A stretch of 64,000 nucleotides of DNA from a virus (taxonomy: Duplodnaviria > Caudoviricetes): positions 1,497-65,496 of the IMG/VR virus record IMGVR_UViG_3300025652_000059, one strand, 5' to 3'. Within the stretch, counting starts at the first letter, position 1; the number at the start of each line of letters is the position of its first letter. Both the position numbers and the translations under genes were made by a program. This document shows, piece by piece, positions 1 to 64,000 of this stretch. The notes beneath the pieces were generated by a model. That model worked only from the letters and a program-made list of their open reading frames with translations, had not been told where the DNA came from and searched no databases.

Positions 1-886
1 TCATATCTCGTAGATACTGTTCTGCTTTCATCTTAGGCAGATTACCTACATCGATATAGAAAATTCTTCTTTCAGGCGCTCTAGATATTCTGTAAATAAC
101 TACAGCATCTTCCATCATTCTCAACTGATTCAGAGGCTTAGCCGCTTTATGTAAATGAGATACGACTAATGTATTATCTTCATTAAGCAAACCCGAATTA
201 GCATTTACAATAGAGTCTTTTGCAATCTTTAAACCAGCTAGTTCGTTACCCTGCTGTCCTAACTGATTGCCGGCCTGTCCCAGAAATCCCTTTTCACTAT
301 AGATGTAGTATTCATTCTTAACTTTCTTTGCTAAAAACTTACCATCTCGTGAAGACCCTTCTGACTTAGTTTCAAATTCTCTGACTTTACGAATCTTTCT
401 TGGATCGATATAACGCAACTCTTGAATACCTTTTCGGGGTTGCTTGATATCAATCATAACATGATAGTTGATTCTTCCATCAACATACCACTTTTGGAAA
501 GTGTCGTAACCAGTAGAAGAAAAGTCTAACAACTTCAATACAGTGTCAAACTCTTCTCTGATTTTCTTTTTGATGTTGTCAGCTAGATCGACATCATCCG
601 TAACACATTCAACAACCTTTTCATCCGATGAAATACTAACTGCCTCGTTAATAATATCATCTACTGCTTGAGAAACTTCTGGTTGCTGTAGCATTGATCT
701 ATATTTTTGCACAAGTTCTGCTTCTGATCTTGCACTACCAGCCAAGTCCAAATAGCTACTTGCGGCAGTACCTGTTGCCGCAATGTCAATAGAACCTTCT
801 TCTGCGCCCGCCTGAACAAAGGAGGGGATATTATTCTCTTCCTTTTCGGACTTGCGTTTGATTTCAAAACCAAATAATTCAGCCAT
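1..886 (-). CDS. gp20: portal protein, T4 gp20-like (5' part; runs off the window)
   Basis: Not in the ORF track. Read manually from ATG at 886: MAELFGFEIKRK...ELVQKYRSMLQQPEVSQAVDDIINEAV...FQKWYVDGRINYH...RYIDPRKIRKVR...EDAVVIYRISRAPERRIFYIDVGNLPK. Lies directly after gp19. Confidence 0.97.
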   Translation of the reverse strand, partial: MAELFGFEIKRKSEKEENNIPSFVQAGAEEGSIDIAATGTAASSYLDLAGSARSEAELVQKYRSMLQQPEVSQAVDDIINEAVSISSDEKVVECVTDDVDLADNIKKKIREEFDTVLKLLDFSSTGYDTFQKWYVDGRINYHVMIDIKQPRKGIQELRYIDPRKIRKVREFETKSEGSSRDGKFLAKKVKNEYYIYSEKGFLGQAGNQLGQQGNELAGLKIAKDSIVNANSGLLNEDNTLVVSHLHKAAKPLNQLRMMEDAVVIYRISRAPERRIFYIDVGNLPKMKAEQYLRDM

Positions 887-905
887 ATTTTATCCTCTAA
901 TTCTT

Positions 906-928
906 AGGGAGAGTTTATTCTCTCCCCT
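906..928. terminator. stem-loop between gp19 and gp20 (terminator or mRNA-stabilising hairpin)
   Basis: GGGAGAG-N6-CTCTCCC inverted repeat. No clear U-tract on the coding strand. Confidence 0.5.
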
Positions 929-947
929 TAAATTATCGTTATCAATT

Positions 948-1502
948 TTACTCGTTTGTGCCGCCGTCTCCGGTGACTCCACCAGAAACATTCCACCAGT
1001 CATACTGGAAGGTGACATCGAATCTTTCGATATCGTCAGTTGTGTTCCAATCCATAGTGATAGCACCGATGGAAGTTGGAAATAGTCCGTTAAAGTTATA
1101 AGTTCTTAAAGGTGCGCCAGTTTTTGAGTACTGAGTAATCTGTGCTTGATTCTTATATTCAGAAGCACTTGCACTACCTAACTGAGTTGTGTTTCCCTCA
1201 TGAGCATTGATGGATGCCATCCACTGCTCCATAGCGTTACGAATAAGGAAGTCCTCATCGTTAATGATAGTTACAGTCCACTCAGCGAATGTTCTATCGC
1301 CTGCTATCTTAACCTTACGACCAAAGTATGGAACTTCAATTGTTCCGATAGTAGCTTCAGGGATCTGTGCCGCCTGTACCATAAATGGTGTTTTAAGATC
1401 AGCAATTCCATTAATGGGATTGGTGATAGCTACTTGGAACAGGGATGCCTTAGCACCCCCGAAGGTCAATTGGCTTTTAATTTCATTGATGTTGAAAGCC
1501 AT
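948..1502 (-). CDS. gp19: tail tube protein gp19
   Basis: IEVPYFGRKVKIAGDRTFAEWTVTIINDEDF, FPTSIGAI and FDVTFQYDWW motifs; follows the sheath gene. Confidence 0.97.
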   Translation of the reverse strand: MAFNINEIKSQLTFGGAKASLFQVAITNPINGIADLKTPFMVQAAQIPEATIGTIEVPYFGRKVKIAGDRTFAEWTVTIINDEDFLIRNAMEQWMASINAHEGNTTQLGSASASEYKNQAQITQYSKTGAPLRTYNFNGLFPTSIGAITMDWNTTDDIERFDVTFQYDWWNVSGGVTGDGGTNE

Positions 1503-1537
1503 CTTTTTTATCTCCTTGTTTGTTGTCTAATTATTTA

Positions 1538-4021
1538 TTAAGCCGCACCAACGATCTCTGAGAACTCCACGCCTGTTCTAACGGCAACAAAGTTCAACTG
1601 GATAAAGTTGATTGAACGTGCTGGCTTGATGTAAATGTCGCCAACAAATTGGTTAGTGTCTATCACTTGAGGCGTATTGTTAGATTCATCACAGATAACT
1701 TTAAAGTCATAAATGCCTCGTCTACCTTGAACATCTCTCAAGAACGGTTCAACTAAGTTAACAAATGTAGCTCTAGTGAACTCATCGTTAAACTCGAATA
1801 ATGTTGACTTAGATGCTTGACTAATAGTCTTCTCAAGAACAATGAACAATCTACGGACATTGATTCTGTCGAATGCGCTAGTAGTGCCAGCAAAAGTCTT
1901 GTCACCAAATAGTACAGTGCCTTGACCTGGCTGAGTAATTACTGGATTAATACCATTCTTGTATAGTAAATCTCTCTGCGCTTTATTAGGATTAACTTTT
2001 AACTTAACAACATTCTTAACATTTCCTCTGCTGTATCCTGCGGGTGAGAACCATGGATCTCGTAGATCGTCTGTTCTAGCACACAAGCCAGCGATGTCGC
2101 CATTCAAAGGAACCCAACGATATACGTCAGAATACTTATCGTATTGGTATTTATATCCACTGTCAACGACTGCAAAACTACTTGCAGTTAAGTTGGCGAC
2201 AAAGGCTACTATAGAAGATGGAGTCATATTGTCTGCGTATGCAGGAGAAACAAATGCTACACAATCTCTACGAACTTCTACAATATTGTCGATGATGTAG
2301 TTAGAGAGTTCGTGTCCTGTCGCTCCTCGTGCTTTACCTTGAAGAACAAACGAGATATCTACATCAGCGGCATCTTTATAAAGATCATACGCTAAAGCTA
2401 GTTTACCGATTGGAATATCAGTCTCATCGTTACCATCACTACCACCAGTCAAAGCTGTAGCTGAAACAGCACCACTCAATGCGGCTGAACCTGCATCAGT
2501 CAACGAAATCCAGTCAGAAGATGATACAAGAACATCCGATAGGAAGTTTGTAGATCCGTCTGCACTTTTAGCACCTGCCGTTAGCGATACATTATCATAT
2601 CTTTCTATAACAGCACCAGCGGTGCCAGTAATTTTACCATCAGAATCCTTAACGACAACATGAACACTTCCTGTATCTGGAGCAGAGTCGAAGATGTCTG
2701 CATCGCCCCACTGCTTAGTGTACGCTCCACCAGTTATGGTAGTGATGCCTGTGTATCTCTCAATAAAGTTTGCTGTTGCAGTAACTGCGCCAGCTTTAGT
2801 TGTTAACTTATTGGTGCCTGCCGAAAGAGCAGTGATTTGTACGTTATTTTGATTACTTACAGAATAGCTGTTTGCTTTAGCAAGAGTATCTGCTAGTTTA
2901 AACATATTTGTTGCGCCACTAGTCTCTACACCAACTTGGGTTAATGTATAGCCAGTATTACCTGCGGCGGGTTGAGTAATATCAATAGCGTCAACACCAA
3001 TTGCAGGGACTTCAGAGTATAATTTAATCGCTGTTGTGCTTTCTACCTGAACCCAATACTTAGTGCCGTCTGCTAGATTATTGATAGCAGCCTGACTATT
3101 CGTGTTGAATATAACACGATCTCCAGTTGTGTAGCCGTGTGCAGTACCGAATGTAATTGTTTCATTTGTTGTAGAGACGGCATCGTAGTCGAATGATTTT
3201 GCGACATCTTCTACTGGGATAATGAAGTAGTTTTTATCGTCTACTAAACCAGCTAGAACACCACCAGTTGTTGCGTCATATACAACAGGAGTTCCTTTTG
3301 CAATGGTTTCGCTTGCGCCCAACTGAATAATACTCGTACCTAATGTGTCTGCGGCATCGTGTATATATACACCACCGTCAGTGTCAACAGTATGATCGTA
3401 AGAAGTTGGAGCGGCATCAGATTCAAATATAAAATCTGCGCCAACACCACCACCTGAAACCGAAGCATCAGCTTTTAGTGTCAAGCTTTGTTCACCAACT
3501 GTGATTACGTCACCCTTTTTGAGTGCTTGTGCTTGTGCTTGCGAGGCAAAACCGGTAAAAGTACCAGAACTATTACCTGAAGTGATATCGACAGTAGAAG
3601 TGCCAACTCTTGCGGAAGCGAATGATGTGCTATCGCAGTGAGATACTTGAATAGAATTTCCTAACTCGCCATAATACTTGGCTTTAAATTCATCAGCGCC
3701 ACCTTTAGTGGCGATAACAGCAGTATCACTTACTGCACGAGTTACGAAAAGTGCATCACTATAGCCTAAGAAATTGGCCGCTGTTAAAAATGTCTCATGG
3801 TTTGTCCATAAGTTTTCTGGAGCATATGCACCAGTATATCGGGTTGACGGCTCACCGAATCTAGAAACTAATTCTTGCTCTGAGGTAACTAAAATTCTTT
3901 CGTTGATTGGACCCCATCGAAATACACCTGCAATTGCCCCTTCGGTCGTTCCAACCGCAGGGGTAGCACTTGTTAGGTCGATTTCGCTGACGTTAATGCC
4001 TGGACTTGTTTGAAAGGCCAT
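1538..4021 (-). CDS. gp18: tail sheath protein gp18 with a large internal insertion
   Basis: SPGINVSEID, FRWGP, PWFSPAG, AFDRINVRRLF and IYIKPARSINFIQLNF. 827 aa, longer than T4 gp18. Confidence 0.98.
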   Translation of the reverse strand: MAFQTSPGINVSEIDLTSATPAVGTTEGAIAGVFRWGPINERILVTSEQELVSRFGEPSTRYTGAYAPENLWTNHETFLTAANFLGYSDALFVTRAVSDTAVIATKGGADEFKAKYYGELGNSIQVSHCDSTSFASARVGTSTVDITSGNSSGTFTGFASQAQAQALKKGDVITVGEQSLTLKADASVSGGGVGADFIFESDAAPTSYDHTVDTDGGVYIHDAADTLGTSIIQLGASETIAKGTPVVYDATTGGVLAGLVDDKNYFIIPVEDVAKSFDYDAVSTTNETITFGTAHGYTTGDRVIFNTNSQAAINNLADGTKYWVQVESTTAIKLYSEVPAIGVDAIDITQPAAGNTGYTLTQVGVETSGATNMFKLADTLAKANSYSVSNQNNVQITALSAGTNKLTTKAGAVTATANFIERYTGITTITGGAYTKQWGDADIFDSAPDTGSVHVVVKDSDGKITGTAGAVIERYDNVSLTAGAKSADGSTNFLSDVLVSSSDWISLTDAGSAALSGAVSATALTGGSDGNDETDIPIGKLALAYDLYKDAADVDISFVLQGKARGATGHELSNYIIDNIVEVRRDCVAFVSPAYADNMTPSSIVAFVANLTASSFAVVDSGYKYQYDKYSDVYRWVPLNGDIAGLCARTDDLRDPWFSPAGYSRGNVKNVVKLKVNPNKAQRDLLYKNGINPVITQPGQGTVLFGDKTFAGTTSAFDRINVRRLFIVLEKTISQASKSTLFEFNDEFTRATFVNLVEPFLRDVQGRRGIYDFKVICDESNNTPQVIDTNQFVGDIYIKPARSINFIQLNFVAVRTGVEFSEIVGAA

Positions 4022-4079
4022 TGTTGATTTCTCCTTGTTTATTTTGTAAGTTACAAACTTCTTTTATTTTCTATTTCTA

Positions 4080-4087
4080 TATTTATA
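4080..4087 (-). promoter_or_regulatory. T4-type late promoter (gp55 sigma) for gp18
   Basis: TATAAATA on the minus strand in the gp17-gp18 gap. Confidence 0.85.
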
Positions 4088-4098
4088 ATATTGAGAAC

Positions 4099-5724
4099 TT
4101 AGCTTAACCAACTATTATCGTCATCTGAGACTGCAATTAGATCAGCAGTATCACTATTCATGTCGTAGTCGTTGAATCCAATTGGTAGTAGACTCTCTGC
4201 CAACTCTTCTTCGTTTCTTTGTCTTAGGTTATTGACTGTGTTTATATTAGTGATCTCTTTAAAGAACATCTGATCAGTCATCCAAGCAAATAGCACTAGA
4301 CCCATGACTAGATCGTCATGACATCCAGATTCTGCTTCATAAGAGTTGCCTTTTCTAGAAAATGTAGAAAGTTCGTTAATCGTATCAAAGTCATTCAATA
4401 TCAACTGATCTTGTTCAACCAACATCTTGAGCATATTACATCCAACGGATTTAACTGCTTTTGTTGTTCGAATGCCCTTATCTGCTTTCTTTGAGAATCC
4501 TGTAGATATTCTTTTACCTGATCTACCTGCGGATTCTGTGAACATGAGTGTTTCCACTTCAAATTCGTAATGCAATGTCTCTGAGACTTGCTCACCTATA
4601 TCATTGACTTCCACTAATGTGTAAGCCTCATTATAACTCTTTATACTTCTATATATGATTTCAGCGTAGTCTATGGGTGTTATCATATTATCTTTAAAGA
4701 CGCAAACTTGTCTATAAGGCATTTCTGTAACATCAATAATCTGAAATGCTGAGTAATCTAATCCTTTACCTCTAGCCACATCGACTACACAAACATATGT
4801 GTGATCTTTCTGAGGCTTTTCATATACTTTCATGTGCTGTGTTTGACCAACTGGAGTTCTAGGTACAAGGTTCTTTAATTTACCACCTTCGATCAGAGTG
4901 CCAGATGAGCCTAAGAATCCACACTCGAACTCTTGTGAGAACTTCTGCGTATCTTGATCCATAGCCGCAAGAGTCTCTTTTCTCCATGCCTCATCTCGCC
5001 CCGGTACTCTTTGCCACGGCACTTCAACATACTCAAATCCGTTTGTGTCTAGCTTTGCTCCCTCACAAGTCTTATAGAAGTGATTCAGACCATTCGGTGT
5101 AGACGTATACAACATCTTTGTAGTCTTACCAGACGAAATCGTTGGGAATACAGAAGCAAAGAACTCATCCCAATTTTCCACGAATGCGGTTTCATCTATG
5201 TATAGAAACGATATAGATTTACCACGAATAGCACTCGATGAAGTTGAGCCTGCGATGATCTTACATCCGTTCTCAAACTCAACAGAGCCTTTGTTCCATT
5301 CAATAACGCCTTGTTGTAGCCACTTAGGAAGTGCTTCGTATGCAATCTTGATTCGATCTAGAATCTCACGAGCCGCATCACCTTTGTTAGCAAGTAAAGC
5401 ACAAGTCTTATGCTCATTAAATAGAACATAGTGTAGAATCACAGCAACAGCAGTTGTCGTTTTACCTGCCTGTCGTGAAGTTACCACGGCAACTCTTCGA
5501 TTATTGGTTATCTTCTCAACAATCTCTTTCTGATAATCATACATCTTGATTGGAATAAGACCCCTATCAACGTGTACAATTTGAATATACTTCTCAGAAA
5601 AATATGTAGGATTATTAGCGCACTTGATAAACTCGCCAACCATATCTTGGGTAAACTCAATAGGAGTACCCTTTCGCTTTAGATTGACGTTACCATTGTA
5701 GCCACGCTCTTGAACATTAGCCAT
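4099..5724 (-). CDS. gp17: terminase large subunit gp17
   Basis: Walker A SRQAGKTT, Walker B LYIDETAF, YTSTPNG, nuclease VDVARG...DYSAF and HDDLVM. Confidence 0.98.
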   Translation of the reverse strand: MANVQERGYNGNVNLKRKGTPIEFTQDMVGEFIKCANNPTYFSEKYIQIVHVDRGLIPIKMYDYQKEIVEKITNNRRVAVVTSRQAGKTTTAVAVILHYVLFNEHKTCALLANKGDAAREILDRIKIAYEALPKWLQQGVIEWNKGSVEFENGCKIIAGSTSSSAIRGKSISFLYIDETAFVENWDEFFASVFPTISSGKTTKMLYTSTPNGLNHFYKTCEGAKLDTNGFEYVEVPWQRVPGRDEAWRKETLAAMDQDTQKFSQEFECGFLGSSGTLIEGGKLKNLVPRTPVGQTQHMKVYEKPQKDHTYVCVVDVARGKGLDYSAFQIIDVTEMPYRQVCVFKDNMITPIDYAEIIYRSIKSYNEAYTLVEVNDIGEQVSETLHYEFEVETLMFTESAGRSGKRISTGFSKKADKGIRTTKAVKSVGCNMLKMLVEQDQLILNDFDTINELSTFSRKGNSYEAESGCHDDLVMGLVLFAWMTDQMFFKEITNINTVNNLRQRNEEELAESLLPIGFNDYDMNSDTADLIAVSDDDNSWLS

Positions 5725-6145
5725 CGTTATTTTTCATGTCCTTTAACAACTGCTGTAGTTCATTTGTCGAACCAACAAACAGATTGTTATTAGTAGTGAG
5801 GCCTTTGGGTGCTGTCTCAGCATTCTCCGACTCTACTTTAATCTTGTCAGTAGACATCTTAACGAGGTCTTTGTTTGCGTCAACAAGCGTCTTCATGATA
5901 GTCGATACGACTTCATATGCTCTCGGATGCTCTGATGCTTTTGCCACATCGAGCATTTGCTCTAACGCCTCTGTTCCAGATTCGATTACATTATAGAAGT
6001 TACTTCTAGCGTACTCATAATCTTTATTCATTTTGTCGTCAGTGGGAACTTCTGTTCTTTCAATTACCTTCCCTTCGACTACATCATTCAGAGGCTCAAG
6101 TCCTAGACTTTTACCTATTTCATCATTCATATTATATTGTTCCAT
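5717..6145 (-). CDS. gp16: terminase small subunit gp16
   Basis: DYEYARSN, SEHPRAYEV and NNLFVGSTNELQ motifs; upstream of gp17. Confidence 0.95.
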   Translation of the reverse strand: MEQYNMNDEIGKSLGLEPLNDVVEGKVIERTEVPTDDKMNKDYEYARSNFYNVIESGTEALEQMLDVAKASEHPRAYEVVSTIMKTLVDANKDLVKMSTDKIKVESENAETAPKGLTTNNNLFVGSTNELQQLLKDMKNNDG

Positions 6146-7127
6146 CTCCGTCTGAGATTATTGTCATTGCTTTCCAGTTATCTTCTTCATCTATTTGACT
6201 ATATGGTAGTGTTGCGAATGCGCCAGCGGGTGGATTAGTATTCGGATTTGCGGGTGCTGTGAAAGTATCACCAACTTTATATGTGACACCTGTTGTTGCG
6301 TCACCCGACACAAATAGATTCCAAGCCGCTTGAACTGCGGGTAGATTGATATTATCTAAATATAGACCACCTACAGTACCCATATCGTATATTTGGTATT
6401 GTACTCCTGCTGTAATCTGACTTACTGCTACAGGAACAGTAGGAGTTGCTTCAATATGTGTTCCACCAGTATTATCTACGAGTGATGGAAACATATTCAC
6501 GTTAGAGAACTTAATCTGCTTTTTCGCCACAGTCGGTGAGAAGAAGTATCCTTTCATCGTAAAGTTTAGTGTCCAAATCAATGCTCTTCTAGTTTGAAAG
6601 TCTGCTTCATAACTGTCTTCTTGAGATACGCTATTCAAGACCACAGGAATATCAACGTATCCCATGTCTTCTACCATTTGAACGCCTACAGTACAGTCTG
6701 GCTTAAAGAAAGGCAGTATCTGCTCGATAATCTTCATTCCATCTTCATTATACTTTGTCATAATGTTTAACTGAAACTCAATATCATATGGTGCAGGAGT
6801 AAACATTGTGTTCACACCACCACCTGAGAGTGGTGAACCTTTAACTTGTTTCGTTAGACTAGTCAACTTTCTTTCTGCACTATATGTCATACCTGTGATC
6901 TCAAAAGACATTCTAGGTAGAGTTATCGCATTAGGAGAGTTTAAGTTAGGGTCTTGCTCTAGTTTAGCCAAAAGCTTCTGCATAGGAGCGTAGTTAATGG
7001 GCACCTTCATCTTCTGTGTTGAAGTGCCAGCATTATTCTTTCTAGTGATCTCGATATCATTAAATAGCGTACCGAACACTGCTACATATCGCCTTGTGGT
7101 TTCGTGATAAAAGTGATTACCAAACAT
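6132..7127 (-). CDS. gp15: tail terminator / sheath stabiliser gp15 with a C-terminal extra module
   Basis: FYHETTRRYVAVFGTLFNDI, LPRMSFE and QILPFFKP motifs. Confidence 0.95.
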   Translation of the reverse strand: MFGNHFYHETTRRYVAVFGTLFNDIEITRKNNAGTSTQKMKVPINYAPMQKLLAKLEQDPNLNSPNAITLPRMSFEITGMTYSAERKLTSLTKQVKGSPLSGGGVNTMFTPAPYDIEFQLNIMTKYNEDGMKIIEQILPFFKPDCTVGVQMVEDMGYVDIPVVLNSVSQEDSYEADFQTRRALIWTLNFTMKGYFFSPTVAKKQIKFSNVNMFPSLVDNTGGTHIEATPTVPVAVSQITAGVQYQIYDMGTVGGLYLDNINLPAVQAAWNLFVSGDATTGVTYKVGDTFTAPANPNTNPPAGAFATLPYSQIDEEDNWKAMTIISDGDGTI

Positions 7128-8719
7128 TAGAATGAATCCTCGCCAAACGGATTTGAGTTACTGAAATCAACGAAATTGTCTGATCCAAGAGTGCTTTTAC
7201 CAAAGTCTTCAAACGCTTGATTGTCTGCAAGTGTGTCGACCTGCTCATCAATGACGATAGTATCCTTACCAGTTACTGCTACGCCAGAAGGATCAAAGCT
7301 TGCGACAACTTGTTGATATGGCGTGGCCTGTGTTTTACTATAAGCATTGAACTCAGTCATCGCACCCCATATAGTAACACTACGATCAACATCGTTATCA
7401 ATACTACTGATTCTAAACATAGGTTGACCATCAGTAAATTGCGTCCTAATTCGACCACTGCCATCGTCTGTTGTATTTGCGAATACAGCAATTCTCTGCC
7501 ACTCTGAACTTGATGGAATATCAATCTCTTCAACAACTTGTTGTGATACTTGACCAAATGCTTCCAGTTTAAGACCAGCATCAGCGTTCTTAACATATAT
7601 ACTCATTATCACACCATCTGGATTCGGGGCAGAAGCCATAGATTGCGATAAACGAGTGAAAACAGGTGCATTATTCCCTAAGAATGTTACTGTTGTAGCA
7701 TCTAGAGTTCCTCTAGGACTAGATACTCCTGTTGCAGTTACGTTTATATTGGTTTTTGTCCATATTCCCTGATCTAGACCTGCATTTATGTCGTTAGTAT
7801 AGAACATCTTATTATTACTCACGCCGTCTGCACCATTTAACGACTTATATTGATATGTGCCCGAAGTCTGGGGTGTAAATTTAACACAAGAGCCGGGATA
7901 GCCTGGATAATACACTTGATCGCCATTTCCTTGATATCCACCATCACCATCTTTATCGCTATATGTTACAACACCCTCTGCTTCAGTTGTTGTTCCATTA
8001 TTGTAGAAAGATAGTCTAGGAGAACTATAAAGATGTCGATTAGAGATATGACTTTGGTCGAATGTGTACTCTATACCCTTTTTAAGTTCTAATGCTTGAG
8101 CAGTATACGTTGTATCAGACGAAGAGTTGTCTCTAATGACGAACTGATATCCGTCAAGAATTTGCACTTCATATGTCGGTACAAACGTGTCGAAGTTTTT
8201 ATACAATTCATCGATGAATTTTTGACCAGTTCTAAATCTTTCGCCACTATATTCGAATAGTTCTGCACGAAGATCGTACATCTGGAGTGACCCCATCTGA
8301 TAGAAGATAGACTCATGCTCAACGTGTTGAATCTCAAATGCTTTATTATTGAGTGGAAGATAGATTAGATCGCCTTCCATAGGTCTAGTATTTGATGTAC
8401 GATATGCTCCTACTTCAGACTCGTATGTTCTTCTTGCGATTGTCATAGTGATTGAGTCTCGAATCTCAAGGCCAAACTTAGACAAGAAGTCTCCTTCGCC
8501 TTCAAATCCGTCAACACTCTTAACGTACATTTCTGCCATGTGCGCCTCACTGAATGTTGAGAGATCATCTTCATTGAGGATGTCGTCTTTGGCTACGAGA
8601 GTTCTTGGTATATACCAGACATCCATTCCGTAGATTTTTATCGACTCAATAACCAGATCCTCGATGAGCGTTTGCTCCATCGAGTTTTCAAAGTTCTCAA
8701 AATAATAATTCTTAGCCAC
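7127..8719 (-). CDS. gp14: neck protein gp14 carrying two inserted accessory domains
   Basis: EQTLIEDLVIESIKIYG, GFEGEGDFLSKFGL, RPMEGDLIY and C-terminal DFSNSNPFGE. 530 aa, about twice the usual length. Confidence 0.93.
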   Translation of the reverse strand: MAKNYYFENFENSMEQTLIEDLVIESIKIYGMDVWYIPRTLVAKDDILNEDDLSTFSEAHMAEMYVKSVDGFEGEGDFLSKFGLEIRDSITMTIARRTYESEVGAYRTSNTRPMEGDLIYLPLNNKAFEIQHVEHESIFYQMGSLQMYDLRAELFEYSGERFRTGQKFIDELYKNFDTFVPTYEVQILDGYQFVIRDNSSSDTTYTAQALELKKGIEYTFDQSHISNRHLYSSPRLSFYNNGTTTEAEGVVTYSDKDGDGGYQGNGDQVYYPGYPGSCVKFTPQTSGTYQYKSLNGADGVSNNKMFYTNDINAGLDQGIWTKTNINVTATGVSSPRGTLDATTVTFLGNNAPVFTRLSQSMASAPNPDGVIMSIYVKNADAGLKLEAFGQVSQQVVEEIDIPSSSEWQRIAVFANTTDDGSGRIRTQFTDGQPMFRISSIDNDVDRSVTIWGAMTEFNAYSKTQATPYQQVVASFDPSGVAVTGKDTIVIDEQVDTLADNQAFEDFGKSTLGSDNFVDFSNSNPFGEDSF

Positions 8720-8723
8720 GTTT

Positions 8724-9758
8724 TTATCCTATCATATCGACAGACGGTAGAGAGTAGCTATTAGACATTTCTTCTTCTAGCCTCTGTATCTCTTCTCGTG
8801 CATCGCTTAAAATTTGTTCTCCATTGAACTGAACACCACCAGGCAATGTCATGCCGTTGAACTTAGTGAGATTTGATCCCCACTGATATTTGATTTTTGC
8901 TGTTGCATAGTTTTGCAAGAAACGATCTTTCCACACATCTGAGTATGTGTTAGGATCTACAACTCCATATGCTTCTATTACGATATATTCCCCGACAGAT
9001 AGTGTGTCCCAATCCATATCTAACATAATTCGATCTTGATGTCGATTGTATCGCATGGGAACTTTACCAACCAACAGTTCTTCCATAAGCTGTAAATGAG
9101 ACATTGCCATCTGAAAGTTAAGTAACTCAGAGTTAACTATATTGTGTAGATTCTGAAGAACAAAGTGATACTTAGCATTAAAGATGCCTGATCCAATTGA
9201 AGTCGTAGAGTTAGGAGTAAAGACATTTACTGCGCCAATGATATTTTCTGGTACAGGAATATACTCTAGTTCGAACGCACCTTGATGAATAGAAGTAATC
9301 GCTGTAGCAGATCCACTAGTTGTGCTATCAACTTTAGTCATAAATGTATCGCTAGTAACATAACTACCTACATTGAATGTTCCGCTAGTAGGCTTTTTAA
9401 AGAATAGTCTTTTCTTACCGGCAGTGTTGTCTAAAGCAACAATAGTTGCGAATGCAGTTCCGACTGTAGAACCCGAATCGCCATTTGATACTTCTTTAAT
9501 CACATCTCCAACTTTAAAATGTGGATTATTGTCGGGATCAAGTTCAATGCTATCTGCGACAGTAACGCTAGAATTTGTCACTTGATACTTAACATAAGTC
9601 TTTTCAACACCATCGAAGTGATAGTCTTGATAATATGACAGTGCCTCATCAATGCGATCATCGACTTGATCATCATCGACATTGATCTCGATAACAGGTT
9701 TACCTAATTTTCTGAGGCAAAATTCTTTGAATTGTGTTTTGCTTGTTGGCTGTGCCAT
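8724..9758 (-). CDS. gp13: neck protein gp13
   Basis: CLRKLGKPVIEINVDDDQVDDRIDEAL and QWGSNLTKF...LPGGVQFNG. Confidence 0.96.
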   Translation of the reverse strand: MAQPTSKTQFKEFCLRKLGKPVIEINVDDDQVDDRIDEALSYYQDYHFDGVEKTYVKYQVTNSSVTVADSIELDPDNNPHFKVGDVIKEVSNGDSGSTVGTAFATIVALDNTAGKKRLFFKKPTSGTFNVGSYVTSDTFMTKVDSTTSGSATAITSIHQGAFELEYIPVPENIIGAVNVFTPNSTTSIGSGIFNAKYHFVLQNLHNIVNSELLNFQMAMSHLQLMEELLVGKVPMRYNRHQDRIMLDMDWDTLSVGEYIVIEAYGVVDPNTYSDVWKDRFLQNYATAKIKYQWGSNLTKFNGMTLPGGVQFNGEQILSDAREEIQRLEEEMSNSYSLPSVDMIG

Positions 9759-9790
9759 GTCTATATCCTAAAATTTGTTGGTATATTATC

Positions 9791-9798
9791 TATTTATA
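9791..9798 (-). promoter_or_regulatory. T4-type late promoter for gp13
   Basis: TATAAATA on the minus strand, ~35 nt upstream of gp13. Confidence 0.85.
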
Positions 9799-10138
9799 CT
9801 CTGTCTGCCACACTCAAGTTGAATGGATTATCTGGATCATAAAATTGTTTTACTGTACGTTTTACGTCTATAGATAGGAAATACGGGTCAAAATAACTTC
9901 CCACAACATTACCATTATCATCATAATATGTTTCACGCATCTCGATTACCTCTTGTGCAGGAACAGTCAAACCATCGATATAACTATCCCCATACTGTAG
10001 CCAAAGGGCGCCCACATTATTTAGAATAGTGCTTATGTTGTCCATTCTTTCGTTTAAGTCACCTGCATCAATTCTCCTATCGAAGTAATCTATGCTACCA
10101 TTATTCAAAACTGTTTTAAGTCGGTATCTAATACTCAT
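9794..10138 (-). CDS. hypothetical protein
   Basis: 114-aa ORF translationally coupled (TAATG) to the upstream ORF. Confidence 0.75.
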   Translation of the reverse strand: MSIRYRLKTVLNNGSIDYFDRRIDAGDLNERMDNISTILNNVGALWLQYGDSYIDGLTVPAQEVIEMRETYYDDNGNVVGSYFDPYFLSIDVKRTVKQFYDPDNPFNLSVADRV

Positions 10139-11256
10139 TATATGTTCTCCGCTACTACATGAACTCTATGTAGATATAGATTGCCAGTATTCCCAAGAGT
10201 GTTTGTGGTAACGCCACATCTCCAAACAACATTTCTACTTTGCTGGGTAGCCGGCAAGATGATTTCATGCTCATGTTGAATAGAACCCGCTTCACTAATC
10301 ACCAAATTAGTTGTCACCGCATTAGTGTTGTCAGCATGAAAAGTTTGACGATACTTTTTATTAAGAGGAGCAGTGAAGCTTACGAAATTACCATCGATAA
10401 AATTAGTGTTACTATAGTATAGTGTGTCTCCTACCGACAGTAATTGATTATTGTCTGTTGCTGTTATAACTGTGAATCCCTCTGTGGACTCAACGGTACC
10501 GAAAACACTGTCACCCAAAAATCTTAGTCCAGTAACAGCGTTTATACCCGAACCAGAGTTAGACGTTAAGGAAACTCTGCCAGTTATAGTGTTCAACTTA
10601 TCTACATGATTTCCTCTGATATAAAAATCCCTAGCGCCGGTGAACGGTCCGAATTGCTCAGTTGTTGCAATCTCTACAATCTCGAATGACAGTGGTAAAG
10701 TCGAAGTTTGATTATATTGCACCAACTCTTCAAACTCTATGTATGGACTACCGTGGACGTTTGTAGTTTCGTATGCAGAATAGCTGTAATCAACAGTTAT
10801 TTTTAATTTCTGCCTTTTTGCGTATCCGCCTTTTGGTTTAGGTATAAAAAATGCAAAAGTCGGGCCAGTAAAAACATTACCAGTTGGTATTGGATACCCT
10901 GCACCGAACTGAGAACTACTTCCGCTAGTAGATGTACTATATCCAAAATGCCTTGTAAACTCATACACTTCAGTTTTTCGATTATCAATTGTTTGCTCTA
11001 TTGATTCAGTAGAGTTGTGCCAAGAGTTAAGATTTTTATCATATTGCAGATATGCATTATCCACAACAGGCTGTGAAAAATTTACATTGCTTAAACTATC
11101 TATCTGTGTATCAGGCCCTATAGAAAGTCTATTCGCAACTAGATTACCCTCAGAGTCTATATTAGCTTTTAGGTTATCAGAAGGCGAAGAAATAGTTACG
11201 CCTAAGTTGCCATCAGCGACAATGGTTGCTGTGATTTGCTCGTCAGCATCGCTCAT
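10138..11256 (-). CDS. putative virion accessory/fibre protein
   Basis: 372 aa. IDSLSNVNF...YLQYD...W motif resembles phage fibre repeats; beta-rich C-terminus. Confidence 0.6.
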   Translation of the reverse strand: MSDADEQITATIVADGNLGVTISSPSDNLKANIDSEGNLVANRLSIGPDTQIDSLSNVNFSQPVVDNAYLQYDKNLNSWHNSTESIEQTIDNRKTEVYEFTRHFGYSTSTSGSSSQFGAGYPIPTGNVFTGPTFAFFIPKPKGGYAKRQKLKITVDYSYSAYETTNVHGSPYIEFEELVQYNQTSTLPLSFEIVEIATTEQFGPFTGARDFYIRGNHVDKLNTITGRVSLTSNSGSGINAVTGLRFLGDSVFGTVESTEGFTVITATDNNQLLSVGDTLYYSNTNFIDGNFVSFTAPLNKKYRQTFHADNTNAVTTNLVISEAGSIQHEHEIILPATQQSRNVVWRCGVTTNTLGNTGNLYLHRVHVVAENI

Positions 11257-11257
11257 A

Positions 11258-11626
11258 TTACTTAGTTATCCCACCTGACACAGTAACAGTTCCCTGAACA
11301 ACACGAGTTACTACAGTAGTCGCTGTTGACACAATCTCTACGTCATAAAGATATCTACCTGCCTCTATAGAATTTGTTCCAACTTGAGTTACTGTATCGC
11401 CGTCAACAACATTTGAATTGGGTAATTTTAACGTGATTACACCACCTGCGTCATTGTGAGTTGCGATGAACTGTGCGGTAACTGAACTAGTAGTAAAGTT
11501 TTTACGCATCTGCGCCCTGACGGTGTGACCTGTAAGGTTATATGCTTGACCATCAGATGACTTTACATCAATGTTTGCCGTAAAGTCTGCGCCCTGATCA
11601 ATAGTTATGTTTGCTTTAATTGCCAT
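11258..11626 (-). CDS. small virion structural protein (BppU/LtfC-like beta-sandwich adaptor)
   Basis: Likely start MAIKANITIDQGADF at 11626 (GGAG SD and late promoter upstream). AQMRK and GRYLYDVEI...TRVVQGTVTV motifs are typical of marine T4-like phages. Confidence 0.75.
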   Translation of the reverse strand: MAIKANITIDQGADFTANIDVKSSDGQAYNLTGHTVRAQMRKNFTTSSVTAQFIATHNDAGGVITLKLPNSNVVDGDTVTQVGTNSIEAGRYLYDVEIVSTATTVVTRVVQGTVTVSGGITK

Positions 11627-11650
11627 CTTTTTTCTCCAATAGATACTACA

Positions 11651-11666
11651 GTTATTTATAAATAAC
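11651..11666. promoter_or_regulatory. palindromic bidirectional late promoter
   Basis: Perfect 16-bp palindrome GTTATTTATAAATAAC containing TATAAATA on both strands, between divergent genes. Confidence 0.85.
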
Positions 11667-11699
11667 AGAATAACCCTATGTGAACTAATTGGAAGAATT

Positions 11700-14537
11700 A
11701 TGTCAAGAACAAAGTATTTAAAATTTGGTGCTAGAGCAGACAAGAACTTGTCAGATCTTACGAATCCTGTCGAAGCGTTAAATAATATACTCGATGATAT
11801 TTCGAGCGAGTTGGACGAGAATGGAAATAAGTTACAATTTAGCCTTCAGGATATCAGTGGATTGATCGATCTTGTTAATACGGGTATGGGTCAAAGTGTT
11901 GATCCAGAGACGGGTCGACCATTCCTATTAAATTCATTAGCAGGCACGAATCTTCAAGCAACTGACGTATCAAATACACTAGTTGACGTTTCTCCTAAAG
12001 TAACATACCAAGACTACATAAACAATTACAGGGCTGTTCTGGGTGATCCCTTATGGACAGCAGGTGGATCTGGGCCGACAGCAAACTTTATTCCCTCAGA
12101 TAGATTGAATACAAACGCTAAAGGAATAAACTCTGAGCATACTGGCGATTTTATGCTAACAGGACAAATGTATCGAATCGTTAATAAAGGATCAGTCAAC
12201 GATAATAAATGGGATGAAATTGCAGTTGTTGATAAGGGTGCGGCATATGCTGTCGGAGACGTATTTACAGCCGCTATAGACGGAGATACACACTTCGCTA
12301 CTGCTACTGTTAGAAATGTTACTCTTCCTACTGGCAACTCTGGAACAACAGACGCTAACGCACTATCACCAGAAAAACTACACACAACAAAGGTTGACGC
12401 AACATTAACAGATATTGTAGGCCCCGAAGATTTTTGGACAAACGGAGACTTTAGATTCAGTTATAAAGTAAACTCAGATTTTCCTGACTCAGAAGGTGGT
12501 GTTCAGTGGGAAGGATACCAATCTGGACGATTTAATGTTGGATTTCGAACCACTGCATACTTCTTAATAGAAGAAGATGTAAATAATGATAACAATTGGA
12601 CTACACTAAAAGCCGTTATCGAAGACGAGTATGAAACAGCTTATCCTATAACATGGGCTGACTCTAGTGACGTTACAGAGATAAAACTATATAGCAGACA
12701 TGACTATGCTCGTGTTTGCGAGGGAATGACTATAGAATTAAACCAGGTTAGTCAACAAGTTGTTAAAGTATATAGAAAGTATAATACTACGAGTAGTGAA
12801 TATGAGTATTATGCAACACTAGATGGTAATGTTGGTAATGAAGATTCTACAGGATCTATCCAGACGTTTGTCACTGATGTTAATCAAGAACAACTAGATA
12901 GTGGAACTATTGCACTAACTCCAGTTGCTAGAGGAAATAGGCGTCATGTTAGATATACTGCCTTCTGGAGACCTAGACCAGCTAATGACTCTATTGACAG
13001 TAAATACTTTAATGAGTACGATCCATCCGAAGGTGGCACCCTCAATTTCAACTATTTTTATCCTGATGACGGCTCAACTGATGTTGACGGCCAATATACT
13101 TTCAAGTACTTCTTTGATAACAGAGTAAATTTCACACAACAAAAAACGTCTACTAATTTAAACGTAAATAATACTATATCATTAGAATTTAGCCCACCTC
13201 AAGTTGCGACAGACGTTTTTACTGAATACTCGTCCAACTCTATAGTCAGAAAACAAGTGCAGATTCAGGATAGTTCTGGCTCGATTATAGGCGAGGATAT
13301 AGAGTCTACTACATTCTCGGATATAGATGTTGGTGATTGGATTGTAGTGTGCCTTAATTCCACTAGCGTAACTAGAGGAAACACTAATGGCGTATACTAC
13401 GCATATCAAGTTATCGAAAAAGTTCAGAGTAAGCAGATATATGTACATGAAAGCTATACGACATTGGGTATAAATGAACACGTTCTACACGATGTACTGT
13501 TCGTAAAGAATAAGGGCCTAAAGGGAATATATCAGTCTTCTCCTTTGCTGATTGGTGGTAATCGAGAGAAAAAGCAAGTACTAGCAAATGTGACCTCCAA
13601 TGCATCTTCTATGAATAGACCGTTTGCCACTTATGTAGAATCTGGTGATATTGGTTATAAGGTTGAATATGATTTGCTTACAGCATCGAGCAATCATACA
13701 GCACACACTTACCCCTTTAGACTAACAACATTTGTCCCTGCCGCTACTACTGCTCTAAGCACATGGGAGCCACATCCTAGTGCTGTGGCTGGAGATGGAA
13801 CAGCAACTACGCTCAATAGTGAGAATTTCGGGACAAGCCCGATAGGCGGTCAAAATGGACTGATGGTGGTTTACTCCAGTAAAGGATTACAAGACTCTAG
13901 CGCCAAGCATGAGTGTGGTGGAGTGTATGGATTAGAGGTTGTCACTCCACCAGGCGGTGCACCCGCAGGATCAAATGACTCTGGTAGTACTAGAATATAT
14001 GTTAAAGAGTTGGATGGAGCCGAAGATCAAACAGGTTATTACGTCTACTTTGCCGGCTCTGATCCCGCCGCTCCAGTGATCGATCAACATAGTGTTGGTG
14101 GGGTCTCTACTACAATTGCTAGTCACAGTGCTGACGGTGCCTCTGATCCCTACATTGATATATCTACAGTACTAAATGCTGATATTGCACCAGGCACGAC
14201 AATAGTTCTTGTTCCTGATACTAGCTATAATTCGGTTAGTGCTGAACTTCAGAAGAATAGAGAGTATTGTATTATTCCTTTGAACACCGCTCCTCCATTT
14301 GCAAGTACACTTAATGGGCTAGCAACGACAGCTACTTTTGATAATCTAATGGTTTCTGGATTAGAATTTGAAGATGTGGAAGTGTTTTTAGCAGACAGTA
14401 AAGTTGTTGATCTAGAAACTGTCACTTGGGCGGGAAATGGAGTTCCAGACAAAAATGTCGATATACTAGGGCCCAACGATACTGGCGCTGGGTCGAGTAC
14501 ATACAAGATTCTTATTAACTCGGATACTTACACATAG
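11700..14537 (+). CDS. large virion structural protein on the opposite strand (possible PA14-like region)
   Basis: 945-aa ORF. N-terminal NLSDLTNPVEALNN motif and GGVQWEGY motif; own late promoter. Confidence 0.75.
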   Translation: MSRTKYLKFGARADKNLSDLTNPVEALNNILDDISSELDENGNKLQFSLQDISGLIDLVNTGMGQSVDPETGRPFLLNSLAGTNLQATDVSNTLVDVSPKVTYQDYINNYRAVLGDPLWTAGGSGPTANFIPSDRLNTNAKGINSEHTGDFMLTGQMYRIVNKGSVNDNKWDEIAVVDKGAAYAVGDVFTAAIDGDTHFATATVRNVTLPTGNSGTTDANALSPEKLHTTKVDATLTDIVGPEDFWTNGDFRFSYKVNSDFPDSEGGVQWEGYQSGRFNVGFRTTAYFLIEEDVNNDNNWTTLKAVIEDEYETAYPITWADSSDVTEIKLYSRHDYARVCEGMTIELNQVSQQVVKVYRKYNTTSSEYEYYATLDGNVGNEDSTGSIQTFVTDVNQEQLDSGTIALTPVARGNRRHVRYTAFWRPRPANDSIDSKYFNEYDPSEGGTLNFNYFYPDDGSTDVDGQYTFKYFFDNRVNFTQQKTSTNLNVNNTISLEFSPPQVATDVFTEYSSNSIVRKQVQIQDSSGSIIGEDIESTTFSDIDVGDWIVVCLNSTSVTRGNTNGVYYAYQVIEKVQSKQIYVHESYTTLGINEHVLHDVLFVKNKGLKGIYQSSPLLIGGNREKKQVLANVTSNASSMNRPFATYVESGDIGYKVEYDLLTASSNHTAHTYPFRLTTFVPAATTALSTWEPHPSAVAGDGTATTLNSENFGTSPIGGQNGLMVVYSSKGLQDSSAKHECGGVYGLEVVTPPGGAPAGSNDSGSTRIYVKELDGAEDQTGYYVYFAGSDPAAPVIDQHSVGGVSTTIASHSADGASDPYIDISTVLNADIAPGTTIVLVPDTSYNSVSAELQKNREYCIIPLNTAPPFASTLNGLATTATFDNLMVSGLEFEDVEVFLADSKVVDLETVTWAGNGVPDKNVDILGPNDTGAGSSTYKILINSDTYT

Positions 14538-14540
14538 CAA

Positions 14541-16013
14541 TTATTGTTTCTGTGTAAGTATATAGAACTGCTCACCATTTACACTAATGGGGAGTTTGTG
14601 AGTATATGAGGCTATAGTAATATTTGCTGTATTTACTTGAGATACTGTGGCTGTCTTAGCTGTATTCGTTTTTATAAAATTAACATCTGTCGAAGCCGGA
14701 GACGCAAAGTCTTTAAGCACAAGATCTTTCACTTGAGCAATATTTGTAGAGGGCTCACTTCTAAGTGCGCCACCAGTAATAAATGCCGGAGTAGATCCAC
14801 TTGCTACTTCTGTCCAAGGGTTGTCTGATCCTGAGAATGCACGAATCTTATTTCCTGCATTTAAAATGAAAAGACCAGGCGGCTTTGTTGCCTTGATACT
14901 AGCTGTCCCATTACTGCTACCAGATCCCACGTTTACTGCTGTGAAAGTATCGTCATTACTCCAAACTTGTGAAAGGCCAGAGACTCCATTAAAATAGCTA
15001 TCTGGAGTATCCCCTTTATCTATTATCTTATATTCTGTTCCTTGAACTAGTGCCGTGTTTACTTCTCTTGGAAATCCTATCTCTAACACAGAGTCGTTAT
15101 CTATTTGCATTAGACCATTGAGTCTAAATCGGACATCGAAATTGTTATCTAAAAAGTTGAGAGGAACTCTAGATTTTTTATACTTAACTTTTGCTACGAT
15201 ATTGCCTATAAATGCTATCTTTTCTAGAGGAGTCAAGCCCTCAGTTTCGTCATCGTCATTACCGCCACCTTCTTCACCTAGATTAATACTGCCGCCACCT
15301 TCAGCTTCGTCATTAGTAGATATTTTTTGGACTTTCATGTTAGAGATGTTATCGCTTGTAATGGTATCTGATCTAGTAAACGTAACATTGTTTATATCTG
15401 CGCCAGCAATACCAGACAATATAGTATCGATGTTCAATATCGTAGGAGGATCAGCTACATCACTTGCGCTAATTATTTGGAAGACATCTTCGCCATTACT
15501 ATTATAAGATTTGTATGGATAGTCTAGTGTACTCGATTCCCCCACAGCACTTATAGCAAACACTGTATCTGTAGAAAATGCTATCTTATTTGCTCCGACA
15601 ACTCGTATACTGTATCCGTTATTGCTGTTGTTGTCGTAAAATCCCTCAAAGTCTGATCTAACGAAAACTTCTTTTGCGAAACCACCACTACCTGTATCTG
15701 AAGATCCGTCACTTGAAGGAGTAAACACTTGTCCCACCGTTGCTGAAGTAGCACCCAAAGCTACCCAGTCGTGATCAGATCCCAATTCTACGATTTTATA
15801 TGACTTACTTGTATCAAAGTCTCCAAAAAAAACTTCGGTTGGTTTCACTTCCTGTTGGTTGTTTCTGAGTACACTAGCAAACTTACTGTTACCATCAAAT
15901 AGCAAAATATCAGATGTTATATCAATACCCCCAAGATTATCGAGGATAGCCCTATCAGACGGAGTGGTAATACTCTCCTGTAAGTTTAAGTTTGCAACAA
16001 ATCCTTGAGCCAT
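14541..16013 (-). CDS. virion structural/fibre-associated protein
   Basis: 490 aa. Two copies of the GxxYxI...W...GxxF module; C-terminal THKLPISVNG. Confidence 0.7.
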   Translation of the reverse strand: MAQGFVANLNLQESITTPSDRAILDNLGGIDITSDILLFDGNSKFASVLRNNQQEVKPTEVFFGDFDTSKSYKIVELGSDHDWVALGATSATVGQVFTPSSDGSSDTGSGGFAKEVFVRSDFEGFYDNNSNNGYSIRVVGANKIAFSTDTVFAISAVGESSTLDYPYKSYNSNGEDVFQIISASDVADPPTILNIDTILSGIAGADINNVTFTRSDTITSDNISNMKVQKISTNDEAEGGGSINLGEEGGGNDDDETEGLTPLEKIAFIGNIVAKVKYKKSRVPLNFLDNNFDVRFRLNGLMQIDNDSVLEIGFPREVNTALVQGTEYKIIDKGDTPDSYFNGVSGLSQVWSNDDTFTAVNVGSGSSNGTASIKATKPPGLFILNAGNKIRAFSGSDNPWTEVASGSTPAFITGGALRSEPSTNIAQVKDLVLKDFASPASTDVNFIKTNTAKTATVSQVNTANITIASYTHKLPISVNGEQFYILTQKQ

Positions 16014-16022
16014 TTCGTTTCC

Positions 16023-19000
16023 CTAGCTTTCTAGCTGTATTGTCCAACCAGCATTTCTCAGTGCGGCCAGTTTGTTTCCAGTAGATAAATCTCCTGTTGT
16101 TCCATCATTAATCAATCTACTTTCAGTCAAATGATCGCCAGAGTCTGCGTTTTGACCGAGTAAGTTTATAATGACCCCACCCCTTTTTCTCAGAAGATAG
16201 TTCTCATATAAGTCATTGATCAGTGATGTCCCAACGCCACCTGGAAGTTTATTGTTTTTCAGATTAAGTCTAGTTAAGTATTTATTTAGTGCTAGACTGC
16301 CTGATACATATCCTGAAATCTGATTGTCTTGTAATCTAATATTCCGTAAATTTCCACACTGCGAGAAGTCTGGAAAATTTCCAGTAAATTTATTGTTGTT
16401 AGCCCAAACACGAAAAAGATAAGGTAAGTTCCATGTAGGGAACTGGCCCGGTATGGTATTATTTTCAAGATATAACCATTGCAATCTTGGATTATTCCAT
16501 GCAGGTAAGATCTCATCCAATCCTGCTGTCAATACTTTATCATATCCATCTGGTCTAACTGTTCCAGTTCCTGTTATACCGGAAAGATTGGGTGCGGCAG
16601 GAGCATAAAAGCTGTAGTTTGCATAACTGCCAGCCGCAGAATGATCTACATACTCTGAAATGTTTGCCTTGTTTTGTCCAGTGATAGTATTCCAATCGTC
16701 TACACTAGTGGTGCCGATATCGTATATTCTATATCTCTTACCCTGTACGAGTGAAGTAGTTGCGATAGGTACTGCTTGATATATAAAGGTATCCCCTACC
16801 GCAGGTTGTGTTCCGCCACTTGTCCCCTGACTCTCACCAGTAACTGGATTCACATTCGTCCAACCAATATCCGCCCACATCTGTAGGCTATTATTGGAAC
16901 CGTGATTTAGATTTGCCTGATTATAAAAACTTACAATAGTATGCTTAACACCCGGCTGAGCCCATCTTACATGAAGATTAGACCTATTGTTCTTGAAATT
17001 CATGTAATATAGTTTAGTATTATTTGTAATATCTGGTAGCTTACCAGTCACTCCTCCACTAGCACCGTACAGTACCCTCAGGTTCAGATTACTAGATAGA
17101 TCTAAGAACTTTGTATCGTCTACACTATCTACGAATCTAATACACGCTCTATCCATATTATAGATATATAATCTTTCTAGATCAACTAGTGACTTGAGAG
17201 ATTTCCCAGTAAATCCATTATCGCCATTTATGCCTAAAAAGTCATTACTACTCATACCATATGTGGCCCCTGCGATGTAAAGCCTTCGTATCTTAGTAGT
17301 ATTCGGGCCGAATACTGAGTCACTAAGCCTAGCATCCATATGAGTATATCTAACATCGATAGTTGACAACTCTGGCTTGTCATTAAACATACCATTTTGT
17401 TGCCAATCACCAAGACAATTAGAAGCAAGCATATTAAATGTTACTAGTGCAGGGCAGTTATCAAACTTGGCATTAACTGTTCTTTCTGCTTTTCTTATGC
17501 CGCTACGCATATAATTTCTATTATTATCATATGTATGAAGCTTCGTTTTACCAGACATATTAATGATGTTATGCGAACCTCTACTTGTTCTATTATTAGT
17601 TGATACAAACTTAGTTATCTCTGTGCTTCTAAGTGTTATTGCTCTATCAGATGATAGCGCATCTCTCTGTGTATTACTGGTTCCACTTGCTGTGTAAATA
17701 GGTAATTCTGAATTTGTCTCCAACTCAGAACTCGCAAACTCTAATTCTTCCACCTTAGAACTAGTCATAATCCCTATAGGAAGTTGCTGATAAAATGGTT
17801 GATTCTCTATCGAGTATTTCTTTATCCCTCTAGTATCGTCATATAAAACCTCGCCTGTAGCAGGGTCTGCTTTCTTAAAGCAATGTGCGCCAGGGTCACT
17901 AGATTGAAGAGATGTTATTTCCGTTTGGCTTGGGTGTGTATATATTTTTGCTAGTTGAATACCGCCAGGACTATTACCATGTAGCTTTAGATAATATAAA
18001 CTACCTGGCACTAGTCCAGAGCCAATTGCTCCGTCTGGATAGCCAGTTGGTATTTCTATTGTTCCATCCGAAGCTTCTCTTGCTCCGTTGAAGTATTTAA
18101 CACAGATATAATCGTCTGTATTAGGACTACCTGGTGCATATAGCGCATCCATCCAAACGTCATCATCGTGATCAAGTTCTATTAGGTTGTTAGCGGTAGC
18201 ATAATGGAATCTTCCCCAGTCATGGAATCCAGAATTAGCTACAGTCGTATCGACAACTGCGGGCATAACTTTTCCACCAGTCATTCTTCTTCTTAGATCA
18301 CTACCGTAGGTTACACCCATGCTGAAATTTTCTAAGTTGACGTATTGCGTTAAGTCTACCTCAGTAGAATCTTTAAAGCATCCATTAACAGTTATCTTTT
18401 TCATTGTTAGTGGAAGTCTATTCAACTGTGCATTTGCAGTTGAATATAACGCATTATCGTTATTAGTTAAATTTGTACTACCCTGTAGAGATAACTCTGC
18501 TCTGGCTAGGTTGTTTCCAGTAAGATTTATCTCTTCAAGTGTCGGCGCTAAACCTGCGGTAGACGTAAGTCCATGTTTTGCGGCACCAATTGCTTCAATG
18601 TCATCTCTAAACTCAGGCATAACTGCTAAGTCATTCTTTTCAAAACTTAATATCTTCAAGTTGGGTAGACTAACATTAGTCCACTGTGAGATATTAGCAT
18701 CAATTATCTTGAACTGCTCTATCTTGCTTGGATTGTAGAAAAACTCTATTCGTCTAGGTCTTGATTGAGAGTCTCTAAATGCATATATTGCAGGATTAGA
18801 TAACGTCCCTGTTCCAACACTACCTGGATTTGCTGCCGTTCCATCACCACTATTAAACACAGTTGCAGAGTTATCTAAGTTGGTCACTCTCCATGTTATG
18901 GGAATTGTAGATCCACTACTATCTTGTATGCCAACTACACTAGCTGTAAGATCACAGTCTCTAAATGCAGATTCAAATACTAGAGGTATACCCTTCATCG

Positions 19001-19586
19001 CTAAAACATTTTGCTCCACACCGTTGAACTTCATTTTTAAGATATGTGTAGGAACTTCTGCCCGAAATGATTTTTTTAACGGCGTTTTAGTTGTTGCAAT
19101 GGAGGAGTAGCTTACAGTACCCTTCTTAGAGTTTACTTCACCACCATAGAATATAGTACTATCTGGAGTAGCTTCTGGGCCTATTGGGGACCAAGACGAT
19201 ATTCTAGACGTAGAGATGTCAGCCTTTTTCTCTTTCCATTTATTATTTTCAATAGTACTGAAGTCTAGATAGTTATACTTTATCGCAGAGCCAGCTAACT
19301 GAGAGTTGATTAAAATATTAAAGTTCATCGGTACTGTGATGTCTGGTAAAGTGTCAACCAGTTGTCCAGTCTTCTGTGCAGTAGCAAGCATACCAGAAAA
19401 AACCTTTTCCTGATCTTCGCTAAGATTTGCCATAGTATGAAAATCTTTAATGTCTACGTTTACGCTAGTCAGACCACTTATAAGATTTAAGTCCTCTATA
19501 TTCAGGCCTAAGTTTTTTAACGCTTCGACTGGATCGTCAACGTCAATCATTCCTTTAGCTATGTTCAAGCCTCTGTATATTGGCAT
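16023..19586 (-). CDS. leucine-rich-repeat protein, putative virion component
   Basis: LKILSFEKNDL, LEEINLTGNNL, LQWLYLENNTIPGQFP, LRNIRLQDNQISG and LTRLNLKNNKLPG repeats. Confidence 0.85.
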   Translation of the reverse strand: MPIYRGLNIAKGMIDVDDPVEALKNLGLNIEDLNLISGLTSVNVDIKDFHTMANLSEDQEKVFSGMLATAQKTGQLVDTLPDITVPMNFNILINSQLAGSAIKYNYLDFSTIENNKWKEKKADISTSRISSWSPIGPEATPDSTIFYGGEVNSKKGTVSYSSIATTKTPLKKSFRAEVPTHILKMKFNGVEQNVLAMKGIPLVFESAFRDCDLTASVVGIQDSSGSTIPITWRVTNLDNSATVFNSGDGTAANPGSVGTGTLSNPAIYAFRDSQSRPRRIEFFYNPSKIEQFKIIDANISQWTNVSLPNLKILSFEKNDLAVMPEFRDDIEAIGAAKHGLTSTAGLAPTLEEINLTGNNLARAELSLQGSTNLTNNDNALYSTANAQLNRLPLTMKKITVNGCFKDSTEVDLTQYVNLENFSMGVTYGSDLRRRMTGGKVMPAVVDTTVANSGFHDWGRFHYATANNLIELDHDDDVWMDALYAPGSPNTDDYICVKYFNGAREASDGTIEIPTGYPDGAIGSGLVPGSLYYLKLHGNSPGGIQLAKIYTHPSQTEITSLQSSDPGAHCFKKADPATGEVLYDDTRGIKKYSIENQPFYQQLPIGIMTSSKVEELEFASSELETNSELPIYTASGTSNTQRDALSSDRAITLRSTEITKFVSTNNRTSRGSHNIINMSGKTKLHTYDNNRNYMRSGIRKAERTVNAKFDNCPALVTFNMLASNCLGDWQQNGMFNDKPELSTIDVRYTHMDARLSDSVFGPNTTKIRRLYIAGATYGMSSNDFLGINGDNGFTGKSLKSLVDLERLYIYNMDRACIRFVDSVDDTKFLDLSSNLNLRVLYGASGGVTGKLPDITNNTKLYYMNFKNNRSNLHVRWAQPGVKHTIVSFYNQANLNHGSNNSLQMWADIGWTNVNPVTGESQGTSGGTQPAVGDTFIYQAVPIATTSLVQGKRYRIYDIGTTSVDDWNTITGQNKANISEYVDHSAAGSYANYSFYAPAAPNLSGITGTGTVRPDGYDKVLTAGLDEILPAWNNPRLQWLYLENNTIPGQFPTWNLPYLFRVWANNNKFTGNFPDFSQCGNLRNIRLQDNQISGYVSGSLALNKYLTRLNLKNNKLPGGVGTSLINDLYENYLLRKRGGVIINLLGQNADSGDHLTESRLINDGTTGDLSTGNKLAALRNAGWTIQLES

Positions 19587-22500
19587 TATTGTTCCTTGGC
19601 TGTCAATGTCATCTGAATTACTCCACTATTATTAGATAGTGACGTTGCTTTAAGATATATGGCCTTATCATTTAAAAGACCTCTCGATACACCTCTACGA
19701 TCTGTTTCGAATATGTTGCCTAGAGGTATCTCCGTAGGATCATCAGCACCAACAAAAAACGATGATATATTAGTGCCCGGTCTAAGAGGCTGTAATGTTG
19801 ATGTATCATATTCACAAGATTCTAATCTCTCAACAGTATTAAACGCACATGGAGTATCTTCATTTCCTAGAGATCCATAATTTTCAATAGATATATTCGG
19901 ATTAGATTGCGATGACTCAGTTATAAGTTGTGGATTATGCGTCTTAACTACACCATCGGCAGTGATCTCTTCTATAACTATACTATTTATAACTGCGTTA
20001 TTTTTTAGTGCAAACACTGGATAAAAGGGTTGCGCTCCAAACGGCACTATCTTTAATATCTCAAACTTCTTGTCAGTAAATCTAGCGGCTCCTGATTCAG
20101 TCCTAGACTCTAACTTCCAATCATCTCTTAGTGTAAGAGTTTTAAGCTGAATAGTGCCGGTACTTAAATCAGCAATTAGATTTTGCTCAGTGTTTCCATT
20201 TCCAAGACTTGCATAGAAATAGTTATTACCTGTGCCAGGTCTAAATACCTTACTTTCAAAGAATTTTCCAGTCCCAACAAACTCAGTTCCTATTTCGGCA
20301 GAGTCGTCAAGCGTGACTGATGAATCGTCAGGCCCAGAAACATTGTTTCCGAATGTCACCTTATAGAATTCACCGGCAGGATAGCCGGTATCTGATCCAT
20401 CTGAAAGTACTACAGGATTGGTGTCTGCAAGTTGATAATCAAATACCCCAACCTCTCCCTCAACCGCCTGTATTCTTCCTGCTTGAGATCTATTGGCTGT
20501 ATTAGGATATCCTTGCCATGTTACAGGGCTTTCATTAAGACGAGGATCTGTATCGAATTTGTGCCCGTATGAAGAGTCCCACTCTAAATCAGTTGCTCTT
20601 TTAATTGCATCATAGTGTGCAGAAGCATGGCTAAATTTTAGTAGAGGATACTCGTTTATATCAAAACTTTTGAATGTGTCGGGACTAGAAGATGTTTTAA
20701 ATTCAACCTTCTCCTGACCATCATTAGTGCCGGCATCAATTGGAAGATACGGAGTTACGGTTATACCAAAATCTGCAAAATGTCTAGATGAATATGTACC
20801 ATCTCTAGATATTGGATTCAGCCAATGAATTTTAAACTTATTTGAATATATCGGAGTTTTTGATGCGACTATAGTATAGAAGCCACTTAGCTTACCCGAA
20901 AAAGAATCTTTAGTCTTGGGGTCAACATAGCTGATTCCGTCACCCTTTACTCCCCTGCTTATACTTTGAGCAGTCAGTTCATACTTAGCATCACGATCTA
21001 CCATTAATATACGGCTACTTCTATTATCGGCAAATGATCCATAGTCTACATATGCGCCATAAACACCATCAGCGATAATCTTTGCTTTATCATCTTGTGC
21101 GTTTAGTTTTTTCAATACTGTTGCCGTACCATTACCAACAGCCGAATACCCTGTGACGTTAGTTTGTAATATAATCCGACTATTACTTCTAGATGCGACT
21201 AAATATTCTGCCCCATTAACGACTAAAGTGTCACCTCTATATATGCTAGTGGCATAAGATGTAAAGTCTCCATCAACATTTGGTGATCCGGCTGTAATCG
21301 TCAGACCAGTCAATTCTGGATTGGCTATTGATGCAATACTGACAGTGGTAGGACTTTCAAATTTAAAGTCTAGGTATCTAGTGTCTGGATGATCACCAGA
21401 ACTCACTATGCTAGGAGAAAGATTAAAATGTATTCCGTCAGGCGATCCCTTTATCTCTTCTATGTCAATTCTACATGGCTCTGATGCGCTGACTGAGACC
21501 TTGATAGGATAGCATTTTTTACTGTTGGGTACTTTTACGCCGTCTCTATTTAATATATCGTTTTTGGGAAGTATCCCTAGAATTGCTGTATTAGTTAAGA
21601 ATGGTTTCGAGTCAACAGTTGTTGTTGCAAGTCTCACTGTTCCCTCGTCTCCACCGTCAACATAATAGCTACTACCGTACTTATATACGAACTGCGGGGC
21701 TTTCATTGTAGACGAATTACTACAAGAAGTAAGGTACTTAAACTTGAAGTCTGGATTATTGAGTACGGGTTTACCTAGTCCATTCTCGATTATGAATGTG
21801 TGCATTAGTACCCATCTAGCTTCTCCGTTACCAACAGGAACATACGCATAGAATTTTGCTCCGATTGCTCCGTACCAAGAGAACTCAATCTTGTACATTG
21901 TCACATCTTCAAAAGATAATATATAACCAGAATCTCCTGATCCTAATAGAGAATCTCCGTTAAATCTACTTCTAGGTATGACTGTCTCATGTAAACCCTG
22001 AGAATTATTTACACCCTTAACATAAACTACATCTGTAGATTGATCGGTAGTCCTTAATCCCTGACGAACGAGGAGATCATCGGGCATCCGTATCGTACTT
22101 CTTCGTATGATATTGAACTGGCTTCCCTTTAATTGAAACATATACTCATCAGTTTCATTAGAGCATCCCCACTCCAGAACACTTGCTAGAGATGTTGGAT
22201 CAGCTTTCATTCTAGTCCCGAAAGTGAATCCACTAGCCCTACCAGGTTGATACCTAAAAGATCTTTTACTTTCAAGTATTGCGAATCTATCTCCAAGCGG
22301 AGATCCACCCGGTCTACATTGAGTTTTAGCAAAATTAGATAGAATGTCGTAGTCACCAGTTTGTTTATAGTCTGTGATAGCGGTGTTTAGAGGCGGCCAA
22401 GTGTCCAAGTTGTCCTTGATTAAATCAAGGAAATATGTCCAAGATTCTATTTGATCGTAGCATAGTTGCTCGTCTTCGTTTGCATACTTAACGTCATGAA

Positions 22501-23224
22501 AGCTACCACTACCAACAAATGCGCCACCACCACTAGGGTCCCATGTGATGCTAAGTTTATTGTCATCACTATCTACGATATATGCAATGTCGTCACTTAT
22601 AAAAAACTTTTCTGCGAATGTTAAGTCAATAGTTGCGAATGTATTGTAGAAAAATTTACCTAGAGCGATGAAGTTCATATACAGTCTAAACTCTTCTGTT
22701 GGGCTCTGCTCTCGCCTTTCTACAGGTCCTCTGGGGTAGCTATATTGTGATGGGTATTGACTTAAATATAATGCTTGCTCTGTAGACCCTTCGTAAAACT
22801 TAGGTTGACTTCTCCTACCATAGATAGGATTCATTTTTTGATACCACTGATAAGGATTTCTATTATCAGAAAAGTTGTATGTACTCCACTGCTCTTCATC
22901 TAGGCCATATGTCGCAACATCAGCAAATAAACTTAATTGCTCCTCTGCTCTAGGGACACCTAGTAATGAAGAACTTACGTCAGAAGTTTCTGAAAATTTC
23001 TCTTCAACTTTAAGATACCCGCCATCAAATTCCCCATTATTCACATGAACAGATAATGCGTTTTGTGCTGACGTAAATGCGCCTGAAGCAGCCTCCTCTT
23101 CTGTTACGAGAGGATTACCTGCGGCATCAAAAAGCTTTGTGCCCTCGATGTCTACAAGTTGTGTAAACTGCTTCGTGACTGGAGCCGGTATCTTGTCCAG
23201 TCCAACCTTTATCTGCTTTCCCAT
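19586..23224 (-). CDS. large virion structural protein (paralog of 23228-27382)
   Basis: SLLGVPRAE, SKRSFRYQPGR, KIEFSWYGAIGA..AYVPVGNGEARWV and KYGSSYYVDGGDEGTVRL are shared with the neighbour. Confidence 0.8.
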   Translation of the reverse strand: MGKQIKVGLDKIPAPVTKQFTQLVDIEGTKLFDAAGNPLVTEEEAASGAFTSAQNALSVHVNNGEFDGGYLKVEEKFSETSDVSSSLLGVPRAEEQLSLFADVATYGLDEEQWSTYNFSDNRNPYQWYQKMNPIYGRRSQPKFYEGSTEQALYLSQYPSQYSYPRGPVERREQSPTEEFRLYMNFIALGKFFYNTFATIDLTFAEKFFISDDIAYIVDSDDNKLSITWDPSGGGAFVGSGSFHDVKYANEDEQLCYDQIESWTYFLDLIKDNLDTWPPLNTAITDYKQTGDYDILSNFAKTQCRPGGSPLGDRFAILESKRSFRYQPGRASGFTFGTRMKADPTSLASVLEWGCSNETDEYMFQLKGSQFNIIRRSTIRMPDDLLVRQGLRTTDQSTDVVYVKGVNNSQGLHETVIPRSRFNGDSLLGSGDSGYILSFEDVTMYKIEFSWYGAIGAKFYAYVPVGNGEARWVLMHTFIIENGLGKPVLNNPDFKFKYLTSCSNSSTMKAPQFVYKYGSSYYVDGGDEGTVRLATTTVDSKPFLTNTAILGILPKNDILNRDGVKVPNSKKCYPIKVSVSASEPCRIDIEEIKGSPDGIHFNLSPSIVSSGDHPDTRYLDFKFESPTTVSIASIANPELTGLTITAGSPNVDGDFTSYATSIYRGDTLVVNGAEYLVASRSNSRIILQTNVTGYSAVGNGTATVLKKLNAQDDKAKIIADGVYGAYVDYGSFADNRSSRILMVDRDAKYELTAQSISRGVKGDGISYVDPKTKDSFSGKLSGFYTIVASKTPIYSNKFKIHWLNPISRDGTYSSRHFADFGITVTPYLPIDAGTNDGQEKVEFKTSSSPDTFKSFDINEYPLLKFSHASAHYDAIKRATDLEWDSSYGHKFDTDPRLNESPVTWQGYPNTANRSQAGRIQAVEGEVGVFDYQLADTNPVVLSDGSDTGYPAGEFYKVTFGNNVSGPDDSSVTLDDSAEIGTEFVGTGKFFESKVFRPGTGNNYFYASLGNGNTEQNLIADLSTGTIQLKTLTLRDDWKLESRTESGAARFTDKKFEILKIVPFGAQPFYPVFALKNNAVINSIVIEEITADGVVKTHNPQLITESSQSNPNISIENYGSLGNEDTPCAFNTVERLESCEYDTSTLQPLRPGTNISSFFVGADDPTEIPLGNIFETDRRGVSRGLLNDKAIYLKATSLSNNSGVIQMTLTAKEQ

Positions 23225-23227
23225 AAA

Positions 23228-26200
23228 CTACTGCTCTTCCCATGTTACACCCAAACTTACGAATTCCTCATCACCCGTTGACAACTCTTCCGAGTCAACT
23301 GCAAAATAGAGACTATCAGCAATATTGGTCAATGGGAAAGAGAGATACTCTTTATTGTAATCAAAATATGTATTCAAGTCAAACTGTTCTGTTCCAGATC
23401 GTAAGTATATAGTCGCTACATTTATGCCAGTTCCAGGTATAGGTACAACACTGTTTGACACGAGTTCTACAGAACTTAGGCCTTCTTTTTCACTAGTAGT
23501 TTTAGTGTTTGTTGCAGTTGTAGGCTGACCATCAGAACCAAATTTGAGATCTGGTAAGAACCCTTCGTCTGCGGCTGACGCACTAGCACCCGATAATAAT
23601 GTTACTGTTCCCTCATAAGATTCCATAAGTTCGAAGTAATACTGATCAGCCTCTTTATATACTCTACCAAAGACAGTTAGATCGTCAGCAACAATTCTTG
23701 CTCTCCACCATCCATAGACGCTCTCACCGTTACCCATGTATGATGCATTAGCATGAACAGGCAGGGGAAGGTTCGCACTAGTAATAGGATAATTTGCACT
23801 AAGAACAAGATTATTAGTAGTTGTAGTGTGAGTCTGGAACAATGGAGTCTTCTTAAATCTAAGTCTTAGATTATTACCTGAACTTGCGCCCGCCGGAATA
23901 TTCGAAGATGACAGCTTAGTAGGATATACTTGTACTCTGTTTCTCACAGCATTACTTTCTCTCGTACTAAGTATCTCTTTCTTAGTCTCGATACCAAAAA
24001 TATTATCTGCCCTATCTGGGGAAAGAGTAATGGAGCTACTACTATCTAACGGTCTAGATAGATAAACTTTAGTAGCATCGGCCCAAACAACCTCAATGTT
24101 CTGATCTAGTTTGGTACTTGTTTTGACTGATGCTCCCATAAAGAATCTAGGATCTATACCGCCAGCTACGACAATACTAGGCATAGCTATGCCTCTAATT
24201 TCAGTATCAGCCTCTGTATATGTCCCACCTTGTGCGAATTGTTTACCACTGATAGTTACAGCATTGTCGTTGTTATGACTGTATAAACGAACAGTACCAC
24301 GGTCACCACCATCGATGTAGTATGAAGCACCATACTTAACAATGTGATGAGATTCGTTTCCATATCCATAGTTAGCATCATTAATGTCTTCTAGATCACC
24401 TAAACAATATTGCGAACCACCACCGTAAGTAGTATAAGTAATAGGCAATGTTGCGTTACCAAGAGATGCAATCTTCAACTGATTCGATGCTCTTAGATGA
24501 TGTACTCGTACCCATCGTGCTTCACCGTTACCGACTGGAACATATGCTAAGAACAACGCACCAACAGCACCATACCAAGAGAACTCTACTTTAAGCATCG
24601 TTACTTTAGTGAAGTCGAAGTTATATACACTTGACTGCTTCTCATCTACATCAGCAGTTACTGTATAGTTTTCACCAGGTCTAACTGTTCCTGCAACACC
24701 AGTTGCTAAATCACTGTAAACTCTGTTTCTAGAGTTATTTTCATCTGTCGCAAGTATTCCGTCTAGGGCATCATGACTGAATCTTGATCGAGGTACACGA
24801 TATTCATACACTCCATAGTATTCTGGTTTGACGTTATTTTTAATCCAGTTAATGTATTCTGGGAAAAAGTTTACATTATCAATCTGAGATCTAATTACAT
24901 CAACATTATCACCAGTTCCAGTTGGACCGTTAGGATCGAGTGCTGTATTCACGAATCCCATGTAGTTGTTTCCTAATCCTGAACTATTAAGATCGTCAAC
25001 AGTGGAATACATATATGGGAACATTGCTCCCTGTGGTATTGATCCAATACCTGATAATGCTTTAGTGTTAAATACTCGATGATCACCCGAAACACTGTTA
25101 CTAGCCGCTGAATTGGTGAGCGTTGCAGGAGTAGTATCAATTTCGGAAGTTAGGGTTAGCGTTGCAGAGTTAGTGACATCATAATCTTTAGGGAATATGA
25201 AAGGAACAACTGTGTCTACATATAATTTTCCGTTATCGCCAGTAATCGATGTATAATTAGCCTCTGTTAGCTGTGTTGTACCATCTACTACACTGACTGC
25301 AATGAACTCATTGCCCTTTGGCCCTTTAACACTTTTAACTTTATATATTCCACCATTAGGACAATCTGTTATTGCAACTGGAGTATCCCCAGTCCAACTA
25401 ATTTTAATATGTTGCCCAAATGTAACAAGACCCTCGGTAAGTCTAATAGTATCGGCTGCGGCTGTTGCGCCTGCTTCCATTACTGCAACAACTTTCTTAG
25501 AGTCTTTAAGTAATGATGGATCATATACGCCAGCATGGACATGAATCAGTCCATCACGAAGAGTAATTAGATTACCCGCAAATCCTCTTTTACCTACATT
25601 CATCGCACTAGTGTTCTCAGACTCGAAGTTGCCGATAATTAAGCCTGCTAATATATCAAAAGCCTTATATTCATCGCTAGAAACAGCATAACCAAACGCC
25701 TTTAACTCGTTTCGCATGATAGTCCTAAGAAGGGTGTGTCTTGCTGGTTCTGTGATACTACTAGGCACGTTAGAGTCTTGCTGAGAGTATACTGAAAGAC
25801 CTGTACCCCTAGTGAACATACTTGCATTATATACAGTTTCTGCGTTAGCATCTGCTAGAATATCATTCTTATATCCATCAATGACATACCCAACATCACG
25901 CTGACATTTATATTTAAGTTCTGTCTCAGTAAATGCGGCGCTTAGACCGACACCAGTCGGGACAGTGTAGTTAATATTACTGGCACCTGCATCGGCAATA
26001 ACATCCACAACAATACTTTTAGTAGTTACATAGTATGACCAGAACTGTTTCTTAACGTCAAAGAAAGTTTCTAACTTATCCTTAGTTCCATAGTTTACGC
26101 CCGATGTAATAGTTGCTGGCGTAAATACAGTTCCATTGTAAGAAGCTATTGTGATATCGATTAAACTTTTAAGGTCAGTTTCGGCCTGAGTGCTTAATGA

Positions 26201-27382
26201 AATACTATTAGCATCTATGTAAGTCTTAAACGCTTGGTGTACTGGCGTTTCAAATACTGTTGGTTGAGCAGGGAATACACCAACTCTTACATTGTTATTA
26301 CCAGTGTCATAATCAAAATCAGTACCACCAGACAGCGCAAAGTTAGTTGTATTGATCTTTGTGTGTGCATCACCACCGTGCTTTAAATCGAGAAGATAGT
26401 TATCTATCCAGTAGTCTAGATCTCGTTTACACTTAGCTTTTATTTGATCCACAGTAAAGCCGGAGATACCGTTCACAGCGTTATAGGCTGCCACAAAGTC
26501 AGCATAATATCCGCTACCAGTTGTAGTTGCAGTTGATCCTACAATGGTTTGACCAGAAGCAGGTGTACCATAAGTTCCTATTGCACTCGCAAGTACTGCA
26601 TCAATAATAGCAAATCTATTATCAGTTAAAATCTTTCTATCCGCAACAGCTAGACCAGCATCTTCAGATGACTTTTCGCTTGCACCTAAACCAACTATTC
26701 TATAGTCGTCTAGCTGAGTAGTTGTTACGTTACCGGGTGCGGCACCATCGCCTCTAAGTGGCGTAGTAGCGGCAGTAGCGCCTCCTATACCATATGTGCT
26801 TAGTGGAGCATTTGGAAGAGATTGCGTTCTACGAACTACACCAAAGTTATCACCTTGAGCGTTATTTCTAGTTTCCCAGTAGTAGCCATCATACTTATCA
26901 TAGATACCAAACTTGCGAATGGCAGGATTCTGTGCAAAGTTTGCAATAGATACAGAACTCTTAACACCGAAAGTGGCGGCAGATACACGACCTGGCTGAT
27001 ATCTGAAGAAACGCTTAGATGTCAATACCGCTGTCTTGTTTCGAGATGCCTCTACGAGCGCACCGGCTTCTGTAGGGAGATGCTGTACACCATCGCCTGG
27101 AATATGGAACGCAGGCTGCATTGACCATTCTGACGGGTTAACGTCATAAGTATTTACGTCAGCAAAGATACCTAGTGCAACTTCTGCTCTTGGAATACCT
27201 AGAAGCGATAGTGCTACTTCAGACTGAACCTTATTCTGCTCAACAACAGGAATAGGAGTCTGATCCGAAGCCATTACTACTGGTATAGACTTGTCAGCGT
27301 TTTGGGCGCCTGGTGATACAGGAGTCGTCCTACCTACGTTTACTACTGATGTGTTTTGGTTTACATTTGTAATACTTGACAT
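23228..27382 (-). CDS. large virion structural protein (paralog of 19586-23224)
   Basis: SLLGIPRAE, SKRFFRYQPGR and KVEFSWYGAVGA..AYVPVGNGEARWV; two internal KCxRD helical repeats. Confidence 0.8.
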   Translation of the reverse strand: MSSITNVNQNTSVVNVGRTTPVSPGAQNADKSIPVVMASDQTPIPVVEQNKVQSEVALSLLGIPRAEVALGIFADVNTYDVNPSEWSMQPAFHIPGDGVQHLPTEAGALVEASRNKTAVLTSKRFFRYQPGRVSAATFGVKSSVSIANFAQNPAIRKFGIYDKYDGYYWETRNNAQGDNFGVVRRTQSLPNAPLSTYGIGGATAATTPLRGDGAAPGNVTTTQLDDYRIVGLGASEKSSEDAGLAVADRKILTDNRFAIIDAVLASAIGTYGTPASGQTIVGSTATTTGSGYYADFVAAYNAVNGISGFTVDQIKAKCKRDLDYWIDNYLLDLKHGGDAHTKINTTNFALSGGTDFDYDTGNNNVRVGVFPAQPTVFETPVHQAFKTYIDANSISLSTQAETDLKSLIDITIASYNGTVFTPATITSGVNYGTKDKLETFFDVKKQFWSYYVTTKSIVVDVIADAGASNINYTVPTGVGLSAAFTETELKYKCQRDVGYVIDGYKNDILADANAETVYNASMFTRGTGLSVYSQQDSNVPSSITEPARHTLLRTIMRNELKAFGYAVSSDEYKAFDILAGLIIGNFESENTSAMNVGKRGFAGNLITLRDGLIHVHAGVYDPSLLKDSKKVVAVMEAGATAAADTIRLTEGLVTFGQHIKISWTGDTPVAITDCPNGGIYKVKSVKGPKGNEFIAVSVVDGTTQLTEANYTSITGDNGKLYVDTVVPFIFPKDYDVTNSATLTLTSEIDTTPATLTNSAASNSVSGDHRVFNTKALSGIGSIPQGAMFPYMYSTVDDLNSSGLGNNYMGFVNTALDPNGPTGTGDNVDVIRSQIDNVNFFPEYINWIKNNVKPEYYGVYEYRVPRSRFSHDALDGILATDENNSRNRVYSDLATGVAGTVRPGENYTVTADVDEKQSSVYNFDFTKVTMLKVEFSWYGAVGALFLAYVPVGNGEARWVRVHHLRASNQLKIASLGNATLPITYTTYGGGSQYCLGDLEDINDANYGYGNESHHIVKYGASYYIDGGDRGTVRLYSHNNDNAVTISGKQFAQGGTYTEADTEIRGIAMPSIVVAGGIDPRFFMGASVKTSTKLDQNIEVVWADATKVYLSRPLDSSSSITLSPDRADNIFGIETKKEILSTRESNAVRNRVQVYPTKLSSSNIPAGASSGNNLRLRFKKTPLFQTHTTTTNNLVLSANYPITSANLPLPVHANASYMGNGESVYGWWRARIVADDLTVFGRVYKEADQYYFELMESYEGTVTLLSGASASAADEGFLPDLKFGSDGQPTTATNTKTTSEKEGLSSVELVSNSVVPIPGTGINVATIYLRSGTEQFDLNTYFDYNKEYLSFPLTNIADSLYFAVDSEELSTGDEEFVSLGVTWEEQ

Positions 27383-27391
27383 TTCTTTTTC

Positions 27392-30300
27392 CTATTTAAT
27401 AAGCCCTTGTGCCATCACAAAGTCGTCTACTATATTTATTGTTCCTGTATTTTCAGTTCCTCTGGTACACCCTGCTCCAGTAGCACCATCGACACTTGCG
27501 GCAGTAGCGCCGTCACCTGAGCCCCAATATTTCAGACTGAGCGTTGTTCCACCAAGACCAATAGCAACAATTTCTGCAAGACCTGAATTTGGATCTGCGT
27601 GAAGCGCAAAACTGGTGTGTTCATATATTCTAACGAATTGTCCAACCGAAAGTGGAGTAGAAATCGACACTGTAGTGTTAACTGTATACACAGGATCAGT
27701 TGTCGAGGCACCGTAACTACCACTAGTAGCCCAAGATCCAGAACCAGTTATAGAAGCAACTTTAGCATCATATCTGTAACTAGCTGACCAAGCCAAACCA
27801 ACATGAGATGATCCGAATGGGTGTATCTTAGTAGCATCGCTCACACTTGTTTTGGTGTTTGCGGCATAAAGAGACTGTAGACTAGCAGGAGAATATATAC
27901 CAGTCCTAATTTTAGTGTAGTCTGGATCTGATATCTGGAACTGGAACTGTCCTTTATTTCTAGTGATATGTGGTTCAGATGCAGGAACGTCAGTGAATGT
28001 AATAGGTGTGTTAGTACCATTTCCATATCCCACAAACTCACTAGGTGTACAAAATCCGGTCGAACCGCTAGGCGTAACAATACCACTATATGTAAACTCA
28101 GTGCCTGCGTTACTATTAATCGCTCCATGAGTAGTCCAAGTAACATCACCGGGCTCTACAATTACATATCTTTTACCAACAACAAATGTGTTGTGAGCAT
28201 TTCCATCAATCCCAGTTGCGCCTGGCCCAACAAATGTTCCATATTTCTGAGTAGATCCGTCACTCAACTGTTGAACAAGATTTAGTCTATACACTATACT
28301 ACTAGAGAAGCCAGTGCTTGTATATGCAAGATCAAATGCCGCTCCATTTTCTTGATATACTAATACATCACTGCTGTATGGTGCAGTATCTCCTAGTTGC
28401 TCTAGATATATGTTTATTGAGTCGTATTCACTATTCAATATGTCTGGACTAGATAAGAACTCATTAGCCGCACCCATAAGAACATTAGGAGAGGATACTA
28501 AGAATGTTGACCCATATACAAACAGGCCAGATCCACAAGCTTTAATAATATTATTTGCAATAGCACCCTCTGATGTGATAGACGCATCTATATTATCAGT
28601 AAAGTTTTCGAATCTGTTTCCTGTAATAATTGTCGAACTACCATTATCAATTACTAAGGGAGAGAATGTAAATCTATCTGTGACTCCACTGTTAACAACT
28701 TCACTCGCAGTCATCTTGAACTGATTGGGACTTGTTGCGTATATGCCCGCACCAACTTGGTTTTTAAATCTTGTCCTATCTAATATAATAGAAGTTGGAT
28801 TAGAACCCAAATCAACTAAAAAGTTCAATGATGGATCAGAATCATCGTTGAGTAAATATTGATTCAATAGGTTTCCATCAAAGTCCACTCCAACAAATGA
28901 AATATTCTGTGCATTAGTTGGTTGGGTCGATTTGACTAGACTGTTATCAGCATTTGCCCCATTATAACCACTCCAAGGCAGTTTTTTAATTTTTGTAATG
29001 TTAGCTGTTCCAACTAAACCAAAGTCATCTGGCACACTAATGTGAGTAGCGTTATATGTTTTAGCATTAAGAGATAAGCTTCTTCTACCCGATGTAGACT
29101 TAGAAGAAATTGCCGCAGTGATTAGACTAGTATCATTATGTGCCAACTGAACAGCATCAGATGTATTTACAAAAGATGATGTTGTTAATCCAATATCAAA
29201 AGAAGAAACATTCTGAGTAATAGTCGATATTGTTACATCAGTCCACCCTCTCTGTGCAGTAGATGGGGCAGTTAGTGGGAAATGCGTTATTGAAGAATAG
29301 CTATTATCAATAGAGTTTTTTCCAGACCAGCTAGTGTAATCGAATGTGTGATAATCTTTCCAGTTCGGTAACTCTTTATCACCTAGAACAGCAATCAATT
29401 TATAATCTGTTGAAGGTGCTACACCACCGGGTGCTATCGCCCTATAGATTAATACGCCTTGAGGATCGTTACCAACAGCGTATCCGCTAATAGAAAGTGC
29501 TATAAACTTATCAGTATTGAATGATGTAGACGATGCATCGAATACCACATTACCTGCATTATAGACATTAACGCTTTGTGCTGGCGAGGCTGGCGTAATC
29601 TCTCCAGTCTTTAAATTATAGAAGCATATCTTGTATGAGAAGTTTTTACTATTTGTGCCTGTGCCAGAAGTAAATCCGGTACTTACAGTGACTCCGAGAT
29701 TGCCTGCTGTGGGTGCAGTAGTTATATTACTGTCTGTTAGATTTGCACCATATAGTCTTAAAATTTGTCCAGGCTGAAAGCTAAGTGCTAATGTGCTATC
29801 TGGATCTGGTACACGAATAGTAGAAGACTGGTTAGTAGTAACATTTAAGAATGTCCCAGAGACATCCATCAAACTATCGCCTACTCCACCGCCATCAAAT
29901 GTATCGCTATAACTATTAAACAATGCTCCAAAGCTTTGAGTAAGTTGAGTGATCACCTTATCGTTTGTATAATACTCGTTAGTATTTCCTTCTCTAAGGA
30001 AATCTGTTGTCATTGTTCTGCTGGTTGCGCCTGCGCCAGAAACAAGTATGGACTCTGATGCATTATCATATTTTATATATTCTGGGCTATTCTCAAGCTG
30101 ACCAAGATCAGTAATAATATCCGGCTTACCATTTAGATTATTATAATTTCTAAAGTAAGTTGAGTCTCTATATTGACCATCATCCCAAAGTTTCTGAGCC
30201 TGAAGACCATTACCTACTCCAGACTGAAATGCATTCAGCTTGTTCTTTATAGTTTCTGCTTTTGATGTAAGATTTGCATCAGACAGAATCACATTAGAGA

Positions 30301-30418
30301 GATCGTCAGTCTGAATCTTCATCGACTTAGTTTGATCGACATCAGTTACTGCGAATATATCCGTAGCATCCAGTGTCTGGATTCTATCTAACTGCGAAAA
30401 CTTCTTTGTTATACTCAT
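27392..30418 (-). CDS. tailspike-like protein with right-handed beta-helix (pectin-lyase fold)
   Basis: NDTSLITAAISS..LSLNAKTY, ISFVGVDFDGN, IITGNRFEN and IANNIIKACGSGL beta-helix patterns. Confidence 0.7.
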   Translation of the reverse strand: MSITKKFSQLDRIQTLDATDIFAVTDVDQTKSMKIQTDDLSNVILSDANLTSKAETIKNKLNAFQSGVGNGLQAQKLWDDGQYRDSTYFRNYNNLNGKPDIITDLGQLENSPEYIKYDNASESILVSGAGATSRTMTTDFLREGNTNEYYTNDKVITQLTQSFGALFNSYSDTFDGGGVGDSLMDVSGTFLNVTTNQSSTIRVPDPDSTLALSFQPGQILRLYGANLTDSNITTAPTAGNLGVTVSTGFTSGTGTNSKNFSYKICFYNLKTGEITPASPAQSVNVYNAGNVVFDASSTSFNTDKFIALSISGYAVGNDPQGVLIYRAIAPGGVAPSTDYKLIAVLGDKELPNWKDYHTFDYTSWSGKNSIDNSYSSITHFPLTAPSTAQRGWTDVTISTITQNVSSFDIGLTTSSFVNTSDAVQLAHNDTSLITAAISSKSTSGRRSLSLNAKTYNATHISVPDDFGLVGTANITKIKKLPWSGYNGANADNSLVKSTQPTNAQNISFVGVDFDGNLLNQYLLNDDSDPSLNFLVDLGSNPTSIILDRTRFKNQVGAGIYATSPNQFKMTASEVVNSGVTDRFTFSPLVIDNGSSTIITGNRFENFTDNIDASITSEGAIANNIIKACGSGLFVYGSTFLVSSPNVLMGAANEFLSSPDILNSEYDSINIYLEQLGDTAPYSSDVLVYQENGAAFDLAYTSTGFSSSIVYRLNLVQQLSDGSTQKYGTFVGPGATGIDGNAHNTFVVGKRYVIVEPGDVTWTTHGAINSNAGTEFTYSGIVTPSGSTGFCTPSEFVGYGNGTNTPITFTDVPASEPHITRNKGQFQFQISDPDYTKIRTGIYSPASLQSLYAANTKTSVSDATKIHPFGSSHVGLAWSASYRYDAKVASITGSGSWATSGSYGASTTDPVYTVNTTVSISTPLSVGQFVRIYEHTSFALHADPNSGLAEIVAIGLGGTTLSLKYWGSGDGATAASVDGATGAGCTRGTENTGTINIVDDFVMAQGLIK

Positions 30419-30439
30419 TCGGACTTATCCTTGATTTAT

Positions 30440-32194
30440 TTAAGTTATTCTTCTGTAAATATATACTACTTCATAAGGAGGCATATTTTCGTGTCCCTTA
30501 TCTACATCAGCATCGACTATACCAGCCGAACCTGGATAACCCTTTACAACACCGGTGCTACTACAGACTTGACCATCATCACTGGAAGCTGGCCCTTGTT
30601 GTCGATGCTCATCAATCATCTCAGTACCATACTGCGTATTAATGTGAATACCAAAGGCGTCAAAGCCGGCTTTTGGTGCAGGTATACTGTTATTATCATT
30701 AAACCCATAGTACTGAATACCAGATTCCCACGATTCCATAGTATGAACATGATCGGGAATATGTTTAGGATCTAGTTTAACATGGCTCATACCACCCTTA
30801 CTAACAGTACCTCTGAAACGATTATTTCTAATTGTAAATCCATTACTAGCAGTAAGATTCGACCCACCTACTTGAATTTCTATCAGATTAGTTACTGTGG
30901 GCCAAACAGAAGTGTATGCAGAATTTGAGTTAACCATAGCACTAACATCTACTCTAATATAGGGTACGCCTGTGAATACGGCTGACATTCCAGACTCAAG
31001 AACTTCAAATCCTGCTCCACTATTACTTCCAAGTGCTTTATTCCACGGTAAGGGGTTATTTGAATCTAGAGTAATATCATCCACATTCAAATCAACTCTA
31101 TCGCCTGGCCCGAGTCCGACTTCGTTTTCCGAATCAAACTCATCAAAATAAAAAACACAAGTATATTCAGCGCCATATGTCTCTAGATAAGCATTTCTGA
31201 CTGAATAGTGACCAGCAGATGCAGTAAGTGACCCTCCATCCTTGCCGACTAGTGTTCTACCCTCTGCATATCTTTCCCATGTACCAAATCCTAAACCACC
31301 AGTCGCAAAGATGGGCGATCTAGCAGTACCGGGATCTACATTAGCTGTTGATGTGAATAATGAACCTATAGGATATACTGCTTTTAAAACTTCAACTAGC
31401 GCCTCGTCCGTCAATCCGCCTGCTGTTCCGCTTGCATTACCAGTCACATTACCAGTCACATCACCAGTTACACCACCATTTGCAGTAATAAGACCCGATG
31501 CAGATACAGTCGAGAATGCGGCAGTCGATGGTGTCGCACCACCTATCGCAGTTCCATCAATAGCACCACCATTAATATCAACTTCGGACAGAGTTGTTTT
31601 ATTCGCCCCAGTTCCAAGACAGGTTATTGTAGTAGCAGTGATTGAGCCTGCACCGATATTTGCCTCTGCAAAAACTGATCTAGATGCACCTGTTCCTGTT
31701 GATGTAAAATTAACAGCAGTTATTTCGTCTGGTAAAATATCATTGTTAATTGTAATAGCTTCACCATCAATCTCTTTACCACCAGAACCGTCTGCTTGGA
31801 ATCTAATGTAAGAAGCACCGTCACCAATCTCTAGATAACTATGATCAGACTGTGTTGAGATATCCCATGTAGGTGTTCCACCATTACTGAATTGAACTGA
31901 AGATGCCGACCCTGAACCAGAGTCAAGAGTTAAAACGCCTTGAACTGTAGCGGCATTAGTTATTTTAAAGTCGCCAGTAGAACACTTAGATATATTGTTT
32001 ACGGTTATTGTATCCGTAGCTGGGTTACTCACACCCAATGATAAATTGCCATTCAGGACTATGTTACCATTGTTGTCCTCTCCACTATCACCAAGACTGA
32101 CCGTCTTTCTAGCGAAAGCCAAAAGCTCATTAGTTCGTGTTTTCCAAGTACCAAATGTGGAGGTGTTTGCTAAGTCAGTTTTGTTGATTGTCAT
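30440..32194 (-). CDS. tail fibre protein with gp10-C-terminal/collar-like domain
   Basis: N-terminal STFGTWKTRTNEL, INGGAIDGTAIGG repeat, and YPIGSLF...FGTWERYAEGRTLVG...HENMPPYEVVYIYRR. Confidence 0.75.
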   Translation of the reverse strand: MTINKTDLANTSTFGTWKTRTNELLAFARKTVSLGDSGEDNNGNIVLNGNLSLGVSNPATDTITVNNISKCSTGDFKITNAATVQGVLTLDSGSGSASSVQFSNGGTPTWDISTQSDHSYLEIGDGASYIRFQADGSGGKEIDGEAITINNDILPDEITAVNFTSTGTGASRSVFAEANIGAGSITATTITCLGTGANKTTLSEVDINGGAIDGTAIGGATPSTAAFSTVSASGLITANGGVTGDVTGNVTGNASGTAGGLTDEALVEVLKAVYPIGSLFTSTANVDPGTARSPIFATGGLGFGTWERYAEGRTLVGKDGGSLTASAGHYSVRNAYLETYGAEYTCVFYFDEFDSENEVGLGPGDRVDLNVDDITLDSNNPLPWNKALGSNSGAGFEVLESGMSAVFTGVPYIRVDVSAMVNSNSAYTSVWPTVTNLIEIQVGGSNLTASNGFTIRNNRFRGTVSKGGMSHVKLDPKHIPDHVHTMESWESGIQYYGFNDNNSIPAPKAGFDAFGIHINTQYGTEMIDEHRQQGPASSDDGQVCSSTGVVKGYPGSAGIVDADVDKGHENMPPYEVVYIYRRIT

Positions 32195-32379
32195 TTTGTC
32201 ATCTCTTTAACTGTGTTTTCGAGTAAGGATAGTGCAGACTCAAGTTTTATAATTCTCTGCTCTAAACCTTTTATATATTTATCTTGCTTTCTTTTAAGTA
32301 CCGCATCATTATAGGCAGAAATATCAGAGTTGACTACTCCTGCTCCAGTTTTAGACCTTATATAAGATGATGCTGACAT
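32191..32379 (-). CDS. small coiled-coil protein conserved downstream of VrlC-like genes
   Basis: 62 aa, TGAGVVNSD..Y...LEQRIIKLE; coupled to both neighbours. Confidence 0.7.
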   Translation of the reverse strand: MSASSYIRSKTGAGVVNSDISAYNDAVLKRKQDKYIKGLEQRIIKLESALSLLENTVKEMTK

Positions 32380-35300
32380 TATGTTAACGCTATCGCTCTG
32401 TAGTCATATAGATGAGGGAATAGGTTAATGTCTGGATCTATATTTTTCAGATCTGGACTAGCACTCAACTCACTAGTGGTTGCATGACGCATAACAAACT
32501 TTATCTGGAATGCGCTATACTCGTTAACTTCACTTGGAAGAGAGTACTCAAAATCTCTATAGTCTCTAGTATTTGCCAAGTTGGAATATACTTCAGGCGT
32601 ATCATTCGTTAGCTGAATCCAATCGCTCATATTACTAACATCTTCTGGATATGTAAATCTAGCATAGGTTTCAATTACAGTTCCTGCGGGTCTGTACGCA
32701 GAAAGCAGAACTCTCAGCCCTACAGCGTCTAACCCATCTCTTAGTATAACTTGCTTAGATATGAATTTAGACGTAAGTGCGGCCGACTCATCAATGATGT
32801 ATTTATATGCAACAAGTTCAGATAGTGCCTGATCTAGTAGTGGAGTATCTGTCTTCTTACCGTTATTATTCATGTTAACACGAATTTTCATATCAGTAGA
32901 TTCGTTGTTATCAGCAACAATACGACTCTTACTTGCTATAGTCAAAGGAGTATCTAATGTATAAACATTCTCATTATTACCTATAGACTTAACTTTAGTA
33001 TTATTTCTGAATAGATCCAGATCACTACTTGTATTGATAGAGTTATGAGAAAATACTTGTGGCTGAATAAACGATATTTTCTGATTATTAACAGAAGTCA
33101 CGAATGCAGTTGCGCCACTTTCAGTTCCTCTCAATACTTGCATATTAGGTCTGGCTGATCCAGATCCAGATTCTGTTCCGACCACTAATGCTTTGAATAC
33201 TTGACCAACATAAGGTTCCCCTGAAGCACCAACAGTATTCCAGTTGGTTGTTCCCATATTACCAGTATTCGTAATCGTGTATGTATGGCCTGGAACAAAG
33301 CTTCCATTTTCCACTGTTGCGCTGTCATCAATGTAGTTACTTGATCTTGCACTACTACCCTTTAGTTGTATACTATTAGGGTGTTTGTTATTGAAATGAG
33401 ACACTTCTCCAACCACACATACATTTGCTGTTACTGCCGCTACTTCTTGGAATATCGATCTATCTAGAGTTATTACTGTGTTAGATAGATTCGTAGTGCT
33501 TGATATAACCTCTGCTACAAAGTTAACAGTGCTAGTAGCATTAGACTCGATATAGATAAAGTCTCCACTAGTAAACGGAAGTGATGTGTCTGCTATAGTT
33601 AAAGTTTCAAAAGAGTCGCCACTAATGCTTCCTTGAAATTGAAGATTATCTTTTTTAACATAAGCAAGTTCACTCACATTAAAGTTGCCGGCACCTTCAC
33701 GAAGTGTAAGGTTTTCTATATCATTTGGTACTAGATCAATAGTTCCAACAGAGGCATTATAATCAAATCTATTGATAACAAACTTAACGTCTTCGTCTTG
33801 ATAAGACTTCCACGCACTATCGTTAGTAGATGTGAACAAAACTCCATCACCCCAATCGTTAGTAACAGCAACCCTATAAGGACTTGTTCCTCTAGACAGA
33901 CTTGTGTCTCCAACCTTACAGGTGTAGATTAAGTAGTCTGGAGAATTGCCATCTGGAAGAACTACAATAGCATATTCAGTATTAGCATTCAGCTTAATAG
34001 GATTAGTGAACTGAAATTTAGTTACTGCTGTGCCGTCATCCGATACTGCTATATCTGCGGAGTCTAGATGTCTTGATGCGAAAGGTAGAACTTTCTTAGT
34101 TGGGTATCCGTTTTCAACTTCTCGTATTTGTACGGTTGCACCAACAGTAGCACTCTTCTTCTTGAAAAAGAGGTCGATATCACTAACATGAATTACATTA
34201 GCTTCCGATGTGCTTGTAGATTTAATTCTAAATGTTTGAGCAAGTGGATCTCCGACTTGTCTCTGAACTTCTCTTTTAGTAATGTTAACATTAGTATCAA
34301 AGTCCACTGTCCTAGTCGTTACGTTCATCTCAGACTTATTAACCGCAAAGTTATATCCTCTATATGTAGCCTTACCATATGAGGTAGATGCGGAATCGAT
34401 AGAACTATATGTGTCAACATCAACAATCTCTAAGTTGTTTTCGCCAACAAAGAATGTTCTTTCTGGTATGTAGAAGACTGCAAAAAGAATGCCTTGTGAG
34501 TTAGACTTAACTTTTTGACCAACACCACTCTTTCGATTGAAAGGAGCAACCGTGTCACCAATGTCATAAACACGCTTAACATTAATTTGTCTTCCTCTGC
34601 CCAAAAATCTATTAGTCTCTTCAGATCTAAATGTGCCTACTCTACCAGGTGCTACATATTGATCAACACTCTTTCCGTCAAAGAAGAAATGATGCTCAGT
34701 ATTAGGTCTTAATCCTGTTACGGCAACCTTAACTCGCTGTCGTCTCAAATACGGCTTCATATTGATATCTGTTATAAAGTTACCAACCTGCTGTGTAGCA
34801 CTAGATATTGAACTAGTGAGGCTGGTATTTGCCACAGTCTGCTCAAACTCACCCATAATAACTCTTCGTCTGGGTCTATTAGTTCCAGTTCTTACTTCAG
34901 ATATGACATCTTCTCTAGTAAGAGGCATAATCTCTTGTAGATTATCAACCAAATCCAACATAGGACCAGCAATATCAATTTCAAGATTTATTGCCGGATT
35001 ATTGATTACATCATATCCAGAGGAGAATGGAGGATCTATAGCTACCTGGCCTCTAAAGTCATAGAAATTAGATACACAGTTTCTAAATGCAGTTGCATAT
35101 GGCTGATCAATAACAGGAAGATTACTACCCGAATCAGTCAGTGTTACCACATCATCAAATGTTATTCTTGTATTGCTTGCTGAAGCAGGATCAATTTTTA
35201 GATCAACTGGAAACTGTTCTACAGCAGGCGCAATTATTTTTCTACTCTTATCGATACTTGATAAGAACTCTGCATCAATAATATCAGCATTTAGTAACGT

Positions 35301-37919
35301 GTTGAATGAGTCTGCCAGTATTCCATTTTTAAATCTATTTGTAACAACACCGTTAACTACACTAGTTATGCTCATATCAATAGTCTCTTGTTCAAGAAGA
35401 CTCAAAGATACTATTTCGGTTAATTCGTCCAATCTCTTATCGATAAATCCAATCTCTTCCATTGTATAGTTTTTAGAAGAAACATTATCAACATATATTC
35501 TATTTTCGCCAGAAACTTTTGTGGTATTACCTGGCGATGTTATTTGACCAACTGTGTACAGTCTACCAACTTTAGGCGCAGATGGATTTTCAGACTCTCC
35601 ACCCTTAATAATACTAATATTTGAATACTCGTCTAACACCACTCTATCGATTCTAGACATATAGTATGTCTGATCTCCAGATATAGCAGTATTACTCATA
35701 ACAGCTACGCCACGACTAAATGTATAATCCACAAATGTAGGAACTGCACTTGAGCCACCTGCATCTAGTGCCGGTGTGATAGTTGCATCTGCATATGGTC
35801 TGAAGTCATATGAGTTTAGCGGATTAAAGACTGTTCCATCTTTAGTGGTGTATGTGGTAACTAGAGACTTACTAGATACTGTATCGTAACTATTAGCAGT
35901 CAAGAATCCACTGTTTACTAAAGTAGTTCTATCGAGATATCGAAACTTAATTAGTAGTTCGTTATTAGAAAGGGTTTCTCCAGATCTCAAAGAGATAAAA
36001 GAATGTCCATAGAAATCATCTTTTTGATTTTTATTCAATCTAAATTTATATGTTACGTCTGTACCCACTGTTCCCGAAGTAGAGTTAGTATTACCAAAGA
36101 AATCTGTAACGCTAATGAGTTCAATAACATTGGGTATGCCGAGACTGGCCATTGCATTACCACTGTTACCAAATGCATTAACAGTGCTGTGGGTTGCCTT
36201 CACATAACCGACTTTCTCCGTCAGAGTATCTGCTGACAGGTTAGAGTCTACACGAGTGTAATATAGAACATCAGGATCATTCGCTGAGTTATCGAAATCC
36301 ACATTCACATTACTAGCATCAGGGGTTGCAGTAGTTACTGGAACAACAACATTATTTGCGCTCATCCCCATCACATCAGTTGATAGTGGGGCAGTATCAC
36401 CAGTACCAGATATAGTCAATTCGCCACCAGCGTTTACACTAACATTAGTCTCACGAATTCTTCTAACTACATTGATATTGGATATGCTTTGCATATCGGG
36501 TCGACCTGCGTCAAATATCATAGATGCAGATTCAGGTTCATATAGTCTGCTTGCTGGCTCAGAAGAACCTGCAGGTGCGCTCAATACAGTATTACCTATT
36601 CTTAGTACAGGAGTGTTTTCAGAACCCGCATCTTTCTTAATACCAAAGACAAATATCTTACCTGGCAAAAGATTAGAGACTGAACATTTTCCTATTGCAG
36701 TCGTGCCACCTGTATCTGAATATAACGTGTACCGAGTACCGTCTACCTGAAAGTGATCAACAGTTGTCGTTGTACTAGCATTGTATGTGAAATATTGTCC
36801 GTAGTTAATACCAGTGTGCTGACTAGTTCTACTTTGAGTTAAAGTAACTGGATCTATTGCAAGTCTAGTTGGAGATACGTTTGTAACCTCTTTACCATAC
36901 ACATAAGCTTTACCGGGGCTGACTACAGCGTAGGCAGTATTATTTTCTTCCTCTAGAGAAACCTCTAACCCGTTAACCACATAGTTACCAGACTCTTCGA
37001 ATGTTCTTCTTGCGATCTCTTCACCGATTACGTTGAACTCAGTGTTATCCCTAATACGAACTGGATTACCATCGACATATCTGATGAGTGCGAAAAATTC
37101 TGTGGGCTCAGATGCGCTGTCATAAGATACTAGAGTTGGTACAAGCTGAAGTCTATCAGCGCCAGGTGCATTTACGTTATTGAATCCTGCCGCATTATCT
37201 TGAAGAGATGCGTCTGCATCGGAGTCGATAAGATTCTCATTTACAGAAAATCCTACTGATTTATTACCGGGCGTATTCGTATACTTCTCAACAATGATGA
37301 ACTGATTATCCACAAAAATGAAGTGCCCTTTCTGATAGATAACACCTTCTTCACATGATACTCCAAAAGAATTTCCTGTCTGATTAGCGACACTGGCAAC
37401 AGTAATACTAACCTGAAGACTATCGTCAGATTCTTTTCTAATTTCTAATACTTCACCTGCGATAAATTGCTTAACATCACCATCATTATCTTGACTTGTG
37501 TTTAGATACTTGATATAAAGAGTTTTTAGATCGGGATCTTGAGTTTGGAATCCATTATCGCCCTTTATGATCTCTGCTCTAAGTTGGGAAGTTTGACCGA
37601 CTAATACATAGGTAGTTTTTGTTCCATCATCAGAGACAATCTGATTATATAAAGATGGATTGGTAAAATCTACTTGATCATTTATTTTGACATAAAACAA
37701 GTCATCACGAGCAGTCAAGTTAATACCGCTAATGATAGTTCCTTCTTTATATACATTAGATCCGAATCGTTCCACCTGTTTCTGTAGAATAGTTTGAAGC
37801 TGAGTTAACTCTCGTGCTTGGACAGCCTTACCTGGCTTGAACAAAACACGATTGAATTGTTTAGCTTCATTAAAGTCATCGTAATACGGATCTACGTTTA
37901 AATCTGTGTTAATACCCAT
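32379..37919 (-). CDS. VrlC-like / DUF4815 large structural protein
   Basis: LNVDPYYDDF, RVLFKPGKAVQARELTQLQTILQ, APGADRL, ARRTFEESGNY, NRFKNG and DPLAQTF motifs. Confidence 0.9.
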   Translation of the reverse strand: MGINTDLNVDPYYDDFNEAKQFNRVLFKPGKAVQARELTQLQTILQKQVERFGSNVYKEGTIISGINLTARDDLFYVKINDQVDFTNPSLYNQIVSDDGTKTTYVLVGQTSQLRAEIIKGDNGFQTQDPDLKTLYIKYLNTSQDNDGDVKQFIAGEVLEIRKESDDSLQVSITVASVANQTGNSFGVSCEEGVIYQKGHFIFVDNQFIIVEKYTNTPGNKSVGFSVNENLIDSDADASLQDNAAGFNNVNAPGADRLQLVPTLVSYDSASEPTEFFALIRYVDGNPVRIRDNTEFNVIGEEIARRTFEESGNYVVNGLEVSLEEENNTAYAVVSPGKAYVYGKEVTNVSPTRLAIDPVTLTQSRTSQHTGINYGQYFTYNASTTTTVDHFQVDGTRYTLYSDTGGTTAIGKCSVSNLLPGKIFVFGIKKDAGSENTPVLRIGNTVLSAPAGSSEPASRLYEPESASMIFDAGRPDMQSISNINVVRRIRETNVSVNAGGELTISGTGDTAPLSTDVMGMSANNVVVPVTTATPDASNVNVDFDNSANDPDVLYYTRVDSNLSADTLTEKVGYVKATHSTVNAFGNSGNAMASLGIPNVIELISVTDFFGNTNSTSGTVGTDVTYKFRLNKNQKDDFYGHSFISLRSGETLSNNELLIKFRYLDRTTLVNSGFLTANSYDTVSSKSLVTTYTTKDGTVFNPLNSYDFRPYADATITPALDAGGSSAVPTFVDYTFSRGVAVMSNTAISGDQTYYMSRIDRVVLDEYSNISIIKGGESENPSAPKVGRLYTVGQITSPGNTTKVSGENRIYVDNVSSKNYTMEEIGFIDKRLDELTEIVSLSLLEQETIDMSITSVVNGVVTNRFKNGILADSFNTLLNADIIDAEFLSSIDKSRKIIAPAVEQFPVDLKIDPASASNTRITFDDVVTLTDSGSNLPVIDQPYATAFRNCVSNFYDFRGQVAIDPPFSSGYDVINNPAINLEIDIAGPMLDLVDNLQEIMPLTREDVISEVRTGTNRPRRRVIMGEFEQTVANTSLTSSISSATQQVGNFITDINMKPYLRRQRVKVAVTGLRPNTEHHFFFDGKSVDQYVAPGRVGTFRSEETNRFLGRGRQINVKRVYDIGDTVAPFNRKSGVGQKVKSNSQGILFAVFYIPERTFFVGENNLEIVDVDTYSSIDSASTSYGKATYRGYNFAVNKSEMNVTTRTVDFDTNVNITKREVQRQVGDPLAQTFRIKSTSTSEANVIHVSDIDLFFKKKSATVGATVQIREVENGYPTKKVLPFASRHLDSADIAVSDDGTAVTKFQFTNPIKLNANTEYAIVVLPDGNSPDYLIYTCKVGDTSLSRGTSPYRVAVTNDWGDGVLFTSTNDSAWKSYQDEDVKFVINRFDYNASVGTIDLVPNDIENLTLREGAGNFNVSELAYVKKDNLQFQGSISGDSFETLTIADTSLPFTSGDFIYIESNATSTVNFVAEVISSTTNLSNTVITLDRSIFQEVAAVTANVCVVGEVSHFNNKHPNSIQLKGSSARSSNYIDDSATVENGSFVPGHTYTITNTGNMGTTNWNTVGASGEPYVGQVFKALVVGTESGSGSARPNMQVLRGTESGATAFVTSVNNQKISFIQPQVFSHNSINTSSDLDLFRNNTKVKSIGNNENVYTLDTPLTIASKSRIVADNNESTDMKIRVNMNNNGKKTDTPLLDQALSELVAYKYIIDESAALTSKFISKQVILRDGLDAVGLRVLLSAYRPAGTVIETYARFTYPEDVSNMSDWIQLTNDTPEVYSNLANTRDYRDFEYSLPSEVNEYSAFQIKFVMRHATTSELSASPDLKNIDPDINLFPHLYDYRAIALT

Positions 37920-37937
37920 GGGCTATATTCTCTTTCC

Positions 37938-39953
37938 TTAAAAGTCAAATGTGAACTTTACTTTTTCTCTTGTGGTTGACGATCTGGTTATCGGCGCAAA
38001 ATCGATAAAGTGTAGTAAGTCTCCTGTGTACGGAGTATAAGCACCATAAACAATATCACTAAAGTTATTTATGCTTATCGCAGTGGCGTTTTCTGCGGTT
38101 GCAGTAATTTTTATACGGATGTTACCCTTCTGAAGTCTACTTCTAAAATCTCCGTAATAGTCCACCAAATATATTTTAGTGACACCGGACTCAAACGAAC
38201 TCTCGTGTATTTTAGCAGTTACAATCTCTTGCTTTTTATCACGAGAAAGAGTATCTACTGCCACTGTAGCTACGCCAGTTTTAGTCGCAGATAGTGAAGA
38301 CACGCCCGAGGATGCCACAAACGATGTTCCTGCAATTGCAGTAGCATCAGTAAGTTCTGTAGTCGATATTGCGTTCCAATCAGAAGTAGTCATATTACCC
38401 AAGTCAGATATCACATACGATTCACCTATAGTCAGATCTGTAGCATTAACGAACTCTATATATTGCTCAATATAGTAATCAGGTATTGCGACTGCGGTGT
38501 AATCACCGGCCTTGCTGATCACGACTCTATTGTCAAAACTTTCGGGGATTGCCCCATTAGTAAACTGCGGATTTTTAACTAATCCCATTTGCGTATATGT
38601 GTTGCTATCTGGGACATCATCAGAATCTCCAGAAAAGTTTGTAACAATAGAGAGTCTACTCATCCCTAACTCATTTATTGGATTAGACCCATGTCCACCT
38701 TTAGTTGAAACTACAGCACGAAGACTGGTAGTTCCTGTAGAACTTAAACTCTTTGGGGTTATTAGTTTCGCTGATGCGAACTTATAGCTACTCCCTCTAG
38801 TCTCAAACGCAACACGCTTCAGTGTACCAAACTGATCGATAACTCCATATGCTTTTGCTCTAACACCGTTATAGTCTGGAGAACTAATTTCAATCTTGGG
38901 GACTAGTTGACCAGAGCCTGAAATTGCATCAGTAGTTTCTAGCAATAATGTTATTGTACTCTCAGTCGTATTTGTGGTTGATCCAATCACATCATATAAC
39001 TTTCCAGATGTTGACCCGTCAGCAGATCTGAAGTACATATACTTGTATGAGTCTGAATCATTATATAGTGATCTACCAGTCAAGTCCTTTGGCTTTACCT
39101 TTAGATTTGTGACTCCCGATCCTGCTGAAGTCTGAGATATAGATTCAACGTCAGACGAGTTAGCCACGCTAGTTGCAGTACCAAACAAGTATTGATTGAA
39201 TAAGTTGACCGGAGTATCTTCGATAATTACTTGCGATATAGTTTCCTTTGCGTTACTAATTACTTGTGCATCTCCATACACACCATCAGATACTATTGGT
39301 AGAGGTAGACTATCAGTCGTCTTGTATATGTTAGCATCAGAAGAGGGCACTGTGAACATATAGTGCCAGATGTACTTGTCTCCAGTTTCAACTGACTGAT
39401 AATTAGCAGTAAACTGAGATAGAGTTGTCTGAGGGTTAATTGTAGACGGCCCACCATTGTTATTTTCAATACACTTGAATACTAGATAGTCGGAATCGGA
39501 ATTAAGAACAGTGACGATTTGGTTGCTACCTTCAAATGGTTCAGTATCGTCATATGCATCATAGACAGTACCTGTTTGCCAGTTGTTTTCGTAGAACATA
39601 TATCTTGCTGTGGAGTCTCCCACTTTCGAACCAAATATAACCTTTCGTTGGAAATCCCTTTTATTATTCTGCGTATTCTTTATACTACCAGACTCATCCT
39701 GTCCAGAAGGCAATGCCTTCGATGCCATAATATAATAACTAGATTCTGGTCTTAGTCTGTCAAGTTGATCATCAACCAAAGCACGAATTGCAATATTATC
39801 CTCCGCAGTCAACGATATTGATGACGACTGAGTATCATAGACTGCTAACTCGGACATGAAGTTATCACCCAGAGTTTTATTTTGATTTTTAAATGACTTA
39901 AACAACTCGTTAGTTGTCTCGACTTTAAAATTTTCTGTAATTATCTTTGCCAT
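37938..39953 (-). CDS. gp8: baseplate wedge subunit gp8
   Basis: NWQTGTVYDAYDD, VFKCIENN, DKYIWHYMFTV and GGHGSNPINELG. Confidence 0.88.
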   Translation of the reverse strand: MAKIITENFKVETTNELFKSFKNQNKTLGDNFMSELAVYDTQSSSISLTAEDNIAIRALVDDQLDRLRPESSYYIMASKALPSGQDESGSIKNTQNNKRDFQRKVIFGSKVGDSTARYMFYENNWQTGTVYDAYDDTEPFEGSNQIVTVLNSDSDYLVFKCIENNNGGPSTINPQTTLSQFTANYQSVETGDKYIWHYMFTVPSSDANIYKTTDSLPLPIVSDGVYGDAQVISNAKETISQVIIEDTPVNLFNQYLFGTATSVANSSDVESISQTSAGSGVTNLKVKPKDLTGRSLYNDSDSYKYMYFRSADGSTSGKLYDVIGSTTNTTESTITLLLETTDAISGSGQLVPKIEISSPDYNGVRAKAYGVIDQFGTLKRVAFETRGSSYKFASAKLITPKSLSSTGTTSLRAVVSTKGGHGSNPINELGMSRLSIVTNFSGDSDDVPDSNTYTQMGLVKNPQFTNGAIPESFDNRVVISKAGDYTAVAIPDYYIEQYIEFVNATDLTIGESYVISDLGNMTTSDWNAISTTELTDATAIAGTSFVASSGVSSLSATKTGVATVAVDTLSRDKKQEIVTAKIHESSFESGVTKIYLVDYYGDFRSRLQKGNIRIKITATAENATAISINNFSDIVYGAYTPYTGDLLHFIDFAPITRSSTTREKVKFTFDF

Positions 39954-39971
39954 TATTGGGTTCCGTATTCG

Positions 39972-40808
39972 TTATGACGATCTTTGTTCTTTTGTGCTTC
40001 TACCTACTATATATGGATATGCAGGAGAAGTAAATGTTCCGTCCGAGAATGTCAAGAAGTATGCGTATGTTCCGTTTGTGTAATCTGGGGTAACACAATA
40101 TCTTCCATTATATTCATCTAAATTTCCTGAAGATGTATACTCATAATCTTCACAGAACTTACCTTGAGGGATTATATCATATCCGTTAAGTCTAGATGCT
40201 AGTGGTGTTGGTCTAACAGTATAACTAGACTCCATCCTGATCACAGCAGATGCATTATCTGTCGGTGAAGCGTATCCCATTGGGCCGTATATTGGGTATC
40301 CATCAAATGCATATCCTAAGATTCTAGAGTGTCCATCTGGATGCTCAGTACCATTAGTATAATATGTACTAGATCCTGTGAATGATGAATTACTTTGAAG
40401 TCCATTTGTATAGAACCCACCACTTCTGTATCTATACTCTCCACCAGTCTCTGGCTTTCCACCACAGAGATCTTGATAAAATTCTGTTTGATTCTCTATG
40501 ATATTCCAGTGATATCCAGGTGGTGCCGCCTGTCCAGAAACTGGTAAAACCGAATTCGGTGCCATTGGTGAGTATATAACAACACCCGTTGTCGTTATAC
40601 CTATCGGCAAATCCTTATCGACAATCTGAGGATTGGAAGTATTACTTCCGCCTCTATATTTAATAGTGAAGTCGTTACTCTGATCTGCAATATTCGATGA
40701 GTCTTGGAATGTTCTAGCACTACCATCATTCTTTGGAACATTTGTTCCGTTATGCCCAGCCTTCGCAGGAAACGGATCGCCGTCTGATTGTATTCTTAAT
40801 GTAGCCAT
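39972..40808 (-). CDS. YHYH-family protein (variant YRYR)
   Basis: HSRILGYAFDGYPIYGP and GNLDEYNGR..TPDY..GTYAYF; the signature motif reads GEYRYR. Confidence 0.8.
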   Translation of the reverse strand: MATLRIQSDGDPFPAKAGHNGTNVPKNDGSARTFQDSSNIADQSNDFTIKYRGGSNTSNPQIVDKDLPIGITTTGVVIYSPMAPNSVLPVSGQAAPPGYHWNIIENQTEFYQDLCGGKPETGGEYRYRSGGFYTNGLQSNSSFTGSSTYYTNGTEHPDGHSRILGYAFDGYPIYGPMGYASPTDNASAVIRMESSYTVRPTPLASRLNGYDIIPQGKFCEDYEYTSSGNLDEYNGRYCVTPDYTNGTYAYFLTFSDGTFTSPAYPYIVGRSTKEQRSS

Positions 40809-43800
40809 TACGAAACTCCTGTTTCAGTTGCAATATCTGCAACTAGATTCTGTGTAACTACGTTGTCAGAACGGAATGTTACAATAAGCCCGTTTGTTGA
40901 ATATAGTGGATCTGTCGCAGCCGCATTGTAAGTTATAGTAGGAATAGTTATGTCCAATGCCGAATTCCCAACAACATGAAGCGTTACACTCCTGTACTCA
41001 TTGGGCGCAGTGCCCTGTATCGACCCGACTGTCTTAACTTGATATGTTGTATTCGGTGCTGTAAAGTTGGACGGATTATTGGCGACATCTGTTCCTCCAC
41101 CAGTCATCTGTACGAAGTCTCCAACTTGAGGTACATAATCAAAAGTTGTAAAAACTCCGATTGTATTATTTGAAAAGATTAATGTGCTTGGAGCATAATT
41201 GACGCCCGAAGCATTAACGCCTGGATATGTAACTGAGTTTTGGGTTACATATTCAAAGTCACTCACACCATTAGTCGCTATGAAATTTTGAGACTCTATA
41301 TTATAGTACACGAATTCTGCATCCAGTGTTGTATCAATTACGTTATCACTATTTATCAGTGGAGTAGAGAATAGTTTTGTACCCGCAACACCAACAACAT
41401 CGCTGATAAGTCCTGTGTATTTTTTGGGATCAATGATAGAGGATATATCATATGAATATTCTTGATAGTAATTATTGTCATGAATCTTCTTAGACTCTTC
41501 GCTCAAGAAAGATGTTTTAGATTTCCATCTACCTGCTGTCTTTCCCTGACCCAATGTTCTAATTGTTGCGTCAGCAATCTTTTTACCATAGCTAGGACTA
41601 TCGACTTCTTCATTAAAGATTTCGACAGCCTCACCATCCGTATATCTATATCCTGTCTTAGTTATAGCTACAGTATCTATCTGTCCAGTTTGATATGATG
41701 CCACTCCCTGAACCTTACCATTATTTCCCATAACACTAGATGTCAGGTCTTCTCTTAAACCACTAAATGATTTGAGTACGCCTCCAACCAAAACTTTAGT
41801 TAATAGTACATCATCGTCATCTCTGCTTTCATCGAACTGATAGAAAGACATAGGTCTAAAGTAGAAATCTGATCCAACTCTTTTTAAGAATTTTGCCTTT
41901 GATTCATATGCTATAGTGCCACCAGAAACGTAGTCGAATGAAGTCTCACTATCCTGATAACCAATAGCACCATTAGTCGATGTTGCGGCCAAGTTTTCTA
42001 TCTCAGCTTCAGAAAGGTTACCTGTTAGGCCAACTTCAATATCTGGAATAGTTCTATTCTGAATTATAGTATCTCCAACACTAAGGTTAAAGTCTACAAC
42101 ATCAAAGTTTAAAATAAAGTCATGTTTCTGAAACTTCGAGATTAAGTCAAATTCTATATTAGCGAAAACATCGTTCTGATAGTTAGAACCAGCATTCGAC
42201 ACATTTAACGTATCTAATGAGCCTATAGTAATTGTTATTGGTGAGAACGCATCAGCTATGCTTGTGTTTAGATTTTCTGCATTAGGGCCTGTCATACCAT
42301 AGTCATCGTTCGATGGAATACCATCAGCATCTAACACGACATTTGTAAAATCACCAATCTGATCCGTAATCAATGTGACAGTTTCTTTGTTTCTCACATT
42401 ACCAATATCAAATTGCGCTGTGTCATTAGGAGTTCCCAAACCAACAATGTCGACCGTATTACTAGAGTCGTGATTAACCTCAACAGTAAATGACGGATTC
42501 TGTAGTGCTGTGGGAAAAGCAACTCCTGTCGCTAAAGAGCCTTGGAGATTATCAGCATTGGGAGTCGGTTGAGTCGTCACGGCAGTAAGGGGTGTATAGA
42601 AATCAAGTAGAGTAAGAGCCCTAAGCCATCTCTTTGCTTGCAGTTTTACAGCGTCTGATGCCTCTGGAGTTGCTCCTCCAAAAGCATCATATTTGAAAAG
42701 GGCTGGTGTTCCATATACTGAATATGTTAAGCCGCTTGTGTCGCCATCTGTCTCTTGTAGCTGATTGATATTAGCAATAAATTGTACGTCAATACTATCG
42801 ACAGCACCGTTGTCGTCAATATCTATAGCAGAATTAGTCTCGCCCGCTACAGGAAACGGAGCATTCAGCACAGATGCCCAGTTCTCATATGGAGCATATA
42901 CAGTAGGATCTGTAAATGCGCTTGCACCACCAAACGCCGCAATAGAAGATATTATTTGAGTAAGAAGTCCAGTGGCTGTTGCACCATTTGGTGCTTGAGT
43001 ACTCCATAGTGTGTTATAGTCATCTATGTTTGAACTCTCGACAAATAGTAGAGGATGATTATATTGTATAACTTTTGCATGACCATTCATTACATAAGGA
43101 ACTGCATCAGCATCTCCACTTCCAGTGTAAGTCAATGGAGAGGCATTAGCACTAATAATATCGCCTGGCTTTAGTTGTAACGTGTTAGCATTATTGACAA
43201 TAAGAACTTGATTACTAATCCCTATCTTATTGCTTACAGATATACTACTAGCAGGATCAATGTAACCAAACCCGTCATCAAGAATCCGAAAGTCTATAGA
43301 TCCAGTCTCTTGCTGTGATGTGGTTAATACACGAGCAGTGCCGTCAATACCAGTAAGTGCTGATCGAAGACTAACAGCGTCACCAACTTTCTGATTCGCT
43401 ATTCTGTTTAGTGGGTTAATATTAACTTCACTCACTGATCCAGATATTAATTTACCTACGTTAGTCTCACCATCAGCAGAGAATACGATTATGCCATCAT
43501 CAGCAGAGAATGTTCCAGTTATGTTTGATAGATATATGATAGGAGATAGTGCGCCCGAGAAGTTAACAAAGATTACTTCATCAACGAATGCGCCTGCTTG
43601 AGATAGATCTCCTTTTATTCTATCACCCTTATTAATAGGATAGTCATCTACTTGGAATACAGTACGCATTTCAAGATAAGCGTCTCCTCCCCAAATAGAA
43701 TCCGAAGGCCGCAAAATAGAAGTACTAGGATAGAAGACTTCAATGTCTTGATCAAAGAATATCTTGAACAGCAACTCAAGTGATTCCTGAGTACCCTTTC

Positions 43801-44077
43801 GTGTGTACATATCCTTAATATGCTTGAGTACATATCGAACATCGATAGCGGCATCTAATGGTAAATCAGCAAGATACTTCTTCTTAAAGAATACTATAAA
43901 GGAACTAAGAGTACTATCAATATCACGAAGTTTAGGAACGTCACGATCCATCTTTTCGTCAAGATGCTCATAGTACGCCTCTACAAAGGATATGAGAAAG
44001 TCACCATTTTCCTTATAGACATCTGGAAATTGATCAGCTATCTCTGCATAGATACTACTTCTCAGGTTCAAAGCCAT
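40808..44077 (-). CDS. gp7: baseplate wedge initiator gp7
   Basis: QFPDVYKE..FVEAYYE, YTRKGTQES..LLFKIFF, ILRPSDSIW and IHDNNYYQEYSY. Confidence 0.88.
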   Translation of the reverse strand: MALNLRSSIYAEIADQFPDVYKENGDFLISFVEAYYEHLDEKMDRDVPKLRDIDSTLSSFIVFFKKKYLADLPLDAAIDVRYVLKHIKDMYTRKGTQESLELLFKIFFDQDIEVFYPSTSILRPSDSIWGGDAYLEMRTVFQVDDYPINKGDRIKGDLSQAGAFVDEVIFVNFSGALSPIIYLSNITGTFSADDGIIVFSADGETNVGKLISGSVSEVNINPLNRIANQKVGDAVSLRSALTGIDGTARVLTTSQQETGSIDFRILDDGFGYIDPASSISVSNKIGISNQVLIVNNANTLQLKPGDIISANASPLTYTGSGDADAVPYVMNGHAKVIQYNHPLLFVESSNIDDYNTLWSTQAPNGATATGLLTQIISSIAAFGGASAFTDPTVYAPYENWASVLNAPFPVAGETNSAIDIDDNGAVDSIDVQFIANINQLQETDGDTSGLTYSVYGTPALFKYDAFGGATPEASDAVKLQAKRWLRALTLLDFYTPLTAVTTQPTPNADNLQGSLATGVAFPTALQNPSFTVEVNHDSSNTVDIVGLGTPNDTAQFDIGNVRNKETVTLITDQIGDFTNVVLDADGIPSNDDYGMTGPNAENLNTSIADAFSPITITIGSLDTLNVSNAGSNYQNDVFANIEFDLISKFQKHDFILNFDVVDFNLSVGDTIIQNRTIPDIEVGLTGNLSEAEIENLAATSTNGAIGYQDSETSFDYVSGGTIAYESKAKFLKRVGSDFYFRPMSFYQFDESRDDDDVLLTKVLVGGVLKSFSGLREDLTSSVMGNNGKVQGVASYQTGQIDTVAITKTGYRYTDGEAVEIFNEEVDSPSYGKKIADATIRTLGQGKTAGRWKSKTSFLSEESKKIHDNNYYQEYSYDISSIIDPKKYTGLISDVVGVAGTKLFSTPLINSDNVIDTTLDAEFVYYNIESQNFIATNGVSDFEYVTQNSVTYPGVNASGVNYAPSTLIFSNNTIGVFTTFDYVPQVGDFVQMTGGGTDVANNPSNFTAPNTTYQVKTVGSIQGTAPNEYRSVTLHVVGNSALDITIPTITYNAAATDPLYSTNGLIVTFRSDNVVTQNLVADIATETGVS

Positions 44078-44080
44078 GAA

Positions 44081-45841
44081 TTATGATTCCAATGGAGATA
44101 CAGTTATAAGAACATCTTCACCACGAATCACGATGATACGATCTTTTGGAGGACGAATATCTTTGTTCGTTGTGTTAGCAGTAAACTTAATTGCTTTATT
44201 CTGGAATGAACTAATGTTTAGATTAGATAACTTGATGGCGCCTGTAGTATAATCAACAGTTCCGACAGACGATTTAAACACGCTTTCGACAGTAGTGTCA
44301 CCAGTCACTAGCATAATGTTTCCTTTACCATCATCCTTTGCTGATACAAGTGATCCATCAACAGTAAACTTACTAGATGATACAGCAGGCTTGAATGTAG
44401 TAAAGCCTTCTACGTCATCAAACGGATAAGGTTTAACTAACTCAGACTCAAATGAGAATGATGGACTTGTTGCTAGATTAAGTGTAGGAACATACTCAAT
44501 AATAGGCTTAGCCACAATATCAGAAGATACAATAGATCCATCAACAGTATCAAGGAATGCCGCTAGTCTTGATTGACGAAGTGTCTTATTAAAGTCATTG
44601 AGGTTTGTATTCTGATATGCTATAATAGAGTCATTTAACTCAGATCGAATCTGAGCTGGCGACTTGTTAGTTACATTAGGATCATAGACAACATTAATGT
44701 TAGCACTAACATATAGAAACTTAGCAACAACAAAGACAGGCTCAATTGTTAATGGAGTCTTATCCTTTAGATAGTTCTTGAAGTTAGCAATCTCATAGTC
44801 AGCCGCACCTTCACCACCAGTTACGTCAACTGAGATAATTACTTTTCCGAACTGAGGAGGATCAACTTCATCACCACCATATACAGAGATTGCTTGAATA
44901 TTAGGAAAGCGAGAACGTAGTAGAGTCTCGTAGTCTCGTTTCGTTACTGCTCTCTCTTGTACTTGAAACGCCTTAGGAGCGAACGTCCGAATTGACTCAA
45001 TATCTTCTGCCATCGATCCGCCCGATGTAGCAGTCGTGACATTCACAGTTATAGAACTCGCTCCGCCAAAAGCGCCAATCGTCAATGAAGTTACTCCATT
45101 AGCGGAAGGGCCAGAAGCTATTCTATACTCTGCTTTAATGATATCAGTTGCTGTAGGTTGTACTCCAAACTTGTTCTGTCCAAACTGTAGAGAGTACTTT
45201 CCGTCATTCTCAGGTTGTAGATAGAAGACTTTATCAGTTGAAGAAACACCAAAGATATCACTTCTATATGTGTACGTCTCGTTATTAACAGTGATCTTGA
45301 GAGACCGAGTATCAATAGCATCATTACTGAGAGTCGTATTAGATATCGTGAGAGTCTCCTTAATCACACGGCCTTCAAATAGATCGACATTCTCAATAAC
45401 ATATAGACTATTATCACCATTAGATCGTACAGCAGTATATGCTTTATCCGTTAATAGATTATATGTCTTGTTACCACATCGTCCAATGAACTTAGTATTA
45501 GCAGGAATGTTAAAGTAGTTACTGTCTAGATTGGGGGCGACTACATTAATCGTTGCTTTAGCACCTGCACTACGTCTACTTGTAGGAAGATAGTTAAGTT
45601 CCTTTGCATGGCTCAATACGCTATTACGTTGACTAGCACTATCCAGAAACATCTCGGATATCATCATGTTATAATAGTAGTTGTTATAGAACGTATTATA
45701 TGATAGTACATCAAGTAGCACATTCGTGTTAGAGCCTTCGTAGTCAAAGTCCTTGAAACGATCCTGATTCTTTAGAAACGTCTTGAGTGCTTCTTTCGTT
45801 TCAGCGAAGTCTAAATTTTTTATTGGTGACAAGTTGGCCAT
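44081..45841 (-). CDS. gp6: baseplate wedge subunit gp6
   Basis: LDF..K..LKTFL, FKDFDYEGS..LLDVLSYNT, EMFLDSA, QERAVTKRDY and VYGGDEVDPPQFGKV. Confidence 0.96.
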   Translation of the reverse strand: MANLSPIKNLDFAETKEALKTFLKNQDRFKDFDYEGSNTNVLLDVLSYNTFYNNYYYNMMISEMFLDSASQRNSVLSHAKELNYLPTSRRSAGAKATINVVAPNLDSNYFNIPANTKFIGRCGNKTYNLLTDKAYTAVRSNGDNSLYVIENVDLFEGRVIKETLTISNTTLSNDAIDTRSLKITVNNETYTYRSDIFGVSSTDKVFYLQPENDGKYSLQFGQNKFGVQPTATDIIKAEYRIASGPSANGVTSLTIGAFGGASSITVNVTTATSGGSMAEDIESIRTFAPKAFQVQERAVTKRDYETLLRSRFPNIQAISVYGGDEVDPPQFGKVIISVDVTGGEGAADYEIANFKNYLKDKTPLTIEPVFVVAKFLYVSANINVVYDPNVTNKSPAQIRSELNDSIIAYQNTNLNDFNKTLRQSRLAAFLDTVDGSIVSSDIVAKPIIEYVPTLNLATSPSFSFESELVKPYPFDDVEGFTTFKPAVSSSKFTVDGSLVSAKDDGKGNIMLVTGDTTVESVFKSSVGTVDYTTGAIKLSNLNISSFQNKAIKFTANTTNKDIRPPKDRIIVIRGEDVLITVSPLES

Positions 45842-45845
45842 GTGT

Positions 45846-46253
45846 CTATCTTACCCTATTAAGATCAATTGTAAGTTCTGAAGTGTTACTAGTATTTATC
45901 ACAGAGAATACTATTCTTACTCTCAGATCGTTTGTGTCTATGTTAGCTTCAACTTCTACGTTGTGTAGATTACATCTTGGTTCATATGTATTAATCGTAT
46001 ATCGAATATTGTCTTTCAGTAGTAATATAGTATTGGGATCTATGTTCTCAAACAATGATCCTCGTATATCACATCCTATATTAGGCTGAAATAAACGCTC
46101 TCCACGATCCGTCATAACGAGATTATGTATGCTCTCTTTTACAGCATTCTCGTTAATACGTCTACTCAGATCCTTACGGCCAGGTATCTGCTCTAGATTC
46201 CTTGTGAAATCAGAGAAGAACTCTTGTGATCGTGTGCGTGGCGTTAATGACAT
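45846..46253 (-). CDS. gp25: baseplate wedge subunit gp25
   Basis: NENAVKESIHNLVMT..GERLFQPNIG..LFE and YEPR. Confidence 0.95.
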   Translation of the reverse strand: MSLTPRTRSQEFFSDFTRNLEQIPGRKDLSRRINENAVKESIHNLVMTDRGERLFQPNIGCDIRGSLFENIDPNTILLLKDNIRYTINTYEPRCNLHNVEVEANIDTNDLRVRIVFSVINTSNTSELTIDLNRVR

Positions 46254-46273
46254 TTCTTTTATCCTTTATAGTG

Positions 46274-46281
46274 TATTTATA
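46274..46281 (-). promoter_or_regulatory. T4-type late promoter for gp25-gp6 and downstream genes
   Basis: TATAAATA on the minus strand just upstream of gp25. Confidence 0.85.
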
Positions 46282-46283
46282 TG

Positions 46284-48242
46284 CTATGCTTTAGGTCGTT
46301 TGCCTGATTTATCAAACTCTTCTAGTTCTTCTTTTGTCATCTGACGTATTGACTTTAAACCTCTACTATTATATGATGCATCAACCTCTCTCATTATACT
46401 CTCAGACTCAAAAGATCTTGCAGAATCATTCTTCTGTCTTTCACTCCTAAGTTGTTTAAAATACTGGGCAGTCTGCTCTTCAGTTAAGTCTTCAGTAGCT
46501 ATTGTACTTAAATCAATTATCTCGACTTCCTCCCCTTCATCACGAACCTTTCTATGTCCATCACTATCATGCTTATTCATAATCTTCTTGATATCAGCTA
46601 GATCGGTACCTGCGAATTGTTCAGTAGGAGATATATCAATTCCCTTATCTCCGGCCACCCATGATCTTCTTGTTCCTACGTCTAGATGAAGGAATGTCTT
46701 ATATACTCCTATGCCTGAGAATCCGGCTTTACTGGCGGCTATAATAGTATCTTTTCTATTCTTATCATTGATAGAAATATCTACAGCAAATCCTGTTAGA
46801 TGTATGTGATTAGATGTACCGCCCATAGTAGCAGTTGTATTAGTCTTCTTCTTCACTCCATTAGTGACTTCATACTCTGTATCTGTCGCTTTAACAATAC
46901 GCAGTAACTTACTCCATACAGAGTTATCGACATCCTGCCATTCTTTATTCTTGACAACACTAGAAGAAAATGTTATACTAGCGCCTAGTCCTGCATCACT
47001 AATCTTATTAATAATCTCCATCTCTTCTTGTGTTGGACAAGGATCTGTGATATGATCTTTAGGCACTTTAGACTTCTTAGACTCTTCGTTATTCTTCTTA
47101 ATGACCTCCTCACGCTTCTTGAGACGCTCCGCAGGCGCCACTCGTACTGCTCCATTCTCTACAGCTTTCATAGTCTGTTTAAGTCCTGCTGACTCTAATG
47201 CCCTTGTCTCGTTCTGTGTTACAATAGCGATTCTCTGTACTTCATTCGCATCTCCCATAAGAAGTGCTTGTAACTGCTCAGTAAATCGGCATAGCTGATA
47301 CATAAGCATAAGAGCATTCTCTAGTGTCAGACGTTGAAAGTTGGCCACCATGTTATTAATGAATGTATCAATCTCGTCTCTAATACGCTTTATATTCTCT
47401 TCAGAGAAGAACTCGTTAATCTGATCTATCTTCTTTCTCATCTTCTTAAAGAAAGCCTTACTCGCACACCCCATATTCTTGAGTTGTGGAATAATGCTAT
47501 TAACAGTCTTGAGAACTTGACGCTTGATCTTCTCAACTAGCTTTTTAATAGTGTCCTTAATCTTCTTCTTAATGGCATCGATCTTTAGCTTCTGTGCTAG
47601 TTGAATAGCAAGCTTCTTAGGATCAAGATCTTTAATCTTAGCTAACGTAGCATTCAGCGTATCAAGTAATTGAAATACTCCAAGCAACTGCATAAGAGCA
47701 TTTCCGAATGCACCACAAGTACCCGCACTAATAGATGCTCCTAGATTCTGATTATAGTAGAAGTCAAGATCTCCTAATAGGCCACCTATGAACGCATCCG
47801 TTAACTGATTACTATTTGCCCCACCTAGTCCTCCGTCTTTTGAACTATATCCCACAAAGGGCCCTAGAGTGTTTCCACCCCCTGATCCAGTATTCTTTCC
47901 TCCGTTTCCTTCCTGAAAGTTGTTCAATCCGTTAAGAAGATCATTAACATTTTCATTATTATTGATAGCAAATGCCGCTATCTCAGTAAACGTCAGAGGA
48001 AACTGATCGAATCTTTCCTTGAGTGTATCAAATCCAGTTAGATCAGATGCTCCCAATAACCCATTTAATCCATTTGTCAAGTCAATAATAGCATTACGAT
48101 TTAACCCGGCCGATCCGAATGGATCAGTATCATCAATCAGAGACGATACATCAATGAGATTATCGAATAGCGCACTGTCATTCCCCAGAGTAGATCCGGC
48201 TTTGCCCGCTAGTGGTGTTGTGTTATCACATTCTATTGACAT
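46284..48242 (-). CDS. coiled-coil protein with a C-terminal peptidase M15A-like (peptidoglycan hydrolase) domain
   Basis: NHIHLTGFAVDI...AGFSGIGVYKTFLHLDVG.RRSW zinc-peptidase motifs; located between gp5 and gp25. Confidence 0.8.
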   Translation of the reverse strand: MSIECDNTTPLAGKAGSTLGNDSALFDNLIDVSSLIDDTDPFGSAGLNRNAIIDLTNGLNGLLGASDLTGFDTLKERFDQFPLTFTEIAAFAINNNENVNDLLNGLNNFQEGNGGKNTGSGGGNTLGPFVGYSSKDGGLGGANSNQLTDAFIGGLLGDLDFYYNQNLGASISAGTCGAFGNALMQLLGVFQLLDTLNATLAKIKDLDPKKLAIQLAQKLKIDAIKKKIKDTIKKLVEKIKRQVLKTVNSIIPQLKNMGCASKAFFKKMRKKIDQINEFFSEENIKRIRDEIDTFINNMVANFQRLTLENALMLMYQLCRFTEQLQALLMGDANEVQRIAIVTQNETRALESAGLKQTMKAVENGAVRVAPAERLKKREEVIKKNNEESKKSKVPKDHITDPCPTQEEMEIINKISDAGLGASITFSSSVVKNKEWQDVDNSVWSKLLRIVKATDTEYEVTNGVKKKTNTTATMGGTSNHIHLTGFAVDISINDKNRKDTIIAASKAGFSGIGVYKTFLHLDVGTRRSWVAGDKGIDISPTEQFAGTDLADIKKIMNKHDSDGHRKVRDEGEEVEIIDLSTIATEDLTEEQTAQYFKQLRSERQKNDSARSFESESIMREVDASYNSRGLKSIRQMTKEELEEFDKSGKRPKA

Positions 48243-48269
48243 ATTTCTCTCTTTTCTTTAAATTAATTG

Positions 48270-48297
48270 TTGACAATGTACAAATTTGTGTTATAAT
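48270..48297 (+). promoter_or_regulatory. consensus sigma70-type promoter, antisense to gp5
   Basis: TTGACA-16 nt-TATAAT with extended -10 TG and an AT-rich upstream segment. Confidence 0.75.
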
Positions 48298-48318
48298 AGA
48301 AGTTGCAACCTTTATATT

Positions 48319-49890
48319 CTAATCTAAGTTATCTCCCGATCCCATAACTCCTGTTATGATCGGCTTCAATCTCTCTACTAATCTCTTCAGTTTAGGGAAC
48401 AATGAATTAGTTATCTCAGGTGGCTTGACAACAGCGGCTAATTCTGTTACACTTATATTAGGAACTGCTCCTAATGCACTCTGTACTATCTGAGGAGCAA
48501 GAGACGATGTTACTGTTCCTGTCGCTAATCCACCTGTAGCACTTGCTGTTGCGTTACCAATATTAACTAATGCTCCGTCTAGATTCACAAGGGCACCCGC
48601 CCCCAATCCAAGCTGTGCTGTTGAGTGGATATCTAATGTTCCGATACTCTTGATTCCAAGTGCGGCACCACTATTTATTCCCATGATTCCCAAAGCATTA
48701 ATGTTCATAGTCGCAAGTGCATCAATTCTTAACGATGTCTTACTACTAATGTCAACCCCAAGATGAGCAACATCTGGATAAGGAAGTATCTGTGACGATA
48801 TAGCAGGCGTTCCTGTACTATGTATCTTCGTGTAAGCAAGACTATACATATTTGTCTTATATGAGTCAACATGAAAGTCTCCTCCATCTCCTGCTATATT
48901 GCCCGGCATGAGACACTTGAAGTACATTCCTCCCAGGTTCGTCATTGCTTTTAGATTTGCTTGAGCCACCATATTGATATCATCTGAAGTAGCATGAAGT
49001 CCAATGCCTGCTCCTGATACATTCGTTTTAAGTGCGCTGTGTAGATTAATATTACGAGCGGCTCTTACATTAAAGTCATTACACTCGATATCAAGGTCGC
49101 CTTTAATCTTAATCGTTCCTGACTTTCCTACTTGTAATGTATAGTCTTCGCTAATGTTCTGATCTAATGAACCTTGAACATTCGTTGCTTCACATCCCTC
49201 TGTTGAGTTATACTTGTCTCCAAATGCTTTAATAAAGACTGTGCCGTTAGCATCTATCTGTACAACTGATCCTGAACTATGAGAGATTAAAAAGTAATCA
49301 CTAGCATCTCCATCTTCTGCTGATCCCAATACAATGAAGTTATCGCCGTCTTTTGATTGGATCACTCGATTATTATAGTTATTCTCAGGCATCATAATAG
49401 CGGGTTCATCAAACGATCCCCCATCAGCAGTCTCTATATTACTTCTCTGATAGACTCGTTGATTCACTCCCTGTCCCATTGCGGCATCTTCTCCAGTCAC
49501 ATATCGATGACAATGTGGCTCGCCCCATTTATGAATCGCTTCTGGAGGAGTGTATCCGTCTTCTCCAGGCTCCCCTGATCCTGCTGGAAATGACAAATTC
49601 ATCCCCGGTAGTCTGCCCATAACGATGGGTTGTTGTGCTTCTCGTCCATCAATAAAGAATCCAAACACCCAGTCTCCAACACTAGGAATGATAGGAGACG
49701 TTCCATAAGTTCCATCTAATACAGTGGCCCAAGGAAGATACGCTGTAGGAACACTATCTTCATTCGTCTTAGCATCACGAGGAGGATGTATTCCAAACGC
49801 TCTTACTCTCACCCGCCCACTATTTGTTAGATCATGAGCGTCTTCTACGACTCCCACAAAGTGTAACATATTGTCAAAACCTGCACTCAT
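48319..49890 (-). CDS. gp5: baseplate hub / spike protein gp5 (no lysozyme domain)
   Basis: OB fold FVGVVED..D...GRVRVRAFGIH...LPWA...GDWVFGFFIDG...QQPIVMG, then HSSGS.VQID..G and beta-helix repeats. Confidence 0.93.
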   Translation of the reverse strand: MSAGFDNMLHFVGVVEDAHDLTNSGRVRVRAFGIHPPRDAKTNEDSVPTAYLPWATVLDGTYGTSPIIPSVGDWVFGFFIDGREAQQPIVMGRLPGMNLSFPAGSGEPGEDGYTPPEAIHKWGEPHCHRYVTGEDAAMGQGVNQRVYQRSNIETADGGSFDEPAIMMPENNYNNRVIQSKDGDNFIVLGSAEDGDASDYFLISHSSGSVVQIDANGTVFIKAFGDKYNSTEGCEATNVQGSLDQNISEDYTLQVGKSGTIKIKGDLDIECNDFNVRAARNINLHSALKTNVSGAGIGLHATSDDINMVAQANLKAMTNLGGMYFKCLMPGNIAGDGGDFHVDSYKTNMYSLAYTKIHSTGTPAISSQILPYPDVAHLGVDISSKTSLRIDALATMNINALGIMGINSGAALGIKSIGTLDIHSTAQLGLGAGALVNLDGALVNIGNATASATGGLATGTVTSSLAPQIVQSALGAVPNISVTELAAVVKPPEITNSLFPKLKRLVERLKPIITGVMGSGDNLD

Positions 49891-49915
49891 GAATCAAATT
49901 CCTTTAAAATATTTG

Positions 49916-49943
49916 TTGACAAACCGCAAAAATGTGTTATAAT
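49916..49943 (+). promoter_or_regulatory. consensus sigma70-type promoter, antisense to the gp27-like gene
   Basis: TTGACA-16 nt-TATAAT with extended -10; flanks nearly identical to the 48270 element. Confidence 0.75.
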
Positions 49944-49966
49944 GGAAGTAACAACCGAAGCATTCA

Positions 49967-51304
49967 TCATACTAGGCCACCCCTAGATAAGCCAATAGAC
50001 TGAGTATAGTTATCTTCATTGAATGAATGTGTAATAGAAGTCACTACATATTTACCACTTCGCTGAGTATCCTTCTCTCTTGTCCCCGCTGGCGTATGAC
50101 TAAACTTAATCAAATCAAGATTAATCATCATGCCTGGGTATAGTTCAATCCTTCCTTTAATAACAACATTAAACGAATTACGCTTTAGATGATACTGTGT
50201 AATAGGCTTTGCTGTATAGTTCTCATAGAAGTGCTGATAAGGCCTAAGCATATTATCCTTTCCCTCGTTCATTCCTATCTGTGGAAAGTCTGTAATCAGT
50301 ATCTGTTCAGGCGCCTCGTGAGCCGGCATATAAGTGTTGACAAACTCCTGCGAATGTGTTAGAGAAACTTCCTCGGGCATCTTATGGCCATCGTATTCTG
50401 TCGTGTAATCATAGTCTCTTGATATACGGGTTCTCGTATTGATGTCGAGTTCTGTCACGCTTCGTCTGTATGCGCCTTGCTTTATATCAGAGAATGTATC
50501 GACCTTTGAGGGAAATGTAATCTCGTTTATACTCTGCTGTGCTATCCTTTGCCCTGGTCCTGTATTGTCATTTAACGTGTTGTATATAAAAAATAACGGG
50601 TTTATTTCTTCCCCACTTTTCTCCCCCAAATCGCCATATTTTCCCACTAAGTACTCAAACGTACAAAAGAAATACTTCTCTCTCGTCTCAAAGAATCTAA
50701 ATGATGATGTATTATTCTCTGCGCTATATGCTCTTCTAGATAAAAAGTGCATTGCGGCATCTGGTTTAAGACAAGGGATGACTAATGTCTGTTCTCCATC
50801 TGTTTCTTCTATCTCTATCTCTTTATCTACTGACTTATCGCCTGTAATGAAGTAATCATTATAGACTTCTTCTACTATTTGTGATATCTTTTGTTTAGCG
50901 AATGACTTTCTTATCTCTTTAGTATCAGAGAATAGCTTTTGTTTTGTAGTAAATTTGATAGTATACTTCTGCATTCTATCATTAATAGATGATTCGGGGC
51001 TTATATCTTCAACAGCATATAGGAAAAATTTCTGCGTGGCGCTTTCACCATAGAAGTCTTCATATGTGATTTCAATTTCTTCTTCTCCTCGTAGCGGAAC
51101 GTCTTCAAGGAGGTTATCTGATTCGTGTATTACTGCGCTTCCAGTGATATAAGGCGAACCCATTGCTTCTGAAAGACTCCAGTTGACAATGACCTTTGAT
51201 AGTTCTATGTGATCAGATATAGTATTCTCCCTATTATCGAACATAGGTCGAACTTTAAATGATCTTAGAACATAATATCCTGCTTGTGCTTGACTACTTG
51301 GCAT
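49967..51304 (-). CDS. baseplate hub protein, gp27-like
   Basis: LSEAMGSPYITGS...PLRGEEEIEI, FRFFETR and SGKYVVTSITHSF; lies between gp53 and gp5. Confidence 0.8.
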   Translation of the reverse strand: MPSSQAQAGYYVLRSFKVRPMFDNRENTISDHIELSKVIVNWSLSEAMGSPYITGSAVIHESDNLLEDVPLRGEEEIEITYEDFYGESATQKFFLYAVEDISPESSINDRMQKYTIKFTTKQKLFSDTKEIRKSFAKQKISQIVEEVYNDYFITGDKSVDKEIEIEETDGEQTLVIPCLKPDAAMHFLSRRAYSAENNTSSFRFFETREKYFFCTFEYLVGKYGDLGEKSGEEINPLFFIYNTLNDNTGPGQRIAQQSINEITFPSKVDTFSDIKQGAYRRSVTELDINTRTRISRDYDYTTEYDGHKMPEEVSLTHSQEFVNTYMPAHEAPEQILITDFPQIGMNEGKDNMLRPYQHFYENYTAKPITQYHLKRNSFNVVIKGRIELYPGMMINLDLIKFSHTPAGTREKDTQRSGKYVVTSITHSFNEDNYTQSIGLSRGGLV

Positions 51305-51857
51305 TTAATTCTTCTTTTAATTGACTATCAATATCTTCTAGATAAGATTTATTCGTTAAAACAATCTGGCGCCTTGACTCATTTAATTGAAATTCGTAGT
51401 CATATACTCGAACTGGATAGAACTCAGACTTCTCGTTATCGTCTTGTGCTAGAAAGGAGGCTCGATTGAGTCTAATATTAGAGTCAGAATGTGATCTATA
51501 CTCTACGATATTAGCACCGAGAGTAGCGTTCTTACTCCACTCAATGACTGCGTATCCTGTTGTGCCTGATGCTTTTTCGTACTCATTCATAATATATCTT
51601 TCAAATGTATTATGATTCTTCGGCCACTGTGTATACGGATCAACAATATCATTAGATGCTAATACTAACCAAGCGTATGACGGATCATCATAGTAATAAT
51701 ATGCGATATCTTCAGGCCTTTCTCCCTCTTTTATTGTGTAACTCATATAAGATAGAGCGTTAGATTTTGTCCCTTTTAATAAAGCGGCTTTGCGAGTAAT
51801 GTCAACAACTTCTTGACCATTAAATGATGTTGTAGGAAATCTACTAAAGTATGACAC
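51294..51857 (-). CDS. gp53: baseplate wedge subunit gp53
   Basis: YFSRFP, YTIKEGERPEDIAYYYYDDP..AWLVL..NDIVDP..QWP and YDYE..LNESRR. Confidence 0.93.
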   Translation of the reverse strand: MSYFSRFPTTSFNGQEVVDITRKAALLKGTKSNALSYMSYTIKEGERPEDIAYYYYDDPSYAWLVLASNDIVDPYTQWPKNHNTFERYIMNEYEKASGTTGYAVIEWSKNATLGANIVEYRSHSDSNIRLNRASFLAQDDNEKSEFYPVRVYDYEFQLNESRRQIVLTNKSYLEDIDSQLKEELNAK

Positions 51858-51859
51858 AA

Positions 51860-53104
51860 TTAAAATCCTCCCGGTACTTCAGGAAATCTATACACTGGAT
51901 TAGTTGATGATGCAAGTTGTTCTTGAGTCTTTCCTGTTGACTCAACTGCTTCAGTTATAGGGATAGTTGTTTCTATTGTCTCTCCAGTAGGCAAAGTATT
52001 AGTAACAGTTACTTCATCACTTGACTGAACAGGCGCATCTGTTGGAATTTGTCCAGTAGGATTACTATTAACAGTATCACTACCTTCTACATTATCCACA
52101 TTATCCGCACTATCCTCCAACACTTGTTCTGTCTTTTCAGGAACGCTTTGAATTTCTGTTGTTGGATACTTGTCTACGTCACCTTTTGTATGAATAAATG
52201 CTTCGTTTAATGTCATTGTAATACGAATAGCAGATGGCTTACCGCCCTTATTAACTGCTAATCCATTAGGAGTATAGTCAACATTAAACTGTGATATCAT
52301 TGACGTTTTAAATCTAAAGTAATATTCTTGATCAACTCCCATTAAATAAATATTAACCATTGAGGGATATCTAAGAATACCTTTATCCATAACACTCATT
52401 CCCCTTTCTTGACCTTCTGCGTCATTTCCTAGTGGGCTTGTTGCTTCTGGTAAAATATTCGATTGAATAATTTTAATAATATCTTTTAATTCACGTTGCT
52501 CTTCTTCACTTTCTGGTGATAATAACCACTCAAGCGAATGTACTTTAAGATCGACTCCCTTAAATACTAGAGATGCGAATGGATTGACTGCGGTTCCCTT
52601 TCCTTGTCCAACTCCGGCCAATATATCAGGCGCTACTTTACCTAATCCCGCCTTTGCTAAATATAGTCCAGTGTTCGATGCTTTATCCATTGCTGATGAT
52701 AGTGCCGCTACAGCATCTTTTTGTCCACTAGCAAAGCCCGCAATTGAATCAATTCCCCTTCCAATCGAGTCAACAAAGCTTGAGCCAACTGACTTGGCCG
52801 CTTCCGCATCCTGTGCTAATCCAATAAGATTGGCGGCACCTGTTCCAAGAATACCAATTTCGTCACCCCCAACATTAATTTTAAAGCTATCATTAATCTG
52901 TTTGGGAAGAGGCAACATAACTTTATGTCCATCAAGTCTTTCGCCTCCTTTTACACCACCATAAGTGTATTCAAAGAAATGCATAAGAGTGCCATGTGAT
53001 CCTATATTAACAGGAAACTTATGTATCGTTTGATCACCATTAGTCTTTCCCTTTCTATGGGAAATTAACTCTTCGGCGTTAGTTTTTAGTAGTCCTCTAG
53101 TCAT
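51860..53104 (-). CDS. gp48: baseplate tail-tube cap gp48
   Basis: LPLPKQIND, AVNPF..LVFKGV.L, LSPESEEE and FNVDYTPNG; acidic C-terminal extension. Confidence 0.88.
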   Translation of the reverse strand: MTRGLLKTNAEELISHRKGKTNGDQTIHKFPVNIGSHGTLMHFFEYTYGGVKGGERLDGHKVMLPLPKQINDSFKINVGGDEIGILGTGAANLIGLAQDAEAAKSVGSSFVDSIGRGIDSIAGFASGQKDAVAALSSAMDKASNTGLYLAKAGLGKVAPDILAGVGQGKGTAVNPFASLVFKGVDLKVHSLEWLLSPESEEEQRELKDIIKIIQSNILPEATSPLGNDAEGQERGMSVMDKGILRYPSMVNIYLMGVDQEYYFRFKTSMISQFNVDYTPNGLAVNKGGKPSAIRITMTLNEAFIHTKGDVDKYPTTEIQSVPEKTEQVLEDSADNVDNVEGSDTVNSNPTGQIPTDAPVQSSDEVTVTNTLPTGETIETTIPITEAVESTGKTQEQLASSTNPVYRFPEVPGGF

Positions 53105-53117
53105 CTCTGAACCTTTA

Positions 53118-53153
53118 TATAAATAATAAGTTAGTCTATGTTGATTATTTATA
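53118..53153. promoter_or_regulatory. face-to-face pair of late promoters between divergent gp48 and gp4
   Basis: TATAAATA on + at 53118-53125 and on - at 53146-53153. Confidence 0.85.
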
Positions 53154-53168
53154 TGTATTGGAGAGAAA

Positions 53169-53621
53169 GTGTCTAAGTATTATCAAGGGAGATTTAAGCC
53201 CGAACATCCGCAAAAGTATAAAGGTGATCCGTCTAATATAATATATCGTAGTGGATGGGAACTTAAACTGATGCGTTATTTAGATAAGCACCCCCATGTT
53301 ACTAAATGGAATAGTGAGGAAATAATTATTCCATATAGATCACCAATAGATGGGAAGATGCATAGATATTTTCCAGACTTTTATGTTGAGAAAACATATC
53401 ATGGAAAGAAAGAAAAGATATTAATTGAAGTAAAACCATGGGCTCAGACTCAAGCACCAAAAGTTCAGAACACTAAAAAGAATAAGCCGACTAAGCGTTA
53501 TATAAATGAAGTCAAGACTTATGGAACAAACTCAGCTAAATGGAATGCGGCTGAAGAATATTGCAAGGATAGAGGGTGGAAGTTCTCTATTATAACAGAA
53601 AAAGAGTTAGGAATAAAATAA
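53169..53621 (+). CDS. gp4: head completion nuclease gp4
   Basis: YKGDPSNIIYRSGWE, HRYFPDF, LIEVKP and AKWNAA. Confidence 0.95.
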   Translation: MSKYYQGRFKPEHPQKYKGDPSNIIYRSGWELKLMRYLDKHPHVTKWNSEEIIIPYRSPIDGKMHRYFPDFYVEKTYHGKKEKILIEVKPWAQTQAPKVQNTKKNKPTKRYINEVKTYGTNSAKWNAAEEYCKDRGWKFSIITEKELGIK

Positions 53622-53630
53622 TATCTAACG

Positions 53631-53638
53631 TATAAATA
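53631..53638 (+). promoter_or_regulatory. T4-type late promoter
   Basis: TATAAATA upstream of the nuclease gene. Confidence 0.8.
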
Positions 53639-53665
53639 GTCTATAAACACAAGGAATTTTAAATA

Positions 53666-54109
53666 ATGTATGAGTATAAAACAAAAGTAGTGAAGATCGT
53701 TGATGGCGACACAGTTGATGTGGATATAGATCTTGGATTTGGTATCTGGTTATATAACGAACGTGTCCGTATTATGGGCATTGATACACCAGAATCAAGA
53801 ACTCGTGACAAAGTTGAGAAGAAGTTTGGACTAGCATCCAAAGCAAGACTGAAGTCTCTACTAGGAAAGAATCCAGTATTGAAGACACAGATCAGTAAGA
53901 AAGGCGAAGATATGCGTGGTAAGTTTGGGCGTGTACTCGGAGACTTTGATGTATATTGTGCTAAGACAGATGCATGGCGCCCAGCTACTCAAATATTAGT
54001 TGAAGAAGGTCATGCTGTTCCTTACTTTGGTGGATCAAAGGATGACGTTGAAGCGCAACATATGGCTAACAGAGAGCGATTAATCGCTGAAGGTATCGTA
54101 ACACTATAA
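53666..54109 (+). CDS. thermonuclease (SNase-like) family protein
   Basis: VVKIVDGDTVDV.IDLGF, RVRIMGIDTPE and GKFGRVLG. Confidence 0.9.
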   Translation: MYEYKTKVVKIVDGDTVDVDIDLGFGIWLYNERVRIMGIDTPESRTRDKVEKKFGLASKARLKSLLGKNPVLKTQISKKGEDMRGKFGRVLGDFDVYCAKTDAWRPATQILVEEGHAVPYFGGSKDDVEAQHMANRERLIAEGIVTL

Positions 54110-54231
54110 TGTCTAAGAGAGAGCGTGTCAAGTGTCTAAGTAGGTCGTGGGAGAAGCGATTGAAGAAGCGTTTGAAAGCTAAAGAGAGACAAGCTAGTAG
54201 GAAAGAGGTGCGTGATGGCAGTAATATTTGA
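54109..54231 (+). CDS. small basic hypothetical protein (40 aa)
   Basis: MSKRERVKCLSRSWEKRLKKRLKAKERQASRKEVRDGSNI; TAATG-coupled to the nuclease and fills the gap to gp2. Confidence 0.55.
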   Translation: MSKRERVKCLSRSWEKRLKKRLKAKERQASRKEVRDGSNI

Positions 54232-54808
54232 TGAAATTCTAACAAAAGGTGTAAGATCTGGGCAGATACCTGCTCGGACTGCTAAGGCTCGTGATTGGTA
54301 TCGTGGGACAGCTAAACAGTACAAGACTGTAAAAGAGAATCAGTTCTTTGGATCAAAGAGTGATAAGGATAGAATGTCTTCTCGTCCACTTATTGGTGGA
54401 ATGTATATGTATGAGTATATGGCTAAGACTAGAGCAAAGCTACCGTACTATGATAGACTTCCATTAATATTTCCATTCAAGACTGTTAAGGGTGGATTCT
54501 ATGGACTGAATATGCACTATCTACCGCTACCACTTCGTGCTAAGTTGATGGACGCACTATATGAAACAGCTAACAATAGTAAATATGATGAGACTACAAG
54601 ACTGAGAATTAACTATCAAATATTAAATAAGGCGGCTAAGTTCGAAGCATTCAAACCGTGTGTTAAGAGATATTTGAACTCACAAGTACAAAGTAAATTT
54701 ATGTATGTATATCCATCAGAGTGGGATATCGCATTATTCTTGCCGACAGAAAGATTTGTTGGTGCATCTAAATCGACTGTATTTGCACAGTCTAAGAGAA
54801 AGATATAG
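54212..54808 (+). CDS. gp2: DNA end protector gp2
   Basis: LPYYDRLPLIF, GLNMHYLP, PCVKRYL and EWDIALFLPTERF; ATG at 54215 is the more likely start. Confidence 0.95.
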   Translation: MMAVIFDEILTKGVRSGQIPARTAKARDWYRGTAKQYKTVKENQFFGSKSDKDRMSSRPLIGGMYMYEYMAKTRAKLPYYDRLPLIFPFKTVKGGFYGLNMHYLPLPLRAKLMDALYETANNSKYDETTRLRINYQILNKAAKFEAFKPCVKRYLNSQVQSKFMYVYPSEWDIALFLPTERFVGASKSTVFAQSKRKI

Positions 54809-54816
54809 GACTAACA

Positions 54817-55587
54817 ATGGCATTCAGTTTACAAGACTTCAGTGCAAAATTAAATAAACGTGGTGTAGCAAAGAATAATCTGTTTGCTGTTACTTTTACA
54901 CTTCCTAGAGCATTACTCGCAGAGATAACATCTGTAGAGGACAATCTGGATATAACAAAAGACATAACATTCTATTGTAAAAGCGTGACCCTACCAGAAC
55001 TAGATCTAGTGACTACTGATATACAGCATCAAGGATTCGGTGCAACTGCTAGGCGCCCTCAAGGACTAAACTTTCCTGTTATGCCTGCACAGTTTATGGT
55101 CGATTCTGACTTTGCTGTTATGAAACTATTCCACAGATGGATGCAAGCTATCATAAACTTCGACACAAGTGGTGGTAGATTCTCGGGCGTGAGTAATCAA
55201 TTACCATATGAAATGGGATATAAGAAAGATTACGCAACAACAATGAAAGTTGCAGTATATTCATTTAACTCAGAGTCTATTGAGTATTTGTACGAGTTTA
55301 GTGGGCTCTATCCTGTTCAAGTAGGTAGCATCAATCCTGCGTGGGAAAATAATGGTGAAGTTCTTACTCTACCTGTCGGATTTACTTACGATGAAATGAG
55401 CGTAACTGGATCTAAGACGGGTATTGTTTTAGATGATAGAGATGGTACTGCGTTTGGTGGTATATTGAGTTGGTTCTCTACTATCAATACAGTAGCACAA
55501 ACGATCAAGGGAATTAGAAAGCCCAGAGGAGTACAGGATGCTATCAATCAAATAAATAAAGTAAATACACTTTTAGACAAATTTTAA
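54817..55587 (+). CDS. gp54: baseplate tail-tube initiator gp54 (tube-fold)
   Basis: GVAKNNLFAV, FYCKSVTLP, LFHRWM..I and LYPVQVGSI..AW...LTLPVGFTY. Confidence 0.8.
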   Translation: MAFSLQDFSAKLNKRGVAKNNLFAVTFTLPRALLAEITSVEDNLDITKDITFYCKSVTLPELDLVTTDIQHQGFGATARRPQGLNFPVMPAQFMVDSDFAVMKLFHRWMQAIINFDTSGGRFSGVSNQLPYEMGYKKDYATTMKVAVYSFNSESIEYLYEFSGLYPVQVGSINPAWENNGEVLTLPVGFTYDEMSVTGSKTGIVLDDRDGTAFGGILSWFSTINTVAQTIKGIRKPRGVQDAINQINKVNTLLDKF

Positions 55588-55624
55588 AATTTAAACAATT
55601 AATATATTATAGGAGTATAGTGCA

Positions 55625-56338
55625 ATGGGATTACCTAAGATTGATATGCCACTTTTTGAGACTAAAATAGTTTCGTCTGGTGAAGTAATTAAATATAGAC
55701 CATTTACAGTAAAAGAAGAAAAGATATTATTGATCGCTCAAGAGACACAGGAGTCAGATCAAATAGTTTTAGCAATGAAACAGATAATCACTAATTGCTG
55801 TCAAGGTGATATTAATGCAGAGGATCTCCCTATGTTTGACTTGGAGTATCTTCTTTTACAGATCAGGGCTAAGTCTGTCAATAACACTCTTTCCTTTACT
55901 GTAACAGATCCAGACACACAAGATCCTGTTGAGTGTGAAATAGATATTGAAAATATAAAACTAGACGTTCCAGAAGGACATACAAAATTCATTACGGTTG
56001 ATGATGACACTCAACTAGTTATGGGATATCCTAAGTTGGAGCAAGTAAATGACTTCTTATCGATTGCTAATCCAGATGTTAATCAGGGAGAGGTGTTGTT
56101 TGATGTGATGCTAGGATGTATTGACTCGGTAGTCGTAGGTGATGAAGTACAATATTTAAAGGATTTCAGTAAGGATGAAGTGGATTCTTTTCTAGGATCT
56201 TTACCGGGCGAAGCAACAGTAGCTTTGAAAAGCTTCTTTGAAACTATGCCACAGTTATCATACACTTTGGAATATACAAACACCAATGGTGATGAGAAGA
56301 CAATGGTGTTGAAGGGTACTGAAAGTTTTTTTCTCTAG
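55625..56338 (+). CDS. gp26: baseplate hub assembly chaperone gp26
   Basis: MGLPKIDMP, YRPFTVKEEKILL, FDLEYLLLQIRAKSV, FFETMP and LKGTESFF. Confidence 0.93.
   Translation: MGLPKIDMPLFETKIVSSGEVIKYRPFTVKEEKILLIAQETQESDQIVLAMKQIITNCCQGDINAEDLPMFDLEYLLLQIRAKSVNNTLSFTVTDPDTQDPVECEIDIENIKLDVPEGHTKFITVDDDTQLVMGYPKLEQVNDFLSIANPDVNQGEVLFDVMLGCIDSVVVGDEVQYLKDFSKDEVDSFLGSLPGEATVALKSFFETMPQLSYTLEYTNTNGDEKTMVLKGTESFFL
56326..56332 (+). other. candidate -1 ribosomal frameshift slippery site (T TTT TTT)
   Basis: AGT TTT TTT CTC TAG. The -1 frame reads TTT TTT TCT CTA GTG TTG..., continuing into gp51. Confidence 0.6.
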
Positions 56339-56508
56339 TGTTGAGTCACACTAACTTAGGATTGTATTATAAAACAATATTTTCCCTGGCTCAACATCAT
56401 AAATACAGTATAGCAGAACTAGAAGGTCTAATACCATATGAGCGTGATATATACGTTGATATGCTTATAGATTATCTAGAAGAGCAGAAGAATCAACAAC
56501 AAAAATAA
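56338..56508 (+). CDS. gp51: baseplate hub assembly protein gp51-like (56 aa)
   Basis: Below the ORF track cutoff. MLSHTNLGLYYKTIFSLAQHHKYSIAELEGLIPYERDIYVDMLIDYLEEQK carries the YY...QHHKYS..E.E...P.ERDIY signature. Confidence 0.88.
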   Translation: MLSHTNLGLYYKTIFSLAQHHKYSIAELEGLIPYERDIYVDMLIDYLEEQKNQQQK

Positions 56509-56516
56509 CGGAGCAA

Positions 56517-56846
56517 GTGATGAGTGAAGAAACAAAACCAAAAGATGTATTTCACCCAGCCGATACTAACGGTGATGGTAAAGTAAGTGATGCTGAAGAG
56601 ACATTATACTTAGAGTTTAAGCGTAAAGAGCTAGAAGATGCGGATGCTATGCGTGATGCACAGCGTAACATGACATGGTTTGCTCTTGGTGGTTTGTTAT
56701 TGTATCCATTTGCTGTTGTTCTAGCATCTCTCGCAGGATTAGATGAAGCACAAAAGACATTAGGAAGCATGGCACCGACATACTTTGTCGCTGTTGCCGG
56801 TATCGTTGCGGCATTCTTTGGCACACAAGCAATGAAGAAGAAGTAA
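56517..56846 (+). CDS. EF-hand-containing two-TM membrane protein (holin-like candidate)
   Basis: DTNGDGKVSDAE loop, two hydrophobic helices and a basic KKK tail. Confidence 0.7.
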   Translation: MMSEETKPKDVFHPADTNGDGKVSDAEETLYLEFKRKELEDADAMRDAQRNMTWFALGGLLLYPFAVVLASLAGLDEAQKTLGSMAPTYFVAVAGIVAAFFGTQAMKKK

Positions 56847-56847
56847 A

Positions 56848-56964
56848 ATGAATCCAGTTGAAGCATGGGAAACTCTCTCGTATCTAGACGGTGTATTATT
56901 CACTGTTTGGTTGGGAGTGTTGTACTATGGAAAATGTTGGATAGACAGTAAGTTCAAGGACTAA
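56848..56964 (+). CDS. small single-TM protein (38 aa)
   Basis: MNPVEAWETLSYLDGVLFTVWLGVLYYGKCWIDSKFKD; fills the gap before gp29. Confidence 0.6.
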   Translation: MNPVEAWETLSYLDGVLFTVWLGVLYYGKCWIDSKFKD

Positions 56965-56967
56965 GAA

Positions 56968-58866
56968 ATGTCGGAAGATCCCAAAAAAGTTATTACTATC
57001 GTAAACCCAGAGCAAGCTGGTCTAGATGAGGCTCGTTATGCACATCTACTCGATGTTTTAGACAGTATGCACTCCGCTTTAAAACGCCACACGCAACTAT
57101 TTCAAAGCGCAGAAGAAAGGGATAAAGAAGCGGCAGAAGACGCTAAACGAGCAAGATTAGCCGCATCTGTATCAGATGGTGATAATGATGGTGGGGAGGA
57201 TAGCAAGAAGGGAGCAGGAGCAGGAGCAGGAGCAGGAACTAGTCCCAAAAAGGATGATGGTGAAGGAGGCGGTGGTGTCAATGCTTTCTTTGCTGGCGGA
57301 GGACTCATGGGTGCAGTATCCGGTTTACTGGGTGGTACTATTGCAGGAATGTCTACTAAAAAGTTCTTTCTGGGTCTGGGGAAAAAAGTAATCGGATTAG
57401 GAATTGCGGCTGCTATAGCGCCTGCTGTTGGTAATTTTATTGAGGGTGCAGTAAATAGATCACTAGATAAAATGGGTGTCGATCCAGAAGTTGGTGATGA
57501 AATAGCAAGCGGAATTAACTTTGCCGCAGTAAATGCTATAATAGCGGCCACTATAAACAAGAGATGGGCTTTGCCTGCATTTTTAGCATCTTTAGCATAT
57601 AAGGTTGGTGCTAAATTAGACGAACTCGATGGTGAGGACGATGGAGCAATTGCGGGAGTAGAAGTTTCTGATGAGACACTAAAAGCTGTCGGAGGTATTC
57701 TTGGAGTTGGCTTTGGGTTTTACCTACAAAATAAACTCATATCATTAGCGAAAGCGGCGTCAGCCAAGCTAAAGGGTGTGCCTGTCGATGAGGTTATAGA
57801 GGAAGTAACTGATACTACTGTTGGCGTTGGACAGAACGATACTAATAATAATAAGAATAAAGATAATCGGGACGAAAGATCAAAAAATAACGACAAGCTT
57901 AATAGGCGTCAAACAGATCTCATTAATAAGGGAATTAGACTGCCTGGATTTTTGGCTTTCAATAGTAATGGGCAGGCAATAAACGAGTTGGGACAGATTG
58001 TATCTAACGATGATATCAAAGCGGCACTAGCTAAACTGGATAAAATGAATGTCACTAAGTATGCAGGATTATTGAAGTTTGCGGGTGCGGCCGCATCTGT
58101 AGGATTTTCTATGGTTGATGTCTATGACGCAATAGCTAACGGCGAAAGTGAAGATGTAATTATCAAAGAACTGTCTGGTGCATTAGGTGGTATTGCGGGT
58201 GGTTTTGGTGGAGCAAAACTTGGCGCACTTGCAGGAATGGTGGGTGGGCCGATAGGATCATTTCTAGGCGCACTAGTAATGGGTGGATTTGGCGCACTAG
58301 CAGGGGAAGATCTCGCAGAAATGATCGCAGAATTTGCAGTTACTGGAAAAAGCGAAGGCCTTGATAAGCTAGGAAATACGTTAGCTGTAGCCGGATCAGG
58401 ATTTACGACCGGTCAGGGATTCATGGGAAATCCAGCTATCATGGGAAGAGCAATGCACCAGAAATCACTGAAAGACGATTTCGAATCTTTCAAGTCAGGG
58501 GATATGTCGTTTGAGCAGTTCAATAAGCGTCATCCGGCAGATAAGAAGGCTTTGCAGAGGGCTCAAGCCATTATAGACGCTCAAAGAGCAGAGCGTGAAC
58601 AGCGCATACGGAATACAGTCCCAGTTGGTTTAGGAGTACTTAGACCAGAAAATTTAAAAGTTGTCCCTATGGAAGATAAAGTCGATGCAATGGGTCAATT
58701 CTCTATGTTCCCTCCATCTGGCGGGCAGGGGTCTATGCAAGCAGTGCAAAACTTTAGTCCAGTTCAAAATACAGTTAATACTGTCGGTGGTAACGAGAAT
58801 AATCAATTTACTATAATTCAAGGTGGTACATCTTCACTGGACAATAGCATTCCAGTAAGTCAATAA
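56968..58866 (+). CDS. gp29: tape measure / baseplate hub protein gp29-like
   Basis: 632 aa, helical with Gly/Ala-rich hydrophobic segments (GGAKLGALAGMVGGPIG) and an N/T-rich C-terminus; follows gp26-gp51. Confidence 0.75.
   Translation: MSEDPKKVITIVNPEQAGLDEARYAHLLDVLDSMHSALKRHTQLFQSAEERDKEAAEDAKRARLAASVSDGDNDGGEDSKKGAGAGAGAGTSPKKDDGEGGGGVNAFFAGGGLMGAVSGLLGGTIAGMSTKKFFLGLGKKVIGLGIAAAIAPAVGNFIEGAVNRSLDKMGVDPEVGDEIASGINFAAVNAIIAATINKRWALPAFLASLAYKVGAKLDELDGEDDGAIAGVEVSDETLKAVGGILGVGFGFYLQNKLISLAKAASAKLKGVPVDEVIEEVTDTTVGVGQNDTNNNKNKDNRDERSKNNDKLNRRQTDLINKGIRLPGFLAFNSNGQAINELGQIVSNDDIKAALAKLDKMNVTKYAGLLKFAGAAASVGFSMVDVYDAIANGESEDVIIKELSGALGGIAGGFGGAKLGALAGMVGGPIGSFLGALVMGGFGALAGEDLAEMIAEFAVTGKSEGLDKLGNTLAVAGSGFTTGQGFMGNPAIMGRAMHQKSLKDDFESFKSGDMSFEQFNKRHPADKKALQRAQAIIDAQRAEREQRIRNTVPVGLGVLRPENLKVVPMEDKVDAMGQFSMFPPSGGQGSMQAVQNFSPVQNTVNTVGGNENNQFTIIQGGTSSLDNSIPVSQ
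57211..57237 (+). repeat. (GGAGCA)4.5 in-frame microsatellite encoding GAGAGAGAG
   Basis: ggagcaggagcaggagcaggagcagga. Confidence 0.9.
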
Positions 58867-59057
58867 TCATCTTTCTTCTTGCGAGGCAATGTAGTTTCTA
58901 TGTTGTCTTGCTTGAGAAGTTCTTCAAGTTCCTCAACTGAAACATAATCTAAGTCCCAGTGATTGCAGATATCATTGCGATATCTCGTATGATTCTTGTC
59001 AGAACTCTTTGACTTCTTCTTGTTGAAGTAGTTTACTAATCGATCACTTATTTTCAT
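58860..59057 (-). CDS. hypothetical protein
   Basis: 65-aa ORF with GAGG SD, converging on gp29. Confidence 0.6.
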   Translation of the reverse strand: MKISDRLVNYFNKKKSKSSDKNHTRYRNDICNHWDLDYVSVEELEELLKQDNIETTLPRKKKDDY

Positions 59058-59083
59058 ATAAACAACCTCTTATTTTATGTAAT

Positions 59084-59121
59084 AAAAAAGGGAGACTTCA
59101 GCTTGTGGCTTCCATCTCCCT
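59084..59121 (-). terminator. rho-independent terminator after gene 32
   Basis: AGGGAGA...TCTCCCT stem followed by a T-tract on the minus strand. Confidence 0.8.
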
Positions 59122-59151
59122 ATAAACTCGCTATATTGAGTTTTGTCTCCT

Positions 59152-60087
59152 CTAGTCTTCAGCTAGACTTTTGAAAAAGTCAAGAGAGTCGTCCGTTGAC
59201 TCTGAAGAGGTTGAGGATGAGGATGGGGCTTCAGCCTGAGCAACAGCAGGTGCCGCTCGCTCTTTAAAGTTTGGCTGAAACGCCATCCCCGCATTGCTGT
59301 CCTCGGCGGTCGCTACGGGTGCGTGTGAACCACCATCAAGTTGTAGAACTTTGTGCAGTTTTGCTTTAAGTTCTCCATAAGACTTGAAGTTTTTAGGATC
59401 AACAATTTCGGCTAGGGAGTGCTGTTTGTTCCATACTGCTTCCATATCTTCATCAGACAGTGCTTCACCATCAGTGTTAGCAATTGGAGCAGGAGTAGCA
59501 AACTCAGATTTGTCGTAGTTGCGATAGCCTTCTACTTGACGAATCTTTAGTTTGAAGTCAGCGCCTTCCCAGAAATCGAATGGATTGATTGGATCTTCAT
59601 CAGCGAACTGAGGATTCATAGCATCGTTCAGTTTGTCGAAGATTTTCTTACCAAATTTATACAAATAAACTTGACCTTCACGAGAAGGATTTGATGGATC
59701 AGATACGACCATTACATTAGCTACATAGCTAAGACGGCGTTTCTGTTTACGAGCAATCTCTTTGTCTTCATCATGACCAGAGTTCCACAACTGAGAGTTA
59801 TACTCAGATACTGGATCGTCTTGACTTAGAGTTGTTAGAGACTTCTCGATGTACCAACCACCTGGCCCTTGAAAGCCATGATCCCAATAGCGAACGAAAG
59901 GCATATCTTCGTTCTCAGAAGCGGGTAGGAATCGAAGTACAGCGTAGCCATTGCCAGCTTTATCGACTTCTGGTTTCCAGTAGTTGTCGTCACCTTTGGA
60001 CATTTTTTGATTTGACATTGATTGTAGTTGAGAGTTCAACTTATCAAAAGAGTTCGTACGGTTTTTCTTTAATGATGCAAAAGACAT
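59152..60087 (-). CDS. gp32: single-stranded DNA-binding protein gp32
   Basis: DKAGNGYAVLRFLP, HGFQGPGGWYIE, YKFGKKIFDK, NYDKSEF and acidic tail DDSLDFFKSLAED. Confidence 0.97.
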   Translation of the reverse strand: MSFASLKKNRTNSFDKLNSQLQSMSNQKMSKGDDNYWKPEVDKAGNGYAVLRFLPASENEDMPFVRYWDHGFQGPGGWYIEKSLTTLSQDDPVSEYNSQLWNSGHDEDKEIARKQKRRLSYVANVMVVSDPSNPSREGQVYLYKFGKKIFDKLNDAMNPQFADEDPINPFDFWEGADFKLKIRQVEGYRNYDKSEFATPAPIANTDGEALSDEDMEAVWNKQHSLAEIVDPKNFKSYGELKAKLHKVLQLDGGSHAPVATAEDSNAGMAFQPNFKERAAPAVAQAEAPSSSSTSSESTDDSLDFFKSLAED

Positions 60088-60104
60088 ATTATGTTCTCCA
60101 TATT

Positions 60105-60148
60105 TGCGTTGTATTTACGATTTTAGTACTTCTCGTATGCGTTGTATT
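60105..60148 (-). repeat. 11-nt direct repeat AATACAACGCA x2 in the gene 32 leader
   Basis: Copies at 60138-60148 and 60105-60115. Confidence 0.8.
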
Positions 60149-60174
60149 ATACTAGGTGTTGCTGTATTTGTCAA
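60146..60174 (-). promoter_or_regulatory. consensus sigma70 (early) promoter for gene 32
   Basis: TTGACA-17 nt-TATAAT overlapping the end of gene 59. Confidence 0.88.
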
Positions 60175-60751
60175 GAACTATTTTCTTCATTTTCACTTTA
60201 TCATAATCTAAAAAAGGTTTATAGTTGTTAACAGTCTTATTTATATCAGGGAAAACTATGGTGTCACGAATAGTCTTCTCCCAATACTTAAAGCATCCAG
60301 TGAGTTCATCAATGATAATCAATGTCTCAATGCATACCCTTCTTCTGTTGAACAGAGATAGGAGTTTTGGATATTCTCCATCTTCGACAACAATGTTGGC
60401 ATTGAAGTCATCGTCTAACTCATCTAAATCATTCTTAAATGTGTAAGTCAATGACTGTTGCCTTTTTGACCACTCAGTATAGACTTCATCTGCTTCATGA
60501 CTGTCTATTAAGTTGCCAATCCAGAGATCAGGCTTCTTTAATATATTCGCTAGAATATAATCTTTAGCATCTTTCCTCTTAGATAACTTATAGAAAAAGA
60601 ACTTATCTTTTCTATTTTCAAATCCATCGACAGTAAGTCTCATCTTACCGCCATACTTCACAAAGTCATAAGTTGATGTGAAATGCTTCTTGATTGCCAT
60701 GTAGTAACTATAGAGTTCGAACGCATCTCTAGTAGAATACATTGAACTCAT
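60152..60751 (-). CDS. gp59: helicase loader gp59
   Basis: YMAIKKHFTS.YDFVKYGGK, FENRKDKFFFYKLS and YKPFL. Confidence 0.95.
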   Translation of the reverse strand: MSSMYSTRDAFELYSYYMAIKKHFTSTYDFVKYGGKMRLTVDGFENRKDKFFFYKLSKRKDAKDYILANILKKPDLWIGNLIDSHEADEVYTEWSKRQQSLTYTFKNDLDELDDDFNANIVVEDGEYPKLLSLFNRRRVCIETLIIIDELTGCFKYWEKTIRDTIVFPDINKTVNNYKPFLDYDKVKMKKIVLDKYSNT

Positions 60752-60999
60752 ACAGGTAATCTCACAAGTTTCTCGACCATGTTTAACTCTTCAGCTTCTT
60801 TGTAAATGTTTGCTTTTAGAAGAGGCGACTTACGAATAATCTCACCAACAACTTCGATTTCAAGACCATTCTTCTCAGCGTACTCGACTACTGCGTCAAT
60901 ATAGGGCACACCTGCGTCAATGTGTCTCTTTATATCTAGCATTATACGCTCAGAGTTTAGTCTGTTAAGTAATTTAAGGTCACCCTTCTTATCACCCAT
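60748..60999 (-). CDS. gp33: late transcription coactivator gp33
   Basis: YIDAVVEYAEKNGLEIE...LKANIYKEAEELN...RLPV. Confidence 0.92.
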   Translation of the reverse strand: MGDKKGDLKLLNRLNSERIMLDIKRHIDAGVPYIDAVVEYAEKNGLEIEVVGEIIRKSPLLKANIYKEAEELNMVEKLVRLPV

Positions 61000-61201
61000 T
61001 TAGAACCTTTATCCCTAACGCCCAGTTCTCTGCGGCATCTTCAGCCCACTGTAGAGACTTACGCTCATGTAGTTCAGTTGACACTAGTGTGCCACGAGGA
61101 TCGTAGTACTCAATTCTCCAACCATTATCAGCTTCAAAGATAAGTGCTTGAGCGTTGCCCGCTTCTTCAACCTTGATTCTTCTACTAACTAGTTTAGACA
61201 T
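60992..61201 (-). CDS. hypothetical protein
   Basis: 69 aa ending KSLQWAEDAAENWALG, coupled between dsbA and gene 33. Confidence 0.75.
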   Translation of the reverse strand: MSKLVSRRIKVEEAGNAQALIFEADNGWRIEYYDPRGTLVSTELHERKSLQWAEDAAENWALGIKVLNG

Positions 61202-61205
61202 AATA

Positions 61206-61475
61206 CTATCCTATAGTTTCGAGTAATGCTTCGATGTCTTCGATCTCAGAGATCAACTCAGACACATTTTCTTTATGATAAATTTTAGCCATTTTAGCTA
61301 GGTACTTTTTAGGGATATCAACATCATCAGAGAGTGAGACGATAGCTTCTTTAATGAAGTCTCGTTCAGCATCGATGCGAGTATAAGATGCACTGATCTC
61401 ATTCATAGCGCCTTTGATGCGTTGCTTATCAGAGTCTGACGATGGTAGAATAATAGAGTTTGTTGGTGTTGTCAT
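61206..61475 (-). CDS. dsbA: double-stranded DNA-binding protein DsbA
   Basis: EISASYTRIDAERDFIKE...IPKKYLAKMAKIYHK; T4 gene order dsbA-33-59-32. Confidence 0.88.
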   Translation of the reverse strand: MTTPTNSIILPSSDSDKQRIKGAMNEISASYTRIDAERDFIKEAIVSLSDDVDIPKKYLAKMAKIYHKENVSELISEIEDIEALLETIG

Positions 61476-61499
61476 AGTATAAGTTCCATATCAATTAAA

Positions 61500-61667
61500 A
61501 GAAGGGGCCCGTTTTGAGTAACACTTATCGTTGGAATCTACCAACTGTGTCGTCTCTTCGCAATCCATGCTAACTAGCATCCATGCCTGTGGTGGGCCAA
61601 GCCACACTCCTCTTTAGTTATTGACATTTTCGAATTTCCTTTTTCGGGTATGTCGTACCTCTCTTCT
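61500..61667 (-). ncRNA. unassigned structured RNA candidate (~170 nt)
   Basis: Intergenic. Closing stem AGAAG/CUUCU, several internal hairpins and a possible GGCCC/GGGCC pseudoknot. Confidence 0.55.
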
Positions 61668-61699
61668 ACACATACTGTTATCATACTTTGTATATGAGA

Positions 61700-61993
61700 A
61701 GTCGTGTGGACAACTTCTGTTGCTAGGCGTGTCCAGACCCCGGTAGATTATGCCGCTAGGGCAAAATCACCATGTGCAAAATTATTATCGTTTGCGATTA
61801 TTTTATTAGCTTCTTTAGTCGGGAACTCCCAACCCTTACAGTCTTTAGCATTGACTGATTCTCCACATAACCTCAACCGTCTGTCGAATCCAGAGCGTCC
61901 CCATCATAAAAACACTAAACAATGCTCTTATGGTGGAGACGAGGGGAGTCGAACCCCTGTCCAAACAAATCTACTTTATGCTTCACTGAATAC
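61700..61993 (-). ncRNA. ssrA: tmRNA, circularly permuted two-piece (alphaproteobacterial-type) gene
   Basis: Acceptor piece ...GGACAGGGGTTCGACTCCCCTCGTCTCCACCA ends at 61931. A 28-nt intervening hairpin follows. The coding piece starts GGGGACGCTCTGGATTCGAC at 61902. Acceptor stem has G3.U70; tag ORF present. Outer boundaries are approximate. Confidence 0.95.
61748..61795 (-). other. tmRNA proteolysis tag reading frame (A)ANDNNFAHGDFALAA*
   Basis: ATAATC-GCA AAC GAT AAT AAT TTT GCA CAT GGT GAT TTT GCC CTA GCG GCA TAA. Confidence 0.93.
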
Positions 61994-62213
61994 TTTTATT
62001 GACTTTTTTGTACAGAACTTCGTGCTGTTCTCGTAACCAATCGTCATACACGCAATCACTAAATTCATCTTCAGTCATTGCGGTTAAACTGTCAATATAC
62101 ATATTAAACGAAAGAAATGATCCACTCATGCCAGTTGCTATATCCATAGGCTTTGCAATTTGTTCCAGTGCATCAATTCTACTTTTAAGTTCACTCAATA
62201 CTTCACTTCTCAT
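61983..62213 (-). CDS. hypothetical protein
   Basis: 76-aa ORF whose stop codon overlaps the predicted 5' end of the tmRNA acceptor piece. Confidence 0.65.
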   Translation of the reverse strand: MRSEVLSELKSRIDALEQIAKPMDIATGMSGSFLSFNMYIDSLTAMTEDEFSDCVYDDWLREQHEVLYKKVNKSIQ

Positions 62214-62234
62214 AATATACTCTCATCGAATGTC

Positions 62235-62534
62235 TTATTTATACTCTTGCTCTTTTCTCAACTTCAGCAACCATGAGTCGCCTCTACGTTCAGCATCATA
62301 AAAGACTGCCGCTGTAAATGTAGCCATGAACAACAATACAAAGTGAATAACAAGGCTTATGCCCATATAGATTACGCTACCAATGTAGATTCCAAACGTG
62401 ATTGACCACATCCAAGCTAGAACAGTCATTATCCACATTCGTGATAATGGATCTGGGATATGTCTTAGCGGGTTCTTGCTATGGTCAAACAGCCAATTAT
62501 AAAAGTCATAGAACTTTAAAAACATCAACTTCAT
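62235..62534 (-). CDS. membrane protein (NPLRHIPD family of marine phages/bacteria)
   Basis: NPLRHIPD...VLAWMW motif, two TM helices and GGAG SD. Confidence 0.75.
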   Translation of the reverse strand: MKLMFLKFYDFYNWLFDHSKNPLRHIPDPLSRMWIMTVLAWMWSITFGIYIGSVIYMGISLVIHFVLLFMATFTAAVFYDAERRGDSWLLKLRKEQEYK

Positions 62535-62570
62535 AATATTTCTCCATTATATATCTTGCTTATGTGTGTA

Positions 62571-62599
62571 ATTATAGCACGGTGTAGCCGATTTGTCAA
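62571..62599 (-). promoter_or_regulatory. consensus sigma70 (early) promoter upstream of the membrane-protein/tmRNA unit
   Basis: TTGACA-17 nt-TATAAT with extended -10 TG. Confidence 0.9.
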
Positions 62600-62602
62600 G
62601 TA

Positions 62603-62707
62603 TTATGTGACTAAATTATATCCCATATAGAATAGGGCTAACCAAAGTAATCCCTTGATTAGAAAGAATGAAAATGTGAATAGTAGCAGTTGCGTTGTTC
62701 TCTTCAT
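62603..62707 (-). CDS. small hydrophobic protein (34 aa)
   Basis: MKRTTQLLLFTFSFFLIKGLLWLALFYMGYNLVT; ATGA overlap with the glutaredoxin-like gene. Confidence 0.6.
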   Translation of the reverse strand: MKRTTQLLLFTFSFFLIKGLLWLALFYMGYNLVT

Positions 62708-62985
62708 AAGATAAATTTCAACCATTCCTTAAAGTCGTCTAAATTACCGATGTCTTGTCCATCAACCATTATCTGCGGTACATTCTCTGCACAAGGAAAT
62801 AGATCCATCAACTCAAGTAGATTATAATCTTTACCAAAGTCAAGATACTCTACATCTAATCCTGCGAATGTCGCCCAAGCGTATAGTGTCGCTGATTCAT
62901 CGCTACCCTTCATCCCATACAGCGTTGCTTGAGGTGGTAGCTTATAACTTAATATCTCGTCTTCGAACTTTATATGGCACCCCAA
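62704..62985 (-). CDS. glutaredoxin-fold protein lacking the CxxC motif
   Basis: LYGMKGSDES...VEYLDFGKDY...NVPQIMVDGQDIG..DDF. Confidence 0.75.
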   Translation of the reverse strand: MGCHIKFEDEILSYKLPPQATLYGMKGSDESATLYAWATFAGLDVEYLDFGKDYNLLELMDLFPCAENVPQIMVDGQDIGNLDDFKEWLKFIL

Positions 62986-63001
62986 TTACTTTGATTGATT
63001 C

Positions 63002-63682
63002 TTATTTAATTTCTGGAAACAAACACTTCTGTATAAAAACATCAACATCATCTTCATCAAGGCCCAGTGACTTCATTACACGAGGTGTATGAGGATTCTG
63101 TTTCTGATAGAAAGCATAGCGATTTTGCGCTACTATTCCCTCACTATCTTCACTGTTACACCAATAGTCACCTACGTTATTCAGATAGTACAGCAAAGAT
63201 TGCTCAACTGCATCAGATATCTGGTTTATCTCGTCTTGCTCTTTGACCATCCCTGCCGCTATCATTCCATCACTGAAGATCGCTTGCGCCCATTCAGGAA
63301 GCTCACGCTCTCTTTTCCATTCCAGCTTTGATGAAATATTCCCAAACGTCTTGATCATTTCGTGATCAGGATTCGTTGTCGCTGATAGATCACAGAATGC
63401 TCCTGTCATCTTGTTGGGACCCGCTATTACATCGAATCCAAAGATAGGAGCATCACTGTCTGTGTGAGGGAATACGCAAACGTGCATCATCCAGAGCTTA
63501 CTAGACTCTCTCATATCGACTACATCAATATGGGCTCTTCTATAGTTCTTACTCGTCCAGACTCTGTTGACCCAACCCGGTTGATTGAATCGCTCCATAC
63601 CCTCTTCTTGGATCTCTGTTCCAGTGAACTTAAATAACTCAATGATATCGTTCTGGATATCAATTAATCTGCTCCATATCAT
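63002..63682 (-). CDS. pcyX: ferredoxin-dependent bilin reductase, PcyX type
   Basis: MIWSRL, GMERFN..GWVNRVW...RRAHIDVVD...LWMMH, PIFGFDVIAG, RELPEWAQAIFS and QKQNPHTPRVM. Start at MIW is more likely than the ORF-track start. Confidence 0.9.
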   Translation of the reverse strand: MIWSRLIDIQNDIIELFKFTGTEIQEEGMERFNQPGWVNRVWTSKNYRRAHIDVVDMRESSKLWMMHVCVFPHTDSDAPIFGFDVIAGPNKMTGAFCDLSATTNPDHEMIKTFGNISSKLEWKRERELPEWAQAIFSDGMIAAGMVKEQDEINQISDAVEQSLLYYLNNVGDYWCNSEDSEGIVAQNRYAFYQKQNPHTPRVMKSLGLDEDDVDVFIQKCLFPEIK

Positions 63683-63683
63683 A

Positions 63684-63761
63684 CTATTCATCATCGCCCT
63701 CGCGTAACACGAACCAGATCCACATGAGCACTAGCGCAACTATAACAACTTGTATGTCCAT
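63684..63761 (-). CDS. small single-TM peptide (25 aa)
   Basis: MDIQVVIVALVLMWIWFVLREGDDE; TGATG-coupled upstream and stops 1 nt before pcyX. Confidence 0.55.
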   Translation of the reverse strand: MDIQVVIVALVLMWIWFVLREGDDE

Positions 63762-63943
63762 CAGGCTAAGTATGCCATAATCGAAGTGGCTATCATAGAT
63801 ACAGTAATGCCTATAATGATTCCCTGCAATAGTGTGAGACTATACATCATTCGATCAGTCGATGCATCGATTCTATCAAACGCTTCTATTACGCCTTCAT
63901 ACGCTTCGTCTAACTTCTTCGCTGATTCAGTTTTTTCTATCAT
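63761..63943 (-). CDS. small membrane-anchored protein (60 aa)
   Basis: C-terminal TM helix; ATGA overlap with the hemO stop. Confidence 0.65.
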   Translation of the reverse strand: MIEKTESAKKLDEAYEGVIEAFDRIDASTDRMMYSLTLLQGIIIGITVSMIATSIMAYLA

Positions 63944-64000
63944 ACTAATTCTCCAAACAATCTAATTGCATATTCAAAACAGATATTCGCTTCATCTGCC
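63940..64000 (-). CDS. hemO: heme oxygenase (3' end only)
   Basis: Terminal residues ADEANICFEYAIRLFGELV* match the EANxxFxxxxxLFxEL heme-oxygenase C-terminal helix; upstream of pcyX. Only 19 codons are visible. Confidence 0.75.
   Translation of the reverse strand, partial: ADEANICFEYAIRLFGELV

Follow-up and report, generated by a model that had tools for sequence, protein, structure and literature searches.

The locus between the tmRNA gene and dsbA

The DNA described here comes from a 65.5-kb uncultured viral record of a marine T4-like phage, of which a stretch of 64,000 nt, hereafter called the window, was analysed. T4-type genes identified with Pfam as DsbA, a gp33-like late-transcription coactivator, gp59 and gp32 are found on its minus strand. 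The dsbA gene (61206-61475, minus strand; PF11126, 38.2 bits) is the first of the series dsbA-33-59-32, and the genes downstream of it match PF16805, PF08993 and PF08804, which bears out the operon order proposed in an earlier, sequence-only reading of the same DNA. Upstream of dsbA, ARAGORN and Rfam model a permuted (two-piece) tmRNA gene at 61705-62028 of the minus strand, which is treated here as context, outside the finding itself. The element under study is located between the 3' end of this tmRNA (61705) and the dsbA ATG (61475), at 61503-61702 of the minus strand, and is about 200 bases long. The distance from the tag stop, which ends at 61748, to the dsbA ATG is 272 nt, of which the tmRNA models cover only the first 45 or so.

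The sequence-only reading had placed a structured RNA between the tmRNA and dsbA on the minus strand, and the feature coordinates agree with this placement. The extent that it gave, 61500-61667, holds at the 3' end (about 61503) but not at the 5' start, as the conserved element begins at 61702, about 35 nt further upstream. The tmRNA end given by ARAGORN (61657) reaches 11 nt into the 61500-61667 interval. The pyrimidine-rich tail and dsbA ribosome-binding region (CUUCUUUUAAUUGAUAUGGAACUUAUACU, 61476-61504, minus strand, as read from the sequence) differ between relatives, changing along with the downstream gene. On the comparative evidence presented below, the element is a real, conserved and structured RNA region adjoining the tmRNA.

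The permuted tmRNA gene

Phage-encoded two-piece tmRNAs are common among marine phages. Standard one-piece tmRNAs carry a row of pseudoknots, PK2-PK4, after the tag, while alpha-type two-piece tmRNAs keep only PK2. In the window, ARAGORN reports a tmRNA* at 61657-62023 with the tag ANDNNFAHGDFALAA, the Rfam model tmRNA_permuted scores 106.2 bits at 61748-61992, ending at the tag stop, and beta_tmRNA scores 86.2 bits at 61695-62028. In a search of 61476-61750, the alignment to the 3' part of alpha_tmRNA covers 61705-61750 and goes no further, and the permuted tmRNA at this locus is of the alpha type. The tag reading frame with its stop codon is located at 61748-61795 of the minus strand (ARAGORN coding part, gene positions 229-276). 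It is followed by PK2 at 61708-61741 of the same strand (GGGGU/GCCU and GGACA/UGUCC, loop GCAACAGAA), which corresponds to the last 50 positions of RF01849, was paired by eye and is the last pseudoknot of the canonical alpha-type coding piece.

When the family models are applied, nothing in 61476-61700 aligns to RF04321, RF01849 or RF01850, which end at 61748, 61705 and 61695, respectively. An H-type pseudoknot after the tag frame is present, namely the covariation-supported S1/S2 pseudoknot of the core described below. In a passage of a tmRNA database paper (2025), pseudoknots are said to 'typically number four per tmRNA'.

Relatives of the element

A DsbA search of viral contigs yielded 45 loci, and blastn with the tmRNA-dsbA stretch matched 19 of them, in addition to the window's own record (L046). 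Sixteen of the 19 matched at 78-100% identity, and the three loci of the L023 group matched over only 79 nt at 75%. Pattern scans for the tag-coding sequence added further viral loci (among the matches listed) and 38 metagenome stretches. The tag type AND(N/D)NFAHG(D/N)(F/Y)ALAA is thus far represented by at least 73 loci with 36 distinct post-tag sequences, 34 of which are long enough (at least 250 nt) for the comparison. The core is present in all 34 of these distinct FAHG-clade sequences, among the matches listed. The gene that follows the element is dsbA in 25 sequences and an unrelated 221-aa gene with no Pfam match in 9 (again among the matches listed). The junction of this gene swap falls right after the S2b strand of the core, and the next start codon is found 22-35 nt past the core in all 34, among the matches listed.

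The core pseudoknot and its covariation

Across relatives the core has a constant order: a purine tract AAAG(A)GGAG, the S1a strand GUGG, two letters, the S2a strand UGGYYC, a single A, the S1b strand CCAC, a loop 3 with one to three hairpins, an A-rich stretch ending in AAC, and the S2b strand GRRCCA. In the window the purine tract (AAAGAGGAG, 61607-61615, minus strand) contains the GGAG that is found in 28 of 28 distinct cores among the matches listed, and it is separated from S1 by 1 nt (0-6 nt in relatives). The 5' half of the pseudoknot (61589-61605, minus strand) comprises S1a GUGG at 61602-61605, L1 CU, S2a UGGCCC at 61594-61599, L2 A and S1b CCAC at 61589-61592. The 3' half (61505-61516, minus strand) comprises the A-rich end of loop 3, CAAAAC, at 61511-61516 and S2b GGGCCC at 61505-61510. 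Both halves show covariation. An AACG in the core is invariant, and group E has S1a variants GAGG or UAGG with S1b CCUU. The core measures about 45 nt in its smallest forms (L078, L010 and the L009 group) and 101 nt from S1a to S2b in the window.

Covariation was counted in 28 core sequences, 24 of them distinct, over 14 pairs and 311 cells, among the matches listed. Pairing is possible in 99.0% of the 311 cells, compared with 94.5% in shuffles, none of 500 shuffles reaching the observed value, and when the 3' partners are slid by 1-3 columns only 21.8-55.9% of the cells pair. S1 is paired in 97.9% of its cells and S2 in 99.3%. Two-sided changes occur in 4 of the 14 core pairs, a number equalled by 5 of 500 shuffles; the sequences are close kin and the changes perhaps amount to three or four independent events. 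The four are the S1 pair 3-17 (UA in 21 sequences, AU in 3) and the S2 pairs 11-101 (UA in 20, CG in 4), 12-100 (UA in 18, CG in 6) and 9-103 (GC in 22, AU in 1, GU in 1). S2 accordingly appears as a series, with GGCCC:GGGCC in the window, L002, L004 and L053, GGUCC:GGACC in L006 and L124, and GGUUC:GAACC in most sequences; UAGUUC:GAACUA in L295 repairs a G-U present in L078. The exceptions are an S1 mismatch in contig L284 and the sixth S2 pair, which is U-C in the window.

By this covariation, the S1/S2 core is confirmed as an H-type pseudoknot, as the sequence-only reading had suspected when it noted that the loop of a GUGG-CCAC hairpin could pair GGCCC with GGGCC near the 3' end. It had also proposed to collect homologs and examine their covariation; relatives were found, and S1, S2 and the loop-3 hairpin H3 covary in them.

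Hairpins of loop 3 and GGA motifs

In the window, loop 3 holds two short hairpins with (U)GGA(U) loops (61560-61587, minus strand), H1 (GGCAUGGAUGCU) at 61576-61587 and H2 (AGCAUGGAUUGC) at 61560-61571, which together constitute a 16-nt duplication present in 4 distinct cores among the matches listed. At least one (U)GGA(U)-loop hairpin is found in 34 of 34 distinct sequences among the matches listed, on stems that differ (GCAU/AUGC, AGCA/UGCU, GAGA/UCUC). The AUGCU/AGCAU helix initially proposed for this region is possible in the 4 sequences that carry the duplication, but the others keep a single GGA-loop hairpin, and judged by homology H1 and H2 are the better reading. The long bulged hairpin H3 (61516-61556, minus strand) is an optional part of loop 3, absent from 7 short cores. 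Four of its 9 predicted pairs show compensatory changes in 16 distinct sequences, which supports the helix GAG..GACAC..GUUGG/CCAAC..GUGUU.CUC that had been drawn there from the window alone.

GGA loops are kept across relatives while the stems vary. The inner hairpins of the PK3 modules described below include gaa(AAAGGAAA)ttc, gaa(GAGGAA)ttc, caca(GGA)tgtg and gaca(GGA)tgtt, and the H hairpins include gca(TGGAT)tgc, gagca(GGA)tgctt and gaga(TGGAT)tctc. In loci L010 and L013, ACAGGAUGU resembles the CsrA selection consensus. The window alone contains 4 GGA motifs, 3 of them in loops, which is no significant excess over shuffles (P 0.22 and 0.14).

Modules between PK2 and the core

Two further modules precede the core in the window. 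HP-A (61663-61702, minus strand) is a hairpin ACUUCU-CAUAUAC ... GUAUGUG-U-AGAAG with a conserved base: CUUCU/AGAAG persists through groups A-C, where the interior is swapped, for example to ACUUCUG-UUCU-CAGAAGU in the L008 group. HP-A is missing from 13 of 34 distinct relatives among the matches listed. The whole region had been pictured as one closed domain, held by a long-range stem between AGAAG..GGU and GCCCCUUCU. The letters are present, but since AGAAG has a conserved local partner in the ACUUCU of HP-A, and the 3' partner varies, the closing stem is unsupported and the region is better described as a row of separate modules. Pairing of the purine tract to the 3' tail, the closing-stem idea in another register, was also considered; purine-pyrimidine complementarity permits it in many sequences, but the idea was rejected because the tail varies.

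The module PK3b (61623-61659, minus strand) is formed by a hairpin GGUA-CGACA-UACC, an inner hairpin CGAA-AAAGGAAA-UUCG, and an AUGUC that pairs back to GACAU. Its GGUA/UACC and GACA/UGUC strands are invariant and, as they never vary, uninformative on pairing. The inner hairpin does vary, from CGAA/UUCG to GAA/UUC and CACA/UGUG (the last in L010), with GGA kept in the loop. The helix GACAU..CGAA/UUCG..AUGUC of the sequence-only reading is therefore present and conserved, with a varying inner hairpin, but its outer strands are silent on pairing, and judged from the alignment PK3b may equally be a plain hairpin or a small pseudoknot (GGUA/UACC with GACA/UGUC). Of the 34 distinct sequences among the matches listed, 21 have HP-A with PK3b, 11 have PK3a, 1 combines PK3a with PK3b, and 2 have none of these modules. 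PK3a and PK3b resemble duplicates of one another. In the smallest relative, L078, the distance from PK2 to the core is only about 17 nt.

Restriction to one tmRNA clade

Outside the FAHG clade the locus is arranged differently. In contigs with the tag ANDNNFALAA, the tmRNA ends at PK2 and is directly followed by a gp33-like gene, with no element; in the L023 group, the tmRNA is followed by about 70 nt and then dsbA, again with no element, and L067 likewise ends at PK2. The element is also absent from dsbA homologues that have no tmRNA. A covariance model of the core was searched on the window and on 99 of the 246 loci that lack the FAHG tag (780,875 bases), a set that includes dsbA loci without tmRNA, ANDNNFALAA loci and the phage Melnitz. 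Only the window was matched (68 bits, E 2.5e-14), and the five other matches in the 99 loci are noise (17-19.5 bits, E 0.1-0.41). A regular-expression screen for the core in the other 147 loci without the FAHG tag found nothing.

Wider searches gave the same picture. A loose core pattern has chance matches in at least 118 loci of viral contigs, and none of the matches listed passed the full-core expression. Exact patterns for the short core or for the tag had no match in 185,579 prokaryote species genomes (one per species), a search that diverged copies would escape. Comparison of 61400-62100 by blastn with 50,697 phage records, a collection that may leave out near relatives, returned three short T-arm matches only, and tblastn of DsbA against phages returned 22 records, all below 40% identity and none useful for the element. 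By these searches, the core is restricted to one phage tmRNA clade, that with the tag AND[N/D]NFAHG..ALAA.

Family, coding and folding tests

Rfam 15 at the gathering threshold finds only tmRNA models in the whole window. At E<=10, the intervals 61400-62100 and 61476-61750 give tmRNA models and chance-level matches only. The sole non-tmRNA match inside the element is the DUF2815 RNA model, at chance level (14.2 bits, E 5.8, within 61625-61660), while ceN44 (14.7 bits) and Plastid-psbl-rps4 (13.5 bits) are chance-level matches outside it. An Rfam scan of 10 relatives at E<=1 returned no riboswitch or leader family, and across all the Rfam scans only tmRNA and tRNA models stand out from chance-level matches. 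These covariance-model scans, which the sequence-only reading had suggested, bear out its statement that the region matches no known family; it had also said that this is not a tRNA, and a tRNA search found none in the element. The glutamine riboswitch (RF01739, RF01704; P1 CGUUC/GAACG) was a candidate of its own and was rejected, with no match in the window (E<=10) or in 10 relatives (E<=1), the Melnitz riboswitch serving as the positive control.

In 20 of 34 distinct sequences among the matches listed, none of the three frames is free of stops across the core, and in the remaining sequences the open frame across the core differs from one to another. A small leader peptide and the window's 38-aa ORF (61491-61607) were considered as well and rejected, the ORF having no counterpart in relatives. 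By these frame comparisons the element is non-coding. A 181-nt window fold has a minimum free energy of -44.1 kcal/mol (z -1.32), and 17 of 200 shuffles are as stable. As the single-sequence fold is no better than shuffles, the case for structure beyond chance is comparative only.

The consulted parts of the literature on two-piece phage tmRNAs, pelagimyophage tmRNA and Pelagibacter CsrA contain no description of the motif. The supplementary tables of PMC9004378 list phages with two-piece tmRNAs and riboswitches, and this clade might already be among them.

Transcription of the element

A sigma70-type promoter TTGACA-17-TATAAT is located at 62571-62599 of the minus strand, with 12 of 12 matches. 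A transcript that carries two small ORFs ahead of the tmRNA and the element probably starts here, and we infer that this promoter drives the tmRNA. On the minus strand between the tag and dsbA, no sigma70-like promoter matches at more than 9 of 12 positions, and no terminator-like site is found on the minus strand in 60700-62800. The element does not have the GC hairpin with conserved U-run of an intrinsic terminator, its tail not being U-rich in the 9 sequences with the other downstream gene. A T-run directly after the PK2 hairpin is flagged in 10 of 34 distinct relatives (groups D and E; among the matches listed), and a shorter one (CACTTTTTG) was seen by eye in L012, where the pattern had missed it.

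Among the runs that contain parts of 61200-62600, ten are of RNA according to their records. The stretch was compared with contigs from four RNA runs, which belong to four studies; their depths are 3-8, and DNA carry-over is possible. Contigs from the RNA libraries of three studies cover 61460-61876. Run X4 contributes contigs at 61465-61615 and 61586-61718 with no differences, and run X7 a contig at 61460-61663 with 2 other letters. A contig of run X8 (record 12) covers 61596-61766 with no differences and is the only one to extend across the modelled tmRNA end, reaching at least 31 letters to either side. The dsbA body and the tmRNA acceptor piece are parts of the 1.4-kb stretch without RNA contigs. 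RNA ends cannot be read from such contigs, and they hint only weakly that the element occurs in RNA and is joined to the coding piece without a break. Co-transcription with the tmRNA, as initially suggested, is plausible in view of the lack of a promoter or terminator between the two and of the one bridging contig. Both proposals of the sequence-only reading, an ncRNA processed together with the tmRNA and a cis-regulator or attenuator of dsbA-33-59-32, stay candidates.

Possible roles of the element

The reading that we favour, tentatively and at somewhat less than an even chance, is a lineage-specific pseudoknot extension of the tmRNA coding piece. The element would be transcribed as the 3' trailer of the permuted tmRNA gene and would consist of HP-A, the small pseudoknot-type module PK3b and an invariant core formed by the GGAG tract and the H-type pseudoknot with its loop-3 hairpins. 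Such an extension would re-expand the post-tag row PK2-PK4, of which the alpha type keeps only PK2, would help the coding piece to fold, and would provide it with a compact 3' end resistant to nucleases; we infer that the element stays in the mature coding piece, with a structural role. The element starts 3 nt after the alpha_tmRNA end (61705), with no promoter or terminator-like site between, and it continues the coding piece as a series of H-type pseudoknots after the tag, joined by short linkers. Its core and H3 covary, its modules are gained and lost among close relatives as tmRNA pseudoknots are, and the core is kept in all 34 FAHG-clade sequences (among the matches listed) even though the next gene differs. 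Moreover, it is non-coding and an RNA contig bridges the modelled tmRNA end, although the RNA contigs are of low depth and may reflect DNA carry-over. Nevertheless, every curated permuted-tmRNA model stops before the element, the single-sequence fold is no more stable than shuffles, and sister clades (ANDNNFALAA, the L023 group and L067) end at PK2, so the extension is dispensable for a phage tmRNA. The carriers are close kin (tmRNA and trailer 78-88% identical by blastn), and their constant adjacency to the tmRNA may therefore be a matter of shared ancestry. The invariant GGAG tract and the GGA loops are not known tmRNA features and rather suggest a binding partner.

A second reading, to which we give a lower probability, on the unlikely side, is a cis-regulatory leader of dsbA-33-59-32. 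The pseudoknot and the GGAG/GGA motifs would then bind a ligand or protein and set translation, read-through or processing. The element sits in the 5' UTR of the next gene, whose start codon always lies 22-35 nt past the core, a spacing equally compatible with a trailer, and in Melnitz the same slot holds a true glutamine riboswitch. The core combines conserved unpaired letters (GGAG, the L2 A, AAAC) with a compact pseudoknot and an embedded hairpin, the GGA of the dsbA ribosome-binding site is often in a small hairpin loop, for example AUAUA(GGAC)UAUAU, and in groups D and E the T-runs that follow PK2 point to a tmRNA that can end short of the element. The T-runs of these groups and of L012 indeed look like termination at that point, which counts against the extension. 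However, neither the window nor the 10 relatives match a riboswitch or leader family, the sequence from core to start codon is not conserved, and there is no conserved alternative pairing with the ribosome-binding site. An attenuator would also be expected to have a U-rich tail, which is missing in the 9 sequences with the other gene, and no terminator-like site occurs on the minus strand. The element is also missing both from dsbA homologues that have no tmRNA and from the L023 group, which has one. Since all carriers descend from one tmRNA-element-dsbA arrangement, sequence evidence does not separate the leader from the tmRNA extension.

The GGA motifs also bear on an improbable third reading, in which a separate stable small RNA is cut from the tmRNA precursor and displays GGA/GGAG sites, acting as a CsrA/Rsm-type decoy, mimicking ribosome-binding sites, or offering a GGAG-specific nuclease (T4 RegB-like) a set of places to cut. 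Each module shows GGA in a loop while stems differ, there is a single-stranded GGAG tract as well, and contigs from the RNA libraries of three studies cover the element. On the other hand, the number and loop placement of GGA in the window are not above shuffles, no Rfam CsrB/Rsm family is matched, and among phage genes no CsrA (PF02599) was found in the 65-kb record and a 62-kb relative, both about 36% complete, or in the complete Melnitz genome. RegB (PF10715) has no match in the 65-kb record in a search run without a positive control. CsrA is uncommon in the hosts to which the alpha-type tmRNA points. Finally, we regard it as highly improbable that the element serves to insulate the late-transcription genes from the tmRNA or acts between them as a weak terminator, or that it is a functionless structured relic of duplications. 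In favour of such a reading, the window and some relatives have a pyrimidine-rich run (CCUUCUUUU) after S2, H1 and H2 represent a simple tandem duplication, and the PK3a and PK3b modules look duplicated. Against it, the minus strand has no terminator-like site, many relatives do not have the U-run, and selection on the fold is indicated by the compensatory changes and by the invariance of unpaired letters.

A more specific regulatory proposal, about as improbable as the small-RNA reading, is that the 45-nt core is a new switch class, either a riboswitch or protein-responsive. It would occupy the slot of the Melnitz glutamine riboswitch and would make expression of the late-transcription genes, or tmRNA release, depend on the infected cell's state. 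Its proposed parts are the GGAG tract, the S1/S2 pseudoknot, the embedded GGA-loop hairpin and the A-rich loop 3. Returning to the preferred tmRNA extension, we rate the motif, absent from Rfam 15, as a pseudoknot module attached to a phage tmRNA, with a modest chance of its being a new regulatory RNA class.

Implications

Should the element prove to be part of the tmRNA, it would follow that a two-piece tmRNA is able to regain pseudoknots at its free 3' end, and the natural 45-200 nt series found here would allow the purpose of these pseudoknots to be tested. If the element is a leader or a decoy, it would be an undescribed regulatory RNA at the junction from early to late transcription (DsbA, gp33) in abundant uncultured ocean phages. 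Taken with the Melnitz riboswitch, this would single out the slot as one that such phages use for sensors. Whichever reading holds, Rfam has no entry for the motif, and this alignment could supply one.

Comparison with known systems

The OM43 myophage Melnitz carries a two-piece tmRNA beside a late-transcription coactivator, and a glutamine riboswitch in the ssrA 3' domain, as reported in PMC9004378. In the Melnitz record, alpha_tmRNA ends at L047:16391 and RF01739 is found at L047:16399-16447 with 52.8 bits (cut-off 35), followed by a Shine-Dalgarno sequence and an unannotated 32-aa ORF. The slot just behind a phage alpha-type tmRNA can thus hold an independent sensor. The element resembles this riboswitch in its position, directly after an alpha-type permuted tmRNA and ahead of late-transcription genes, and some relatives of the element share a short GUUCA-CC ... 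GAAC resemblance. The window differs in having GGCCCA instead of GUUCA, in a CCAC that pairs upstream and thus gives another topology, and in the absence of the E-loop GGAAGUA.

In the case of CsrB/RsmZ-type decoys and CsrA-bound leaders, several GGA motifs are displayed in short hairpin loops. The element is similar in its GGA loops of short hairpins and one single-stranded GGAG, but it has only 3-5 sites, these are embedded in pseudoknots, and there is no Rfam match. Another point of comparison is the leader pseudoknot of the T4 gene 32 mRNA, which is an autoregulatory operator. The element likewise has an H-type pseudoknot, possibly within a leader, in the same cluster (dsbA-33-59-32), but it is located upstream of dsbA, about 1.4 kb from gene 32 (59152-60087). 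With PK2-PK4 of standard tmRNA, the element shares a row of H-type pseudoknots right after the tag, variable in number and size between lineages, and it is set apart from them by its position outside the curated permuted models and by its invariant GGAG tract and GGA loops.

Transcription signals and genes around the tmRNA

The promoter scan placed a sigma70-type promoter with a perfect match on the minus strand of the window (62571-62599), and downstream of it, on the same strand, lie two small ORFs (62235-62534 and 61983-62213), both without Pfam matches. The second of these ORFs has its stop codon directly next to the tmRNA gene's 5' end, so the tmRNA appears to be excised from an early mRNA. 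In several relatives a tRNA-Leu gene (anticodon TAG) is located upstream of the tmRNA, as at positions 2238-2321 of the related locus L009 and also in L011, L012, L013 and L015; a search of the window for tRNA genes found none.

The minus strand also encodes a ferredoxin-dependent bilin reductase (63002-63694; Pfam PF05996, 69.6 bits), carried here by a T4-like phage with a tmRNA of the alphaproteobacterial type, which may be a case of a pigment-synthesis gene in a phage other than a cyanophage. Between the element and dsbA, 9 of the 34 distinct relatives carry an inserted gene encoding about 221 aa (L006:2309-2974, with the equivalent place in L112, L124, L283, L293, L294, L299, L315 and L317), whose product (M-K-V/I..P.PGI.VYDDVF) matched no Pfam family.

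Signals at the tmRNA end and within the element

Some relatives (L009-L013, L010, L289, L301, L303, L304 and L319) have a T-run, for example GAGGCATTTTTTG, immediately 3' of the hairpin of PK2, the last tmRNA pseudoknot, and within 10-20 nt after it, which suggests that transcription terminates there at the canonical tmRNA end; no T-run follows PK2 in the window. On the plus strand (61588-61606) the scan found its sole terminator-like site, made up of the complement of S1, the GUGG/CCAC stem of the core pseudoknot, and then CTCCTCTTT, which is complementary to the purine tract. Since no plus-strand gene is present nearby, this site is probably a by-product. The letters UGGAUU(C) in a hairpin loop of the element (61560-61571, minus strand) are identical to the D-loop letters CUGGAUUCGAC of the tmRNA from the same gene (61881-61891, minus strand), as is likewise seen for the H hairpin of the L009 group, and this identity may be due to chance.

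Comparison with the Melnitz riboswitch

In the cultured phage Melnitz (MZ577097; L047), the slot behind the tmRNA holds a glutamine riboswitch (16399-16447). It is followed on its 3' side by GGGGAG and then by a 32-aa ORF (16470-16568) that the record leaves unannotated, listing an antisense CDS (16493-16594) instead. The target of the Melnitz riboswitch is more likely this downstream peptide than the tmRNA.

What the first reader, a model, noticed from the sequence alone, without database searches (positions are those of the whole stretch)
61700..61993. Phage-encoded circularly permuted (two-piece) tmRNA of alphaproteobacterial type
Seen: the tRNA-like 3' half (T-arm GGGGUUCGACUCCCC, CGUCUCC-ACCA) is transcribed before the 5' half (GGGGACG-CUCUGGAUUCGAC). 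They are joined by a 28-nt spacer that folds as CAUAAGAGCAUU/AGUGUUUUUAUG. The acceptor stem has the Ala identity pair G3.U70, A73 and an encoded CCA. Helix 2 (UUAUGU/GCAUAA, GAAU/AUUC) and a PK1-like element are present. The tag ANDNNFAHGDFALAA ends in the ClpXP degron LAA and is followed by the CCUAGCAACAGAA motif of alpha tmRNAs. Established: permuted ssrA genes occur in Alphaproteobacteria and in some cyanobacteria and betaproteobacteria; phage tmRNAs are uncommon and standard annotation often misses permuted ones. Inference: an early-expressed (promoter 62571) ribosome-rescue RNA that uses host SmpB and RNase P, possibly countering RNA-cleaving defences. It points to an alphaproteobacterial host.
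Basis: partly seen in the sequence, partly recalled or inferred. Interest (0 to 1): 0.85.

Follow-up and report, generated by a model that had tools for sequence, protein, structure and literature searches.

The report
Two-piece tmRNA in T4-like phage
A T4-like phage from aquatic metagenomes carries a genuine back-to-front (two-piece) gene for tmRNA, the RNA that frees stalled ribosomes; such phage genes are already published, and this one does not reliably point to an alphaproteobacterial host.

Summary
ARAGORN and Rfam both call a circularly permuted tmRNA on the minus strand at about 62028-61695, with the tag ANDNNFAHGDFALAA.

The fold is under selection in phage relatives. 97.6% of cells are paired against 81.2% in shuffles, 17 pairs show compensatory changes, and G3:U70 is invariant in 15 of 15.

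The interpretation needs three corrections:
- **Not novel as a kind.** Two-piece tmRNAs of aquatic T4-like phages are published (Buchholz 2022, PMC9004378). In Melnitz (per the paper) and Mosig the gene sits upstream of gp33, as it does here.
- **"Alpha type" does not hold.** Rfam subtyping gives beta 86.2 bits, alpha 57.8 and cyano 42.5. The T-loop and D-loop motifs are absent from 26 of 26 alphaproteobacterial genes. In the tree the gene lies in an almost purely viral clade, apart from both alpha and beta genes. Only the 3' loop GCAACAGAA and the ANDN start of the tag look alpha-like.
- **"Early-expressed" is half right.** A perfect sigma-70 site lies about 570 nt upstream. Eight of ten contigs of this lineage have the T4 late motif TATAAATA directly before the gene. 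Here a 76-codon ORF was inserted between the two.

The host remains open. Verdict: an ordinary new member of a known kind.

The parts
62571..62599 (-). Sigma-70-type promoter-like site, TTGACA-17-TATAAT with TG, upstream of ORF99, ORF76 and the tmRNA
   Evidence: 12 of 12 matches. The region as a whole is not enriched in such sites (4 found, 7.1 expected).
62235..62534 (-). ORF99, a small protein of unknown function. It is conserved upstream of the tmRNA in relatives.
   Evidence: tblastn gives 98% identity in L008 and 81% in L013. No Pfam or PHROG family.
62236..62243 (-). T4-type late-promoter motif TATAAATA, 23 nt before ORF76. In relatives the same motif lies directly before the tmRNA.
61983..62213 (-). 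ORF76, a lineage-specific insertion between the late motif and the tmRNA. Its last codons and stop overlap the first helix strand of the tmRNA.
   Evidence: It is found only in the window and L030. Alignment. No family.
61931..61993 (-). Acceptor piece: 5' strands of helix 2, T-arm 61957-61943, acceptor 3' strand 61941-61935, A73, encoded CCA 61933-61931
61903..61930 (-). Intervening segment of 28 nt. It forms a 12-bp hairpin that continues the acceptor stem and is presumed to be removed during maturation.
   Evidence: In relatives the segment is 11-37 nt or longer, and its closing stem changes in step (read by eye).
61695..61902 (-). Coding piece: acceptor 5' strand 61902-61896, UGGAUUCGAC 61892-61883, helix 2 3' strands 61872-61857, hairpin 61857-61839, tag frame 61795-61748, 3' hairpin with loop 61727-61715
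61476..61706 (-). Conserved non-coding stretch between the tmRNA and dsbA. It includes a 12-bp hairpin (61701-61663). Whether it belongs to the tmRNA transcript is unknown.
   Evidence: No Rfam family. Contigs of three RNA libraries cover 61460-61795.
59152..61475 (-). Downstream genes on the same strand: DsbA-like regulator 61206-61475, ORF69 60992-61201, gp33 late-transcription coactivator 60748-60999, gp59 helicase loader 60152-60751, gp32 ssDNA-binding protein 59152-60087

Best explanation
This is a functional phage-encoded two-piece tmRNA (ssrA) gene of an uncultured aquatic T4-like myovirus. It occupies the slot upstream of dsbA-gp33-gp59-gp32, the same slot that holds ssrA in Pelagibacter phage Mosig and, per the paper, in OM43 phage Melnitz.

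**Shown.**
- The gene order is permuted, and the tRNA-like domain has G3:U70, A73 and an encoded CCA.
- The stems covary, the tag frame is conserved, and the flanking promoter motifs are present.

**Inferred from established tmRNA biology.**
- The gene is transcribed as one precursor from the TATAAATA late motif at 62243-62236, together with ORF76. Read-through from the sigma-70 site at 62599-62571 probably adds to this.
- The spacer hairpin presents the junction as a pre-tRNA. Host RNase P cuts before G1 (61902), and 3' trimming stops at CCA (61931).
- The two pieces stay paired through the acceptor stem and helix 2. Host AlaRS charges the RNA, and host SmpB delivers it to stalled ribosomes.
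- Translation resumes at GCA (61795) and adds ANDNNFAHGDFALAA, which marks the product for host proteases.
- The likely benefit is keeping ribosomes free while host and phage mRNAs are being degraded and late proteins are being made.

**Evolution.** The gene belongs to an almost purely viral tmRNA clade. It is not a recent copy of an alphaproteobacterial or betaproteobacterial host gene.
For: **Gene identity.**
- ARAGORN makes a permuted call with a tag.
- RF04321 scores 106.2 bits against a cut-off of 47, and RF01850 scores 86.2 against 84.

**Structure under selection, 15 distinct phage relatives.**
- 33 pairs are predicted and 97.6% of cells are paired, against 81.2% in shuffles (0 of 500 reach it) and at most 54.5% when partners are slid.
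- 17 pairs change on both sides.
- The acceptor G:U is invariant in 15 of 15.

**Tag.** Tags in the 15 aligned relatives all begin with AND, and 14 of 15 end in LAA (one ends in IAA). The Ala and Asn codons vary synonymously.

**Precursor fold.** It shows the acceptor stem plus the spacer hairpin, z -3.03.

**Genomic slot.**
- A gp33, gp59 or gp32 homologue lies downstream on the same strand in 24 of 52 viral loci with a tmRNA, including Mosig and Melnitz.
- Mosig annotates SsrA directly before gp33. The Melnitz paper states the same.

**Promoters.**
- TATAAATA lies 47-48 nt before the T-arm in 8 of 10 contigs of the lineage, and in 4 further clade members.
- At least 6 of the 13 copies of the motif in the window lie 23-60 nt before gene starts, most of them structural genes.

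**Clade.** The careful tree gives a 29-row, almost purely viral clade, support 100/94.

**Phage type.** T4-like, from portal, sheath, TerL, baseplate, gp32, gp59 and gp33.
Against: - Nothing here shows processing, charging or tagging.
- The RNA-library contigs that match come from assemblies. They give no strand or ends, and may derive from DNA in the library.
- No SmpB was found, but the contig is only 36% complete.
- The beta_tmRNA score is only 2 bits over its cut-off. Four of 12 clade members tested pass no subtype model, so the family is divergent.
- A second stem for PK1 was not found.
- In this window the late motif is separated from the gene by ORF76. Transcription of the tmRNA therefore depends on read-through, and I found no terminator or promoter call between them.
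- TATAAATA is only mildly enriched: 13 found against 7.1 expected, and 4 of 100 shuffles reach 13.
Confidence: 0.88

Rival explanations
1. The gene is an alphaproteobacterial-type ssrA acquired from an alphaproteobacterial host, so it marks the phage as infecting Alphaproteobacteria (for example SAR11).
For: - It passes the alpha_tmRNA cut-off, 57.8 against 50.
- The 3' loop GCAACAGAA is present in 26 of 26 alphaproteobacterial genes, and the tag starts with ANDN as in 25 of 26 of them.
- An AU test does not reject the window's lineage joining alpha+Mosig+Melnitz (p 0.80).
- The bilin reductase next door is closest to that of Pelagibacter phage Mosig, at 48%.
- TerL is closest to Sinorhizobium phages, at 58.7%.
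Against: - The beta model scores higher, 86.2. True alpha genes score 203-317 on the alpha model.
- The alpha-type T-loop and D-loop are not present. The window has the canonical motifs that 0 of 26 alpha genes carry.
- The careful tree puts the window outside the alpha+Mosig+Melnitz clade, support 98/87.
- GCAACAGAA also occurs in Taylorella and Robbsia genes.
- Melnitz shows that an alpha-like ssrA can sit in a phage of a non-alpha host.
- gp32 is closest to cyanophages, at 52-62%.
- The Sinorhizobium phage tested (phiN3) has no permuted tmRNA.
Confidence: 0.2
2. The RNA acts mainly as a decoy that ties up host SmpB or ribosomes and so inhibits host trans-translation, as proposed for the TLD-only RNA of mycobacteriophage DS6A. 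On this view it is not a working tagging RNA.
For: - PMC4131195 reports that a TLD-only molecule strongly inhibits tmRNA.
- The tRNA-like domain is the most conserved part of this gene.
Against: - The tag frame is intact, starts with an Ala codon and ends in LAA.
- It is kept across the clade with synonymous changes and with tag lengths that differ. A pure decoy would not need this.
Confidence: 0.07
3. The gene is a non-functional remnant of a host ssrA, picked up by imprecise excision or left as an attachment-site fragment.
For: PMC9004378 notes that ssrA fragments occur in prophages, because ssrA is a common integration site.
Against: - The gene is complete in both halves.
- Its stems covary.
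- It is kept at the same slot in many contigs.
- A pattern scan of one genome per species found no bacterial counterpart of this clade apart from one 538-bp MAG contig.
Confidence: 0.03

Closest known systems
Two-piece ssrA of Methylophilales phage Melnitz and Pelagibacter phage Mosig (Buchholz et al. 2022, PMC9004378; passages read)
   Same: - It is a permuted tmRNA in an aquatic T4-like myovirus.
- It lies on the same strand and just upstream of the gp33 late-transcription coactivator, followed by gp59 and gp32.
- The tag ends in LAA.
- It presumably relies on host SmpB.
   Different: - Melnitz and Mosig subtype as alpha_tmRNA (106.7 and 67.6 bits) and group with alphaproteobacterial genes. 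The window subtypes as beta_tmRNA and lies in another, almost purely viral clade.
- Mosig lacks the canonical T-loop motif, and the window has it.
- Melnitz has a glutamine riboswitch after the gene (52.8 bits). The window has none, but has a different conserved stretch of about 230 nt.
- The paper places the Melnitz gene right after an early promoter. This lineage has the late motif TATAAATA.
Rfam RF01850 beta_tmRNA, the betaproteobacterial two-piece tmRNA (Sharkady and Williams 2004; cited, paper not held)
   Same: - It is the best-scoring subtype model, 86.2 bits.
- The T-loop is canonical, UGGNUUCGAC is present, and the spacer is short at 28 nt. Spacers are 18-40 nt in the bacterial set.
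- It has a 3' hairpin with a CCUNGNNAYNNAA-type loop.
   Different: - The score is only 2 bits above the cut-off. The seven bacterial genes of this set that were tested score 110-280.
- It is not inside the bacterial beta clade.
- The loop sequence and the start of the tag are of the alpha kind.
Rfam RF01849 alpha_tmRNA, Caulobacter-type two-piece tmRNA (Keiler et al. 2000; cited, not read)
   Same: - The gene order is permuted.
- The 3' loop is GCAACAGAA and the tag starts with ANDN.
- It passes the cut-off at 57.8 bits.
   Different: - The alpha genes sampled have a different T-loop and 5' D-loop region (0 of 26 carry the window's motifs).
- They score 203-317 bits on the alpha model.
One-piece tmRNAs of mycobacteriophages (Bxz1 group) and Bacillus phage G (Hudson et al. 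2014, PMC4131195; passages read)
   Same: It is a phage-encoded tmRNA.
   Different: Those are standard, unpermuted genes. The window scores only 34.7 bits on RF00023, against a cut-off of 47.

Membership tests
Permuted (two-piece) tmRNA, Rfam RF04321 | Covariance-model score at or above the curated cut-off | tested here: met
   106.2 bits against 47, full model 1-213
Permuted (two-piece) tmRNA, Rfam RF04321 | The 3' half of the tRNA-like domain (T-arm, acceptor 3' strand, CCA) is encoded upstream of the 5' half, with an intervening segment between them | tested here: met
   Order on the minus strand: 61957-61931, spacer 61930-61903, then 61902 onward
Permuted (two-piece) tmRNA, Rfam RF04321 | Alanine identity: G3:U70, with discriminator A73 and a CCA end | tested here: met
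   Read from the sequence. The G:U pair is invariant in 15 of 15 relatives.
Permuted (two-piece) tmRNA, Rfam RF04321 | Tag reading frame that resumes on an Ala codon and ends in a hydrophobic degron | tested here: met
   ANDNNFAHGDFALAA* at 61795-61748. Relatives keep the frame.
Permuted (two-piece) tmRNA, Rfam RF04321 | Maturation into two base-paired RNAs, charging with alanine, SmpB-dependent tagging | not testable with these tools
   The only RNA evidence is assembled contigs of RNA libraries, which carry no ends or strand.
Alphaproteobacterial subtype (RF01849) | Best-scoring subtype model, with a score in the range of true members | tested here: not met
   57.8 bits, below the beta model's 86.2. 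20 of 20 alphaproteobacterial genes score 203-317.
Alphaproteobacterial subtype (RF01849) | Alpha-type T-loop and 5' D-loop region, as seen in the sampled alpha genes | tested here: not met
   The window carries GGUUCGANUCC and UGGNUUCGAC. 0 of 26 alpha genes carry either.
Alphaproteobacterial subtype (RF01849) | 3' hairpin loop GGCAACAGAA-type motif and a tag beginning with ANDN | tested here: met
   GCAACAGAA is in 26 of 26 alpha genes and in the window. It is not exclusive: it also occurs in 2 of 41 beta-pattern bacterial genes and 8 of 45 viral genes.
Alphaproteobacterial subtype (RF01849) | Groups with alphaproteobacterial genes in a tree | tested here: inconclusive
   The careful tree has three clades, and the window lies outside alpha+Mosig+Melnitz (98/87). 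The tree is unrooted, and an AU test does not reject a join (p 0.80).
Betaproteobacterial subtype (RF01850) | Score at or above the cut-off and best among the subtype models | tested here: met
   86.2 against 84, so marginal. 8 of 12 clade members tested are also best on beta, 4 pass no subtype model, and none is best on alpha.
Betaproteobacterial subtype (RF01850) | Groups with betaproteobacterial genes in a tree | tested here: not met
   The bacterial beta genes form their own clade with 23 other viral genes (95/86). The window is not in it.
Melnitz-type ssrA with a 3' glutamine riboswitch | Glutamine riboswitch (RF01739) directly after the gene | tested here: not met
   Found in Melnitz at 52.8 bits. 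No match in the window at the gathering score or up to E 10 in 61400-62300.

The most novel reading that the evidence does not exclude
The window's ssrA represents a third, essentially phage-only lineage of permuted tmRNA. It mixes the ancestral-looking tRNA-like domain seen in beta genes with the alpha-like 3' loop and tag. It is inherited at a fixed slot (before gp33-gp59-gp32) in aquatic T4-like phages, and is switched on by a late promoter rather than an early one. It is followed by a conserved, unnamed RNA stretch of about 230 nt, which takes the place of Melnitz's glutamine riboswitch. Because tmRNAs of all three clades occupy this one phage slot, such phages could be long-term carriers, and possibly distributors, of permuted tmRNA genes among bacterial lineages.
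Probability: 0.25. Interest if true: 0.55.

Novelty: new member of a known kind. Interest (0 to 1): 0.3.

Why it matters
- It adds one more uncultured aquatic T4-like phage lineage (10 contigs in my set) to the phages known to carry their own ribosome-rescue RNA.
- It shows that ssrA subtype should not be used alone to guess a phage's host.
- The late-promoter placement, if real, would shift the proposed role from early host takeover to keeping ribosomes free during late protein synthesis.
- The conserved stretch after the gene is a cheap target for RNA structure work.
- None of this changes what is known about how tmRNA works.

Tried and rejected
- **Similar DNA in isolated phages.** A blastn of the gene against 50,697 phage records found only three matches of 34-53 nt, all to the T-arm region. 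No isolated phage there holds a close copy; records near the window may be hidden by the tool.
- **Cyanobacterial subtype.** The match is partial, 42.5 bits against a cut-off of 70. Rejected.
- **Standard one-piece tmRNA.** 34.7 bits against 47. Rejected.
- **Glutamine riboswitch or any other Rfam family near the gene.** None.
- **Phage SmpB.** None in the contig. The contig is a fragment.
- **RNA libraries.** Contigs of four RNA runs were laid on 61200-62650. None covered about 61800-61970, the tRNA-like core. The tool says a gap proves nothing, so I draw no conclusion about processing.
- **Quick tree.** It gave a poorly resolved backbone and a worse likelihood than a constrained tree. I replaced it with the careful search.
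- **Conserved stretch downstream.** The single-sequence fold is not unusual (z -1.56). The alignment fold has few compensatory changes (6 of 60 pairs, covariation term +0.42). A structured RNA is therefore not shown.
- **Second, permuted tmRNA copies in Gallionellaceae as prophage cargo.** The six ORFs tested next to one of them are housekeeping genes with no integrase. I dropped that reading.
- **Second pseudoknot stem for PK1.** I looked by eye and found none.
- **Sharkady and Williams 2004.** Not held. The published defining features of the beta lineage were not read.
- **Supplementary Table S1 of PMC9004378.** This list of phage two-piece tmRNAs could not be seen. It may already include relatives of this lineage.
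- **This scan's own notes.** There are none for this genome.

Full report
**What is there.** The finding's coordinates (61700-61993) hold a circularly permuted tmRNA gene on the minus strand.
- ARAGORN reports a permuted tmRNA at 61657-62023 with the tag ANDNNFAHGDFALAA*.
- Rfam's general model for permuted tmRNA, RF04321, matches over its whole length at 61992-61748. It scores 106.2 bits against a curated cut-off of 47 (E 1.1e-19). The betaproteobacterial subtype model RF01850 matches 62028-61695 at 86.2 bits against 84.
- A permissive scan of 61400-62300 adds no other family.
- Coordinates: T-arm 61957-61943, acceptor 3' strand 61941-61935, then A73 and CCA to 61931. The spacer is exactly 28 nt, 61930-61903. 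The acceptor 5' strand is 61902-61896. The tag frame is 61795-61748. The 3' hairpin loop CCUAGCAACAGAA is at 61727-61715.
- The two acceptor strands pair with G3:U70.
- The single-sequence fold gives the T-arm and an acceptor stem continued by a 12-bp spacer hairpin (z -3.03, 0 of 100 shuffles as stable).
I see one hairpin at that position (61857-61839) and no second stem.

**Is it more than chance, and is it kept by selection?** A junction pattern derived from the gene found 46 viral contigs. ARAGORN calls a permuted tmRNA in 44 of them; my own ARAGORN run finds one more at a contig end. I aligned fifteen distinct members of the window's clade.
- RNAalifold predicts 33 pairs: helix 2 in three parts, the T-stem, the 7-bp acceptor stem, a 2-bp stem inside the tag frame that never varies, and the 3' hairpin.
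- 97.6% of cells are paired, against 81.2% in shuffles (0 of 500 reach it) and at most 54.5% when partners are slid by 1-3 columns.
- 17 pairs change on both sides, and the G:U pair is invariant in 15 of 15.
- Tags all begin with AND, and 14 of 15 end in LAA. Synonymous codon changes are present.
This is a working RNA gene, not a relic.

**The phage.** The window is the last 64 kb of a 65,496-base IMG/VR virus record that CheckV rates 36% complete.
- It encodes T4-type portal, sheath, large terminase, neck and baseplate proteins, and gp2.
- Directly downstream of the tmRNA on the same strand lie a DsbA-like regulator, a 69-codon ORF, gp33, gp59 and gp32.
- The nearest cultured relatives differ by protein. 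gp32 is closest to Synechococcus myoviruses, at 52-62%. TerL is closest to Sinorhizobium phages phiN3 and phiM12, at 58.7%, then a Pseudoalteromonas phage, a Rhizobium phage, a cyanophage and Melnitz, at 54-48%. A PcyX-like bilin reductase (63002-63694) is closest to Pelagibacter phage Mosig, at 48%.
- The stretch, or half or more of its sampled words, is held by 14 DNA runs. Holders come from 16 studies labelled freshwater or marine metagenomes.
- The host is not determined.

**Already known.** Buchholz et al. [quoted passage not shown] They report 53 ARAGORN-called two-piece genes among 133 unique phage tmRNAs, 50 of them from marine or aquatic phages. They also find permuted tmRNAs in 17 of 47 Melnitz-like contigs.
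- Mosig's record annotates SsrA immediately before gp33, with gp59 and gp32 further on.
- In my set, a gp33, gp59 or gp32 homologue lies downstream on the same strand in 24 of 52 viral loci with a tmRNA. Many of the others are cut short, and thirteen with room have a different context.
- This scan's own index lists 167 notes on phage permuted tmRNAs in other genomes.
- The kind is therefore not new.

- The window scores 86.2 on beta, 57.8 on alpha (cut-off 50) and 42.5 on cyano (a partial match, cut-off 70).
- For calibration, 20 of 20 permuted genes from a sample of 151 Pseudomonadota genomes subtype as alpha at 203-317 bits. The seven bacterial genes of the beta-pattern set that I tested score 110-280 on beta. 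Mosig and Melnitz are best on alpha, at 67.6 and 106.7.
- Of 12 members of the window's clade tested, 8 are best on beta, 4 pass no subtype model, and none is best on alpha.
- The same junction pattern, scanned over one genome per species, hit 41 contigs. None has a title naming an alphaproteobacterium or a cyanobacterium. They are Betaproteobacteria, Stenotrophomonas, unclassified Pseudomonadota and one Wenzhouxiangellaceae contig.
- The reason is visible in the sequences. All 26 alphaproteobacterial genes, and Mosig, lack the canonical T-loop GGUUCGANUCC and the UGGNUUCGAC element that the window carries. The viral and beta sets have them by construction of the pattern; the alpha set was chosen independently of it.
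GCAACAGAA occurs in 26 of 26 alpha genes and in only 2 of 41 beta-pattern bacterial genes. The ANDN start of the tag is the alpha norm, in 25 of 26.
- A careful maximum-likelihood tree (120 rows, 364 columns) resolves three groups. The first is alpha genes plus Melnitz and Mosig (98/87). The second has 29 rows: 27 viral rows, the window and one 538-bp MAG contig (100/94). The third is the bacterial beta genes with 23 other viral genes (95/86).
- The window sits in a 10-contig lineage (99/97) inside the second group. L030 is identical to it over the gene.
- The tree is unrooted, and an AU test does not reject joining the window's lineage to the alpha group (p 0.80, against the quick tree).
- My reading is that the gene belongs to an essentially viral lineage with mixed traits. 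It is not a member of the alphaproteobacterial subtype as the sampled alpha genes define it, and its deeper origin is open.
- Melnitz carries an alpha-like ssrA yet infects OM43. The host inference would be weak even if the type were alpha.

**Expression.** It lies about 570 nt upstream, and ORF99 and ORF76 come between it and the gene.
In 8 of the 10 contigs of the lineage, the T4 late-promoter motif TATAAATA starts 47-48 nt before the T-arm. That is a few bases before the first helix strand. Four further clade members have it at 48-49 nt.
- The two exceptions are the window and L030. There a 76-codon ORF (62213-61983, no known family) has been inserted. TATAAATA (62243-62236) now precedes the ORF, and the ORF's stop lies inside the first tmRNA helix strand.
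- The motif is only mildly enriched in the window: 13 found against 7.1 expected, and 4 of 100 shuffles reach 13. However, at least 6 of the 13 copies lie 23-60 nt before gene starts, most of them structural genes. That is what late promoters of T4-like phages look like; the consensus is named in the methods of PMC9004378.
- Other viral tmRNA lineages instead have a perfect sigma-70 site right at the gene's 5' edge (L022, L026, L027, L031).
- I therefore expect late transcription with possible early read-through. This is inference, not measurement.

**RNA evidence.** Contigs from three RNA libraries of three studies cover 61460-61795 at 99-100% identity. This span is the tag and 3' part of the coding piece plus the stretch up to dsbA. 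A fourth library covers 61971-62380. These are assemblies, so they show no strand, ends or level, and DNA carry-over is possible.

**Mechanism.** See Best explanation. Everything after transcription is inferred from the established biology of two-piece tmRNA: RNase P cleavage before G1, trimming to CCA, loss of the spacer, pairing of the two pieces, alanylation through G3:U70, SmpB delivery, and tagging for proteolysis. No SmpB gene is present in the contig (the contig is a fragment), so host SmpB is the likely partner.

**Verdict.** This is a new member of a known kind and of modest interest. The points worth keeping are the almost purely viral clade with mixed subtype traits, the late-promoter placement, the small ORF inserted at the gene's 5' edge, and the conserved unnamed stretch after the gene.

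Noticed in passing
window 61476-61706 (minus strand): A non-coding stretch of about 230 nt directly after the tmRNA is nearly invariant in the lineage's contigs. In L008 it stays with the tmRNA, where about 700 nt are inserted before dsbA. It starts with a 12-bp hairpin whose loop comes in two unrelated versions. It has no Rfam family. It sits where Melnitz has a glutamine riboswitch. Covariation is too sparse to call a structure.
   Followed up: partly
window 61983-62213 (minus strand): A 76-codon ORF of no known family is present only in the window and L030. It is inserted between the late motif TATAAATA and the tmRNA, with near-duplicate short sequences at both edges of the insert. Its stop codon lies inside the first helix strand of the tmRNA.
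   Followed up: partly
window 63002-63694 (minus strand): A ferredoxin-dependent bilin reductase (Pfam Fe_bilin_red, 69.6 bits) is 48% identical to the enzyme of Pelagibacter phage Mosig and only 23-34% identical to cyanophage PcyA. In Mosig it follows a heme oxygenase gene. This makes it a PcyX-like auxiliary gene in a phage of unknown host.
   Followed up: partly
L058 1-718, and genomes G001 and G003: A Gallionellaceae MAG has the 3' end of a standard tmRNA followed about 280 nt later by a beta-type permuted tmRNA. That genome and a Stenotrophomonas genome each hold a full standard tmRNA (226 and 191 bits) as well as a permuted one. The six neighbouring ORFs tested in L058 are housekeeping genes with no integrase, so this is not an obvious prophage.
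   Followed up: partly
L086 (538-bp contig of a Wenzhouxiangellaceae MAG): The only 'bacterial' member of the window's tmRNA clade is a 538-bp contig almost identical to viral contigs of the L009 group. It is probably viral DNA binned into the MAG.
   Followed up: no
L132-L136, L008, L026, intervening segments: Within the clade the spacer between CCA and G1 ranges from 11 nt to roughly 60-66 nt. Its closing stem next to the acceptor stem is kept by matching changes, read by eye in the alignment. None of these spacers holds an ORF.
   Followed up: partly
window 56968-58866 (plus strand): A 632-residue ORF between the baseplate-hub genes and gp32 has no PHROG or Pfam family and no tblastn match in 50,697 phage records. 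It is 99.8% identical over the part held in L030.
   Followed up: no
L022, L026, L027, L031: In other viral tmRNA lineages a perfect TTGACA-N16-18-TATAAT site lies right at the 5' edge of the permuted tmRNA. Phage lineages therefore seem to differ in whether the gene has an early-type or a late-type promoter.
   Followed up: partly
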